NCBI RefSeq assembly: GCF_037042905.1
Contig: NC_087246.1
Span: 13,716,233 to 13,780,232 of the forward strand
Source of the DNA: Lytechinus pictus
Taxonomy: Eukaryota
DNA: 64,000 nt
Reading direction: 5' to 3'
Below the pieces are notes generated by a model. That model was not told the DNA's origin. It was given only the letters and a program-made list of their open reading frames with translations, and did not search any database. Every line of letters starts with the position of its first letter. Within the stretch, counting starts at the first letter, position 1. Shown here in pieces: positions 1 through 64,000 of the stretch. The position numbers and the translations under genes are program-made.

Positions 1-770
1 TTTTTAATCTGAGAAGTACTTCACTTGTGGATATAAACCCACACATCTACACCCATCGAGTGGTCTAAATAAAATAAATACCTGGTTTATCAGTAATAAA
101 TTGATATTAAATGTACAAAAAACAGCCTTCATGATTTTTGGTAATCGAAATATAAATATAAATGAATTAAATATAAATAATGAAATAATATTACGATCTC
201 AAACAATTAGACTATATTGAATATATTTAGATGAATACATGAAATGGGAAAGTCATGTTAATCACATTCTTAATAGTATTTCAAAAAATGTAGAAGTTAT
301 AAATAGACTTAAAGATTATATACATAAAACATTTTATTAACACATTATAATACTCTTATTTTACCACATTCAAACTATTGTTGTATAACTAAATATCTTT
401 TAGAAAGAATAAAAGGCTGGTAAAGAAATATAACAAATTGTCCGTTTCTTTCTGATAATAAACCCCTTTTCTTAAGTCTAAATATCCTTCCTGTATATGT
501 TTGGATGAATATAATTTAGGTATATTTATGTTTTCATATTATGAAAATCTGTTACCAACATCAATAAAAAATATGTTTACCTTAAACCTTTACACTCACT
601 TATACAATGTTGGAAATTAATATGATACTCTGGTCTATTATGATCGTACTTCTTTTTCACGTACAATAGCTAAATACAAAGGTCCCATACTTTGGAATAA
701 TCTACCCAATAAACTTAAACAGAGCAAATCGCTTAATACATTCAAATAAAAACTTCAATCCCACCTCCTA
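1..770 (+). mobile_element. Degenerate 3' fragment of a CR1/L2-like non-LTR retrotransposon (older copy, frameshifted)
   Basis: Translated similarity to the 29.5-30.7 kb LINE tail: INNEIILRSQTIRLY..DEYMKWESHVNHILNSISKNVEVINRLKD compares with LSIDGLPLTEKHSTKFLGVTIDSNLTWNEHIHNVHTSISRNIGIIYNLKD. The C-terminal KGPILWNNLPNKLKQSKSLNTFK compares with HGPDTWNSLPQYLKQCPSLNSFK. Confidence 0.45.
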
Positions 771-3371
771 AAGAGCTGTTTATATTCAATTTGATTACAT
801 ATTGGCTTGTTTTTAGTTTGTTTCTTATTTTTTATGTTTGTTTTTCTTCTCTCTCTCTATTTTACTTATTCATATCTTATATGATACTGTATTTTCTCCC
901 TCTTTGATTTACTAAGAATAGGGTCAATCTTTTTAAGTTTTAATCTTTTTAACTTCTTTTGACCCGCCACATTTTTATTACGTATTTTGTATTCTCTATG
1001 TTTGTCCTTTCTTTATCCTTTGTATATACATTATATTTGTTATAATTTGATACATGCTTATATTGAAATTGTTTGATGTTTTTATGGAAATTTGGAAATA
1101 AACTTTGAACTTTGAAATCCCCCTCCTCCCACATACACGCTCACATGCTTCAGTCATTCACACACATACAGATGGGGGCCATGGACCCCCAAAAAGTTAA
1201 TAACTAAGAAAATGAAAGGAGAAAGGGAAAGAAAAGGAAAAGAAAGGGATCAAATATGGTATTGTTTTCTGAATATTTCGTCAAAATCTCTATTTTAAAT
1301 ATATTTTTGAAGATCTTTTGAAGAAATATTATCCTATGGCCTACTCAAATATTTTGGCTCATTAAACCACCGATACACACGCACACATTATGCTCTCTCT
1401 TTATCATGAGGGATTGCAATCACTACGCGGATACTTTCAGGAACGCAGAGAATCTTTGTCAAAGCCCTACATGATAAAACGGTCTTGGTCGAAAATCGAT
1501 GAATAAAACAGCAGCTTCGTCGGTGACTCTGGACAAACGACATATTTTCAAATTTTCCGAATCTTAGGCGATCTACTGTCCCGGTTCATCAGTTTTAGAC
1601 AAAGACCTATCAGCTCTCATCGTGATTTGACGGGCATTTACAAGAATCCGCCCCCCTTGCAATTGCGAAAAAATACATAGGGCATGTCTGTTCATTTTAG
1701 GTTGATTTAAATCGCAAATTCTCACATTCTCAAATGATAATATTAAAAAAAAAATAGTAATACTACTATAAAAGAAATGTTTCTTGATCATTTTAAAATG
1801 GAAAATACATGCAATAATTATCTTATTACATAACTCATGTCGCTCACTCAATGAAAAAACATCATAGTCAAGATAAATACTAGCAATAAATGCCTTTAAA
1901 ATTACGCCGTGCAATCAATGGTCATTTCAAATATAGGCTAATTTCGTTGCAACTACAAGTATATACAAAATAATTTTCAATATCATTACAAACAAGCAAT
2001 TCCATATGCTGATATACAAACAAGATTCACAAATACATTTCAGTAATATCATTTACAGCCAGATCAGCTGATGTAAAAGGAAAATCATGTTATCAGTTTA
2101 GGATACCAAATATTTTCTGGCGATTAATCAATATTCCCTGCATGTCTCAGGATCAGACAATAGCAGAAATCATTATACGTCAACCATACCACTACCTTAT
2201 TCATTTACAGTTCTATATGTCAAGTATTTGTGCATCACATTCACCAAAGACAAAGAAAATGCAACCCAAGTCACAACTTATCTTTATCTCGAAAATAAAT
2301 AGTATTAATTCTAACATCATACTTGCAATACATATGCATTTAAATTCTATACGAATGTGTCATTATGATGCCGAATTGCCGATTGGAACAATTCCTTTAA
2401 ATAATAGAATTAAAATGATTACTTGGGGTAGGCCAAATTTTTTACAAATTATCCCCTTCGTCAACAAATGCCCCCCCCCCCTTCATTCACTCCAGTGTAT
2501 GTAACAAATGATATGATTTTTGTATGAACAAATATACGACCATATTTTAAAGTAAATGGCATCGTACAATTCCTTAATGAATTCATTCATGCTTTTATCA
2601 TGTTTATGATGCAGCGAGTATATCCTTTCCAATTATTCCAAACGTATGAATTTCTACTAACAGTAGAAATCATTATTTAGATGATTAAAACAATTATCTT
2701 TTTTGTCTTGAAAAGTGTGGGGTGATGATTGTGCAGGCCATCCCCCGCTCCGAAAAGTGGGGATATATCCCCATCCCTTTGAATTAAACTAGTTAGTGAC
2801 TTAGTAGTGACCTACTAACCTTGTTGTACATTTTACGGCATTTGTAGGGACAAAGATGACAAATAATATGGAATAGGTAAAAAAAAATCCTGTAAAGGTA
2901 AATTATCAGCACTGACTTGGCCGTCTGTGGTCTTTTCGGCAACAAACCCATGGTCTTTTTGTTCATGAACAAGCACTATTCAATAACTTTTAATAACTTC
3001 AACTTTAACAAGAAGGATCACCAAACTTGACAGGACTAACATCTTTAAACCATGTAAATTGCGCACACCTATCATGTCTTATAAATAAATAGATCCTAAA
3101 CAAGCAGTTAATTATTACACTTTCATGTACGCTATTTTTTGAATTTCTTATCATGATTGATTTTATTAAAAATTTCGCAAAGAATTCATTGTTTACATAT
3201 TTCCTAATATTTAGGTATTTGCTTTAGCACAGATTTTTATTTTCATTGGTAATTAGTCGATATTTTTACAATTCAAATGTAAAGTTTAGAAGATTACTTG
3301 TATTTTCTCTCCGAGTTCATCCCTTTCTTCCACATACATCGCTACGTCTTATTCGTATTCTACGATACCAA

Positions 3372-4536
3372 TTAATTCATATTTGAGCTGTTTGATCCTA
3401 AGCGACTCAAATGCAGCCCATTTCCCTCCTTGCTCAACCGAGTAGAACGGGTCTGAAGAGAATCATGGGTTTTCCCTTTAGTCTTATTACCTTCAAGGTA
3501 GTTAATGAAGGTATACAGGACAGGGTTGATAGAGGAATTGATTGGGATGATGAAAATTACAGTCCAGGCATATAGGGAGGTCGGTAGAACGACGAGTCCG
3601 GTTTGCGTCAAGATACCCAAAACTATGATGGGCATCCAACAAGCGAAGTCAGTCCCAACAATAAACGCCATCTTTCGGGCGATCTGGATTTCGCGATTTC
3701 TGCCCGCCGAGTTCCGGATGGACTCCGACGAGCGTTTAACGGTCACAAACATCACGACGTAGCAAATAAGGATGGTCAGGAAAAGTGCCATGTTCAAACC
3801 GATAAAGGTTACGATTGAGAATACCCAGACATTCCTGTTGTCGTAATCGGTAACTACGTACTTTACAATGTATTCGGAACTCAGCTCCTCGTCCCAGACA
3901 ATGTCCAGTCTGCCAGTCTCTCCGAGTTCTACATGGAGCGGTAAACCGATACAGACATCGGATAGTCCATAGAACCCGGGTACGTTATATCCGACAAGGA
4001 ATGGAACCGAGCTAAACAAGAGAGTGAAGAACCATGTGAATACGACGGCGAAGCTGGCAGTTTTGGTAGTCATCTTGAATTTTCCAAAGGGATAAACAAT
4101 GCTGATGTACCTATCCAGGGTGATTAGGGTCAGTGTGAATACGGACAGTTCGCTCGAGAAAAATGCAAGAAATGAGGATAATTTACAAGGGAAGGATTCT
4201 CTCCAGAGCGGGGCACTAAGGAAATATAGTCTATTGAAATAAACATCAGCAGATGTTATGATGATCATATAAACACCCATCAGGGAGTCTGCGACGGCTA
4301 GGTTCATTGTGAGGATGTTCTGGACGGTCTTGCGTTGTTTCTGGGTAGCGCGCAGAAATAAGACGAACACATTCCCACATAGAGAAGAGAGGCCGATGAT
4401 CCAACCGGCAAATCGCAGGACGGTACTTGGGTACAAGCTGCCGCAGGTGTCCAGGGGACTTGGTGGAGAAGTCCTGGCACAGGTGACGTTTTCAGAATGA
4501 CTGAGAAGACAACAGAGGCGGTTGTCAGATGTAGAC
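3372..4536 (-). CDS. LGR terminal exon: Cys-rich hinge, rhodopsin-like 7TM domain and C-terminal tail, stop at 3372-3374
   Basis: Acceptor tgtttctgacag at 4537. The hinge reads STSDNRLCCLLSHSENVTCARTSPPSPLDTCGS. TM1 reads GWIIGLSSLCGNVFVLFL. A LITLDRYISIVYP (DRY) motif follows TM3, FACWMP (CWxP) sits in TM6 and NPVLY (NPxxY) in TM7. This matches ORF 3372..4436(-), extended 5' in frame to the splice acceptor. Confidence 0.9.
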
Positions 4537-5600
4537 CTGTCAGAAACAGATTAAACAATATGAAACCAGAATCGATTAAATGTCAGCTTAAGTGGATGAT
4601 TCATGGTTATACTATGCCTGTACCAACGTCAAACAAGAATATGTAGATATGTATTTCTCAAGTGGTCTTTCTCAGCTTTCAGTGGGGAAAATAAGTATTC
4701 CTTTCATAGACGTTGCTTATAGATAGTCAGGGAATAGTACCGTGGAAGTTTACTATCTTGAATCAGTTTGTATTGTATGTTTTTGAGCCTAACATGGTAA
4801 ACATTTATTGTTTGGGTTTATCATTTAATTTTGATGGTATTTCTACTCTTCTGTATGATATTGCTCTATCCTATTGCCAATAAGCAATTCAAGTCTACAT
4901 AGATAATTTAATTATTACTATTATTTTTTTATGTTAAAGTGGATACAATCTAATATATATTTCTTAGATTCCAAGTTACTCTAAGCTAAAGAATAAAAAA
5001 CAACCCCAGGTATCATAAAAAATAGAATACTCAGACCTCGAAAGAACACACCCAAAAGATGTGATGCTTCTACCAAAATCTAGCAAATTCAGATACCCAT
5101 GGGTACAAAAATATTTGAACTTGAATATATTCTCATCATGACCGATGGTTTTGTAGCTGCTTTCTTTTCTAATGATTTCCCATACTTTTCATTTGCCTAC
5201 CTCACTTACCCATTTTATTTCCAGCCTTAGTTTAGACTGATTCTCAATGGTAACATATTGCCTACTGTATTATGCTTGTACTCTCACAGGAATTTGTATT
5301 TTTGTATCATTCCGTCTATGTTTTCATGTACAATCATTTTTATTTTGTAAACTCAATGTGAAAACGATTTCTTAAACGAAAAATAACATGTATTCAATTC
5401 AATGACCAACGGTGTCGCTGTGACAAAAAAATCTCGATACACAAATGGGAACATTGTCAAAATCCGTTTATTTGAGTAATGTTAATTACATATCAATAAT
5501 TTAAACCAAATATCAAAATATCGCAGCTTTTAACAAACAATTGCCACTTTAACAAATACTATACTGTTAAATATTCCATGTCTCCTACACGAAAACTTAC

Positions 5601-5672
5601 AGAGCTTTGAGTCCAGTTAGATCGTTCATGATTTCGTAGGAAATTGTGTCTAAATCAAGGTCCAATAGAAAT
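5601..5672 (-). CDS. LGR LRR exon (last LRR)
   Basis: Acceptor ttttcttcag, donor GTAAGT. Encodes FLLDLDLDTISYEIMNDLTGLKA(L). Confidence 0.75.
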
Positions 5673-6196
5673 CTGAAGAAAACAGAATATAATAGAATGG
5701 TATTGATCTACTTTTCATATATATTTTATATCAAACAATATTTAATGCTGAAAATATATATTAATTCATAATTCACATTTCATGTAAATCTTGTTAATCG
5801 TGATAGCTTAACAAAATACAGTTTTCTTTATGTTTATATGAAATTCACACATTGTTACTAATGATGGCAATAAGGGAATAAGAATATCATGAGATCGGAA
5901 AATTGTTGTAAAATCAAAATATCATGTAAGTTCATATATAGTGTACTTTTAAGAAGTATGCTCTCGATTTCTAAGAGTTAAAAATATACTACGTATGCCA
6001 TTCGTATGATTTTCCCACCTGGTTCCTGTTGCATAAAAAAACTTTTGCCAAAAAAACTCTGGAAAATAAACAAAATTATGCCATTGGCACTTAACATATT
6101 GAGAAAATGGCAAAAAAGTATGCAACACGCCTCTGGTGTTGATACGTATTTCGTTTAAACTGATAATTAAAAGATAACAACGAGAACAATACTCAC

Positions 6197-6268
6197 AGAT
6201 AGAGTAGGTTACTCAGATTTGCGAATGATTCAGATTCGATACTCTTGATCTTGTTGTACCCCAAGTCT
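6197..6268 (-). CDS. LGR LRR exon
   Basis: Acceptor tttgcacag, donor GTGAGT. Encodes DLGYNKIKSIESESFANLSNLLY(L). Confidence 0.8.
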
Positions 6269-6682
6269 CTGTGCAAATAGAAATAAAACCGAGATGTTTA
6301 CATTTGGCAGCACCATGCATCCAGTCTCCTCTTTACACTGTTATTTTCATCAGTTTCATTTGTTGTTGTTTGTTTGTTTTGCTTTCATCATCGTCACAAA
6401 TCTTTTCATTAGCATCGTCATCTCCTTCGTGATCATGCTTTTTATCATATTAATGTTATCATTATCACTTCATATTTTAAACAGAAATTATATTTAGGAA
6501 GTGTTTCATTTCGTATACTGTACAATTATGATATTGATGGTAGCTAACGAGTATAATATTTGGAAAACATTCTACTTGTCAATACACGTTGCCTCTTTAC
6601 TTAAATAAGAACATTGATTCATGGCATATAGTGCATATTCACAATAAGAAATGTAATTCTGCTTAGATAGAGAGGCACTTAC

Positions 6683-6754
6683 AAATATTCCAAATTTTCT
6701 TGTCCCAGAAATGCACCATTCTGCAAATATGCGATTGAATTCGATGATATATTC
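6683..6754 (-). CDS. LGR LRR exon
   Basis: Acceptor ttattccag, donor GTAAGT. Encodes NISSNSIAYLQNGAFLGQENLEY(L). Confidence 0.8.
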
Positions 6755-7054
6755 CTGGAATAAAAATATGATATAAAGGGTATGTTTTCTAAATTAAGCA
6801 ACAAAATATTATTTCAGAAAATGGGATGTAAAAGAGGGCGTTGAGAGAACGATATTACAATCTAGAACTATTATTGACGTGTGTGTTGGAGAAATTTTTT
6901 ATCATACAAACAAAATTAAAAAAACAAAGAAATAAAAAAAAATATATATATATTTAGTTCAATTGGATTTACACCGAATCAACCCTTTCCAGTGCTTACG
7001 TGACACAAACATCCATCCTCACAATTCTCATAAAAATTAGATGGGCACACTTAC

Positions 7055-7126
7055 AAGGTTGTAAGGCGAGACAGGTTGATGAATGCTTTATCTGGTATTT
7101 CAGTAATGTTGTTATTTTGCAACAAT
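7055..7126 (-). CDS. LGR LRR exon
   Basis: Acceptor gtttcag, donor GTAAGT. Encodes LLQNNNITEIPDKAFINLSRLTT(L). Confidence 0.8.
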
Positions 7127-7678
7127 CTGAAACAAAATAAACCACAAACACGTATATATCATCGTGGTGCTCAATTAGGTATCAGCAAAAAGAATTGGCG
7201 AGAAACATTAATGATTTTTTAATGTATACAAAACGTCGTTACAAAACGTCAACTTTTTTTATTAAAGGCCAATAGAATTATCACTTTTAAATATACCAAA
7301 AAAAAATATTTAATATGCTTAATTTTTCACCTTTCACCTTTCTTGCAACTCCCTCTCTTCCAAACAAGAACATCCAAGGATGCTGACAAAAATTCAGAAA
7401 GAGATCGACTCACCTCCTCTAGAGGTGTTCGTATATTGACATACTTGTTACGATGAGGAAAAGAGCAAAATACATCAGCTACAATCATTATGATAGACTT
7501 TAGTCAAACTAAAGCAAAATATACATTTTTCGTTGAAATCAATTATGACGAAATAGAAAACGTGAAATATAGAATAGGATGTGATTTCGAATGTGATCGA
7601 ATCCATCATTTTTTTGTATGGCCTTGCAAGTTTTTAAAGAGTTTGATCATTAATATTAACTTTTTAAAGAGAACTTAC

Positions 7679-7750
7679 AGGACTCTCAATGTCTCCATTT
7701 CAGAAAAAGCTCCTTCCGGGATAACGTCAATATTATTATCTTGCAGGTAT
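7679..7750 (-). CDS. LGR LRR exon
   Basis: Acceptor cttgttag, donor GTAAGT. Encodes YLQDNNIDVIPEGAFSEMETLRV(L). Confidence 0.8.
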
Positions 7751-8240
7751 CTAACAAGAGGTATATATAAAGATTGGAAAATCTTATCAATATAAAAAAA
7801 TGATTTTGTACCCTTCAGTACTACAGTATGTTTGTGTACTGGTCATTAAGTAATATTGTAAGCAAAAAAACACGAAATAGGTTAGTGTAATTTCCATGTA
7901 CACCTATAATTGATTTCATCTCTAAAACTGACATCTACCGGTCTTAAGTTAGAGTGGAATGAAATAATTTAATTCTCTGCTTTCAATTTATTTCATGTTA
8001 AGTTTTTTTTTTTAAGACTAAGGAATATCATCATGAGATGAATAGGAAGTAAAAAAAAATCAAGTATCATCGCTTCATTGATGCTATTTAAATAAAAAGT
8101 ACTGGAGTGTGGAGGAATTGTAACTTCGGAAACTATAAAAAAAGTCAGGATATTCAAAATCTGAATCTTAATAAGGTATAAGAGAATACTGATAGATCTT
8201 TGTTAATCTGAACACATTAGAATATTACATGTTAACTTAC

Positions 8241-8312
8241 AGATAAAATAGGTTGTGTAAATCTTTAAAAATGATCTCTGGTAATATCTTGATTCTGTTG
8301 TTCTTCAAATCG
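8241..8312 (-). CDS. LGR LRR exon
   Basis: Acceptor tttttcacag, donor GTAAGT. Encodes DLKNNRIKILPEIIFKDLHNLFY(L). It matches the six-frame ORF 8237..8455(-). Confidence 0.8.
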
Positions 8313-8639
8313 CTGTGAAAAAAAAAGATAGACAATGTTTTTTTTGTAATTAATTTAAAGGGAGTATTGGTGATTGCAATTGCGAATAAAGTCTGCTCAA
8401 AGCAATACCCTGTAGGCTGCAGGCATGAAAACATGTGTGAAAATTTGTGATACATTCATTAAATAAATCCTGGGGAATGTAGTATCTCTATTCAAGAGGT
8501 ACGCAATACCAAGGTCACACCATGGATCTACGAGAAAGAGTATAATCCATGGTCTAACACATCGATATGCTCAAGAGCCTCTACGCCTAGTTTAACGACA
8601 GTCATGTTTGACGACAGTCAATCGAACGCTGCCACTTCA

Positions 8640-8870
8640 ACTCAAAAGCAGCAACCCTATTGCACCCCACATTGTCACCACTGACAACTGGGCGACAATT
8701 TGTGCAAAAAATGGCACCACAAATTGTCACCCCATTTCACTTGACACTTAATTTACTTGTCTCCATGAACACACACACACGCGCACAAAATATAGGTCAG
8801 GTAGAGTTCGTAAGAAACTGTGTATGTTTCTCTGGGTGTGAGGGTGTGTGTATGTGTGTTACTTAACATT
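8640..8870. repeat. Left arm of a long inverted repeat pair flanking the 8.9-12.2 kb repeat nest
   Basis: The GACAATTTGTG-containing segment and the CACACACGCGCACA block are the reverse complement of 12180-12500. Confidence 0.4.
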
Positions 8871-8879
8871 TTGAGTGAA

Positions 8880-10015
8880 ACTGATGGTGGTATCTCATGT
8901 TTGAGACGGATTTTGGACCACTTTTAAACAGTTTTGAGACGATTTTGAAACTTGTCGCAGAGACGTCTTCTGAGGCCCCACGACATTTCATTAGTCTCGG
9001 GAATCTCAAAACCGTCTCAAAATAGTCTCAAATACGTCTCAGAAACGTCTCCAATACTATTTCCCGTCACGAATGCGATACTTTCGATTCCGTCGCATAG
9101 ACGTTTCCAATATTTTTTCCGTGCCACTTTGACTAATGTCCTTTCCGTCTCATATCACATAGTCTGATTCCATTTTGTCTATAACCAGTCGGTCTAACTA
9201 CCTTTTGGTCTATGTAGCACTTCGCCTATTCACATTTCGTCTAATGACCACTTCGTTTATTGTCCATTTGATCTATCACCACTTGGTCACTCTCTATTAA
9301 CAAAAATGGTAAATATTAATTTGGGCATTACACGAAAATACAATTAGACCGTTTGGCTATTAGACGAATTGGTCATTATACCAAATGGAAATTAGACCAA
9401 GTATATATTAGACCAATTGCAAATTAGACCAAATTATTAGTAGACCAAACGGGTTAAGCCCATGTGTTAGTAGACGTAGACAAACCTAGGATTAGTCCAA
9501 ATGTTATTAGGCCAAGTGGATAAAAACCGAATTTTCCACGGGATCTGCTGCTGTTCTCTATATTAGCCTCCCCAAAGGCAAATTGCCAGTTGGTCTAAAC
9601 CCGATTTGACCAATGGCCGTTTATCCTCGTCCGATACATGGTATAATTCCATTTCGTCTACAACTTAATTTACCTTATGGTCTAATTGTCAGTTTGCCTC
9701 TTTACCATTCCGTCTCATTTCCATTTGGTCTAGTATCTAATTGGTCTAACACAACTTAGTCAATTCCTGTAACAGACTGGAAATATTTATTTGGGATTTA
9801 GACGAAAAGGCGATTAGACCATTTGGCTATTCGACGATTCGGCAATTATGCCGAGTGGTCGTGAGACCAAGCAAGAATTCGACCAAGTCCTATACATTAG
9901 ACCAAGTGGGAGTTCGACCAAACTGTTACTCGAGAAAATGGGTTTAGCTCATAAGGTGTTAGACGATAAGAGAGTTTGACCAACTGCTACTGCTAGACCA
10001 AGTGGATATACCCCC
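8880..10015. repeat. Complex array of short tandem repeats arranged as inverted blocks (GAGACG/CGTCTC-rich, then TTGGTCTAA / TTAGACCAA arrays)
   Basis: 9150-9300 carries repeated ...ttggtcta... units. It is followed by 9300-9520 with ...attagacca... units in the opposite orientation. The same inverted arrangement recurs at 9560-9780 and 9780-10010, and the array ends in C11A11(TA)n. Confidence 0.55.
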
Positions 10016-10336
10016 CCCCCCAAAAAAAAAAATATATATATATATATTGTAACGACGACCCGGTTTGTCCTACGAGTCTCGCTATAAGAGTCTAAGATAA
10101 ATGTCGAGGATGGCCAGAGCTTAAATAATACAGTCGAAGCGAATAACAGTCATTACACAGGAAATTAAAGTTCAGTAGTTTATTACTGTTCAAAACTTAA
10201 TGAAGGTGCAACAGAGTATGTGATGATGACAATTACACAAACTCCAGCGATACATGGAATATGATAACTGAGATAACGTCGAGCGATGCTGAAATAATTA
10301 TAAGAACTTAACTTGTGATAATTCTGAACTGAACTT

Positions 10337-10738
10337 AGGAGCCTGTTCAGACCGGCAGAGATAGCGCGATCTAGCGCGCGCTAGATCGCGCTATCTCTGC
10401 GGTGTGGAAGGTACAACGTCGTTTCGGTCCGCCCAACAGCGAGCCACGGCGAGCCAAAACGGCGTGCCACTGGAGCACCTCTTGGGGGTGGTCCACGAGA
10501 GATAGCGCGGTCTAGCGCGCGCTAGATCGCGCTATCTCTGCCGGTGTGAACCCGAGCTACGATAGCACGCCATGGCTACAGGACCTCTCAAAAAAGGGGG
10601 TGCTACGATAGACCGCGCTATCTCACTGCGGTGTGAATCCGGCGAATGCCAATGGGCGGACCGTGGATCGCGCTACGATAGCGCGATCCACGGTCCGCCC
10701 ACGGTCCCCCCTTGCGGTGTGAACAGCCTCTGGAATAC
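10337..10738. repeat. GC-rich palindromic repeat cluster (family E relative) containing two perfect 40-bp palindromes GAGATAGCGCGATCTAGCGCGCGCTAGATCGCGCTATCTC
   Basis: Palindromes sit at about 10356-10395 and 10498-10537, each followed by GCGGTGTG(A/G)A. The outer termini aGCCTGTTCAGACC...GGTGTGAACAGCCt are inverted and resemble the family E termini. CpG-rich, in strong contrast to the AT-rich flanks. Confidence 0.5.
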
Positions 10739-11125
10739 ATGTAAGACTATGCTCGGAAAAGACTCTCGAAATAAAAAACTAAGCCCTAAACTGAGATGCT
10801 GCTCGCTTATATACAATTTCTGGACATAGCATGAAGGTCATCCCCAGCACACAGCAAAAACCCAGATTCAGGGAGGGGAGAGAGAGAGAGAGAGAGGGAT
10901 AAGGTCAAGTAATAGAATAAGCACATAACGACCAATACACTGACCACAAGGTTAAACTAGTAGTTTGGACATTAGGAGTTGAGGGAGAGAAGTCTGAAGG
11001 GCAGGGCAAAGTCGAAGTGAGGAGAGAGAACGCGGAGGGAGTTACAGAACATAAATGTGTAGCCAAGGTAATAAACAAGAACAAGTTTCTGAAAGTAGTC
11101 GCAAGGTTAAAGAGAACTACACAGG

Positions 11126-11292
11126 TTTGAAAGTCACTGGAAAGGGAAAAGAGAGGAGGGATGAAAGTTACTGGAAGGAGAAGTGAGGAGGGTTGAAAGT
11201 CACTGGAAAGAGAAAGTGAGGAGGGTTGAAAGTCACTGGAAAGAGAAAGTGAGGAGGGTTGAAAGTCACTAGAAAGAGAAAGTGAGGAGAGT
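11126..11292. repeat. 36-bp tandem repeat (TTGAAAGTCACTGGAAAGAGAAAGTGAGGAGGGT), about 4.6 copies
   Basis: Direct reading of the sequence. It generates the spurious ORF 10905..11438(-) with SSLSLSSDFQP repeats. Confidence 0.7.
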
Positions 11293-11424
11293 AAAACTTC
11301 TGGAAGTAGATGCAAGGTCGCAAAGAAGGGAGATGCATTGTTAGCAATTTCTGGAAGACGAAGGAAAGCCAAAGAGAATACAGAGTGGACAGACCAGAAG
11401 AGTTTGACCATGAACAATTTACAG

Positions 11425-11886
11425 TAGGCTGTTCTCACTACGTTCCTAAAACTAGTTTACTGGGAACCGGTTCAGAAAGCCAGTTTGGAAGATCGCTTTG
11501 CTAGCGTTCTCACTTGATCACACGAAAGTGGTTTTCAAAATCACTTCACGTATAGCGCTCTTGTTGCTATGGAAACGCTCTCAGTGGGGAGACACGTTTC
11601 GCGCGAAATTCGAAACCGCAGCATAGGCATTCTACACCTGTCGTGTGGAGTAGCGCGCTCAAAATGTGCGAAGATCGCTTCCCGAAGAACGGTTGTGTCC
11701 TCACTTACGCTAAAACCACTTTTCCGATGCGAAGCGATCTTGAAAACTACATCGCGAGGTGGTCTTCCAAACTGGTTTGGAAGAGCGCTTCCAAGAGCGC
11801 TTCGACCGTTCTCACTTAGCGTTAAACTAGTTTCCACTAAACTAGTTTCCACTAAACTAGTTTAAGGAACTGAGTGAGAACAGCCT
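11425..11886. mobile_element. MITE family E with termini AGGCTGTTCTCAC...GTGAGAACAGCCT and internal ACTAGTTT(C)CACTAA repeats
   Basis: Terminal inverted repeats of about 100 bp. The left arm 11425-11530 is the reverse complement of 11775-11886. Confidence 0.5.
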
Positions 11887-12179
11887 CTCTTAGAGAGGGC
11901 TTGGCTGTGTGCAGGTTACTGGGCAAGTTGAAAGTGACATTCACAATTTATCTTAGCAAGACATTCATTGCATAAATGAGTCGAATACAATTTGATATAA
12001 TAAACACTAATTAAAGCATAAGAATGGAATTATATACATAAACATAATAAGAGAATATCGGAACATCAACCAAAATACGTGACACTATATATAAATAAAT
12101 TTAAAAAAAATGAATGAATAAATAAATAAATAAAATAATGATAAATAAATTAATTAATTAAATTGAATTAAAAAAAAAA

Positions 12180-12500
12180 TAATAATGAAATAATAACAAT
12201 AGAAACAATACACACACCCACGCACACCCTCACACACATACCAAAACAACCTTACTACAAACAACGACACATACACTCCACACCAGACTGGTGGTTGAAG
12301 ACAATTTGTGTAATGGGCGACAATATGTGGTTCTAGGTTTCTTTTTGCCGACACAAATCGGCACAATGTGCTTAAAAATTGAGACCGGCACGTGCAGCAC
12401 GAATTGTCGCGAGGCGAAAATTTGTGAAGGGGGGACAATTTGTGGTGTCTTTTTTTCACAAATTGTCGAGGGGTGACAATCAGTGGTGCAACAGACCCTG
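12180..12500. repeat. Right arm of the long inverted repeat pair
   Basis: Reverse-complement similarity to 8640-8870: tgtcaccactgacaa versus ttgtcagtggtg, and an inverted (CA/TG)-rich block. Confidence 0.4.
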
Positions 12501-12731
12501 AAATTTCAGTCAAGAATATATCTACATATACATACATTTTGTATTTTTTTATGTTAATTCAAACTCATTCATTCCAAAGAAGACATACTGCAGCCAATCA
12601 CTGACAGTATCTTGTACAAGGTGGTCAGCATGATTTTAATATTTGTGAGTCTTACCGTTTGTTTAACGTAAAACTGAAAAAAGAAACACTTTTCCTGCGG
12701 TTAAATATATGTGAAATATGTGTCTACTTAC

Positions 12732-12803
12732 AGTAGGTCCAGTGTAAACAGATCAGAGAATGCAGCCCGTGATAAGACTTCGATGTTGTTATAAGAAAGA
12801 TCT
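12732..12803 (-). CDS. LGR LRR exon
   Basis: Acceptor cgttacag, donor GTAAGT. Encodes DLSYNNIEVLSRAAFSDLFTLDL(L). Confidence 0.8.
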
Positions 12804-12971
12804 CTGTAACGTATTATAAATAAGAATTAAATTAAATGAGCTGTTATATCAGGACAAAAATTAAAGATATATATAAATATTGATATACATACATGTATAC
12901 AAGTTAGATGCGAAAGCATGTAAGGAAATGTAATAAAATTCATCTTTGTTATTAATTTCAAGAACACTTAC

Positions 12972-13043
12972 AGGTAAAAAAGGAAAGATAATCCATACAA
13001 GGTTCTATCAGTAATAACCTCGAGTAGATTGTCATGGAGATCA
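12972..13043 (-). CDS. LGR LRR exon
   Basis: Acceptor catcaacag, donor GTAAGT. Encodes DLHDNLLEVITDRTLYGLSFLFY(L). Confidence 0.8.
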
Positions 13044-13621
13044 CTGTTGATGAAAGTAAGAAAAAAACATTTACATAATTTACATTCAATGAATCGAAAG
13101 AGAATGAAATATTGTGTGTTGAAAATAAGATAACGTAGGTTTCCTCGATATAATGTCTTTGCCACATTAAGTCCATTGTGATGTTGAAGAGCCATGTTTT
13201 ACACACATGTATGAAATATGAACTAATGATGATTTACAATTAATAAAATAGGGAACAGTAAAGTGGGGATATAACATCATCAGAAAATCAATATTCGGAT
13301 TATCATTTTCCAAACATAATGGCGAACGTTAAAATCTAAAAAGGATTTTTTTTTGGGTCAAATTTTAAAAGGAACTTAATACATAATCAATTGAACAAGG
13401 AAAATGTATATTACAATAATCAAGATAACTATTCAAACAGGTTGGAAATGTAGGAGGCTGCTGAAAAGCGAAGATTGTGGAGTGCAGCCTCCTAATAAAA
13501 TATTCGTATAATATAAGCAGTATAGAGAGAAACAACATGGTGAAAACTTGAACATATAAATCCAGTTAAATGTAAAGTTCACAAAAGGAAAGAAAGCAAG
13601 ATTAAAAGTCTCCAGATTATC

Positions 13622-13659
<38 letters not shown>

Positions 13660-13808
13660 CGTATATGTATTTTCAATAATACAGCATCAAATTAAGCGTA
13701 ATAGTGCATTAAATGAATGACGTATTAATTTAGCGTTTAAGTTTTGGCAACGCCCTATAAAGGGAAAGTGAAGGGAAAGTGTGATTAATATATTCTTGAT
13801 ATACTTAC

Positions 13809-13880
13809 AGATAGAAAAGAAGGAATAAGTTACTGAATGTGTCATCTGGAATCCATCTTATTCGATTTTCCTGTAGATAT
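13809..13880 (-). CDS. LGR LRR exon
   Basis: Acceptor ttgctag, donor GTAAGT. Encodes YLQENRIRWIPDDTFSNLFLLFY(L). Confidence 0.75.
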
Positions 13881-14203
13881 CTAGCAATGTAGACAATTAT
13901 TAATTAAAAACTTTTCATGCTTTATTCCCTATTTTATTTTTTTCAATGAAGACATTATTTTTCTCATTCATGGAGTAAATGAATAATTAATGTTTTTGTA
14001 TTTGTACATGATAATTTTTTATTTTTTTGCACACACAGATATCGTATTGAATAACCGAAAAAGTTAAATGATATAAAAGAATTAACTAATTTGTAAGAAA
14101 AAAGAAATCATTTACCTACCGTTACACTAGATATTGAAATAATAACTACATTCCATATTCATGTGCGTCAATTTTTGTATTCCTTATGCCCAAATATACT
14201 CAC

Positions 14204-14275
14204 AAGTAATTCAAACTGTATGTTTCTATGAAGATATCTGCTGGTATGGTTTCAATCAGGTTTCCATCCAAGTTC
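14204..14275 (-). CDS. LGR LRR exon
   Basis: Acceptor gatttatag, donor GTGAGT. Encodes NLDGNLIETIPADIFIETYSLNY(L). Confidence 0.8.
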
Positions 14276-14417
14276 CTATAAATCAAACAAACAGATCTAA
14301 AAATTAATATAAAGACATTTTATAAAACACAGATTATCATTATGCATCCGATTTAGGAATGATCACATCCTTTTCCATGCTCTATGAAATGTATCCAATT
14401 TGGTAACCCTTAACTGC

Positions 14418-15006
14418 TTAAAGGGATGGTCCGGGCTAAAAGTATTTATAGCTTAATAAATAGAGTATAATTCACTGAGCAAAATGCCGAAAATTTCATC
14501 ACAATCTGATAACAAATAACAAAGTTATTGAATTTTAAAGTTAAGCAATATTTTGTGAAAACAGTCTTCATGAATATTCATTAGGTGGGCTGATGATGTC
14601 ACATCCCCACTTGTTCTTTTGTATTTTATTATATGAAATTAGGTTTATTAATTTTTTTCCTCCAAGAACTAGAAACATTGGATTGACAACTGATTTAGTG
14701 CATTACATATTTAATGCTACAACTTATTTCATTATAAGGGAGACAGATTATTCTCACAAGTATGAAATAATGAAAAAATTATGATTTTATGTAATAACAT
14801 AAGAAAACGGAAAGTGGAGATGTGACATCATCAGCCCACCTAATGAATATTCATGACGACTGTTTTCACAAAATATTGCTAAACTTTAAACTTCAATAAC
14901 TTTATTATTTGTTATCCGATTTTGATGAAATTTTCGGCATTTTGCTCAGTGAATTCTACTCTATATATTAAGATATAAATATTTTCAGCCCGGACCATCC
15001 CTTTAA
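14418..15006. mobile_element. MITE/foldback element family B (termini cTTAAAGGGATGGTCCGGGC...GCCCGGACCATCCCTTTAAtg)
   Basis: Near-perfect inverted arms of about 200 bp span 14418-14615 and 14810-15006, around a 190-bp core. Confidence 0.55.
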
Positions 15007-16110
15007 TGCATTGTTACCCATATCCGCAATGCGTGTTTAGGTTAAAGATGTGGGTGACGGGCGGGTAAATCGACGTATCGGGGTCATGATTATTTAAGAA
15101 AAAAGAGGGGAAATACATATTAATCAAAATGCAATGTGCAATCCACTCCAACTTTTTGGACTGATGTACAGATAACTGTGATAACACACATTTGGGGAAA
15201 ATTATGAGAGAAAGCAATTTACACGTATATACTAACTCTGGATAAAGAGGGAAAGTTCGGTATTAAAAATTAGAGTTTTGACCTACCATCTTGGTCTAAG
15301 AACAATGATTTTTATAGGTCTTACAAAAGTGCATCTTTAAACAAGAAAAAGCGCCAATAAGCTAATGCTGTAGACCAATATGCCTAGGTTTTTATTCACC
15401 TTCATCATGTTCATGGAATTATGTTTTTTCACTTACAAATGTTGCAGGTTGTAAAGTCCCTCAAAAGAATTTGCCGATACACTCATTATCCCTGCCCCGT
15501 TTAGTTCTCTGCAAAATATATCAGATTCAACGCAAAAACAAAACAACGTGGAATGTTATGCTTCATTACAAAATAAAAAATATCCTGATTTTACATTTGC
15601 AAAATAATAACAAATCCAACAATTGATATACTGTCATCTCCATATCTTCATATTGACTTTTACATTCACGAAAAAATTTGAGCGCCAAAATATATTTAAT
15701 AGTCACTCTTTACGGTTTTCCCCCAAGATTTCTTAATGCAAAATTTCCATTTATAATTCAATAAATTGCCCTGATATGGATGAGTACACCATTAAAACTC
15801 ATCTATGAATAGCACTGTACGGGACACTGTGTTATGAATAATTGGGTTTTCGGTAACAGCAAATATATCATGAAATAAGAAAATATTTGCATTAATATTG
15901 GTGAGCTATTTCCCATATCTATTTGATCAAATCAAGAACAAGTAAGGATCTAAAAGTTGATTTGCCACTAATGTCAATTGTAACTATCAATGTTTCTATA
16001 TAGATTAAATTTTCATTCGTATTTTTTTCAGCACCCCATGATCAGCTTCCTACTTTAAACACAAAGGTGGTTGTCATAAGGAATAAACTAGATATCCTTT
16101 TTTCACTTAC

Positions 16111-16182
16111 AACCAAACCAAGTTGTCCAACTCAGAAAAGGTTCCATCGGGAATAGAAGAAATATTGTTGTTCGTAAGGTAT
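16111..16182 (-). CDS. LGR LRR exon
   Basis: Acceptor gattacag, donor GTAAGT. Encodes YLTNNNISSIPDGTFSELDNLVW(L). Confidence 0.8.
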
Positions 16183-16666
16183 CTGTAATCAAATTATAAG
16201 AGAATCCGCATTTATCAAACGTTTATCGGGTTATCTATCACCTAAATGACCATTATTATCCTCATAATTCATAATACAATATGTAATATACAAACAAGTC
16301 CATCTTCTATAAAGTGAGAAATTGTAAATTTGTATACACCCTTACTTGGCAAAATATTTATTTTTTCCGATCTACGCCAAAATAACGTTGTTAGATTAAC
16401 AATTACCAGATGTACTCGTTGCATGAAACCCTTTTCCGTCATTTTGGGGAGTTTTTTTTTTTTATTGAAAAAAAAAAATCATTATGAAATATTTCGAGCA
16501 AGTTACCTGAATGGAAAAATGAACACAATGGTAGTATTTATACAACTAGACCCAGACCAATTCATTAAATAATTTTGAAATCAATCAGTATCAGCCTAGT
16601 TCTAGTCAGGGATATAAAAATACTTTATCAAAACTGAATAGAACTTAATTGAAATTTCATACTTAC

Positions 16667-16738
16667 AGATATAACAGGTTGCTCAGTCCGGAAAATGTAT
16701 CAGGAAAAATCGTCGTTATATTGTTATCATTCAGATCT
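16667..16738 (-). CDS. LGR LRR exon
   Basis: Acceptor cccatag, donor GTAAGT. Encodes DLNDNNITTIFPDTFSGLSNLLY(L). Confidence 0.8.
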
Positions 16739-17250
16739 CTATGGGTAAAAATTTAAAACATGTAAATGGTTGCCTTTCAATTTCAATTAACACAACTAAG
16801 GGGGAAAAGGGAATGCAAAAACTTTTTTTTCAGTTTTGTTCAAAACGATGCACTTTATCAACCAATGTTAAGCCTTTATCGATTAGTTTTAAAATAAATT
16901 GCAAAACTGAGAGACGATTCAGTGAAAGCAAAATGGGTTCCATTTTCGTTTAAAATCCACTAAAAATTACAGAAAACCCAAACTCTTGGATACAAGAATT
17001 GTATTATGGCTAACGGATCAATGAATGTAAATACGAACCTCATTTTATAATACGCTAATGTACAGAAAAGATCACTCCTTGAATGCGGTAAGATTTTAAA
17101 GAAATTGCAGAATGGCACAGGGGTCGCTGAATTTCATTATGAATTGCAATATATAGGTACCCAATTTATGGTGTTCAGTTAAATTTTATTCAATTCATAA
17201 AGTCATGTTCATTCATTCATTTATTTATTTCCATTAAAAATACATATATA

Positions 17251-19056
17251 CAGTGCGTCCCAAAAAAAACTATACACTTTTGAAATGGCTGCCAAATAAA
17301 AAATATAACATTTTGGGGAAAAAGACTTACATATATGGAAAGCCAATAAAGTCAACTTTCAAATGACACCAAAAACTTGGAAAACTGTTCATGCTTGAGC
17401 GAGCACTGCCCACTGAAACAAAGGGTATGAAAATTAGGGTGGGCTGGAATTAGCCTTCCAATTTATGTCAGTTTTTAAGAGGCAAATCCTTTCGAACTTG
17501 CAAAGTTAAGGGCGTTGTGATAAATTAATGATCAACCGTGACCAGTTTTGGTTGCTTATGCAAATTTTCTAAATTATTAAATTGAATTTTAATGCATGAG
17601 TGAACACAAATTACACTTTGGGGGCAGCATTTCAACTTTATCATTTGGATCTCTTTTTGGGCAGCATTTCAACTTTATCATGTGGATCTCAGCAGTGTGT
17701 TCATGATGGGAGTCGGGAGAATAGGGGATGAGATAGGACTTAAGTGGGAGAAGTAGGTTGATGGAATAAGGGTCAACAGAACATTCAGCCCCCGCCCCCT
17801 CTCTCTTTCCCGCCCTCCCCTCCTGTTGAGAGACTGATGGCTATTGTCATGGACGCTTGAAGTCCAGAGCGGAATGTTGATTTAATGATTAATTCTGAAT
17901 TGGGGCATCAACTTTTTCCTTTCAATCATTTCATCAACAATTTATCAGTAAATCAACTCATTCAATGTGCAATGTGATCAATCAAACATTCAGTTTTTTT
18001 TTCAATAAATTATTTCATTAATCATCATAATCATTAAATTTCTTGGTAATAATTCAATAAAAAAGTGACCATCAGCCATCGGTCACTTGGCAGCTTAGTT
18101 TTGAATAGGCTACAATCCAGGAAGTGAGACAGAGAGGGGGGGGGGGCTGGGAAATGGAGGTGGAGAGGGGAGGGTACATAATTATGACTTTTGTAAAAGG
18201 ACAAAAAGAAGAGGAATGCCCTTTTAACCAAGTCTTAGCATATCTCGCCCTCTTGCTTGTAACAGGTACCATCACATTACTCTGACTCTCACGAACACAC
18301 TTCTGAGGTCCACAAGATGAATATGCTACACTAAAATTTCAATTCCTGTTCACTCATGCATTAAATTTCAATTTAGTAACTCATGAAATTTGCCTAAGAA
18401 ACCAAAACTTATCTCACTCATTAATTTAGCTTAGCAAGTTCGCAAGGACTAACCACTCAAACAAACTGTAAGGCTAATTCCTGCCCAGCCTAGCCGAGCT
18501 TAGTGTCCGAGGAGGAGAGAAGCGGGGGAGGGGGGTTGAGATGGAGGGAGGGGTTGCTAAATGTTATGTTGACCTTTATCCCATCAATGTACTTCACCCA
18601 CCTAAGTCATATTACCCCCTCTTCTCCTGACTTTCATAAACACATTGTTGAGATCCACATGATAAAGACAAAATGCTGCACTAAAAATTGCAATTCACGA
18701 TCACCCATGCATTAAATTTCAATGTAATAAATTCAATTAAATAACGCATTAAATTTTCAAAAACAACAAACTGATCACAACTGATCTTTAATTCACCAAA
18801 TAACCCTCAACTTTGCAAGTACCAAACAAAAAACCTGAAAGAAATTGGAAGGCTAATTCTGGCCCACCCTAATTTTCATACCCTTTGTTTCAGTGGGCAG
18901 TGCTCGCTCAAGCATGAATAGTTTTCCAACTTTTTGGTGTCACTTGAAAGTTGACGTTATTGGCTTTCCATATCTATGAGTTATTTCCCCCAAAGTGCTA
19001 TATTTTTTTATTTGGCAGCCATTTCAAAAGTGTATAGTTTTTTTTGGGACGCACTG
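17251..19056. mobile_element. Tc1/mariner-like non-autonomous foldback element (about 1.8 kb), TA|CAGTGCGTCCCAAAAAAAAC...GTTTTTTTTGGGACGCACTG|TA
   Basis: Terminal inverted repeats of about 200 bp span 17251-17470 and 18850-19056, with nested internal inverted repeats. The termini start CAGTGC as in Tc1 and are flanked by TA on both sides. No transposase ORF is present. It lies inside the LGR intron between exons at 16738 and 19906. Confidence 0.6.
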
Positions 19057-19905
19057 TATATACAAGTAAAAATGGAAGTATCAAATTGATTAAAACGATA
19101 CAAATAGGAAATATAATATACATAGCATACAAATAATAAAAGTACGAAATATAATTAAAATAATGGAAAGGGTGCATCCGTGAAAGCCAATAAGGCTTGA
19201 TGAATTGGATGCACCAAAACGCACAATGTTCAAATGTCAAATTCAAGTTCAGTTTCATTTGCAATAAAAATGTATACTTACATACAACATGTTCAATGAT
19301 AAAAAATAAAACTTATAAAGAAATTTAAAACATCAAATATCTTTAAAGATGATTTATAATACATTTTTCAAATAGAAATAATTGGTATCTGTGGAAAACA
19401 GAAATACAATGTTTAATTTTTCAGCTGTAGAAAGGTATCATTATCACTTATCTGGTATCCTTTTAAGCAGATTATTGCTTGTGTAATTATCACAAGTTTA
19501 TACAAAACATTTCAGTAATCTATATTTGATAGACGAGTGTGTTTACAAAGTACATGTATTAGGGAGGAGTTAGGTTTAATGATAATAAAATAATACATGA
19601 GATTTGTACATGTATAGCGCACTTTCCATCTTGATTAGATGCTCAAGGCGCCACAGAGCAGAACAACAACATGGTTGTATTCCCATAAACACAGTCACAC
19701 CAACGAAACAAGCTATAAAACGACCGATTATATGTGATTGGAAATAACATGATCATAACTTCGGTCGATCTGACGTATGTTTCACATGTGTCACTGTGCC
19801 ATAATCTTCCATTAATTATTATGCACTATTATTGACATATTGAATGGAATATATGCGCATTGTTCTCTTTGAATGAAACAAAAAAATAGGAATAAAAATA
19901 CTCAC

Positions 19906-19977
19906 AGCCATTCGAGATTCTTCATTCCATAAAATGCTCCACCGGGTAGCACTTCAATAAACGTTTTATTTAAATAC
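19906..19977 (-). CDS. LGR LRR exon (most 5' exon identified)
   Basis: Minus-strand exon flanked by acceptor ...ctttgaag and donor GTGAGT. Encodes YLNKTFIEVLPGGAFYGMKNLEW(L). An upstream in-frame TGA forces the splice. Confidence 0.65.
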
Positions 19978-20404
19978 CTTCAAAGTAGAGAATGCAATGT
20001 TAGACGTGGTAAACATCTGGTTACCTTAAACCGAGAGAATAGCTTACAAGTTAAGTAATTATTACCTACTTATAACTAAGTTGATTACATAAAACAGATC
20101 ATGGGCTTATCAATACAAAGGTAAAATATACTTCACATAAAAGCAATATTAACATTGTTCACGTCAAATGAATAACATGTAGACCTGACGATATTTTTCT
20201 TAGAAAATTATAATCCAAGGAATATATAACTTGTATTATTTTTAAAACCCACCTGAAGCTTTGGTGAAGGATCATTAATGTGAATTACATCATTCGGGTA
20301 TCATCTAGTATGCCAATCTGTCAAAAGTGTAGTGGCTATAATTTTTCGACGGTCTATTCTTTGAGAAAATTGTATCTCGTTCGTATTAGATATCTAGCAG
20401 TTGT

Positions 20405-20750
20405 TTTCCGGTGAGGGTTTTTTTTTACCTTTAAAATGGCTGTTTAATCACTTATCCAGCATATTATCAGAAAACTACAGAAACAATTATATTCTGAAAT
20501 TTTGATCCCATTCCATGCTTGGGGAGTGGTTTGGTAAAAAATAAAAAAAAATCATTTTTTTTAAACAAGTGCACACCTAGTTACCAATAATGCATGCAGC
20601 ATTCCCCTTTGTTTGAAAAAGCAGGATAAAAGAGCATTGTATATTAATTACCTTGCTCACGGTCATAGGTGCCGCGGCCGGGATCGAACCCCGGACTTTA
20701 CATGTATAGCCAGGCGCCCTATAGAGTATAGACCACTCGGAACGGGCACA
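20405..20750 (-). mobile_element. tRNA-derived SINE-like element or tRNA pseudogene (class-II-like A box CCGAGTGGTCTA, canonical B box GGTTCGATCC)
   Basis: Minus strand 20748->20659 reads gtgcccgttCCGAGTGGTCTAtactc...tccgGGGTTCGATCCCggccgcggcacc. The T-arm is intact but the acceptor and D stems do not pair, so it is not a functional tRNA. An A-rich tail follows near 20425. Confidence 0.35.
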
Positions 20751-22980
20751 CGATCAAATTTGTCAAACTACATGTAGATTCTCATGACAAATCTAAAAAT
20801 CTATCCATTTAGAGTCAACATTTTCAATTTTCATCATAGAAATGTGTTAGAGCATGAACATTCACATAAAAGAGATATTTTAATTAAAATTGGAAAAGTA
20901 ACACACACTGGGGGATTTATATCCAAATGAATATACTATAATCACATTTTTATAATATAATCTAGATCTTACAAATTTTTGACATTCCTTTGCCGATCTA
21001 AAATGATTTGTCTCGTCATGTTTTCGGACTTGTAGTCTTCGAGCCCCCTGTGAAAAAGGCAATTGCATCGAAATACAGTTAGTATCTTTGAACTTAAACA
21101 CGTCATGATTACAGCTTCGAGTAATATGAATAGTGACAGTATTTGGGAATAATAACTTGGAAATAAAAACACGTAGCATTGTTTATTATCATTATTATTA
21201 TTATTATTATTATTATGTGAGATGTTAACATTCTTTCAACTTATAATTCAAAGGAGAATGGACAATGTGAGCACAACCTTTTTTATTCAAGTATCAAGTT
21301 TTAAACGCAATGTTTCTGGAGTAATACATGTATATATCATGGCCTTGGAATTGGTATGACATTCTTTATTAAACAATATCGGATAGCATTATGCAGGCCA
21401 TGATATTGAAGAAATTTGATTTATATACATAAGTTTTTAGTGACGTGGAGTGCATAAAAATATAAGTAAATTTAACCCCTCTATAACTGTACAATTGTTT
21501 CCTACTTATTTTATCAGGTTTTCTTGCCATTTGAATTCGTAAAAGCATCGATAAACATCATACATTATTTCAAATATTGGTTTCGGAAAAGATGAATACA
21601 GCAAATGCAACATTGGCATTAAACATGATTTCACAACGGTTAAATTTCCTAGGGAGTCAATATCTGTTTCTTCCATATCGCCATCTGGTGTTTTATTTCT
21701 GTAACTTTTTTTGATGATTGTGATCAAACCACGTGTGATGATCCTACTGTAAAGTCTTTGATCACGTAACACGGAAGCTTCATTTCCTGCCAATCCGTAT
21801 CATCTGAGTTTTGATTATGCTAATTTTAAGGTTTGATATATTCGTAATTTCATCCAAAGTTGTAAGGGTGCACTTCGAATCCTGTGCTGAATTAAAAGGT
21901 ATCATCTGCATAAACTGTAACACTATAATGTTTTCCGATACATGCGCATTCCCACTTGAGTGTCCGAGTATCGAATTAAATTAAATGAATTAATATTAAA
22001 CACTATTATACGCTATTAACGAAATAGCTATTCATTCAATCTACAAAGTACGATGTCAGTTGTATTATTTGTATTATTTACTCACAGTTGTATTATATAC
22101 TCACATGCATTCTATTGCAGCAGATTCATGCAGCGAAGGTCTTTGGGGCATGCAAAATAGTCCTATATAGATAAAACGAGAATCAATGAATAACTTATGA
22201 AGGGCTAGCTTCGACATTCAGTCTAAAAACATGTAAGGTGAAAACTCATGATTCTCTATGTATATATGCATTTGTAATATTGGACCATGTTGGTATCACC
22301 GTGAATGGACTGATCAGTCCAGTGGGACGAACGTTGTCAATATAGAGCTAAAAATAAACGTTTAATTTTAGGAATCTATTTCTGATGTTAAAATTAATTG
22401 TCAGCTAAGATATTGATAAGTACAGGCATACAAATAATAAACCAACCTATCTATTCCAGATTCCCTGGATTGAATCAGCACGCATGTGGAATAGGATTTG
22501 AGCTCATAACTCACGGAATGAAAAGACAAGAATCAGATAAGAAAATATCTTACCCCAAGTACCGTCGACGAAGCAGTCTTGAACTACTGGAATACATTTA
22601 CCGGTGCCTGTGTTTGAAAGATTCAACAGATGATTGCAAATACTTGTATGCATAATTACTATGCAGATTGTGTACATTGAATATAATTGTATCTGATTAG
22701 TTTTGCTCTCAGCCAATCAGAAAAAAAAAGATTTCAGAAGCTTATAACAGTTGTGCATCGAAATCACTTATAAACAAATTCTTAAATTATCTCTTGGTCG
22801 ATTTATAGCGACAGATCAACACTCGTCACTATGTAAGTGTCAATATAACGATTAGCAATATTTCTTTACTTATATTTTCTAATATCATGTGAGAAATTAA
22901 CGTAGATGGTCAATATATTTCAGATATTAAGATTGTTCTATTTTTTTCTTTCTCAGATATATAATCATAACTCATCTTAC

Positions 22981-23028
22981 CTTTTGGAAATATGTTTATA
23001 TCACACAGTCCAGTAATACAGACATCCT
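22981..23028 (-). CDS. Possible 48-nt linker exon of the SRCR gene (phase 1 in and out)
   Basis: Acceptor ttttacag, donor GTAAGA. Encodes (E)DVCITGLCDINIFPK. Its phase is compatible with the SRCR exons and incompatible with the LGR LRR exons. Confidence 0.35.
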
Positions 23029-23394
23029 CTGTAAAAGCAGATAATAACAAACAATATATGGTTGGGTTTTTTCAATAAGAAAGGAAAGTAAAGTGCTGTA
23101 TAGTTTAACTTTCGATCGGAAAATGTATTGCCCTTAAGAGACATTCTAGTTATGGTACATTTACACTTTTTAAAGAAGGAACGAAATTCTATCTATCTTG
23201 ATTCTGCCATGTGAGATTAATCTTTCGGGATATTCATTAATCTATCTTGTAACCAGATTCTACCAATTTTCATTTCCATCGCAATTTGAAAATGTTTGAT
23301 TCATGCTGATACAATCGCAATGTGAAATGTAATCTTATTGTCAAGTGTTTTATTCTGCGAATTGTTCGGTATAAACAGCGAATCGACATATTAC

Positions 23395-23700
23395 CTCCGA
23401 AGCATGTTACTCCAGCGTCTTGAGAATGATTACAGTTATGAACTCCAAGCCCGCCATGAGAACAATTGAAAATGCTACTCTCGTTACCAACACAATGAAT
23501 GTCGTCGAGGATGATGTCTCCGATCCCTGGGCCAAAGTCATTGATGCTCACGGCGTGTCCGAAACCTAGACTTTTACAGATGACATTAGCATTCTTCATA
23601 TCCCAAGAGGTGTCGCAGACAGTACCTAGGTAGCCTTGATAAGCAACCTTCACCCGACCCTCTAGATACGTGCTCCCGTTGATGAGGAAGACGGCGTAAT
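23395..23700 (-). CDS. SRCR domain 4, single exon
   Basis: Acceptor caatacag. Encodes DYAVFLINGSTYLEGRVKVAYQGYLGTVCDTSWDMKNANVICKSLGFGHAVSINDFGPGIGDIILDDIHCVGNESSIFNCSHGGLGVHNCNHSQDAGVTCFGG. Donor GTAATA, phase 1. Confidence 0.8.
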
Positions 23701-24351
23701 CTGTATTGGCAATATAAAGCTCTAATAATCTAGAATTCTACGCTCTTTCGCTAATCTTCCCAATATAATCAGGGCCACTCACTTTGTTGGATCTCGGTAA
23801 GTTACTAGTATTTTTAACATTCAAACTTACTTTCCTAACTTTTGCATTTTCTTACGGGAAGCAACTCTTAATTTATAAAGATTTATTAGTAACCCCTTCT
23901 ATAACATGACACATACTCCTCAACAATTGCTCTTATTCTAATTTCTCTGACGATTACGGTAAGGTTAGTAAGTCTGAAATAATGATGTGATGGGATTTTG
24001 GTTGAGAATGGAGTGAGGATTAGGATGATGGCGAGGATACGGTTTCGGGTCAGGATTTATGTTGGCTTATAATGTGTGCATTTCCCGTATAAGCAATTGT
24101 TGCAGGAGTATGTGCTATCCCCCCCCCCCCCAAAAAAAAAAAAAAAAAAAAAATCTCTTTACATAATTAGCTAGCAGAGTAATATATTCTCTGCAATGGA
24201 ATTTTGATAATGGTGAAAAGATTAATATTGAGAATATTAAGATTAATATTCAATAAAGCCAAATAACACATTTGTAAGGATGGACAATATTTGTGAAAAG
24301 TACATGTCAGATTCAGTAATTACCTTTTGAACATAAATTCTGTATCTTTAC

Positions 24352-24660
24352 CTTCTGGTGAACAAGTGACTCCCGCGTCCATTTGATGAAAGCATTTGAA
24401 GAAATTCGTATCATCACTTTCGCATTCGTAAATATTCGTTTCGCTGCCGGTGCACTGGAGACCATCCAAGACGATATCGCCCGTTCCCTGCCCGAAGTCT
24501 GCGTACGACGACGCACTCAGTGCGAAGGTGTGACCGAGACTCTTGCAGACTACGTGAGCATCGATGATATCGAAGTGGTGACTGCACACCGTACCCCAGG
24601 AACCATCGTAGAACACTTCAACCCGACCCTCAAGGCTGTTGATTCCACCAACTAGGCGAA
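24352..24660 (-). CDS. SRCR domain 3, single exon
   Basis: Acceptor gttacag. Encodes VRLVGGINSLEGRVEVFYDGSWGTVCSHHFDIIDAHVVCKSLGHTFALSASSYADFGQGTGDIVLDGLQCTGSETNIYECESDDTNFFKCFHQMDAGVTCSPE. Donor GTAAAG, phase 1. Confidence 0.8.
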
Positions 24661-25488
24661 CTGTAACATGATTGAGTAAACACAGGATCCAATATAACCA
24701 AAAATAATAATAATACACAATACGAAATGAAAATTAATCACGTAAACCCTTAGCCTTTCATTAATTTACCCTCCGAATATATATATATATATATATATAT
24801 ATTTGAGTCATCACCCAAAAAAATTACTTGAAGTAAACAACATAACTTCTTAAACAATTAAAGTCATTTATAAAAAAAATTAGCAAGAGTGTGCCAAGAC
24901 ACTGCCCTGTGGAACACCATATAAAAGACAGGCTTATGTTAAGAGTAATTACCGATAAATAACACAAAATAATAGTAAGCACCCTTTAGTATAGTTCTCA
25001 AACCACATGCACCACCACGAATCCCACAGTCAATGACTTTGCACAAATGACAATAGTTTTTGCTCCTTATTTGCTTACAATTTCCTTGTTAGATGATCTT
25101 TCGAATAACTTCACCGAATTGACCCTTTACCAAAGCTTTGGACATTTAATCCAACTTACAAGTTGATAAAAATTATTGTCAAGGCATACATGTATATGTG
25201 CCATCTGAACTGTATCCTAAAGTATCACATCATCGTGTCTAAGCTCGAAATCCGATAATACTTTTAAAGTCTTTTAATGCAAGTAGAATTCATTTTCGTC
25301 CGTGTTCTTTTTAGATCATTTTTGTAACGATTAAATTAAGTTTGACATTATAACATATGTTGAGCCATACAGGATAAAGTAGTATATAGAATGTATATTC
25401 AAAATAAGATAGGTCGATGTTGGATTGATATTTAGTCATTAACATAACTTGAATCTCTAAATTCGACGACATAAAAAACTATGCTTAC

Positions 25489-25821
25489 TCCCAGTTTTGC
25501 ATTTTACTGTTGCATCTTGTGTGTGATTGCAGTTGTAAACTCCAAAACCAGAATGTGGACAATCAAGCAGGATAGATTCGTTTCCAAGACACTCTACTTC
25601 GTCCAAGAAAATGTCATCCAATCCCTCGTCAACATCATGGTAGTCCTGGAAACAACAATCATGGAAGGTGGTTACCTCAACAGCCTCACCTAGTCCTAGA
25701 CTTCTGCAGACCACATTGGCATCATCCATGTCCCAGTTATTGTCGCATACGGTTCCCCAGGAACCATCTTTGAATACTTCCACCTTTCCCTCCCAAGGAT
25801 ATCTTCCATCGACGAGACGAA
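25489..25821 (-). CDS. SRCR domain 2, single exon
   Basis: Acceptor cactgtag. Encodes VRLVDGRYPWEGKVEVFKDGSWGTVCDNNWDMDDANVVCRSLGLGEAVEV...LDEVECLGNESILLDCPHSGFGVYNCNHTQDATVKCKTG. Donor GTAAGC, phase 1. Confidence 0.8.
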
Positions 25822-26760
25822 CTACAGTGTGAATAGGTCAAGAGAAAGAGGGAAAGGTCACTCTAACTTAGAAGCTTCATATAACTTCGCGTTAGGCGAT
25901 GTTTTGTTTCTTCCCATGCTTAACCTGAAAATGTTCATTTATGTAAAGTTATTTCTTTGTTCATTATTTTACTGAACTTTAAACTCCTTCACACTTTCAG
26001 GGCTGGTTAATTAGACCTGTTAGCACATTTCTTCAAAACTTTCAGCGCGTATTTAGCACATCTTACCAATTCCTTTCTTATATCGTCTAATCCTCCCCAT
26101 ATTCTCTTTTAAAATCACATTCTTCCGTGACTTATAAAAGTATTTATACTTATACGAAATCAATTACTTCATGAAAGGGTCATCTTCCAGTGTCGCCCGA
26201 GCCTTCTCATTGGAAAAAGCTGATAACCCTGACACACAATACCTTAGACCTAAGTCTTGTCTTTTCAGAACGTCTTGGTGTTACTGTCGCCTTTACAATA
26301 GTCATGCACTCTTAAAAAACAATGTGCTGATTAGAACCTTTCTTTGTCTCGTATTTGGAACCATAAAATGGTTCTTCAAAAATGGACCTATGATACGAAG
26401 CAATGGACATCCATTGTTAGATTATGAATTCACTAAAAAAAAACCTTAGCTTGTATAAAGAACCGTAGATGGTTCCTTGTAGAACGAACGGTTCTAGAAG
26501 ACTGGAACTAAAAGGTTTAAAATGCGGTACCTAAAAGTTTTTTTTTTATCTAAGAGTGTTATGTGGACTGTTTCTGATTTCGTTTATGTCTCTTTCATGC
26601 ATACCTCCAAGAACGTCCCTTACCAGGACGGATCCTGTGTTGAATTAACTTGGACTATAATGCACAAGACCGCTTCATAGTTACTTACGAGCAAAAATCA
26701 GCATTTACATTAACTTCGCACAAAATGGGTTATGAAGATTTTTTTTCATCCAGAAATTTA

Positions 26761-27048
<288 letters not shown>

Positions 27049-27408
27049 TTAAACGGAATTATATCTTAAAAGGGGATCAAGATTGTGAAGTCATGCATTA
27101 AGGCCAGTAGCATAATTGAAGGACTGTGATCTGTCGTGGTTTTAAGATAAGTCTTATTTTACACATGATTTATCAAACAAGTGTTCACATCATTATTTTT
27201 AGAAACAAATGTCAAAAATCATTTTGTTCGACAATGAATCTTAATATCATTAACGAAGATCTTTAGAATTATGTTGATATAGCATTTAAAGGTAATGAGT
27301 ATCTTCAAAAGAATTAACCTTTCATTAACAACTTAGTAAAAGGACAATATTCCGACATGCCACATGGCACCCTATAGCTACCCTCTGCATGCATTCATTT
27401 CATCTTAC

Positions 27409-27597
27409 CTGTGCCTTCACCAAACGGAGCTCCACTCAAAGCCGCCACAGAATATGCGTAACCCAGACTCATACAAACAACATGTGCATTGGCAAGATCC
27501 CATAAATCATCACATACTGTTCCCCATTCACCATCATGGAGTATTTCTACTCGGCCCTCCCAGGGCGTCAATCCACCAACCAGCCGTATAGACTTTA
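27409..27597 (-). CDS. SRCR domain 1, N-terminal half-exon
   Basis: Acceptor aaatgacag. Encodes (V)[63 protein letters not shown]. Donor GTAAGA, phase 1 at both ends. Confidence 0.8.
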
Positions 27598-27878
27598 CTG
27601 TCATTTTTTTCAAAAGATAATAAAAGGCAATTATTAAAAAGGGATTTGAGGTAGGCTTGTAAAGGTCTATCATTATGAAGAATAAAGAAAACTATCTAGA
27701 GCAGTCACTGATGAGAGAGAGTTTAAAGGGTATTGTGCGGGTGTGGGTGCGCGCACGCTGGTGGGGTGTGTGTGTGTGCGAGAGTGTGTAGGTGCGTGCT
27801 GGTTTGGGTGTGCGGGTGTTTGTGATTTCTAGAAAGGGTGATTGATGAGAATTAACCTAATGTACTATACCACATGTG

Positions 27879-28476
27879 CTTAAAGGTCAAGTCCACCCCA
27901 GAAAAAAATTTATTTGAATAAATGGAGACAATTAAGCATAATGCTGAAAATTTCATCAAAATCGGATGTAAAATAAGAAAGTTATGACATTTTAAAGTTT
28001 TCACAAAATAGTTATATGCACAATTTAGTCACGTGCGAATGAGAGAATCGATGATGTCCCTCACTCATTATTTCTTTTGTTTTTTATTGTTTGATTTATA
28101 CAATATTTAAATTTTTACAGATATGACGATAAGGACCAACTTGACTGAATCATAAAATGTTAAACAATGGTAATTCCACATGTTCAGGGCGAAATAAAAC
28201 TTTGTTTCACCGGACAATAAAGAGAAAATTAGAATATTTCATATTTCATATAATAAAATACAAAAGAAATAGTGAGTGAGTGATGTCATCAGTTCCCTCA
28301 TTTGCATACCGACTTGGATGTGCATATAACTGATTTGTAAAATTAAGCGAAACTTAAAAACGTCATAACTTTCTTATTTTACATCCGATTTTGATGAAAT
28401 TTTCAGTGTTATGCTTGCTGGATTTTTCTCTTTTTATTCAAATCAACTTTTTGTTAGGGTGGACTTGTCCTTTAAG
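27879..28476. mobile_element. Second copy of the MITE/foldback family B
   Basis: Inverted arms at 27879-28070 and 28270-28476. It shares the motif gaaaatttcatcaaaatcggatg with the 14.4 kb copy. Termini TTAAAGG...CCTTTAA. Confidence 0.5.
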
Positions 28477-28516
28477 TGTACTTCGGGGAATATTATGATC
28501 CATATGTCCTTACTTT

Positions 28517-28682
28517 CATGGTGGGTGTTTCATAAAGCTGCTCGTGAGATACGAATGACTTTACGCACGACTGGTGACCCTATCTTGTGCTATGTGATAT
28601 CCCTATATAATTGATTTATGACCCAAGAACATGTTTTAGTTGTGCGTAACTTTACCAACAGCTTTATGAAACACCCACTCGA
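28517..28682. mobile_element. Second, more diverged copy of hairpin MITE family C
   Basis: Arm catggtgggtgtttcataaagctgctcgtgag and its reverse complement cgagtgggtgtttcataaagctgttgg, i.e. the same ggtgggtgtttcataaagctg core as 63356-63546. Confidence 0.4.
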
Positions 28683-29545
28683 TATATTTTCCCATAGACA
28701 CGAATCTTTATTTTTGGTAAATGAAATTAACCTCTTGTTGCAGCGACTTATTCTGTGCTGTAAAAACGCTGTTAAAAATATTAAGCAACGCTGTTTAAGT
28801 CAGTCATTCTATCAACTTTTAGATAAGTGTGGTTTTATATGTAAACAATTGTTTTATAGTTTATATAAGATTGTTGGGCTTAAACATCATTGCTTTATAT
28901 TTTAAACAACGTTTTTTACAGCGTGAATCATTCAAATGTGGCTGAAATTCTGACATGAAAAAAATATTCTTTATAAATTATGTTAATGAATTGTTCCTGA
29001 TAAAATATCTCAAATCATGTGCTATGAAGTCAATGCAAAGGGTACATAGAATGTTGCTATCCGATCGGTCAAATGTAAATTATGAGGTATTTGCCCATTA
29101 AAACAAATTAGGTTTCGAGTTTTCGTTGACCCTTCTCAAGTTAACGACTTTGATCTACCGAGAAGGTAAAGAATTTATACCTCATAACTGAAAATTTAAT
29201 GAAAGTCCTTATCATGAATGCTTGACTATTACATACATCTTAAAAGAGTATTTTCTCCCAAATAATTCAATATCATTTTTACATGGCATTTCTTTACGCG
29301 TGAATAACATTAATTGCTGTGTTGTAAAATCAGATTCGTGCCAATGCATGGTAAGACCAAAATAATTGAATGCATTTGTCCATGTGGTCATAATCCTACA
29401 TAAATCGCAGTACATCTAATTGTATAATACCTTTTCAATAAAAATAACGTGATAATTGATATTGAAGACTATTTATTCAATAAAACTATTTATTCAATAA
29501 AATATATAGCAAATTATTACTTTTTACCGTGGATGAACATTATTT

Positions 29546-30716
29546 ATTCAATAAAAATAACGTGATAATTGATATTGAAAACTATTTATTCAGCAATTAT
29601 TCACTCTGCGGTTTTTACGTACAGCTTCCGAGACCTGATAATTGATAACGTGATAATTGATATTGAAAACTATTTATTCAGCAATTATTCACTCTGCGGT
29701 TTTTACGTACAGCTTGCGAGACATAATCGACAACAATACATACATTTCCAATCTCAAAACTCACAAAAGCAAAATATAAAGTGCGGCGTACCACAGGGAT
29801 CAATTCTGGGACCCCTACTTTTTATTATCTATATTAATGATATCATAAATTCATCCCCAATTCTAAATTTCATATTTTTGGCCGACGATACCAGTATTTT
29901 CTATTCCCATGCTAATTTAGATACTCTAACTCATATTCTTAATTCAGAACTCTCTAAAATATCCCAATGGTTTAAAACAAACAAACTTTCACTTAACATA
30001 AGCAAAACCAATTTTATACACTTTCGAGAAGCTAATCCACACTTACCAGCTCCCAATTTATCAATTGACGGTTTACCTCTTACTGAAAAGCACTCTACCA
30101 AATTCTTGGGAGTAACAATTGACTCCAATCTAACGTGGAATGAACACATACACAATGTACATACATCTATATCAAGAAACATAGGAATAATTTACAACTT
30201 AAAAGACTTACTTTCTGAAAAATCATTATTGGTTCTATACAACTCCCTAGTACTTTCACATATGATGTATTGCAATATTGTATGGGGTAACTGAAGTATA
30301 ACGAAAATAAACTCTCTTCTACTTCTCCAAAAACGAGCAATTCGTAACGTTACTCATTCGCATTATATTTCCCACACAGAACCTCTATTTCAGCGTTTAA
30401 ATGCACTTAAAATACAGGATATTCACACTCTACAAACAGGTATATTTATGTTTAGATACACTTACAATAATCTTCCATCATTATTCCAAAATCTATTCAA
30501 TTTAAATTCAAATATACATGCATATCCAACCCGCCACTCTTCTGATTATCATCTACACAACCCCAAACTTATTCTTGCTCAAAAATCAGTTCGCCATCAT
30601 GGACCAGATACCTGGAATTCCTTACCACAATACTTAAAACAATGTCCCTCTCTTAACTCATTCAAATCATCCTTTAAAAAAATTATGACACGCAAATACA
30701 ATTCTGAATAATTTAT
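29546..30716 (+). mobile_element. 5'-truncated CR1/L2-like LINE: RT C-terminal half and ORF2 tail with frameshifts
   Basis: ORF 29569..30294 holds RT motifs KCGVPQGSILGPLLFIIYINDI and FLADDTSIF (an FADD variant of YXDD). The downstream frame 30448..30711 has the CR1-type C-terminal tail ...HGPDTWNSLPQYLKQCPSLNSFKSSFKK. Near-identical 27-37 bp direct repeats (atatatagcaaNttNttactttttaccgtggatga) at 29501-29545 and 31679-31716 may be target-site duplications. If so, the element extends to 31688, including a CA-rich microsatellite tail. Confidence 0.65.
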
Positions 30717-30889
30717 GCATATATATAAAAAGAGTTCTACGGGTCTTGGTCAATTTTCAATTTTCTTGGTAAATTTTTAATTTCTATCTGATCTCATAAA
30801 CTGTTACATCAGAAAATGAAAAAAAGTTAAGTCATAGTATCAAACTTTTCTATCATTTCAAGCTGTATCCTGGAACCATTCAATAATTC

Positions 30890-31070
30890 CTAATTAATAC
30901 TACCCCCACACCCTCATATACCGACACACATACACGCACACCCACTCTCAACACACACACACACTTATACATACACATACAATTTTAAATATACATTTGC
31001 ACACGCGCACACGTTTGCACATGCACAAACACATGCAAATACGTCAAATGTGCACATAATAGCAGGCATA
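30890..31070. repeat. CA/AC-rich imperfect microsatellite
   Basis: acacacacacttatacatacacatac...gcacacgcgcacacgtttgcacatgcacaaacacatgc. Confidence 0.6.
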
Positions 31071-32090
31071 CAAGGTTCTTGCATGTAAATATCGTATTAA
31101 TAATATATGTTTATAATTAATTTAAGTCAATGCTTGATTTGTACTTCGTTCTTTTTTGTCTATTTCGCTAATACGTTTTGAGGCCGCTACCCTAGTCAAG
31201 CACTGCTTATAGTAGCGGTCTCCAGCATTTTTTTTGTCTACTCAACAAAGTACAACTTATAATATTGCAAACTAATACTATCTATATACATTTTTGCAAA
31301 TGAATGATTATTTGTATTTATTTTTGTAAAAAGAAATGTATCACAATTTTTTTCTTTATGTTGTACATTATGTTTGTTAATTATTTCTGTTGGAAAAATG
31401 CTATAATAAAATCAAATCAAATCAAATCAAACCTGCAGTGAGAACTTAAAACATATTCGATCAAGTGTTTCACAAAACTCCCTAAACAAACTGTATCCTG
31501 TCTGGCTGGTTAACTTTTTGGTTTATTACCAAAAAAACCCGCTACATAAATAAAAAATTGTTACAATATTAATAATTAAACATATAAGATATTATCATGA
31601 TTATGATTACGATGTGGAGAAAATTTTGGATTTGCTTGAATTTAGCCATATTATGATTTCAGTAAGGATTATTTCATAGACATATATAGCAACTTGTTAC
31701 TTTTTACCGTGGATGAGACAAATATCACCCCATCGGCGATATGAACAGATGAAAGAGGACACTATCCTTTCTTAGCTCCGCCTCTCAAAGAGAGCTAGAG
31801 TCAAATCGCCTCGGAAATTACAGTATATGTCCCATCACTCTCATTTCATTTTATTGGTTTCCGTTTCACAATGTTGTACATAATATAATGAACATAACAT
31901 AAAGTACATAATATCATATACATATAACATAATTATGTATTAGGTAAACACAATTTAAAAAATAAAGCTAGCTCTGATGATTTTTGTATTATAGAGTAAA
32001 ACGGGGGTGCTTGCCGAAAAAAGCAAAGCGTGTATGAAAGGCAAGCCCCAAAACTTATAGGAAAACCTCATTAGGGCGATTCCATACGGT

Positions 32091-32297
32091 CGTGTCGTAT
32101 ACGGGACATTTTGACAACAATTTACATTCTTAATAGCCAAATGCTTGCGCAATAAAACTTCCTCTTTTGCCAATGATTAAGTTAAAGCGGGTAGTAGTGT
32201 GTAAAACTGACAACCAAAAAAAAATGTTCGAGTACATGTGAATTAAAGGTGAAAATGTTGTGTGTCGTACGGGACTCAGAAATGTCCCGTACGACAC
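32091..32297. repeat. Three copies of the 15-mer GTGTCGTACGGGAC in alternating orientation, including a perfect hairpin at 32261-32297
   Basis: cgtgtcgtatacgggacatttt at 32091, then tgtgtcgtacgggactcagaaatgtcccgtacgacacg at 32260-32297. Confidence 0.5.
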
Positions 32298-33639
32298 GCA
32301 ACGTTTTTACCCCTAATTCATCAATGGAAAACACATTTTTGTTGGTTGTCATTTTTTTTATGAGTACCCAGTAGTACTTTAATATTACAACCAAACAAAT
32401 TGAAGTTCCTCGTTTGTTTGGACAGCAGGTTGAGAAGTGTTGTGAAAATGGCTGATTTTTCTAGCATGGAATCGCCCATTAGTTCAACCTAAATTTCGCA
32501 TATGCCAAATCAATCAAGGGCAATATCAATTCCACGATAACGTGATCCATTAAAAAGCTAAGGGTATACCTAGCACTGAAGTGCTTTCCCATTAGTTGTG
32601 ATTCTTCAAACAAGTTACAAACAAGATCCCGGCCCTTAATTCCACCTCGGGATCGACCGGTCATTATATTAAACGCCCCCAAAATACCTGAAAGATGATA
32701 GCTCTGTGTTTCATTCTTATCGAATTTGTATGGCATTCTTCTATTACTAATCGTGATTCTTCTCTTCTTTAAATGCCAAGCAGAATAATATATTATGTAC
32801 ATGTATATACATGAGTCTATTAGAAGAAACCCACTATAATTGACCTATTTGGAGGGCAGTTCACTCCCTCCCCCCCCCAAAAAAAAAGGAAAGAAAACGT
32901 TTTATAATTTAGGAGTTAAACTTGAAAATTGTTGTTCTAAACAATATTGAATAGTTAATAATAATATATGTGATTTGTAATGTGCCAAATCGGGCATAGT
33001 GCCCAAGGCACAGTGAAAGAAAAAAAGAAAGAAAGAAAGAAAGAAAGAGGGGGAGAGAGAGAAAAGTACAAATATGATAGTAATACATTTAGTTAACTCT
33101 AACTTTGCTATCCATTACCTCTTATTACAAATATTACCGATGATAATCATATGTATGTTTAAAAGAAATATGGCCCATATTCACTGAAAGAAAATCAAAT
33201 CTTTCAGCTTAACTTTGAGTTTTAATGATATTCTAGATTTATAATCAATATTCTACGTTTTTGTTTCCTTGGATACGGTGGCATATATTGATCTTGATCT
33301 GTTCCACTGGTTGGAAATTGGACATCTCTATATTCTATTTGTTGACCATCTACTCTGTTTGTCATCAGGGTTTAGTCACATAATTGAAACAGCTGTGATG
33401 ACCATGTGGAAGACATGTGATCGTTCAGACTTGATCAGCATTCTTATACTTTTCAGGAGTATAAATACTTATACTTTTTATACTTTTCACAATCAAACGA
33501 ATTCGAAATAATGGTTAAATATGAGAGATGCTGAAGTTATTAACAGTATCATCATGATTGTAAAAACGAGCGCACTGCCCCCCCCCCCCCTGCATCGATA
33601 ACCTTCATCTTTGATGTCATTGATACAAATAATGAAATT

Positions 33640-33760
33640 ATTATTGTTATGAGGATTATCATTGTCGTTATTGTAATCATTATTATTATCATCATCATCA
33701 TCATCATAGTCATTAGTAGCAGTGGAAGTAGTAGTAGTGGTAGTAGTATCGCATTAGTAT
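33640..33760. repeat. Trinucleotide-rich low-complexity tract (ATT/ATC/AGT)n
   Basis: attattattgttatgaggattatcattgtcgttattgtaatcattattattatcatcatcatcatcatcatagtcattagtagcagtggaagtagtagtagtggtagtag. Confidence 0.6.
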
Positions 33761-35129
33761 TAGTTCACATGTATTCAAGTATATTCCTAATGTATAGTTT
33801 TTCACATATTCTCGAAGGAACATCGCGTATTGCTGAAACGTTTTTATGCAATAAGATATTCCTATCACTGTGACCACATCCATTCCCTATAATCAGGAAA
33901 ATAATGGGACTGTACTACAAGAGATATGCAATGGAACATGTGGAACAAAACTGATCAACCAATCGATTCCTCTTCCATGCATGCTGTATACTTCTCTCCA
34001 TCTTTTGTATTTTTATGGCATTATTCAGACGAAACGGCGCGGCGAAGACATAGTAGAGAGCGAGGCGACACAATTCACTCTTACCCTACGTATTGGAAAT
34101 TTACATTTTATTAATTTCTTGTAATTACATGCTCGAATGACTTCAATAACATAACAGCAGCAGGAAAAGAGGTTGGTAGATGCAGATAACAAATCAATCT
34201 GCGCATGCTCAATCTTACAGCCTACTGAGCAGGCGCAGATTGATTTTATCTGAATCTATCAATATTTTATTGCTTTGGGTCGTGTTTTAGACAGCGCCAT
34301 TTTTTTAATTCCTCCCTTTTCCCCAATGTCTTTCTACTGTTTCTTCTTCACTTTAATTGTTTGTTATAGATGGTGGTCTATATTTTTTTTCATTGTGATA
34401 TCATGATTGAATGGTTATGTGATATGCTCCACGGCAGGATACATGTATACTTCTTTCTTTAATTTGATACCAATTCGTTTACTCTTTCTTTAATTTAACA
34501 ATCTTGTTGTGATGCAAAGATTCTAAAATTTGCTTGATTGACCACAAAGAATCGGTGCCTTTCATAAAATATGCAACTCGTCCTTTTAAGATTAAACACT
34601 GCTTTATGAAATCAGTGCTCCCCGCCATTGTTCACTGTTAATGGATGCCATTAAAATAGCCATCTACTAATGGACACTATACGCTCTTCTCCTTATTTCT
34701 GTTTTCTGTATGTCTCTGTAAAATTTCATTTCCCTTTATATGATTCTAGAATTGCTATTAAATGCGCCTTCTTGCAGGCAATATCATCCAAGAAAGTTTT
34801 ATATTTCCTTTCATTAAAAATTCGGTTCACTTAATGTAAATTTTCGCTTAGAATCAATATACCTCATCGATCTCCATTTCAGTGCCTATAGAGTTTAAAA
34901 ATAACTTCCATATTAATTATTTGCCATATTCACTTTTGATTCCAAGAACAAAATGTTTAATTTTTTTATTGAAGGTAAAAGCCCTATTCAGCTGCTACAA
35001 CTAGAACCATGAGAAATAACAAAAAACGTAAAATGCACGTGACATTAAGAAAATATACAAGATATATAGATATTAATTAAATTATAGAATTACCAATGAC
35101 ACAATGAAAAAAGAAAAATATATAATATA

Positions 35130-36094
35130 CAGTACGTATCAAAAAAGTTTACACTTAGAAAAATTCCTGTAAAATTATACATTTGTAGTATCCTGAAGAT
35201 TTTTCAACATTTTAACATTGGTATAGATCCATTTAAGCAAATGACGTTATAACTGTCGAAAAATATTTCCGCTTGAGTGAGCACCACTTACTTTTGAAAA
35301 GTTAGTGAATAAAGATTTGCGCAGAACTTTGAAATAGTTATGCGAATAAAATTAGACCTTAATCATGAAGTGCACATGAAATTTAGCTAGTAAAATTGAT
35401 TTGAAGATATATTTTACCTTTTTTAACTGGTTTCCTTGCCCAAAACACTTCGAAGAGTGCCATTGCGCCCCACCCCCACACACCGAGGCCATCGTGACGA
35501 TATTTGCTTTACACTGAGCTGTGATTTTCATGAAATGGCTTAGGCTTGATTTTCATTTTGTTAATCATTGTCAAGCTTGGGAAAAGTGTGGAGAAACAAG
35601 TATCATATGAAAAATGAAATGTAAACCCACTTCAAGAGATAAAAACTTAGTGAAAAAATGTTGGAGATGTCTGATAAAAGCTTTTGTTTATATTTAGTTA
35701 TGTCCTCAGATCCAGCTGGCACATAAAGGGTAAAGGTTGTGCTTACTAAATATTAAAATTTTGATTTTGGTAGCAAATTATTACAAAATGCTTGCATGCA
35801 TCCGTTTTATTTCAATTGACTCAAAGTGCAAGGGAAATGTATGAGAAATGTTTCGCAGGGTAAGTTTGATTTGGCCTTTTCCCCTTGACACAACGTGAAA
35901 ACGAGTATTACTGCGCAAACACATTTCTGCGAGCTTTACAAAATTGGACAGTGCTTACATTCTGTCAAAACTTTTACTTTCATTGGATAGATGAGACCCA
36001 AACCCAAGAATGTATGTGGAAAAATTACCCACACGTTGTATATTTTTTAATTCCAAGTGCTTTTCAAAGTGTAAACTTTTTTTGATACGCACTG
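35130..36094. mobile_element. Tc1-like MITE, TA|CAGTACGTATCAAAAAAGTTTACACTT...AAGTGTAAACTTTTTTTGATACGCACTG|TA
   Basis: Inverted termini of about 30 bp related to the 17.2 kb and 39.1 kb elements, flanked by TA. There is no long ORF. Confidence 0.5.
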
Positions 36095-36229
36095 TATAAT
36101 CAAGTTGTGCACGTGTAAAATGTTAAAGGAGAATGAAACTCTTGGAGCAAGTTAGCTTTTGTGAAAGCAGAAAAATCAAAGAATAAGATCAACAAAACTT
36201 TGAGTAAAATAGGACTAGCAATAAAAGAG

Positions 36230-36607
36230 TTATGAGCATTTGAATGTCGAGATCACTAATGCTATGGAGATCCTCCCATTGGCAATGCGACCAAGATCTG
36301 TGATGTCACACACGTACAACTCTCCCATTTGGACACTGAAAATATACCCCAAAACATCTCTTTTTGCTTATTCTAATCATATGACAAACGATTCATCAAT
36401 GGTATAATGTTGTGAAACCTCTGTACTTGTCATCTCATAAAGAGAACACCTCACCTTGTGATAGACTCTATAAAAGTGAGAATATAAGTGAAATAAGTAC
36501 TAGAGTAATGAGGGAGTTGTACGTGTGTGATATCACAGATCTTGGTCGCATTGCCGATGGGAGGATCTACATGGCACTAGTGATCTCAATATTTAAATGC
36601 TCATAAC
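36230..36607. mobile_element. MITE family D (378 bp) with 93-bp terminal inverted repeats TTATGAGCATTTGAATGTCGAGATCACTAATGC...
   Basis: 36230-36322 is the reverse complement of 36514-36607 at about 90% identity. Confidence 0.5.
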
Positions 36608-37879
36608 TTTCTTATTATTCATTCAATCTTCCTCAAACTTTCAACAATATGTTTCTTTGATTTTTCTCTTTGATATGGATTCAGCTGGTTTCAAGGGTTT
36701 CATTATCCTTTAATATAAAAACATGTTACATTGCAATCATACTTGTATCGTAATAATACAAGTTATTTGGGAAAAAACATTATTATATAACTTGAAATAT
36801 GTCTAAATGAAATGTAAGTTAATAAAATATTTCCCTAATACCGTGCAATATGATAGAATATAGGACAAAAAGGGAGAATTGTTACAGCAAACTGCAATGC
36901 ACCATCAATATGAATTCAATATGAGATGAAAAAAGAGGGTTACAAGAACTGATAAAAGTTTCTAGATTCTCGACGATATTCGAAGGATGAAGTAAAAGTG
37001 AAACGAGGGAAAATCAATCGAGAAATTAACCTTAAAGAAAGTTTTTTCTAAAACGAGAGCCTGACCTTAAAAGAGTCTTAAAAAGAAAGTAAAAATTTCG
37101 AGAAAGACATGAAAGAGAAATGTATAAAATCATGACGAATCTTTTATACTGAACAGTATACAAAAATTCTTCTTCTTTATCTCCTTCTTCTTGTTCTTTT
37201 TCTCCTGCTCCTCCTACTCTTCTTCATCCCTCTTCTCCTTCTTTTTTTTCTTCTTCTTCTTTATCTTCTTCTTTTAAAGAAGATCAAACCATTATTTTTC
37301 AATCATTAATATAAAGCATATCTTAAGTTTTCATGAAGGTTGAATAATGTGCGTTTTCCATTAAAATTCATTCTTCATTTTTCACAAAGTATCAATTTCA
37401 ACAAATGGTTTACAGAATCATTTGCTATAGAATAAATTTAACTAAATAAATAAAACTTAACCCATGCTATATAGAAATTCGTTCGTCTTCTTGCAAGCAA
37501 GATATAATTACAATTTGGTTTCACGTAACTTTCACTTTCTCCTTACCAAGGCTATAATTAATAAAAAAATAATTCGTTCATGGACTTATGACACAGACAA
37601 TAAATATTAAAGTGTGATTCATATATAATTATATATATATAATGAAACTTGATTACAAAAATTAAGTTTACTGTAGAATAAGTACTAATGGATTTAACAT
37701 TTGTATTTGGAACAGAATTATAATTGGTAACTTAAAAGATAGTAAGTGTGGTTTGTAGAAGATGTACATACGGTGGATAGTTTTGGGGTGGTCAAAACGA
37801 AGTTCAAGGATATTACTTAATGCTGTCATGGTCATTAGCACAAAGTTATTTAGAGCCTCGACCCTTAATATCATTAAGA

Positions 37880-38600
37880 ATTGCTACGAACGCAGTAAGA
37901 ACGATATTTTTTTTGCCATTTCATCTTCCCAAGATGGCCGTACGAAATCACCGTTCGCATACCGTTCGTAGACGATTCGTAAGTTCGCAGCTTGGTCGAG
38001 TCGATGGCTTTGTCCAAGGCTTTTTTTCACGTCGTACCAAACCGTCTCTTCGTAAGGCGGTCGCACGAATGTTGAAAGAACATCGTAAAAACCACGTTAG
38101 GTTATATGGTCGAGAGACAATTCTAAACGCTTCGATTTCATCCGATGATGTAAGAACGCATAAGCTGTTCATAAAGGGCTCTTACGACGTTTTTACGATC
38201 GCCAAATTCGTACGGCGCTTTTACGAGCGACTCTTGACGTTTGTAAGGAATTCGCAAGGGACTCGCAGTCTCCTTGGCACTACATCAATTTTGAAAATAT
38301 CAACAATTCAACAGTAAGAGGATATTTGACAGGATACGGCATCGTCTTTTTTTACAACTCGACAAAATATACCCAAAAAATCCTAAAATCTTCTTGCGAA
38401 TAAAATGAGTTGCAGATCCAGCCGGATTACACACAATACAATTTTAGGGCCATATTGTTTTTGTACAATCAGAATTATTGTGTCTAGTCCGGCTGGATCT
38501 ACTCCTGGCCAGTACGACCATCTTGCGACAACGGAAATCGTAAGATGGTCGTATAGTCTGACGGAAGGATAACTCAAGGCGTTTTTTACGAAAAAGTTAG
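37880..38600. repeat. CpG-rich island of degenerate TTCGTAAG/CTTACGAA-type motifs forming multiple hairpins. It overlaps the 165-codon ORF 37820..38317(+), which has no recognisable domain.
   Basis: About 20 occurrences of cgtaag, cgtacg, ttacga or cgcaag in 700 bp. Hairpins at 38405-38505 (gcagatccagccggattacacacaata...tattgtgtctagtccggctggatctac) and 38512-38553 (tacgaccatcttgcga.........tcgtaagatggtcgta). Confidence 0.45.
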
Positions 38601-39152
38601 AACTCAGGGGCCACTATATAACCGTAAATCATTTCTTTTCTCAAAAAGGTCTTCAGTTGTTCTTCATACGAATCTCTATACCAACTCCATAATTCGTACG
38701 CCACCGTCAACACAAAGTGAACAGGTGAGTAATCAGCTGATTTTTCCAGTCCCAGTCATCTGCACTCTAACAGCAAATTATCTTATTTTACGAAGCCATA
38801 AGCGGTAAATAATCTATGTACCAATTTTTTAAACGCATCTACCACTTCAGAATACTCTACTCTGCAGTGTTGCGATATGAGATGTATATGACCTCGATTT
38901 TTATTCGCTGGGATATTGGTATAGAAATTTTCTTTGTGTAGATAAGCCTTTTGACGCGTTTTGCGTGTGTGTGTGTTTTTTTAAGCACATTTGCTCCATG
39001 AAACGTGCTGATAGTTTGGAAACGAGCACACAAACCCCAAATTTTTAATATTCAAACATCATTAGTATACCTTTCTCTATAACCATGCAAACTTTGGTGA
39101 AAATGAGATTGAACAAGGCGCAGCATTTATTGCATTTCTTAAATTTGTTATA

Positions 39153-39963
39153 CAGTGCGTCCCACAAAAAACGAAACCGAGGTTTAGCGATGATTTATCA
39201 TAACTTTATCACAAATACAATAGACAAATGACGTATCATCATAAAGCTTAGAATGTCCCCTTTTAGCTGATATAAATATAAGATTTTTTATCCACGCATG
39301 AGTGAGTAAAAACAATTTGGAAAAAGGATAGCAAAAAGTCATTTGGCGGGGGGTATCAAAATTTCAAAAAGAAAATCACATGCCTAAAAAGTTAATATCT
39401 GCTCTTTAATTTGATAGCTAAATCGAAGAAAATGGTCGAGAGATAACAAAGTTATGTTTTTTTTCGAAACAATGCTTGTATTTCCATAGTTTCATGAAAC
39501 ATACGTGTTTTCACCGGTTTCCAATCGAAGCTATCACACAGTTTAACAAAAGACTTTCTGCATGGCTGATCGTCAACAAAACGGAGTGTCAAGTGAGTCT
39601 AAAAGCTATCCTGTAAAATCTCTTCACTTTATGATATTATTGGAATTCAAGTCTTATTTCAAATAAACAGAACGTTGTCATTTCTCGTCCGTTTGATGTA
39701 TCAAATTAAAGAGCAGATATTGAACTTTTTTTAAATGTGATTTTCTTTTTGAAACTCAGATACCGCCCGCCAAGTGACTTTTTGGTTTCTTTTATTCAAA
39801 TTGTTTTACTCACTCATGCATGTATGAGGAATAATCCAAGTTATTTCATTTGAAAGACGAGACCATCAGCTTTACAATGATAGGTCATTTGTCTATTTTA
39901 TTTGTGATTAAGGCATGATAAATCATCTATAAATCTCGGTTTCGTTTTTTGTGGGGCGCACTG
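39153..39963. mobile_element. Tc1-like foldback MITE (about 810 bp), TA|CAGTGCGTCCCACAAAAAACGAAACCGAGG...CCTCGGTTTCGTTTTTTGTGGGGCGCACTG|TA
   Basis: Long internal palindrome with arms of about 350 bp, the same terminal family as 17251-19056, flanked by TA. Confidence 0.6.
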
Positions 39964-40497
39964 TATATAAATTTCAAGTTTTTAGACGTGTTTATAGTCT
40001 GACACACCTTATTTTCAAATTTGAAGGTACTGCTACTCTTGAAAGAGCAAACAAATAGCAATATAAGAGAATTCTTTATCTTAAGTATATAATCTTGAAC
40101 TCTATTGTAAAATTCGGTGAAATTTAGATAGATATGGACTGAGTAATACAGGTTTAAACTCAACGTTGCGATCTGGTTGGGGTCTGAAAATGCAAAATTA
40201 TTTTCATTGCGTATTTCTCGAAACCTTTCAAATGGTAAAATTCAAAGCCCAATAGCAAAAAAAATCATATTTGGAATATTTAGGTGCTAAAGTAACTGTG
40301 GAACGTCCTCAAAACCAGTTGTTTTCTTCATTATCTGAAATTCATACCCAATGCCTGCAGTGATAATTTATGAACCCCCCTCTTTGCCTATAAAATGTTA
40401 AAATTCTTACATGTACAACATCTTTGGCAACTCTTTTATTTAAATAATTTATGTTGTGAAAGAAATGCAGTAATTATTATAGAATACGGGTAGTCGT

Positions 40498-40602
40498 GGG
40501 CTTAAATCAAAGTTCCCCTGAGCTATCCTCCCAGAGGAGATATTTTTCTGCCTCATCAATGCTTCCGAGGGAGGATAGCTCTGAGGAGCTTTGATTTAAG
40601 CT
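40498..40602. repeat. Isolated imperfect hairpin (33-bp arms, 36-nt spacer)
   Basis: gggcttaaatcaaagttcccctgagctatcctccc ... gggaggatagctctgaggagctttgatttaagc. Confidence 0.6.
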
Positions 40603-41019
40603 ACGCGTACCATTATTCTCTTAACCTATTTTTCACAATATATTATATTACACAAATGTGAAGAGGAAAGACCTAAACATTGCGTGGGTGCTTTTGTGAC
40701 GTATAATTTGAAAGGATGCTAATAAGGGAAGAAATCTTAAGGCATGATAGACTGGCCTGGGTTTCTTCAAATTTTATAATAAGCTTTCGGAATTTGGGTC
40801 TTCTTCTTCTGCAGATGTATGATAGAAAAAATGGTTATAACGTACAAACAAATTCTTCATGTGAGCCATATTATCAAATACACATACAAAAAAAAAAAAA
40901 AAAATACGTTTACATATTTATATGTTAAGATTCTTACACGTAATATGCAATATATTTTTATGATTACCCTCAGTGGCATACCTTGGGTCATGACATTGGG
41001 GGCATCAGCAAAAATTTTG

Positions 41020-41790
41020 AGTTACTTAGTGGGCGCGCGAAGCGCGGTCAATAGCCGAATATACTGACCTAATAGAGCCATTTTAAGGACTGTGCCATTA
41101 AACGGATATGTTTGTCACTGATCAAATAACGCGAGCGCGAGCAGAAAATTGTTGATATTCAGACCTAAAAAAAAAAAAACAATGTGAGCGCGAAGAGCGA
41201 GCATAAATTTTTGTATATATTGCCCCCAAACATTTAGGGACATTTTAAGGAGTATTTTTTTTAAAGAATTCATGAAGAGCATACATATCTCACCATAGTC
41301 ATCTAACATTTGTCTAATGCTAGCGCCAAGCGCTTGCTGATTTTCTTTTTTTTTTTAGAATTCCGCCTAAGCACATAAAGCACTTTATGTAGTTTCATGA
41401 AATGTATCTCACTAATCAAATATTGCAAGCGCGAAGTGCGAGCTGAATTTTTTTTTTGAAATTCAGACCTGAAGAGGGGCATTTTAATTATACCATACAT
41501 ATTTCACTTACCAAATGATACGCGCGTAAAGCGGGAGCTGAATTTTTTTTATATTCAGGCCATAAGAGGGGACATTTTAAGGACTGTTTCAAGGAATTCA
41601 TGAAAAGCAGACATATTTCACCAATCCACTAATGCGAATGACAGCACGGACTGGAAATGTTTTATATTCAGACCTTAAAAGTGGGCAATCACTTTAAGTA
41701 GTCATGAAAAAGATCGAAGCATATGTCACTACATAAAATAATAAAAACTCGAAGTGCGAGGAAATATATTTGGTTTATATTGACTTAAAA
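41020..41790. repeat. Degenerate satellite-like tandem array, unit about 90-150 bp, 6-7 copies (anchors ATTCAGACC...GGGGACATTTTAAGGACTGT...AATTCATGAA...GCGCGAAG(C/T)GCGAGC)
   Basis: The anchors recur at 41055, 41155, 41462, 41551 and 41657. Confidence 0.55.
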
Positions 41791-42468
41791 CGTTTGAGTA
41801 TCATTTAATCCCCTTGAACAGGATCATTTATTTCATTAAACAGACAATGCGATCCAAGGATTGATGAACACATAGCCCCTAAGCAAATTAGGTTTCATAA
41901 AGTTGATTTTTAATGTAATATAATATGATATATATAATATAGTATAAAGTAATATGATATAATACACAATAAGGCAGTTTTTCTTCCCCCACTACGTTTC
42001 TCTTTTTATCTTTCTTCTCCCTCTTTTTCTCCTTTTCCTCCGTTGTTTTTTTTTTGGGGGGGCAGCCGATTGGGGGGAGCGTGCCGCCCCCCCCCCCGCA
42101 GTTACGCCATTGATTACCATCTTTAATGATTTGATTTAATATCATATAATAATTGAATATAACAATAGTGATTAGATATATTTCCAGATCTTTTTTATTT
42201 CCATATTGGCACGCTCAAGTCAAAAGCTGTATTCTCCCCTCTTTCCCTTTTCATTAACTTTGTTTTAATACAAACTCATTATACCAGTGAAGAGCTATCT
42301 AAATGATTGGATGGTGGACATAATTGGATTTAAAGTTTGGACTTGCATCTGATATGAGATTAGATGCTGTTGAATATTTTTAGATTTTATTCTTCTGATG
42401 CACAATTCCAAATTATTTTAATCAAGAACAACAATGATTAGATAAATAAAAAAGTTACGTCTTCTCAC

Positions 42469-42571
42469 CTCTTGGTTCTTCATTTATAGACAATGCTTCA
42501 GTGAAATTAACGTTTCCCGCGAAAAACACCAAACACACGATGGATACGAGACTGAAAAACATGTTAAACAT
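42469..42571 (-). CDS. Orphan candidate first exon encoding a signal peptide (ATG at 42569-42571, phase-1 donor)
   Basis: The minus strand encodes MFNMFFSLVSIVCLVFFAGNVNFTEALSINEEPR followed by G|GTGAGA. The N-region, hydrophobic core and small-residue cleavage site are all present. Its phase is compatible with the first SRCR exon about 15 kb downstream, but the link is unproven. Confidence 0.3.
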
Positions 42572-43946
42572 GAAAGCAATCGAATGAAATGACTGATAAT
42601 CAATCAAACGTCAGATGAGAACGATGTCAAATCGATCACTTCGTACCAGCATTTTGATAATTAGACGACATGGAGGCCAGCCTTGGTTCAAGTACTCGGC
42701 TTATCATCAAAGTGGAAACCTGAAGGATAGGCGCTTTTATGGCAAATATATACGGCCATGGCAGAGAAAGATTCACTGTGACGCCCTTTTAAACTGCACA
42801 GAAAATGAAATAACGTCCGGTCATTTCCTATTGGACGAAAATTTTACGTGTAATCCTGAATTCAATTATCATGAAGCGAATGTATGAGTTGCCGTTCATG
42901 GCTAAATAATGAAGATGTCAATGCGAACAGGTTGAATTAACCAATGACATTGGATAGCTGCAAGCATTTTCCCCACTCCGACAATTTCCCCGGATTAGAC
43001 CAAAATTTGCTCTATCTTTTCCCGGGGAGGGGGAGGCAGTCAAATACATTGCTGTACAAACGCGCGACCAAAAAAAACGCGGTTAAGGGTATCAAAAACA
43101 CCGATTTTCAATATAGGGTGGTTTTGAAAGACTGGTCAATGGTCACTTGCGGGGTCAAACCGTAACGTATTTTGGGTATTTTTTTTTTCTAAAGCTTTTT
43201 TTTTCTAAGACTGGCCAAACGTGTTTAGGGTATGTTTTTTCCCTCAAGCTTTTTCCCCGGGGCTTTTTCCTCCTCGTTTCTGAAAAGTGCTCAGGTTCTT
43301 CCTGATTGTGGTATTTTAACCCTTACTGCACTGGGGGGGGGGGGGGGGAGGGGGGGGTATGCAATACCCATGAATATAGTCTTGTCTATATTTAAATATA
43401 TTGTTAGCAAGAAGACAAACCTTGTTTGGGGGGTCATATTCTGGCGACAACTTGTTTAGGGGCCAAAATGTGTTAATGAAGCTCGCGAAAAACTTGTTTA
43501 GGGGGTTATTTTGCACCGGCAGAGAAAAACTCGTTTAGGGGGTGTTTGGAAATAATTTGGCCACCCGTGTGTACAGTAAGACATTTGGCAAGCCCCCGGG
43601 TATCATTTATCGTGCCTATATATTTTGTTTGAATGCCTATATTCACCAACACATATTAGTTATTGTTTATGTAGTACAAATTCATAGTACGGCAAGGAGA
43701 TGCCATAAACATGATGATCGCTGATGTGGTTTACGGTACACCATGTGGAGTGTTATAGAAACAGTGGATAGAAGAAGAGAAGAAATGGATAGGCGAGAAA
43801 GTGGAGATTTGAGAGTAGAGTATTCTTTCTTGAAAGTCGTCCTGAAAAGGACTCTAAACCAGGAAAGATTGATGAGTTGAGAACAGCTTGAGTAGTAGAG
43901 CTAATGAGGAGATGCTGGCTTGAGTCGGCGAGTAGAGATGATGAGT

Positions 43947-44010
43947 AGTAGAGAGACTCGACGTTTCGGACAGCTTAGTCAAGCTGTCCGAAACGTCGAG
44001 TCTCTCTACT
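43947..44010. repeat. Perfect 64-bp palindrome (30-bp stems, 4-nt loop) immediately 5' of the 534-bp tandem duplication
   Basis: AGTAGAGAGACTCGACGTTTCGGACAGCTT agtc AAGCTGTCCGAAACGTCGAGTCTCTCTACT. Confidence 0.8.
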
Positions 44011-44020
44011 AAAAAAATAG

Positions 44021-45085
44021 TTTTCTTGTTTATCTGTTTTTACTTTTTAATATATTTTTAGCCAAATGGAAATGTTATTTCTGATTCCGTATGTCTAGTT
44101 TTTTTTCACGATCCAAAACTTAAAGCAAGTTTTGAATACTGCAAATTGGAAATAAGCTAACACAAAATAAATCTAGTTATAATAGTAGTAAGGTTGCATG
44201 GGACTTTACCTGACAGCATTCAGAGGGCCCAACGAGATTTCTTTTGGTGTGGGGTGCTTATCATGAGGAAAAACTATCTTGGAACCATACATTGATCATG
44301 ACGATAATGATAAAATCGTTGCTCGACACAAGCAGGCTGGCATCAGGTTTAGCAAAGCGAGACACTTCCTACCCACTAAACTAAACCACTAGTTATTTTC
44401 ACCTTATATTAAAACAGACTTATTCTTGTTAGCACTAGCGTACCTAAGGGGGGGCAGACTGCCCCCCCCCCTGACGAGTCACAACTCATGCAGGGGACGT
44501 ATCCCTGCCCCCTGACAAGTCACAACTGATACAGGGGACGTGCCCCCCCCCCTTTATCTGTTTTTACTTTTTAATATATTTTTAGCCAAATGGAAATGTT
44601 ATTTCTGATTTCGTATGTCTAGTTTTTTTTCACGATCCAAAACTTAAAGCAAGTTTTGAATACTGCAAATTGGAAATAAGCTAACACAAAATAAATCTAG
44701 TTATATTAGTAATAAGGTTGCATGGGACTTTACCTGACAGCATTCAGAGGGCCCAACGAGATTTCTTTTGGTGTGGGGTGCTTATCATGAGGAAAAACTA
44801 TCTTGGAACCATACATTGATCATGACGATAATGATAAAATCGTTGCTCGACACAAGCAGGCTGGCATCAGGTTTAGCAAAGCGAGACACTTCCTACCCAC
44901 TAAACTAAACCACTAGTTATTTTCACCTTATATTAAAACAGACTTATTCTTGTTAGCACTAGCGTACCTAAGGGGGGGCAGACTGCCCCCCCCCCCCCCT
45001 GACGAGTCACAACTCATGCAGGGGACGTATCCCTGCCCCCTGACAAGTCACAACTGATACATGGGACGTGCCCCCCCCCCCCCCT
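44021..45085. repeat. Tandem duplication, 2 x about 534 bp, at least 97% identical
   Basis: 44021-44554 is repeated at 44555-45085. Each unit ends in C-tracts (ctgccccccccctgacgagtcacaactcatgcagggga...). Confidence 0.75.
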
Positions 45086-45129
45086 TTGAGAAGCCAAATC
45101 AATAATTTGTAATGTAAAACTGCAATAAA

Positions 45130-45340
45130 AACAGACGTGTACCCCCTCATTTGAACCTGAAGACCTTTTTTTTTTTTTTTCCTTGTCAATTTTTTTGTGG
45201 TAAGAAATCCTTTTGTGTTTTGGTTGAAGACCTTTTTTTTTTTTTTTTTGCTTGTCAATTTTGTTTGTGGTAAGAAATCCTTTATTTGTGGTTGAAGACC
45301 TCTTTTCTTTTTGCTAGTCAAATTTTTTCGCGGACGAAAT
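45130..45340. repeat. Tandem copies (x3) of a short repeat, GGTTGAAGACC-T(n)-GCTTGTCAATTTT-GTGGTAAGAAATCC
   Basis: An inverted related copy lies at 47960-48170 inside CTSD intron 3. It causes the spurious poly-Lys ORF 45007..45321(-). Confidence 0.5.
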
Positions 45341-45623
45341 ATCCTCCTAAAAATTTGCCCCCCTTCTGGAAAATCCTAGGTACGCCAGTGCTTGTTAGTA
45401 AAAATTAAGATAAAAAATATTTTAACTTAAGTCTTAAGAATTCCCCCCACCCCCCCCCCCCCCTCCTCCTCCGAGGAACCAATCAGGTTGATCGTTCTTT
45501 CTTATTCCGAGTCCCTCTTTTGGACAGTGGTGGGATATGACCCTGGTTGTCATTCATATCAGAGGTGGATAAAATAAACATCCACCTCTATGATTTATAG
45601 CGTACCAATCTACAACAAAAGAA

Positions 45624-45632
45624 TCACGTGAC
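45624..45632 (+). promoter_or_regulatory. CLEAR-like E-box (TCACGTGAC) about 310 bp upstream of the CTSD-like ATG, with an inverted CATGTG E-box 10 bp downstream
   Basis: The sequence is aaTCACGTGACagttcgcgcgGTCATGTGAtt. TCACGTGAC matches 9 of 10 positions of the CLEAR consensus GTCACGTGAC that TFEB/MITF use on lysosomal genes. Cathepsin D is a known CLEAR-network target in vertebrates. Confidence 0.35.
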
Positions 45633-45937
45633 AGTTCGCGCGGTCATGTGATTTAAATGTCTTCCGCAATTCTGTTGAGAGAAAATCAATAGAGGTCGCG
45701 TACAATGCAATCTATAGCACTGATGAATCACATGATGCGTCCCGTGACTCGACCCGACTTGTACCTGCTCTCCGATCTCCCATGTATTCTGCTTCTTATT
45801 TGCATTTAAATCCAAGAAAAGTCAAGTCCCCAACCAAACTCTTCCTCCTGAAAAAGGAATGTGAAGGCAGCTCTGTATTCTAGAGGGGTTTGATCTGGAA
45901 TTTCACATCTAACAAGTTACAGCAAGGCTAAGGGAGA

Positions 45938-46005
45938 ATGAAGACGTTTTTCGCAACAGCACTGCTGCTGCTGCTGGCAGTTGCAGCAAACGCGCAGCTT
46001 ATTAG
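45938..46005 (+). CDS. CTSD: CTSD-like exon 1 (start codon, signal peptide)
   Basis: ATG at 45938. Encodes MKTFFATALLLLLAVAANAQLI plus 2 nt. The hydrophobic signal peptide ends in A-N-A. Donor GTGAGT at 46006. Confidence 0.85.
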
Positions 46006-46765
46006 GTGAGTGACTTTAAAACAACTCACCACAAATAATCGTAAGCCAAAATGTCTAAATAAGTACAGTCATCTAATCCAAGCAGTCCTGTCAAAAAATG
46101 TATCGAGCCGAAACTATCTTAGGCAAAAATTAGACAGGAAAAAATATATATTTCTTTCATAAGAAAATTAAGAGTTTGAAACATTTTTCTTTAAAAAAAA
46201 GGTTAGGCCTATTTTTTTTTTCATTGACATGGCATAGGAACCAGTTTGAGTAAGTTAAACCCTAACAAGCTACTTAAATCTCTTCCTTAAACTGTTAACA
46301 TTAGATGGAAGAAACCAATGGAGCCAGACTTAGTGTCAGCATAACACTGGACTCTGGAGATTAAGATTTTATTGTCTTGTCAAATCAATACATCTGATTT
46401 ATTCTTTAAGGTCTCATCTGTTGGTCAAACTGTTCCAGCATTGCAGCAGTTTGCTGTAGTGTTGGATACACAAGAACATTAATTTTCTTGAAATTGAGAC
46501 AATTCATGACTATCTTTATTATAATGCAAGTATTTTTTCTGATGATCTGTAGATGGAACTTTGAATTGTGGATTGTGAATCAAACCAAATGTTCCCTTAT
46601 TTTCATGTAAATGTGTATGAAATTCTTAACATGTTTTTTTATATTTTTACCTGAATATGTAGGCCTTTTTTATTATTTTAATGATTGCATTGGCTTATAT
46701 TTATCATGATTTATATGATGACAAGTTAACATCAATACAAATTCTAATCTTTATTTATTTCTCAG

Positions 46766-46919
46766 GGTACCACTGAAGAAGATGGAATCTGTACGTCATC
46801 AAATGGCCAACACAGGACTACCCTTTAAAGATTTGGCTCAACTTTCCAACAAGTACAACATGATGAACACCAACAAACTTGGCACACCATGGCCAGTAAA
46901 CATGAGCGACTATCTTGAT
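46766..46919 (+). CDS. CTSD: CTSD-like exon 2 (propeptide)
   Basis: Acceptor tttctcag. Encodes (R)VPLKKMESVRHQMANTGLPFKDLAQLSNKYNMMNTNKLGTPWPVNMSDYLD. The cathepsin D propeptide motif IPL.K..S.R is present. Donor GTGAGC, phase 0. Confidence 0.85.
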
Positions 46920-47457
46920 GTGAGCCCAAGAACAACACCTCATATTTTATTAGGAACAGAAATTCAAAGTTTTTTTTTTTACATGTATATTTTTCATAAA
47001 AGAAGAGGCAAGAAACAGCAAACTTATTATCTTGAATCAAAACAATAAAATTACTTTTCACATGTCTATTCCAATAATACTGTATGACAATTTTGTGCAT
47101 TAAAATATGATGGAAGATTCAGATTTTTACTGTGCTCCTGATGAGTGGTCTTCTTTTATTTTATAAGTATATTTGTGTGTTTATGTCAACTTGCATTTAA
47201 CATTTTTTTGTGTTCAATTTCATAAGTTTTTGGTTATACTTCTCAAAACCTGTCTGCTCCAGCATCTTTGGCATACAGAATGGGAGGGGGGAGGTCTCTT
47301 GTCCCCCCCCCCCCCCCCCCCCCCCGGAGTGGTGACATTGTCTGTATGGACGTTCCAAAGGCACTGTCACTGCCATCCCTGTGTATCTGCATTCTGTCTG
47401 TTTATAGGTGTTTTTTAACTTTTCTCACCACAGATCTGCATATTTGAGATGGTGTGA

Positions 47458-47694
<237 letters not shown>

Positions 47695-48230
47695 TGATGA
47701 TATTCCTCCAATGTCAATCCAGATTCTGATTTATAATTTTTTTTCCAGCAAGATGTCAGATTTTTCTCATTCATTTTTTCCTTAGTTTTTAAGATGATAA
47801 TTTTCTTTTGAAAAATAAGTGTACTGGTACGCAGTCATTTAGCACCTGATTATCCAGTATTTATAAACATAGTTCTATGACATGTACTGTATACACACAT
47901 GTTGTATAGATGTGTGCATACGCAGTATTTTTCAAATGAAAGGGGGGTTTTCAAGCTGAATGAAAAAAATTTTGACACCCCCAACAAAAAAAGGTCTTCA
48001 CCCATATTTTTAAGTCATTTGGTAACCCCCCCCCAAAAAAAAAAAATGACAAGCAAGCAAAAAAAAGGTCTTCAACCTTATTTTAGGGGGGTTGGGTATA
48101 AAAAAATCAAAGGGGGGGGGTTGAACACCTGTAACCCCCCTCCACCTTGCGTACGCCACTGATGTGCACATTCATGCACACATACAGGTTTTAAAAGTAA
48201 AAATTATATTTACATTTCCCTAACTTGCAG

Positions 48231-48349
48231 GCTTTCATCACAAGTACGACAGCTCCAAATCATCAACTTATGTTGCTAATGGAACAAAATGGTCTCTACA
48301 GTATGGATCGGGTGCTTGCTCTGGATTCGTCAGTGAGGATACAATACAG
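48231..48349 (+). CDS. CTSD: CTSD-like exon 4
   Basis: Acceptor taacttgcag. Encodes (R)[39 protein letters not shown] (cf. human [37 protein letters not shown]). Donor GTGAGT. Confidence 0.9.
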
Positions 48350-49623
48350 GTGAGTTATATTTGATGGTAATGAACTTGATGATGTGGGGATGGATGGGAG
48401 GGGATGTCAGAACAAAAGGGGAGGAAAAGAAAGTGGATCTAACAAAGGAGGAAGAAGATGAGAAGGCCTAGATTGCAAAATGAAGGCGGATAAGTTAAAG
48501 GGGAGGATGACAGAGGAGAAAATTTAAAAAAAGAACATGCAATGTTTGAATTTTTCTGTAAAAGGGTCTTTGATCGTAATTGAGTATCAGAAAACTACAG
48601 ACCAAGTTTATTTCCTAGAATTATGACGTCAGCAACAAGCTTCATCTCTAATACGTTTGCCTATTTTATGGATTCTATTTACGGATAATAAGTCAAATAT
48701 ACACATAAATGTGTTTGGTAGTATATTATAGTTTCAAAATACGATTTGATGAGTAATTTTACATCATTATCTACATTTTCCAAATTGGCTAATTAGCTAT
48801 AACTTGCCAATTTGGAAATCGTAGGTATGGGTGTAAAATCAAAACTCATCGAATTGAATTTTTAAAATTAAATATGTTAACTAATTGAGCATAATATACA
48901 TGTATTTATGAGCTTTAAGTGTATAATTGATTTATTATTTGTGAAATAGAATCTATAATAGGCAAACGTAAATATCTGCTTAGAGATATAGTTCTTCGCC
49001 AACGTCACAATTTTGAACCCTGCCAAAATTGCTATATTCATCCCGAGACTTTGAACCTGAAGAAGCCCCACTTTAAAGAGGTGGTGCTCCATACCGGAAA
49101 ATCGCATTGGGGTATAAGTGGATTTATTTTGATTATCCTGTATTTATAAATGATATGTGATATCAGATTTTTGGTTTCATTTTCCTTTAAGAACAATGGT
49201 CTCTGCATGATCCTACTTGTAAAAACCTTGCCACAGGAACTTGAGAATGCTTATAAATTTATCTCGTGCAAGTCTGATCATTAAAACTTTATTGTATTTA
49301 TTATTAAAACAAATGAAAAAGACTTTTCCTAAAAATACAATATAGGCCTACAGTGGTGCTCAAAAGTCGGCGAACCCCACCAGAAAATGAACATATTTAA
49401 AGTGTTCACATTCTGCAATGTTTTCGATATTTAATTTGTGAAGTCACATGATAAAATATTACATTCAACACAGTTTATTTTTCTTGGCTCACCAAACATT
49501 GTAGTGTTGTTGTCTACAGTGCATTTTGAGGTGGGGTGTACTAACTTTGAGCAAAACTGTACTTACATGTTTATAATATACTTAAAACTGCATCATTTAT
49601 CTTGTTCATGCTTTGTCTTGCAG

Positions 49624-49823
49624 CTGGGTGGTCTGAGGGCAAAGAGCCAGAGTTTTGGAGAGGCGACCGCTGAACCTGGCTTGACCTTCATAGCGGCCAA
49701 GTTTGATGGCATTCTTGGACTGGGTTACCCAACCATTACCAGGATCAGTAAACTTCCTGTGTTTGACAACATTGTAAAGCAGGGCCTTGTTCAGGATGCT
49801 GTATTTGCAGTTTATCTCGCAAA
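49624..49823 (+). CDS. CTSD: CTSD-like exon 5
   Basis: Acceptor tcttgcag. Encodes LGGLRAKSQSFGEATAEPGLTFIAAKFDGILGLGYPTITRISKLPVFDNIVKQGLVQDAVFAVYLA(K). Donor GTATGT. Confidence 0.9.
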
Positions 49824-50172
49824 GTATGTATAAGCTCAATTTGAAATTGAATTTTATTTTACAAAACAAAGCAAAGATTTTGCTACTTTTCATCGGAATA
49901 ATGATCTTGCTTTTGGTGTGGACCATTTATTTGTGATCCAATCGTTTGTTGTGTGACCATTTATTTGTGATCCAATCATTTGGTTTGTGATGTGCATCCT
50001 GTATCAGATTAATGTTCGGTTGAAATCTGATTCTGATCACATCATAAGAATACTAACAAGGATTGATGCATTCACTTTCAAGCATGTATGGTTATAGGAA
50101 GTCAGCTCAACTATAAAGGATTATCTTCATCTCCCCTTTTTGTCTCTCTCTCTTCTATTCCTCTTTCGACAG

Positions 50173-50295
50173 AGATGCGTCAGCTAAGGTTGGTGGTGAG
50201 ATAGTCTTTGGAGGAGCAGATCCGGATCACTATACTGGAGACTTCAGTTATGTAGATGTCACACGCAAAGGTTACTGGCAGATCAAGATGGACAG
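50173..50295 (+). CDS. CTSD: CTSD-like exon 6
   Basis: Acceptor tttcgacag. Encodes (K)[40 protein letters not shown] (cf. human [34 protein letters not shown]). Donor GTACAA is weak, but phase is conserved into exon 7. Confidence 0.8.
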
Positions 50296-51096
50296 GTACA
50301 ATGATCAACAAATAATATTCACTCTTAAAGGGAAATCGAACCGTTGTCATTCAATGGCATGAGAGGAGAAAAAAAAAAATAACAGAATGGTAAAAATTGG
50401 AAATAAATCTGGCAAGCAATGAGAAAGTTAAGGCTGTTTGAAAAGTGATCACTAAGACGACATGATCTATGTAAATTTCTGATTGGCAATTTGGTAATCA
50501 AATTATCACAGATTTTAGGGACAATTTTCCCTCGTAAAATCCTCTATTTTTTATTGCCAACAGCCCTGTGTAGATTTTTTCCTGTTAACAAGCATCTTAA
50601 TGCAAAATTTATAATTTATTGAATTTTTATTAGGGTTACAGGAAATTCATGCAATGTTAATACTATGGCATGTTATTGATCATCTCTTTAATCACACAAT
50701 ATAATATATTCATGATAAACGTGTGTATGATGATAATGTGAGAATGTCATGTCTGCGCTGGTGACTGATATTGATCACAATGCTCTCCATCTCTAGTGGT
50801 GATAACTTTAGAAAGCACCCAATCAACAAATTGTTACCGTATTTGTTGTACTAAGAGATCTGTTTGTGGTCAAGTTTCTGCTTTTAGGGGCACCCTAATC
50901 ACTGAAACTCTATTTGCAATGATTGTTATTCATGTATGTTTTGTACATGAATTGGATTGAATTGAAATTTATTTGAATTGAATCTCATGTATTTTTAATA
51001 TATTGACAATAGAATATATTTATTAAGAGCATTTTTTCATAAAAAAAAGGTCTTTAAGATATTTTGCAACCCATCTGATCTTTGTTTATCACACAG

Positions 51097-51238
51097 TCTC
51101 AATGTGGGCGGTAATGGAACCTATTGCACCAATTGTGCTGCCATCGCTGACACCGGTACGTCCCTCATTGCTGGTCCCTCTGCAGAGATTGCCAAACTTC
51201 AAGAACAGATTGGTGCTGCCCCATTTACATCTGGCGAG
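51097..51238 (+). CDS. CTSD: CTSD-like exon 7 (second catalytic Asp, DTGT)
   Basis: Acceptor tatcacacag. Encodes (S)LNVGGNGTYCTNCAAIADTGTSLIAGPSAEIAKLQEQIGAAPFTSGE. Donor GTGAGG. Confidence 0.9.
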
Positions 51239-52025
51239 GTGAGGTATACCTGACATGAATCCAATTATAGAGAAAGGGATGAGATACATGAAAAATGGAG
51301 AAGAGTTTCATGCACAGCAACACCTAAGATTATAACGATGATGATGATGATACTATGTAACATTTATCAAGCATTTAATACAATGTTTTCAAGCGCTGCA
51401 TGTTATTACCCAAGCTCTAGCATGGCTACTCTGATTAGGTGCACAAGTGTCCAAGAATTTCTTCCCTCCAAGAACTGATTTACTTCTCCCGGCAAATGTT
51501 AGATTAAAGTCTTGCCTAAGGATATCTGGGTTCTGATCCCGAACATTGTGATTCAAATTCTATAGAGTTACACTAATTCATAGTAGGTCTCTGTGACTCA
51601 TTGTTCCTTTGAAGAAAAGAATTCCAGCTAAACTTACAAGTTTTAATGTTTATTTCTCTCATATCTCCTCTTACATCATATACATTTATAATGTGGATGT
51701 GCTTTACATGTATGTATCAAAAAGCCTTGCATTTTTTACCATAAGGTCTGTGCTGTAAACTCCACAAACATACCCTACACTACATGAAAGTGATGTTGGC
51801 AACTCTGTGGTTCATGCTGAGTCATATTCACTTTCAAGAGCATAGATCTAGTTTGCTTTAATATTCATCTTGATTAAGAAAAAAATTACTGCATCCTAGT
51901 CTCAATTCTGAGGTCTGACTGAAACTATGATTAGCATAAAGTGGTTGTTCAACAAAATGAAGAAGTGGTTGAAGAAAATGAAATATTATTGAATGTATTG
52001 TACATTTGTTTTGTATTTTCCGCAG

Positions 52026-52124
52026 TATATGATCAACTGTAACTTGATACCCACTCTTCCTGTTGTAAATATTGTCCTTGCTGGCAAGACATACACTCTT
52101 AACGGAGAAGACTATGTTCTCAAG
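52026..52124 (+). CDS. CTSD: CTSD-like exon 8
   Basis: Acceptor ttttccgcag. Encodes YMINCNLIPTLPVVNIVLAGKTYTLNGEDYVLK (cf. human [33 protein letters not shown]). Donor GTACGT. Confidence 0.9.
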
Positions 52125-53071
52125 GTACGTGTCTATTCATATTTTAACCTGTTTATACATGCTAACGTCCTCACTTTTCATTTTTCTAAAATGCAAATTC
52201 TATATTCATCATTGTTACTAACATCAAATTCTTATTTCTTTAATGACTGGCAAAAAATAAAGTATACAACAAGCAATTGTAAATAGTTAAAATCTTGGAA
52301 AATGTAAGCTCTATGTACACACTGCAGAATGTAGATACAGCAGATTTTCAGAAGATTTATCTCTGATGCTTGGTTTTGTTCATTGGAATTAGCTTTGATA
52401 TTCATGAATTACCCTGCATTTTTCTTCATTCAAATTATTTTGGTACAAAAATTGTGTTTTCTTTGTTCTTCTTTATCCCCGTTGGCATTAAAGTTATATT
52501 GTGAATTTAGGCCTTTAAGTTTTACGACTCTTGCATATCGAGCACAAATCAGGATCCATTTTGGTACAGCAGTGCACTGAAAACTGTTGAAATTGATTTC
52601 TGAAATTGAAATTGATTCCTGTGTATACCCTTCCAAAGTGTATGTCAACACCAACATTGCACTGTCTTGGTAATCAAAATAGTAAACAAAAACAGTTTCA
52701 ATGCAATTGCCATGTACTAGTAAGTTATTTGAAACAGTTTCAGACAGTGACCTGGGGCTTATATCACAGAGCTTAGCAATCATTGTGGAACATTTTTTAT
52801 GATTGATTGAATCAAAATAGTAACCAATAGTGTCAATGATTGATTTGTATGATATTTGTATGATACTTATTTTATGATGTTCATGTACCATGTTGATTTT
52901 AAATGGTCAAATAAATAAAAATGAAAATGAAATTGCATTGACTATAATGTACAATTAACCGTGAAAATCAAGTGTACGATTAATTGCTAAACTTTGTGTT
53001 ACGGGACCCTGGATCTGTGTGACAAGACCCCTAAAGTTGATGAATCAATCACCTTTTCTATTCTACCCCAG

Positions 53072-53233
53072 GTGAATCAAGGCACCGTCGAGCTATGTGT
53101 ATCTGGGTTTATCGGTCTGGATGTTCCTCCCCCAGCTGGACCCCTCTGGATCCTGGGTGACCCCTTCCTTCGCAAATACTACACCAAGTTTGACCGTGCA
53201 AACGACCGTCTGGGATTTGCTGTAGCTGTCTAA
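53072..53233 (+). CDS. CTSD: CTSD-like exon 9 (terminal, stop TAA 53231-53233)
   Basis: Acceptor ctaccccag. Encodes [53 protein letters not shown]. Confidence 0.9.
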
Positions 53234-53421
53234 GTCTGTCAATCTAAACTTGACTCTGCACTTGATACAGAAAATTAACATGTAGAGGTAGATCTTTTCA
53301 TTCATAAATCTTTCATACTTGGTTTTCTATAAACCAGTGGTTGATAATCAATTCAAAGATCAATCATTATCTTTCATGTTGCAGGTCATACAATGTTATT
53401 TCAATCCAAGACATCCTCACA

Positions 53422-53427
53422 AATAAA
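53422..53427 (+). promoter_or_regulatory. Candidate polyadenylation signal AATAAA for the CTSD-like gene
   Basis: First AATAAA after the stop codon, about 190 nt downstream. A second one lies at 53533-53538. Confidence 0.3.
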
Positions 53428-56400
53428 ATATTCCCTGCTTTCATTGCATCAGGCTGTGATGCAATGGAGGAATAGTAATTAATATTTTAAACACAACCAC
53501 CACCCCCCCTCCCCCTTCAAATATTTGCATGAAATAAAATTACATACATTGAGCTTTAGCAAGTGTCGAAGGTCAGTACATGTATTTGTGATCATGCAAT
53601 CACGTTTTCTTCTTCGAAGTGTTATAAAGGCTGATTCCTTAAATACAATCAACAAAATTTACTGAAAGTAAATCATTGATCTGTTTTTACTTTTTCTCAC
53701 TGTCACAATACATTTTGAAATGAAAGTTTCACAGGTTTGGCAGTTGGCATAGTAATTTGAAAAAGACAGGAAATGTGTGTGTTTTGTACGAGTCTTGATC
53801 ATACAGTTATTCGCTGATATATTGCGAGGGATTAATCAAGGATTTCAATAGAGACAAAATTGGCTTGATTTAAAAGAATGCTTGAGAGTTTATCTTATTG
53901 TGCTTTTTCTTAAGAGTTCCGGTGTCTTGTAAATCTTTTTTTTTTTTAAGATGTCTTCTGTTTTGTGTACATTTTGTTACCTCATTTCATCATTTTTTTA
54001 ATGGTTAATTTTATTTTTATTTGTTCTAAAGAAAAAAAAACTTAAAATGTTTGTTATATTTGTGTTCATTACATTTTTTGTTAATAATCAGAGCAGTGCC
54101 ACCTATATGAATAGGTGGGTGATAAATATTGCATTAAATTGCTCTTCTAAAAGAAGACGTTCTGAAATACAATCAAATTTACCTAAACAAAGAATATAAA
54201 AATTCTATTGCATTAATCTACAATGGTAAAGCTATTAAAAAATGTAGGACGTTTGCCTCATGTAAGGTTGATGTAAGGATACAGGTTAAAAAATCAGGTT
54301 CATGTTGTCTGATATTGTGTAGCAAAATACAATTATGTGGGGTTTACTCTCCTTTCTTTCATTACTGTCATGTGTGGTATTAGATGAGCATTCCAAGAAA
54401 ATACAAGACTATAACACTTTACGACCATAGTCTGTGCCTTCGGTAGGAATAAATCATGACGCATTTCAGGACTGATCATTATGGCCAGGATGATAGTATA
54501 GGCAATGCTAAAGTATATGCATTAGGAAGGTAAACCGAATGTATTGTAAACATATGGGTACTTGTAGAACATGAGATAATATTTCATGAATGACTTGGAG
54601 TGTTTTGACTCATTTTAATTTGATGGATTTGGGGTGGGCTTTAGTCAAAATTAAAGAAATTCTTTTAGGAAAGCATTTACAATATATAGCCATGTACTTG
54701 TTGAAAGGTGTATTTCCGGATAATTCTGCTTTTCATTTGTACCATTTTTCATTTAAGCTAAATCGAGTTCACCATTCGCTGACTATTTAGACATCCACTT
54801 TAATGGCTAAAGAAATATTTGATCACTGTTTTTCCACCAACCTCATTAAAAATATAAAAAAAGGATTTCTTGATATATATGAATGTTGTTCCATTTTAAG
54901 TGTGTAATTGAAGAAAAATACATGTTTAACATGAAAACAGTAGTATTCATTTAGATAGGTGTTGTATAAAGTTTATTTTCTGGCATGAACTCAATGTCCT
55001 CATTGTTATTTTGTAATTTGTCCTCAAATATTCAAGTAAAATCTAATATTGACTGAAAATATTATATCATATATTGATATATTTGATTCATGATAATCAG
55101 AATTTTATATACAACTTGGAGAATCTTGTAGGAATTTTCAATAGAACAAAGGAGTTGCTCAATATGACACTGATATATGCAATAATTGTGATATTAAGAA
55201 AATGTTATGTGTTGTCTCACTTGTCTGTATATGTTTGTGTTGTTTGGAAATGAAAAATGAATTAAAAGTTCATGTAATTTACCTGTAAAAATCTTGATGC
55301 TTGAATTCTTTAAAATGTTGTTCATAACTGGTGCAAAAAAAATACAGGCATAGCACAACAAAAGAAATTTGTTCAAACAATTTACTTTATTCACATAATT
55401 CAGTTCATTCCTGCATGCTGATGGAAATCAGAAATATTCTTACTACAATATATAATCTGAATTAGTTTTAAAGACATTTTTTTTTTTATATATTTCAATT
55501 GTATTTACATTTCATACATTGAATTTTTAAAGCACCATTACTTATGCCTTTTGCACAATTGCAAATGATCACTACTATGTATTTATTACAAGCTTTTGTT
55601 CATTAAAACACCACAAAGGCTTGAAAACTAATGGGAGCATAAAAACTGAAATGTATTTATAAAATGATAAAAATCTTGGAAAATTAAGAGGCATGATCTT
55701 TCCTTGCAACTGTGGGATATTGGTATTTATTTAATTAAGAAACAAACTTTATTCTAACCTTATAATTTAAGGTAAAAGCAAAGTTTGTTTCTTAATTAAA
55801 TAAATATCAATGTTTAATGCCACTGAAAACTTTGTATCACAATTTTTCTTGAATTAGATCTCAAATTCATATTAAAAAAATATGTGCAATTCCATTTTTC
55901 CCCCAAGAAGATGTCCACAATAATTAAAATTCACCATAACTATTCCTTTAAATTGCAAGACTTTGGAATATCATTTAATAATCTTGAATCATCTTCTTTC
56001 CTCAAATTCGAGAAGGTAAAATACAATGAAAGCTTTACAGACTGGTTAGAATATTTATATTTTATTGCATGGCTCACAATGGGATACAAAAATATTGTAA
56101 ACTAATGAGCAGTATATTTCTGGTATCACATGAAGAAAAAAAATATCCAATATGATTATTATATTTACTAATCTATATTTTAGACTGCAATCTGACAAGA
56201 CAGTTCTGACAGATCCGACGGGAAGTTTTGTACATAAGCCAATGGGGAATTAGTTATTGGCTGTTATTTGGTGTAAACTGATCATATTTACTTAGCCCTT
56301 TTACGCAGATACTTATCAAAGTCTGTGACACGCGCTGTCTATTGCTAGCTAACCCTAATTCGGGATCAGCTCAAATGATATTGAATGTGGGATAGCAATT

Positions 56401-57419
56401 GTGTTAGACGCTGGCCAGGATTCAAGCTATATGAGGTTGCACAAAATATTGTTAGGTTTCCTTATCAAAATGGTACACAAACATTGAATAAATTAAGAAA
56501 ATCAGTGTGTCAGAGTGTCATTTGATTAAGAATGGCCGCTTCAACACTGAGCACTTTGCATCTTTTCTTTCTTACATTCCCCCTAGAAATCACTGCTAGT
56601 CCAAACAAAGTGTTAAGTACAGTGCATAGAAGAGGGCAATGTTTATGTTCGGTTTAATATCAACAACACGATCATACAGTGCACATAGCCATTTAATGTC
56701 TGGAAAAAATATATATTTCAATCAAAAATATTAAAGAATGATATTGTTATTTAAAAGGCAACTATATACTGGTGCCTTATATATTCCCTGTCCCCCCAAA
56801 ACCCCCCCCCCCCCCCCCCCGTAGAAAAGTAAATCCAGCAAACACAAGTTGATTCCAGTGAAGGCCAACCAAAACAAAAAGTAGGTTTGAAAAAAAGAAA
56901 AAATGAACAACAATAATGCAAATTCAATAAAAATCAGATGTTAAATGATAGATTAAATTGTAAATTTCACTTATTTCCATAAATAAGGCAATTTACACTT
57001 TGATGACATATTCATCATATGCCCATATCATTTTTCTCTATTTATTCATATAAATCTATTATTTTGGGTGGATTTGTGCTCTCATAGAAATCACTAACAA
57101 TATCCCAAACAACTTCCAAATCAGGTGAATATACAAACAGGTATGGACATTTATTGTATATAAATTTGAATAGCTTCTAATGGCCTAAAGTCAGAAAACA
57201 GTAGTTATGAAAATCAAGCAAATTGGATATCATCATGAACTTGTGAAGGCACGTCTATCTGGAAAAGTAGTACTGATCTTATAATAAAATTAGAAACTCT
57301 GAGCATAATATCTCAATATTAAAAACATACAAATTATAAAAAATTTTATCAGGTATCAAAGTTGGTCTATTGAATACAATATTTAGGAGTATTTCTTTGG
57401 GAAACTAAATATTTGAGAA

Positions 57420-57806
57420 TCAAGTCCATCTGAGAGGCCCTGTTATCAACAAGGTTGTGACCAGTCCCACCAAGGCAATATCAACTGCAGGTTTCTTTAA
57501 GATGTTGGTCACCGTAGCAACAACTCCTTCCTCCTCTTTCTTATCCATCTCTCTCTCCTCTTCTTCCTTGTCTGTCTTGGCCACTCCCTCATTGCCATGG
57601 TGACATGAGACGGGTGAGAGGCGTTGGAAGTCTGGTGAGTTCTCAGTGAAGACAATCTTCCTTGTGGTGCAGTCCAGGGATGATGGTGTGAGGGTTGGGG
57701 TTGGAAGAGGACTTGGGGAGTAGATCTCACGGATGCTGGTGAGTTCTGATGCAAAGTGAACAGACTTCCTTTGTAGCTTGGCTGTGGGTATGGAAGGGCT
57801 TTCCAT
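57420..57806 (-). CDS. Putative terminal myosin tail exon ending in a hydrophobic C-terminal (tail-anchor-like) segment
   Basis: Acceptor tatttccag sits immediately before the codon ATG GAA. Phase 0 matches the upstream donor. Encodes MESPSIPTAKLQRKSVHFASELTSIREIYSPSPLPTPTLTPSSLDCTTRKIVFTENSPDFQRLSPVSCHHGNEGVAKTDKEEEEREMDKKEEEGVVATVTNILKKPAVDIALVGLVTTLLITGPLRWT* (ORF 57420..57806). Confidence 0.55.
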   Translation of the reverse strand: MESPSIPTAKLQRKSVHFASELTSIREIYSPSPLPTPTLTPSSLDCTTRKIVFTENSPDFQRLSPVSCHHGNEGVAKTDKEEEEREMDKKEEEGVVATVTNILKKPAVDIALVGLVTTLLITGPLRWT

Positions 57807-58815
57807 CTGGAAATACCAAATGTAAAAACTTTAACATTCATTGGAGGGACCCAAACATACTTGGAATAAAAATGAAACTGGTTTGAATGAGTTATCTCAC
57901 TTATGAGGGTGTTTCATCCTTCCCAATGCCTGTAAGTTTTTTTTACATAAAAATTTATATCAACAATTCAAAAATTTCAACATTGATGAACAAAGTATAA
58001 AATCAGTAACAACTTCTCTATAACTAATCATTCCATTATTAATTAATTTTTGGGCTTCTGCTTGTGAAGGAAGGACTCTAAAAATTACTTCTTGAAAAGC
58101 AAAAGGACTTCCAAAACCACTGAAATTACCATTTGCTTCTTTCAGGAGAAGGGTAGAAGCTAATATTGTTAAAAATATGCTAGCATTTATTTTTGTTTAA
58201 AAAAACATTCAGTATTTAGAAAAGTGTTGGAGGTGTACATTTAAAAAAATGTGAATATACACTCGAAAAGTGGTGTAATTCTTAGGGGGGAATCTATATC
58301 GAAGATTTTAAAAAAATATTTCATCACTTTGATGTCAGTACACATTTCACCAAATGCATAATTCTTAGATTATTTTAGTCAATTCCTTTTATTCCTATCC
58401 AACATTCTTTGAGGGAACATTGCAAAAATGCAACTAAAAAAATTTCATGCAAGCCCTAAATTTTGATTTGGGGAATGTAAATCAATCACATCTGTTTCTG
58501 AAAATGGGCCACAGATCTGTAGTCCATTTCATAAAACTTGTTGTAAAAACAAATCTACAATAACAATTAAAAGATACAGGAATTCTTCAATCTGATTGGC
58601 TGATAGTGAATTTGTTATTGAAATTGTGCATTTGTTATTATAACAAGTCTTTATGAAATGAACCCCGATCCTGGGCCCTGTTTCATGAAGATTTTAATAA
58701 AGAACAAATGCTACAATTTGCTCTCGGTCAATCCAATAATTGCATCATTTCAGTAGCTTATCTGTAACTTGTCAATCATAGCAGGTTTCATGAAACTGGA
58801 ACCATATCCCAATAC

Positions 58816-59003
58816 CTTCTCATCCTCCTCGACTCCCCCGATGTTGTCCACATCCTGCTCTTCTTCAAAATCATCTTCATAGATAGATGCATCTAGTCTC
58901 TCCTGCCTCTTTCTGAACAAGTAGTCCAACATGGCATGTTGTATCACCCTAGCTGCATGATCCATGATCTTGATGGCGTTACGTACCCTCCAACCTCGAT
59001 AAC
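58816..59003 (-). CDS. Myosin lever-arm / proximal tail exon (IQ motif 3, acidic stretch)
   Basis: Acceptor ctttcag. Encodes (G)YRGWRVRNAIKIMDHAARVIQHAMLDYLFRKRQERLDASIYEDDFEEEQDVDNIGGVEEDEK. Putative donor GTATTG after GAG AAG. Alternatively, read-through to the stop at 58750 would give a C-terminus ...VLGYGSSFMKPAMIDKLQISY*. Confidence 0.7.
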
Positions 59004-59894
59004 CTGAAAGCAGGAAACAAGGATTACAAGGAGAACATACTGGAATGAACTCTGAAGGTCTAATCCTACTTATCTATTTCCCTGTTTGACATCATCCCAC
59101 ATGGGCTAATCCTAGTTTGTCTACTATTAAACCATTTGGTAATTCCCACTTCATCTAATGTCTACTTGGTGAAACACCACTGTCTCTATAGCTTGTGACA
59201 AACTGATAATATATCACATTTTCATTTGAGAACTCGTTTTTATACAAATTGGCAAAAAGACCAAGTGAGAATTATAATAGACCGATTATATATCAGACCA
59301 ATTTGTAAGTAGACCCATTGGCTTAAGCCATGCAGTTTAAGAAAATAATACAATTGGACCAACCCAACAGCTGCGAGACAAAGTGGATACAAACCCTCTC
59401 AACTAACAGACTAACCCCAACCCTTGCCAGATTAAACAACCCTCTTTCATATTAAGGATGAAATCATGGTACACCAAATGATCTCCATGATAGGAGCCAC
59501 TTTATGTAAAGGGGGAGCAAATTGACAAAAAACACTTGTGTGGTGTATCATTGACAGCGGGTTACAAATAACTGGTCTTAAAATATATGTTTTGAGATAA
59601 CTATAATCAATACAGAGAATAAGATAGCTGATAATTATATTTGTGTGGAGACTCTAAAATGTTTTTGAGAGGAAAAGTATTGGGTTGCTACTCGGTAAAA
59701 TAACCATTGTGATAACAATGTATCAAGTAGTACATAATTTTGTTTTTCATCATTTAGGTGGGCTATTAAAGGACTACACTGCTCAGAATATTGCATCATG
59801 GGTAATGAAACTGGTCAAATATGCTTAGTTGAGGACTTGAGGAGGAGCTATTAAGTCTGATGGTTCACATGCCCTTTTAAAAATGTAAACCTAC

Positions 59895-60024
59895 CAGCTT
59901 GTATAACTGAAGCAGCCCATTCTCTCTCCCCTATGACAAGAGCTCTGTAAACTCTCCAGGCTCTCTGGATTATGGCAGCACACTGGGAAAGCTTCTTCAT
60001 ACGTTGACTCTCAAGGTATTCCAA
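59895..60024 (-). CDS. Myosin lever-arm exon (IQ motifs 1 and 2)
   Basis: Acceptor ttttcag, donor GTAGGT. Encodes LEYLESQRMKKLSQCAAIIQRAWRVYRALVIGEREWAASVIQA(G). Confidence 0.8.
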
Positions 60025-60834
60025 CTGAAAACAAAAAGAAATGGAGAAGATATTAAGACAACTATGTACTCACCATTTTAATAGGCAAACTATTACTTGA
60101 TAATATCACAACGTGAAGTTATATACTTGAGATGAGTTAAACCCATTAACATCAGATCATATGGATTGTTATCATTACATTTTTCATAATGAACAGTGCC
60201 TATAATAGATATATAGTAAACTTGTAGATTGATGGAGTATATTGCATGTTTAAAGCATCTGCCGTGGTTTGTCAGATTTGCATAGCATAACATGTATATG
60301 ATTTTTTTTTGTGTAATATGGACTAGGCATCCAGTATAAAGTGACACCCCTGAAGTATATGGCCACTGAGAGGCAATATCTAACACATTGACACAAGGAA
60401 GTCAGCAACATGTCAATTGTATCTCAGTTAGTGTGCTCTCCTTGTGGGTTGATTTTCATGCATAACACACAGGAACGCTTTAGTCAAGACATCATAGTAA
60501 TGCATTGAGCTCAGTGTAGATGACATTTTGCTCTTTATCAGGAAATATTACAATTGTCACTTGCTACCATTTGCGATTTTAGGCTGGTTCATATATGAAA
60601 AACTAGCTGATTAATAGAGTGATCAAGAACTTAATATTCATCTAAAATTAAAGTAAATATAGCTTTTAAAACGTCTTCTAATACCTTGAAAAACTTTGTT
60701 CGTCATTATGGACAATTCTGCTAGATAGTATAGATCAGTATGAAAACATACATCATAGACCCCGTATCATTTTGACAGTCTAATAATAAAAAATATTTGA
60801 GGAATCACATGTTGCCAGGAACATGTTAACATAC

Positions 60835-61030
60835 CTGGCCTTCTCTAAGAAAGATCTTTGTCTTGCCAAGCTGCTGAGTGGATGAACTATCTGATTGATT
60901 CTCCTTATCATCATCACTAAACAAGCTCCTGTAGATGAGTCTACATCTGTTTCGTATTGACCCTTGGTCATCCGTCTCCTCCTTGGGAAGGAGGATACTG
61001 TATCTCTCACAGAAATCTGCATGTGATAAC
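60835..61030 (-). CDS. Myosin converter / end-of-motor exon
   Basis: Acceptor ttttcag, donor GTATGT. Encodes LSHADFCERYSILLPKEETDDQGSIRNRCRLIYRSLFSDDDKENQSDSSSTQQLGKTKIFLREGQ. It matches ORF 60826..61050(-). Confidence 0.85.
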
Positions 61031-61811
61031 CTGAAAAATTGACAATTCATTTTAGTTTATTACTACTTTCAAAATAACTTAGTTTTATTTTTACATTCAG
61101 ATTTATTCAAACTCCTGTAGACAAATCTATGACCCGAGGTCACCCTCTTCCCCCTCAAAATAAGTATGCTGCATGGAAAAAGTCATAGGTTAGGGTTGGA
61201 ATATGCTCAAAATTCAGCTTATCAGAACCCAATACTAAAGATATTGCAACAGCTGCATTGGAAGACTGTATATTCAAAATTGATTTGCATGAAAATTTTA
61301 CAAGGCAGGATTTGGGTCCACTGTTATTATACTTTTCGCATTAAATTCAAGATAGACTTTCCCTCGTAGGCTATATTACAGACACACCTGACCCACATTA
61401 CACAAAACACCTGACTGCTTCCAAGTTCCTTGATCAATGCAATTGATTGTGAAAATCATCCTTACAATTATTTGCTAAGCTTTGAGGTATGGGGCCCTGG
61501 AGCTAGTTAAAATAGATAGCAACGTTGAAATTTCAAACCTATCTTTGCTTTCAACCAATCAGAAGTAAGCATTTTGGACTTTATATAGGATCAATTTTTT
61601 TGTGAGTTGTGTGTTAAATGATATATTTCTGCAAAGAGCCTCTGGATCTAATTCATATAAATCTCGCTTTTGATAAAATTCTTGGAATTTTGTACAAGCT
61701 TGCTCTCATTCAATCAAACTGAAGGATTTCAGTATTTTACAACAGTATCGCCCAACTTTCCTGGGATTACAATTTTTTTTTTAACAGGGCTCTAATATAA
61801 ATCCAACTCAC

Positions 61812-61990
61812 TTTGAAGGAAACCCTGCAGCACTGATAGCCACAGTTTCCAAGACACCACAAGCTCTCAGCTGAGAGGCAACAAAACGGCTGTCAAACAA
61901 GTCTGGCTGGCACTGAAAATTGGGTTTTATGCATCTGATGTAGTGAGGAGTCGTAGAGGTCAGTGTGGTCATTAGACTCCCCAAAGACTC
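61812..61990 (-). CDS. Myosin motor exon (SH1/SH2 region)
   Basis: Acceptor aattcag, donor GTGAGT. Encodes [59 protein letters not shown](K). Confidence 0.9.
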
Positions 61991-62442
61991 CTGAATTTAA
62001 GAAAAGTGCACTCAATTAAATAATAATAAATCAAAAGAATGAGCAGGCAAATAATTCTTATGGTCAGTCCATTTTGTTTATAGGGATCATTGATTTGTTT
62101 TTCCTTCTTTCTTTCTTTATCATCAAATAATATCTATTTATATACTATCTATCTATTTAGTTAAATTCATATGACAACAACAAAGTTTCTTCAATTAGTG
62201 TACACATGACTAGAAAAGTTGCTAAATGTACATTCTTATAAAAAGTGGCTTTTCATCTGAGCTACATGTACATGCATCTGTCACTATTTATTATACATGT
62301 ATTTCTCTGTATTTTATGAAATTAATGAAGAAAACAGAAAGAATATTATTGACATGTAACTAGATGCTACTCCTGGTAAATCTGATTGAAATCATAAGCC
62401 ATGTCGTTGTAATTAAACAGAATATTTTACACTCAATATTAC

Positions 62443-62502
62443 CTTGAATCTTGAAACAACAGTCTTGCTGAGTTTTGATTTGGATCCCTTACTCTGGAGC
62501 TC
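62443..62502 (-). CDS. Myosin motor exon (loop-2 region)
   Basis: Acceptor ttgaacag, donor GTAATA. Encodes ELQSKGSKSKLSKTVVSRFK. Confidence 0.75.
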
Positions 62503-62852
62503 CTGTTCAATAAAAAAAGAGCAAAAAAATTGTGAATCAAATTTTAAAAAGGGAAAAAAATAAATCCTGCCTATTTTACTGAATGTTGAAATCTCATTCC
62601 TGGGGAAAGAAAATAACTGGCATATTGCAATATTTTCTTTTGAAATAACATATCATCAAGACAAAGTAAACAGTTGCTATATAATTGGTTCAATTAACCT
62701 TTGTTTGCAGAAGGGATGTTTGGGTAAATTTTGCATAGGCAAGAAAAAGTCTCAATCACGAATTTGAGATTACTGGGAACCATGGGAACATATAGGGAAA
62801 GAGAGCAAATCCAGTTCTTTTAAATCAATCTTATCATTGAATTATTTTTTAC

Positions 62853-62945
62853 CTGCAACCTCTCTTGTTCAGGCTGAATGATCTTGGTCACAAACTGATT
62901 TGTGCTTTCCATCAAAACTTCAATCAATTCCATTGGAATTGGATC
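62853..62945 (-). CDS. Myosin motor exon
   Basis: Acceptor ttctag, donor GTAAAA. Encodes DPIPMELIEVLMESTNQFVTKIIQPEQERLQ. Confidence 0.75.
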
Positions 62946-63355
62946 CTAGAATGAAAAGAAAACAGAAATTTTTATTTAAAACTTATTTCCACAGCTGACA
63001 ATTAAACTTCTCCATGTACTACACATTGCAGTCAAAGAGCCTAACTCATTAGATAGTTGACTCCCATTTAATGACAAAAATTCACAATGATGGATTAACT
63101 TTAACAATATAGTATTCAAGTTTGTATTCACACAGCTGGGTTAAGTTAACCCATTGGTTAAAGCGTGTCATTTGACATAATTAGTACAATCCCAGGTCAT
63201 ATCACTTATGTAAACCGTGGTCTGACTAAACCCATCTTTGTGAAATATAAATTTTTCAACCCGGAAGTTGAAATTAGCCAATGGATTCAAGTTTACCCAA
63301 GTTTGTAAATTCAAGCTTAATGAAGATTACAGTTATGGATGTTTTATCAATGAAT

Positions 63356-63546
63356 GCCTGGTGGGTGTTTCATAAAGCTGTTCGTAAGTTAAGAGCGACT
63401 TTAAGAACGACTGGTGATCCTTTCTTACGCGCAAAACCCTCGCCAATGAAGGTTTTTGTGTATATTATTTACCCCAAGAAAGGATCACCAGTCGTTCTTA
63501 AAGTCGCTCTTAACGTACGAACAGCTTTATGAAACGGCCCCCAGGT
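63356..63546. mobile_element. Hairpin MITE family C (stem about 68 bp, arms share tttcataaagctgttcgt), inside a myosin intron
   Basis: The arm at 63356-63426 is the reverse complement of the arm at 63477-63546 with about 95% identity. Confidence 0.45.
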
Positions 63547-63619
63547 CAAAAGAGGGACAATCATTAAGAGAGGATGAATTCTGGATGAATGGACCCTAAG
63601 GAAAACAAATGTACCTTAC

Positions 63620-63796
63620 CTTAGTCTTTTCTATCAAGCCTGGTATATCATAGGTGACCAATCCAGCGTAATGTTTGATGGTAAACGCTGATTGTGGATG
63701 ATTCATAGGAGCTTTGGTCAAGAAGGGACTATCTACCGCTGCTAACAGTTTCTCCTCAAAAGATGTCGTGTCAGATTGGCGGTTCAGTCGGCATTC
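63620..63796 (-). CDS. Myosin motor exon
   Basis: Acceptor aaatag, donor GTAAGG. Encodes ECRLNRQSDTTSFEEKLLAAVDSPFLTKAPMNHPQSAFTIKHYAGLVTYDIPGLIEKTK, phases 0/0. Confidence 0.85.
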
Positions 63797-64000
63797 CTAT
63801 TTGGGAAACAAAACATAAAATTATGACTGATCAACCATTAAATCATGTTTATCAGTAACGCACGTAACATGAATGTTTCACTAAGCAGGAGTCGGAAAGA
63901 TTAAAAGTGGATGAAAATGGATGTAAAGTTATGCAAACAGATGTACATGTATCCTTTCCTACAAGAATAGGAACATTGAATCACTATATCACTGTACTAC

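Follow-up and report, generated by a model that had tools for sequence, protein, structure and literature searches.

The minus strand of the 64,000-nucleotide stretch of DNA analyzed here (the window) carries the 3' portion of a myosin-XIX gene, the MYO19 orthologue of Lytechinus pictus, and the encoded protein finishes in a segment resembling a tail anchor. This is a known gene, already annotated in RefSeq as "unconventional myosin-XIX-like"; the novelty lies in its tail-anchor-like ending, which is common to all of the echinoderms and the acorn worm sampled. MYO19 is the actin motor of mitochondria, and its mode of attachment to them, through the Miro receptor or by direct membrane insertion, is debated. 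The sampled Ambulacraria seem to have settled this one way, with a terminal hydrophobic helix only and without a recognizable Miro-binding region. We consider it rather likely that this helix acts as a receptor-independent, direct anchor or inserted helix in the mitochondrial outer membrane, replacing the Miro-binding tail of vertebrate MYO19.

The eight exons of the gene model, all on the minus strand, are bounded by AG acceptors and GT donors and form a single reading frame for a 469-aa product, whose C-terminal end is ...NILKKPAVDIALVGLVTTLLITGPLRWT followed by the stop. Five motor exons (63796-63620, 62945-62853, 62502-62443, 61990-61812 and 61030-60835) are recognized as Pfam Myosin_head and match XP_063966274.1 exactly. 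The next exon (59895-60024) completes the motor, encodes IQ1 and opens IQ2, and its successor (58816-59003) carries the rest of IQ2, IQ3 and an acidic stretch that closes with ...VEEDEK. Beyond the last intron (57807-58815, 1009 nt) lies the final coding exon (57420-57806), with 128 codons and TGA (57422-57420), which contains a Ser/Pro-rich and acidic linker and then the conserved C-terminal module. The complete 469-aa model is found exactly within two RefSeq L. pictus myosin-XIX-like isoforms, XP_063966274.1 and XP_063966279.1; the full RefSeq protein has 1046 aa, the window holding the C-terminal third of the motor only and the remaining motor lying past the window end.

The original prediction had the gene splice from ...VEEDEK, with its donor at 58815, into the exon 57806-57420, in matching phase and with the acceptor directly before ATG GAA, and the junction has proved to be exactly this. 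The last donor reads GAGAAG/GTATTG at 58816/58815 and the last acceptor TTTCCAG/ATGGAA at 57807/57806. In S. purpuratus, whose locus served as the comparison for the junction and for dN/dS, splicing falls at the same codon (GAGAAG/GTAAAC ... CCAG/GTGGAT), the donor codon being identical. Given its identity with RefSeq and its conservation in S. purpuratus, we take the splice model to be correct. The motor exons between 60835 and 63796, the three IQ motifs and the read-through stop at 58750 (...KLQISY) were likewise all located correctly; the read-through peptide, VLGYGSSFMKPAMIDKLQISY, is unrelated to that of the S. purpuratus intron, VNKHQSK. The proposed tail of about 190 aa corresponds to the last two exons together and shortens to about 155 aa when counted from the end of IQ3, its acidic and Ser/Pro-rich character being retained. 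The tail exon is under purifying selection, with a dN/dS between the two sea urchins of 0.24 overall and 0.10 across the last 35 codons.

A Pfam search of the translation returned Myosin_head with an E value of 5.7e-50 (profile positions 447-679) and, 3' of the motor, nothing except sub-threshold IQ and IQ-like matches; the three IQ motifs, AAIIQRAWRVYR, ASVIQAGYRGWRVR and AARVIQHAMLDYLFRKR, were read from the translation. Class XIX myosins combine IQ motifs (three in human) with a short tail that has neither coiled coil nor known domains, and the L. pictus protein similarly presents three IQ motifs and a tail of about 155 aa without a Pfam domain. The original prediction had noted a resemblance to class XIX, and the motor phylogeny places the protein there and in no other class: in a neighbor-joining tree of 472 motor columns, the L. 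pictus protein containing the window model falls into the XIX clade with 86% bootstrap, the motor fragment from the window alone (216 columns) grouping with XIX at 56%. Motor identity is 47-48% to vertebrate MYO19 as against 36-40% to myosin V, and the closest matches carry the RefSeq name myosin-XIX. The L. pictus protein is a class XIX myosin. The absence of the Miro-binding region makes it a tail variant that still belongs to class XIX, because the motor defines the class.

The C-terminal order of the protein is KK-PAVDIALVGLVTTLLIT-GPLRWT. In 19-aa windows, the predicted anchor helix PAVDIALVGLVTTLLIT (57441-57491) marks the hydrophobicity peak of the 1046-aa protein, with Kyte-Doolittle values of 1.91 over 19 aa and 2.15 over 16 aa, and it is non-amphipathic (mean hydrophobicity 0.64, hydrophobic moment 0.03). 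AlphaFold2 models it as a helix at model residues 48-64 with a pLDDT of about 82, bounded by Pro and Gly-Pro, and its fourth residue is Asp. Upstream lies a juxtamembrane amphipathic segment, GVVATVTNILKK (57492-57527), with the KK flank at its end, a hydrophobic moment of 0.47 and an AlphaFold2 helix at model residues 38-44. Downstream, the six C-terminal residues GPLRWT (57423-57440) comprise the invariant Gly-Pro and one basic residue and carry a net charge of +1. On the Hessa biological scale the best 19-aa window sums to +4.1 kcal/mol, which is unfavorable for Sec61-type insertion. The original prediction had described an 18-residue helix between KK and six residues including R; the flanks stand, and the helix is of 17 residues with an Asp inside it. 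What had been claimed as a tail-anchor signature, and as a signature only, belongs to a C-terminus that is real and conserved across Ambulacraria.

Tail-anchored proteins possess one hydrophobic segment near the C-terminus, too near for co-translational recognition by SRP, and no further transmembrane segment or signal peptide; they are inserted post-translationally, with the N-terminus in the cytosol and the C-terminus across the membrane. The C-terminal segment of L. pictus Myo19, whose helix ends six residues before the C-terminus, bears what looks like such a signature. Furthermore, it has the moderately hydrophobic short segment, basic flanks and modestly positive C-tail of mitochondrial outer-membrane anchors, features that are statistical and overlap with those of ER proteins. 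Mean C-tail charges of mammalian tail-anchored proteins are +1.12 for mitochondria-only, +0.21 for ER and +6.0 for peroxisomal proteins (PMC5450235). The hydropathy of the ambulacrarian helix lies within the range of the BCL-XL, Miro1 and FIS1 anchors. These reference anchors have uncharged runs of 16-27 aa; the run reaches 16 aa in echinoids, and in asteroids and the holothurian it is 12 aa.

The helix is kept at the extreme C-terminus in 11 species, covering echinoids, asteroids, an ophiuroid, a holothurian, crinoids and Saccoglossus. In all 11 the top 19-aa hydropathy window of the entire Myo19 protein is the extreme C-terminus, with Kyte-Doolittle values of 1.5-2.1. Their hydrophobic moments of 0.01-0.13 are low at mean hydrophobicities of 0.35-0.67, suggesting helices that are transmembrane-like rather than surface-amphipathic. 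The helix core varies among hydrophobic and small residues, the flanks PAVD and GP are fixed, and Asp or Glu is invariant at helix position 4. The C-tail has a net charge of +1 to +2 and keeps a basic residue in each species (11/11), and KK (or K/R) flanks the helix on its N-terminal side in echinoids, asteroids, the ophiuroid and the holothurian. Outside the C-terminal module, the tail is unalignable between echinoderm classes; conservation of the module alone is as expected of a cargo-binding element. A word-indexed protein search with a three-sequence tail alignment gave no matches, not even to its own S. purpuratus member, likely reflecting a limit of candidate retrieval, and an exhaustive representative search with the same tail profile found the Diadema and Antedon Myo19 tails, two repeat-protein false positives and nothing else. 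Beyond its own class, the tail has diverged too far to be retrieved by sequence searches. A profile of the C-terminal module yielded nothing meaningful among PDB sequences.

Chordate and mollusc Myo19 tails carry a region of the form G-I-x-S-I-R...G-S/P-I-K-F-H. In human MYO19 the Miro-binding region spans residues 898-970, with the motif GFNQILLE (F948/E954) for the Miro pocket, although Miro-binding motifs are too divergent for exclusion by sequence alone (PMC10897228). Neither the chordate/mollusc pattern nor GFNQILLE occurs in the 11 ambulacrarian tails or in the window, and a tblastn search of the window with vertebrate, lungfish and Dreissena tails for a hidden downstream Miro-binding exon gave only noise (E > 1). 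The MyMOMA domain is defined on vertebrates, and its features (human 898-970, F948/E954, K923/R927/K928) are absent from the ambulacrarian tails. A recognizable Miro-binding region is missing from the ambulacrarian tails sampled. The sampled molluscs and amphioxus have the Miro-type region without the hydrophobic helix and vertebrates have both, a modular distribution that makes the two attachment mechanisms separable by comparison; the polarity of the tail change is read from a sample of two molluscs, amphioxus and vertebrates. The existing annotation of the gene model, the clade-wide occurrence of its ending and the missing chordate/mollusc-type region were all observations beyond the original prediction.

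Ambulacrarian and vertebrate MYO19 share an orthologous motor, three IQ motifs, a short tail without a Pfam domain, and a hydrophobic helix with adjoining basic residues as the proposed membrane-binding element. However, the vertebrate helix (WPLGLVLAN...) lies internally, about 110-90 residues before the C-terminus, is described as monotopic and is followed by the Miro-binding region, whereas the ambulacrarian helix is terminal and has no such region. The sequence similarity between the two tails is not significant (hhalign probability 2.9%, over 7 columns), and homology of the ambulacrarian C-terminus to the vertebrate monotopic helix or to the GSIKFH motif was set aside as an idea only. Like Miro1/2, FIS1, BCL-XL and BAK, ambulacrarian Myo19 combines a large N-terminal domain on the cytosolic side with one helix of moderate hydrophobicity, which has basic flanks and lies no more than 25 residues from the C-terminus, and with a very short positive C-tail. 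It departs from them in its 12-16 aa core, invariant acidic residue and strict Pro and Gly-Pro caps, and in that its insertion is predicted only.

These comparisons enabled us to propose a model for the attachment of ambulacrarian Myo19. In this model, the motor, three IQ motifs and a poorly conserved acidic, Ser/Pro-rich linker of about 120 aa lead to a conserved C-terminal module of about 34 aa, composed of a putative amphipathic juxtamembrane helix, KK and the Pro-capped 17-residue PAVDIALVGLVTTLLIT, closed by Gly-Pro and a tail of six residues, one of them basic. The helix would enter the mitochondrial outer membrane post-translationally, either as a tail anchor or, at a minimum, as a C-terminal helix lodged in the membrane. 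The motor would thereby have a direct, constitutive link to the organelle that dispenses with the Miro-binding region of chordates and molluscs. A precedent exists in human MYO19, for which Miro-independent insertion of a helix in the outer membrane has already been proposed (bioRxiv 10.1101/602938). The stronger proposal, that ambulacrarian Myo19 is a bona fide tail-anchored myosin with a bilayer-spanning helix and a permanent mitochondrial link, Miro-dependent recruitment having been lost, is one that we advance tentatively, as a real possibility short of a probable one.

Less likely, yet a serious rival, is monotopic insertion, with the helix confined to a single leaflet or sitting as a shallow wedge instead of crossing the bilayer; ambulacrarian Myo19 would then have kept the insertion mechanism and lost the Miro-binding part, and would be no true tail-anchored protein. 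This reading is favored by the short uncharged core (16 aa in echinoids, down to 12 aa in the holothurian and asteroids), by the invariant Asp/Glu within the helix and by the Hessa sum of +4.1 kcal/mol. Moreover, residues 860-890 of human MYO19 are proposed to be monotopic, with helix-adjacent basic residues deciding between mitochondria and ER (bioRxiv 10.1101/602938). Conversely, the hydrophobic moment is near zero, unlike that of in-plane amphipathic helices; with the helix terminal and only six residues after it, its two ends are not forced to the same side; and in Miro1, whose anchor is accepted, the uncharged run is likewise of 16 residues, with a Lys close to the end. A genuine tail anchor directed to another membrane, whether ER, peroxisomes or several organelles, would imply a different or broader cargo for Myo19, and we regard it as improbable. 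The tail charge of +1 and hydropathy of about 1.9-2.15 do lie in the zone shared by tail-anchored proteins of mammalian mitochondria and ER, and small changes can switch the destination, but the charge is far under the peroxisomal mean of +6 (PMC5450235). Orthology to the mitochondrial motor MYO19 and the basic C-tail residue of all 11 species also argue for mitochondria.

It is very improbable that the module is instead a protein-binding peptide, a hydrophobic remnant of an ancestral Miro-binding region that docks on Miro or another outer-membrane receptor and not on lipid. The remnant would end just after a G-P/S-I-x-F motif: compared by eye, the starfish ...LLKGPVHF and urchin ...ITGPLRWT termini resemble LKGPIVLH of amphioxus, PSGPVRFH of Dreissena and PQGSIKFH of human, the human motif including K923, which is needed for Miro2-dependent localization (bioRxiv 10.1101/602938). 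The sole hhalign match falls in exactly this register, yet it is the very match whose low probability and short length are given above; in addition, the core residues vary freely among hydrophobics, like those of lipid-facing helices, and the segment is the most hydrophobic stretch of the protein. Hardly credible is an origin of the tail exon from another gene, or a join that is a prediction artifact, with the real protein stopping at 58750. An ATG does open the exon directly after the acceptor, but the first codon in S. purpuratus is GTG (Val), so no start is conserved; independent predictions from 6 classes or phyla, covering at least 11 species, join motor, IQ motifs and tail in this way; the read-through peptide is unconserved; and the exon frame is under purifying selection. 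The exon as an independent gene beginning at its ATG was rejected because of that GTG codon and the join predicted in 11 species.

If the helix truly spans the membrane, ambulacrarian Myo19 would be the first natural and the first single-pass tail-anchored myosin described; a literature search for a tail-anchored Myo19 found no describing paper. The sole 'transmembrane myosin' in the searchable literature is the chitin-synthase type (class XVII and its mollusc and holozoan relatives), multi-pass enzymes whose tail is a large chitin synthase and which are unrelated to a single C-terminal anchor. In yeast, a synthetic Myo2-Fis1 chimera, which joins a class V-related motor directly to an outer-membrane tail anchor, goes to mitochondria and drives their transport (PMC3153652); this protein is engineered, with the FIS1 anchor and no sequence relationship, and ambulacrarian Myo19 would be its natural counterpart. 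A monotopic helix would be a naturally occurring, minimal form of the motif by which human MYO19 inserts into membranes. The sea urchin embryo is a classical system for organelle inheritance, in which the peptide of about 35 residues offers a compact test object. Should the helix span and Miro recruitment be lost, these animals would provide a natural test of what Miro regulation contributes to actin-based mitochondrial positioning, for example in echinoderm embryos, whose cleavage divisions are large and fast.

Downstream of the stop codon on the minus strand, the first AATAAA lies at 57150-57155, 264 nt away, and a second at 57046-57041, both as consensus matches only.

The gene under study, whose 3′ part lies in the window on the minus strand, comprises eight exons there (63796-63620, 62945-62853, 62502-62443, 61990-61812, 61030-60835, 60024-59895, 59003-58816 and 57806-57420), defined by translation and splice sites, which share one frame and each carry an AG acceptor and a GT donor. 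Together they encode 469 amino acids: the final ~232 residues of a myosin motor that extends past the window end (Pfam Myosin_head, E 5.7e-50, profile positions 447-679), followed by three IQ motifs, an acidic stretch, a Ser/Pro-rich and acidic linker, and the ending NILKKPAVDIALVGLVTTLLITGPLRWT directly before the stop. AATAAA signals lie 264 and 373 nt downstream of this stop. The last splice junction is as originally predicted, with the donor GAGAAG/GTATTG after 58816, the acceptor TTTCCAG/ATGGAA before 57806 and phase 0, and translation of the intron confirms the predicted read-through stop at 58750.

This gene model is the existing RefSeq annotation, arrived at anew by the original prediction. 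The 469-residue translation is, residue for residue, part of both L. pictus "unconventional myosin-XIX-like" isoforms, XP_063966274.1 (1046 aa) and XP_063966279.1 (1023 aa), whose sole difference is 23 residues near the N-terminus. As both gene and product are already in RefSeq, the Myo19 gene counts as known. The L. variegatus protein differs from the window model at 20 of 469 positions. The 58816/57806 join is supported by comparative evidence, with an identical donor codon (GAGAAG/GTAAAC) and acceptor position (CCAG/GTGGATAGC) at the S. purpuratus locus. There the tail exon opens with a GTG codon, so the ATG that opens the L. pictus tail exon is not a conserved start. Read-through of the last intron yields VNKHQSK and a stop in S. 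purpuratus compared with VLGYGSSFMKPAMIDKLQISY and a stop in the window; as this peptide is not conserved between the two urchins, the sequence looks like an intron. Between the same species, dN/dS is 0.24 across the tail exon (75 nucleotide and 32 amino-acid differences in 128 codons) and 0.10 in its final 35 codons, where dS is similar at 0.54.

Motor phylogeny bears out the proposed MYO19-like identity. The closest named proteins are the myosin-XIX of echinoderms, Saccoglossus, amphioxus and vertebrates, and the motor is 47-48% identical to that of human, shark and coelacanth MYO19 versus 36-40% to that of myosin V. In neighbor-joining trees the 216 motor columns in the window group with class XIX at a bootstrap of only 56%, while 472 columns of the L. 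pictus protein containing the window model place it in a class XIX clade at 86%. This placement fits the published position of class XIX as the sister of myosin V, older than animals (PMC3942036).

Across 11 ambulacrarian species (L. pictus, S. purpuratus, Diadema, Patiria, Acanthaster, Asterias, Amphiura, Holothuria, Anneissia, Antedon and Saccoglossus), the extreme C-terminus is in every case the most hydrophobic 19-residue window of the entire ~1000-aa protein (Kyte-Doolittle 1.49-2.06). The aligned consensus begins with an amphipathic stretch, for example TLVSIFKK (hydrophobic moment 0.47-0.68), usually followed by two basic residues, then P-A-V-D/E, 12 variable hydrophobic or small residues, and K/R/H/T-G-P-phi-(R/K/H/Q/N)-phi before the stop. 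L26, G30 and P31 are invariant, with P13, A14, V15, A18 and L27 nearly so. The acidic residue at helix position 4 (minus strand, 57480-57482 for the Asp of PAVD, from the 11-species alignment) is present in 11/11 species, as Glu in S. purpuratus and Holothuria and as Asp elsewhere; near-invariant Pro-Ala-Val precedes it, and the helix ends at the invariant Gly-Pro. On this alignment, the conserved pattern is more specific than a generic anchor would require. An AlphaFold2 model built from the 11-sequence alignment shows a single helix at residues 48-64 of the last 70 (PAVDIALVGLVTTLLIT; pLDDT about 82), with a short helix ahead of KKP and disorder elsewhere.

The six-residue C-tail has a charge of +1 in every species except Holothuria (+2). 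Mean tail charges of mammalian tail-anchored proteins are +1.12 for mitochondria-only, +0.21 for ER and +6.0 for peroxisomal proteins, with charge and hydropathy jointly directing targeting (Costello et al., PMC5450235). Segment hydropathy lies inside the range computed for the BCL-XL, Miro1 and FIS1 anchors, whose reference sequences serve for calibration only. Among 247 proteins compared, all ambulacrarian models extending to this C-terminus, isoforms and duplicates counted, have a hydrophobic 16-mer in their final 25 residues; so do three unrelated fragments, and it is absent from all of the >100 vertebrate MYO19 sequences. A word-indexed search with the tail alignment gave 0 matches although the alignment held an exact database sequence, whereas an exhaustive search recovered relatives; word-indexed negatives for short, low-complexity queries should not be trusted.

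Vertebrate MYO19 tails are built differently, with an internal hydrophobic helix (human IIRLWPLGLVLANTAMGVGSFQRK), a conserved block starting G-V/I-T and a terminal T-G-F-N-Q-I-L-L-E. Within the terminal motif, F948 and E954 bind the Miro1 ELF pocket (PMC10897228), and the middle block includes K923, R927 and K928, required for Miro2-dependent localization (bioRxiv 10.1101/602938). Amphioxus (P0137/P0138, Branchiostoma; GIASIRQVLKGPIVLHVKASVL), the bivalve Dreissena (P0010; GIITRRKLPSGPVRFHTRASVL) and the snail Candidula (P0072; GIITCRRLTKPGYRFHVRKGVL) have the basic, Miro-type middle block and lack the hydrophobic helix, with a best 19-aa Kyte-Doolittle window of 0.22 for Dreissena and 1.19 for amphioxus. 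Different phyla therefore carry singly the two attachment modules that vertebrate MYO19 combines. Ambulacrarian tails have neither the middle nor the terminal block, and no hidden exon for them was found within the window. With few outgroups, the simplest reading would be a bilaterian ancestor that already had the Miro-type region, which was then replaced or truncated on the ambulacrarian stem lineage. The ambulacrarian endings K-G-P-V-H-F and T-G-P-L-R-W-T appear to align with G-P-V-R-F-H and G-S-I-K-F-H, and hhalign finds the same register, with a probability of only 2.9% over seven columns.

We propose a model in which the motor, with its three IQ motifs for light-chain binding, would be tethered by a flexible, roughly 120-residue linker that terminates in a helix embedded in the mitochondrial outer membrane. 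Myo19 would be inserted post-translationally and remain bound without a receptor, Miro-based recruitment and stabilization being absent or acting via another site. Such anchoring is plausible because human MYO19 constructs without the Miro region still bind mitochondria via the hydrophobic helix, with slow exchange (bioRxiv 10.1101/602938), and yeast Myo2 with the FIS1 tail anchor in place of its cargo domain goes to mitochondria and restores mitochondrial inheritance (PMC3153652). With a hydrophobic moment of 0.01-0.13 and a mean Eisenberg hydrophobicity of 0.35-0.67, the helix falls in the transmembrane rather than the surface-seeking corner of the Eisenberg plot. Monotopic insertion instead of a true spanning anchor stays a serious alternative, as residues 860-890 of human MYO19 are proposed to insert in this way (bioRxiv 10.1101/602938). 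Echinoids, Saccoglossus and crinoids (with His) have a charge-free stretch of 16 aa; in the holothurian and the three asteroids, which have Lys instead of Thr before Gly-Pro, it measures only 12 aa. These lengths, the invariant Asp/Glu within the helix and a Hessa biological-scale value of +4.1 kcal/mol (simple sum over the best window) all speak against a spanning anchor.

Ambulacrarian Myo19 resembles known MYO19 in motor class and cellular job and differs in its attachment module, across the entire clade. In the searchable literature, which is incomplete and lacks subscription journals, we found no paper on a tail-anchored Myo19, on the echinoderm Myo19 tail or using the phrase "tail-anchored myosin"; "transmembrane myosin" there refers to chitin-synthase myosins only. 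For the specialist this is neat and of moderate rather than astonishing interest, since human MYO19 already inserts a helix, and the ambulacrarian tail makes the Miro-versus-membrane question testable through comparison.

The tail-exon linker (57806-57600, minus strand) is variable apart from two short echinoid-conserved motifs, R-K-S-V-H-F-A and K-I-V/I-F-T-E-N-S-P-D-F; the crinoid linker retains R-I-Q-F-H-E-N. Protein phosphatase 1 docking sites follow the loose pattern [RK]-x(0,1)-[VI]-x-[FW], which both echinoid motifs fit; a divergent Miro-binding F/acidic motif is an equally possible reading of them. The crinoid Antedon mediterranea has several Myo19-like models on one chromosome (38.96-Mb contig; P0134, P0136, P0122, P0002, P0004 and P0005), either tandem gene duplicates or redundant models, with tandem KEVEDQDKRDKFTSK-type tail repeats of varying copy number; the full-tail models (P0134, P0136, P0122 and P0005) terminate in the hydrophobic module.

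Elsewhere in the window, the intron between the exons at 63620 and 62945 holds an inverted repeat (63357-63545; 70-nt arms 63357-63426 and 63476-63545, 94% complementary, 49-nt spacer) that looks like a MITE-type hairpin element. At 3372-4436, an uninterrupted minus-strand ORF of 354 aa carries a 7TM receptor domain of the rhodopsin family (Pfam 7tm_1, E 3.7e-31) and may form the transmembrane exon within a larger receptor. Two minus-strand ORFs, at 23270-23653 (E 1.7e-23) and 24320-24718 (E 1.4e-28), each carry one scavenger receptor cysteine-rich (SRCR) domain; sea urchins have many SRCR genes, and both ORFs probably belong to one of them as exons. The plus-strand reverse transcriptase fragment at 29569-30294 (RVT_1, E 3.9e-16) is likely an intergenic non-LTR retrotransposon remnant. 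The plus-strand ORF at 49438-49833 matches part of the eukaryotic aspartyl protease profile (Pfam Asp, E 3.3e-18, positions 78-145) and probably serves as an exon in a cathepsin D/pepsin-like gene that lies downstream of the myosin gene and on the opposite strand.
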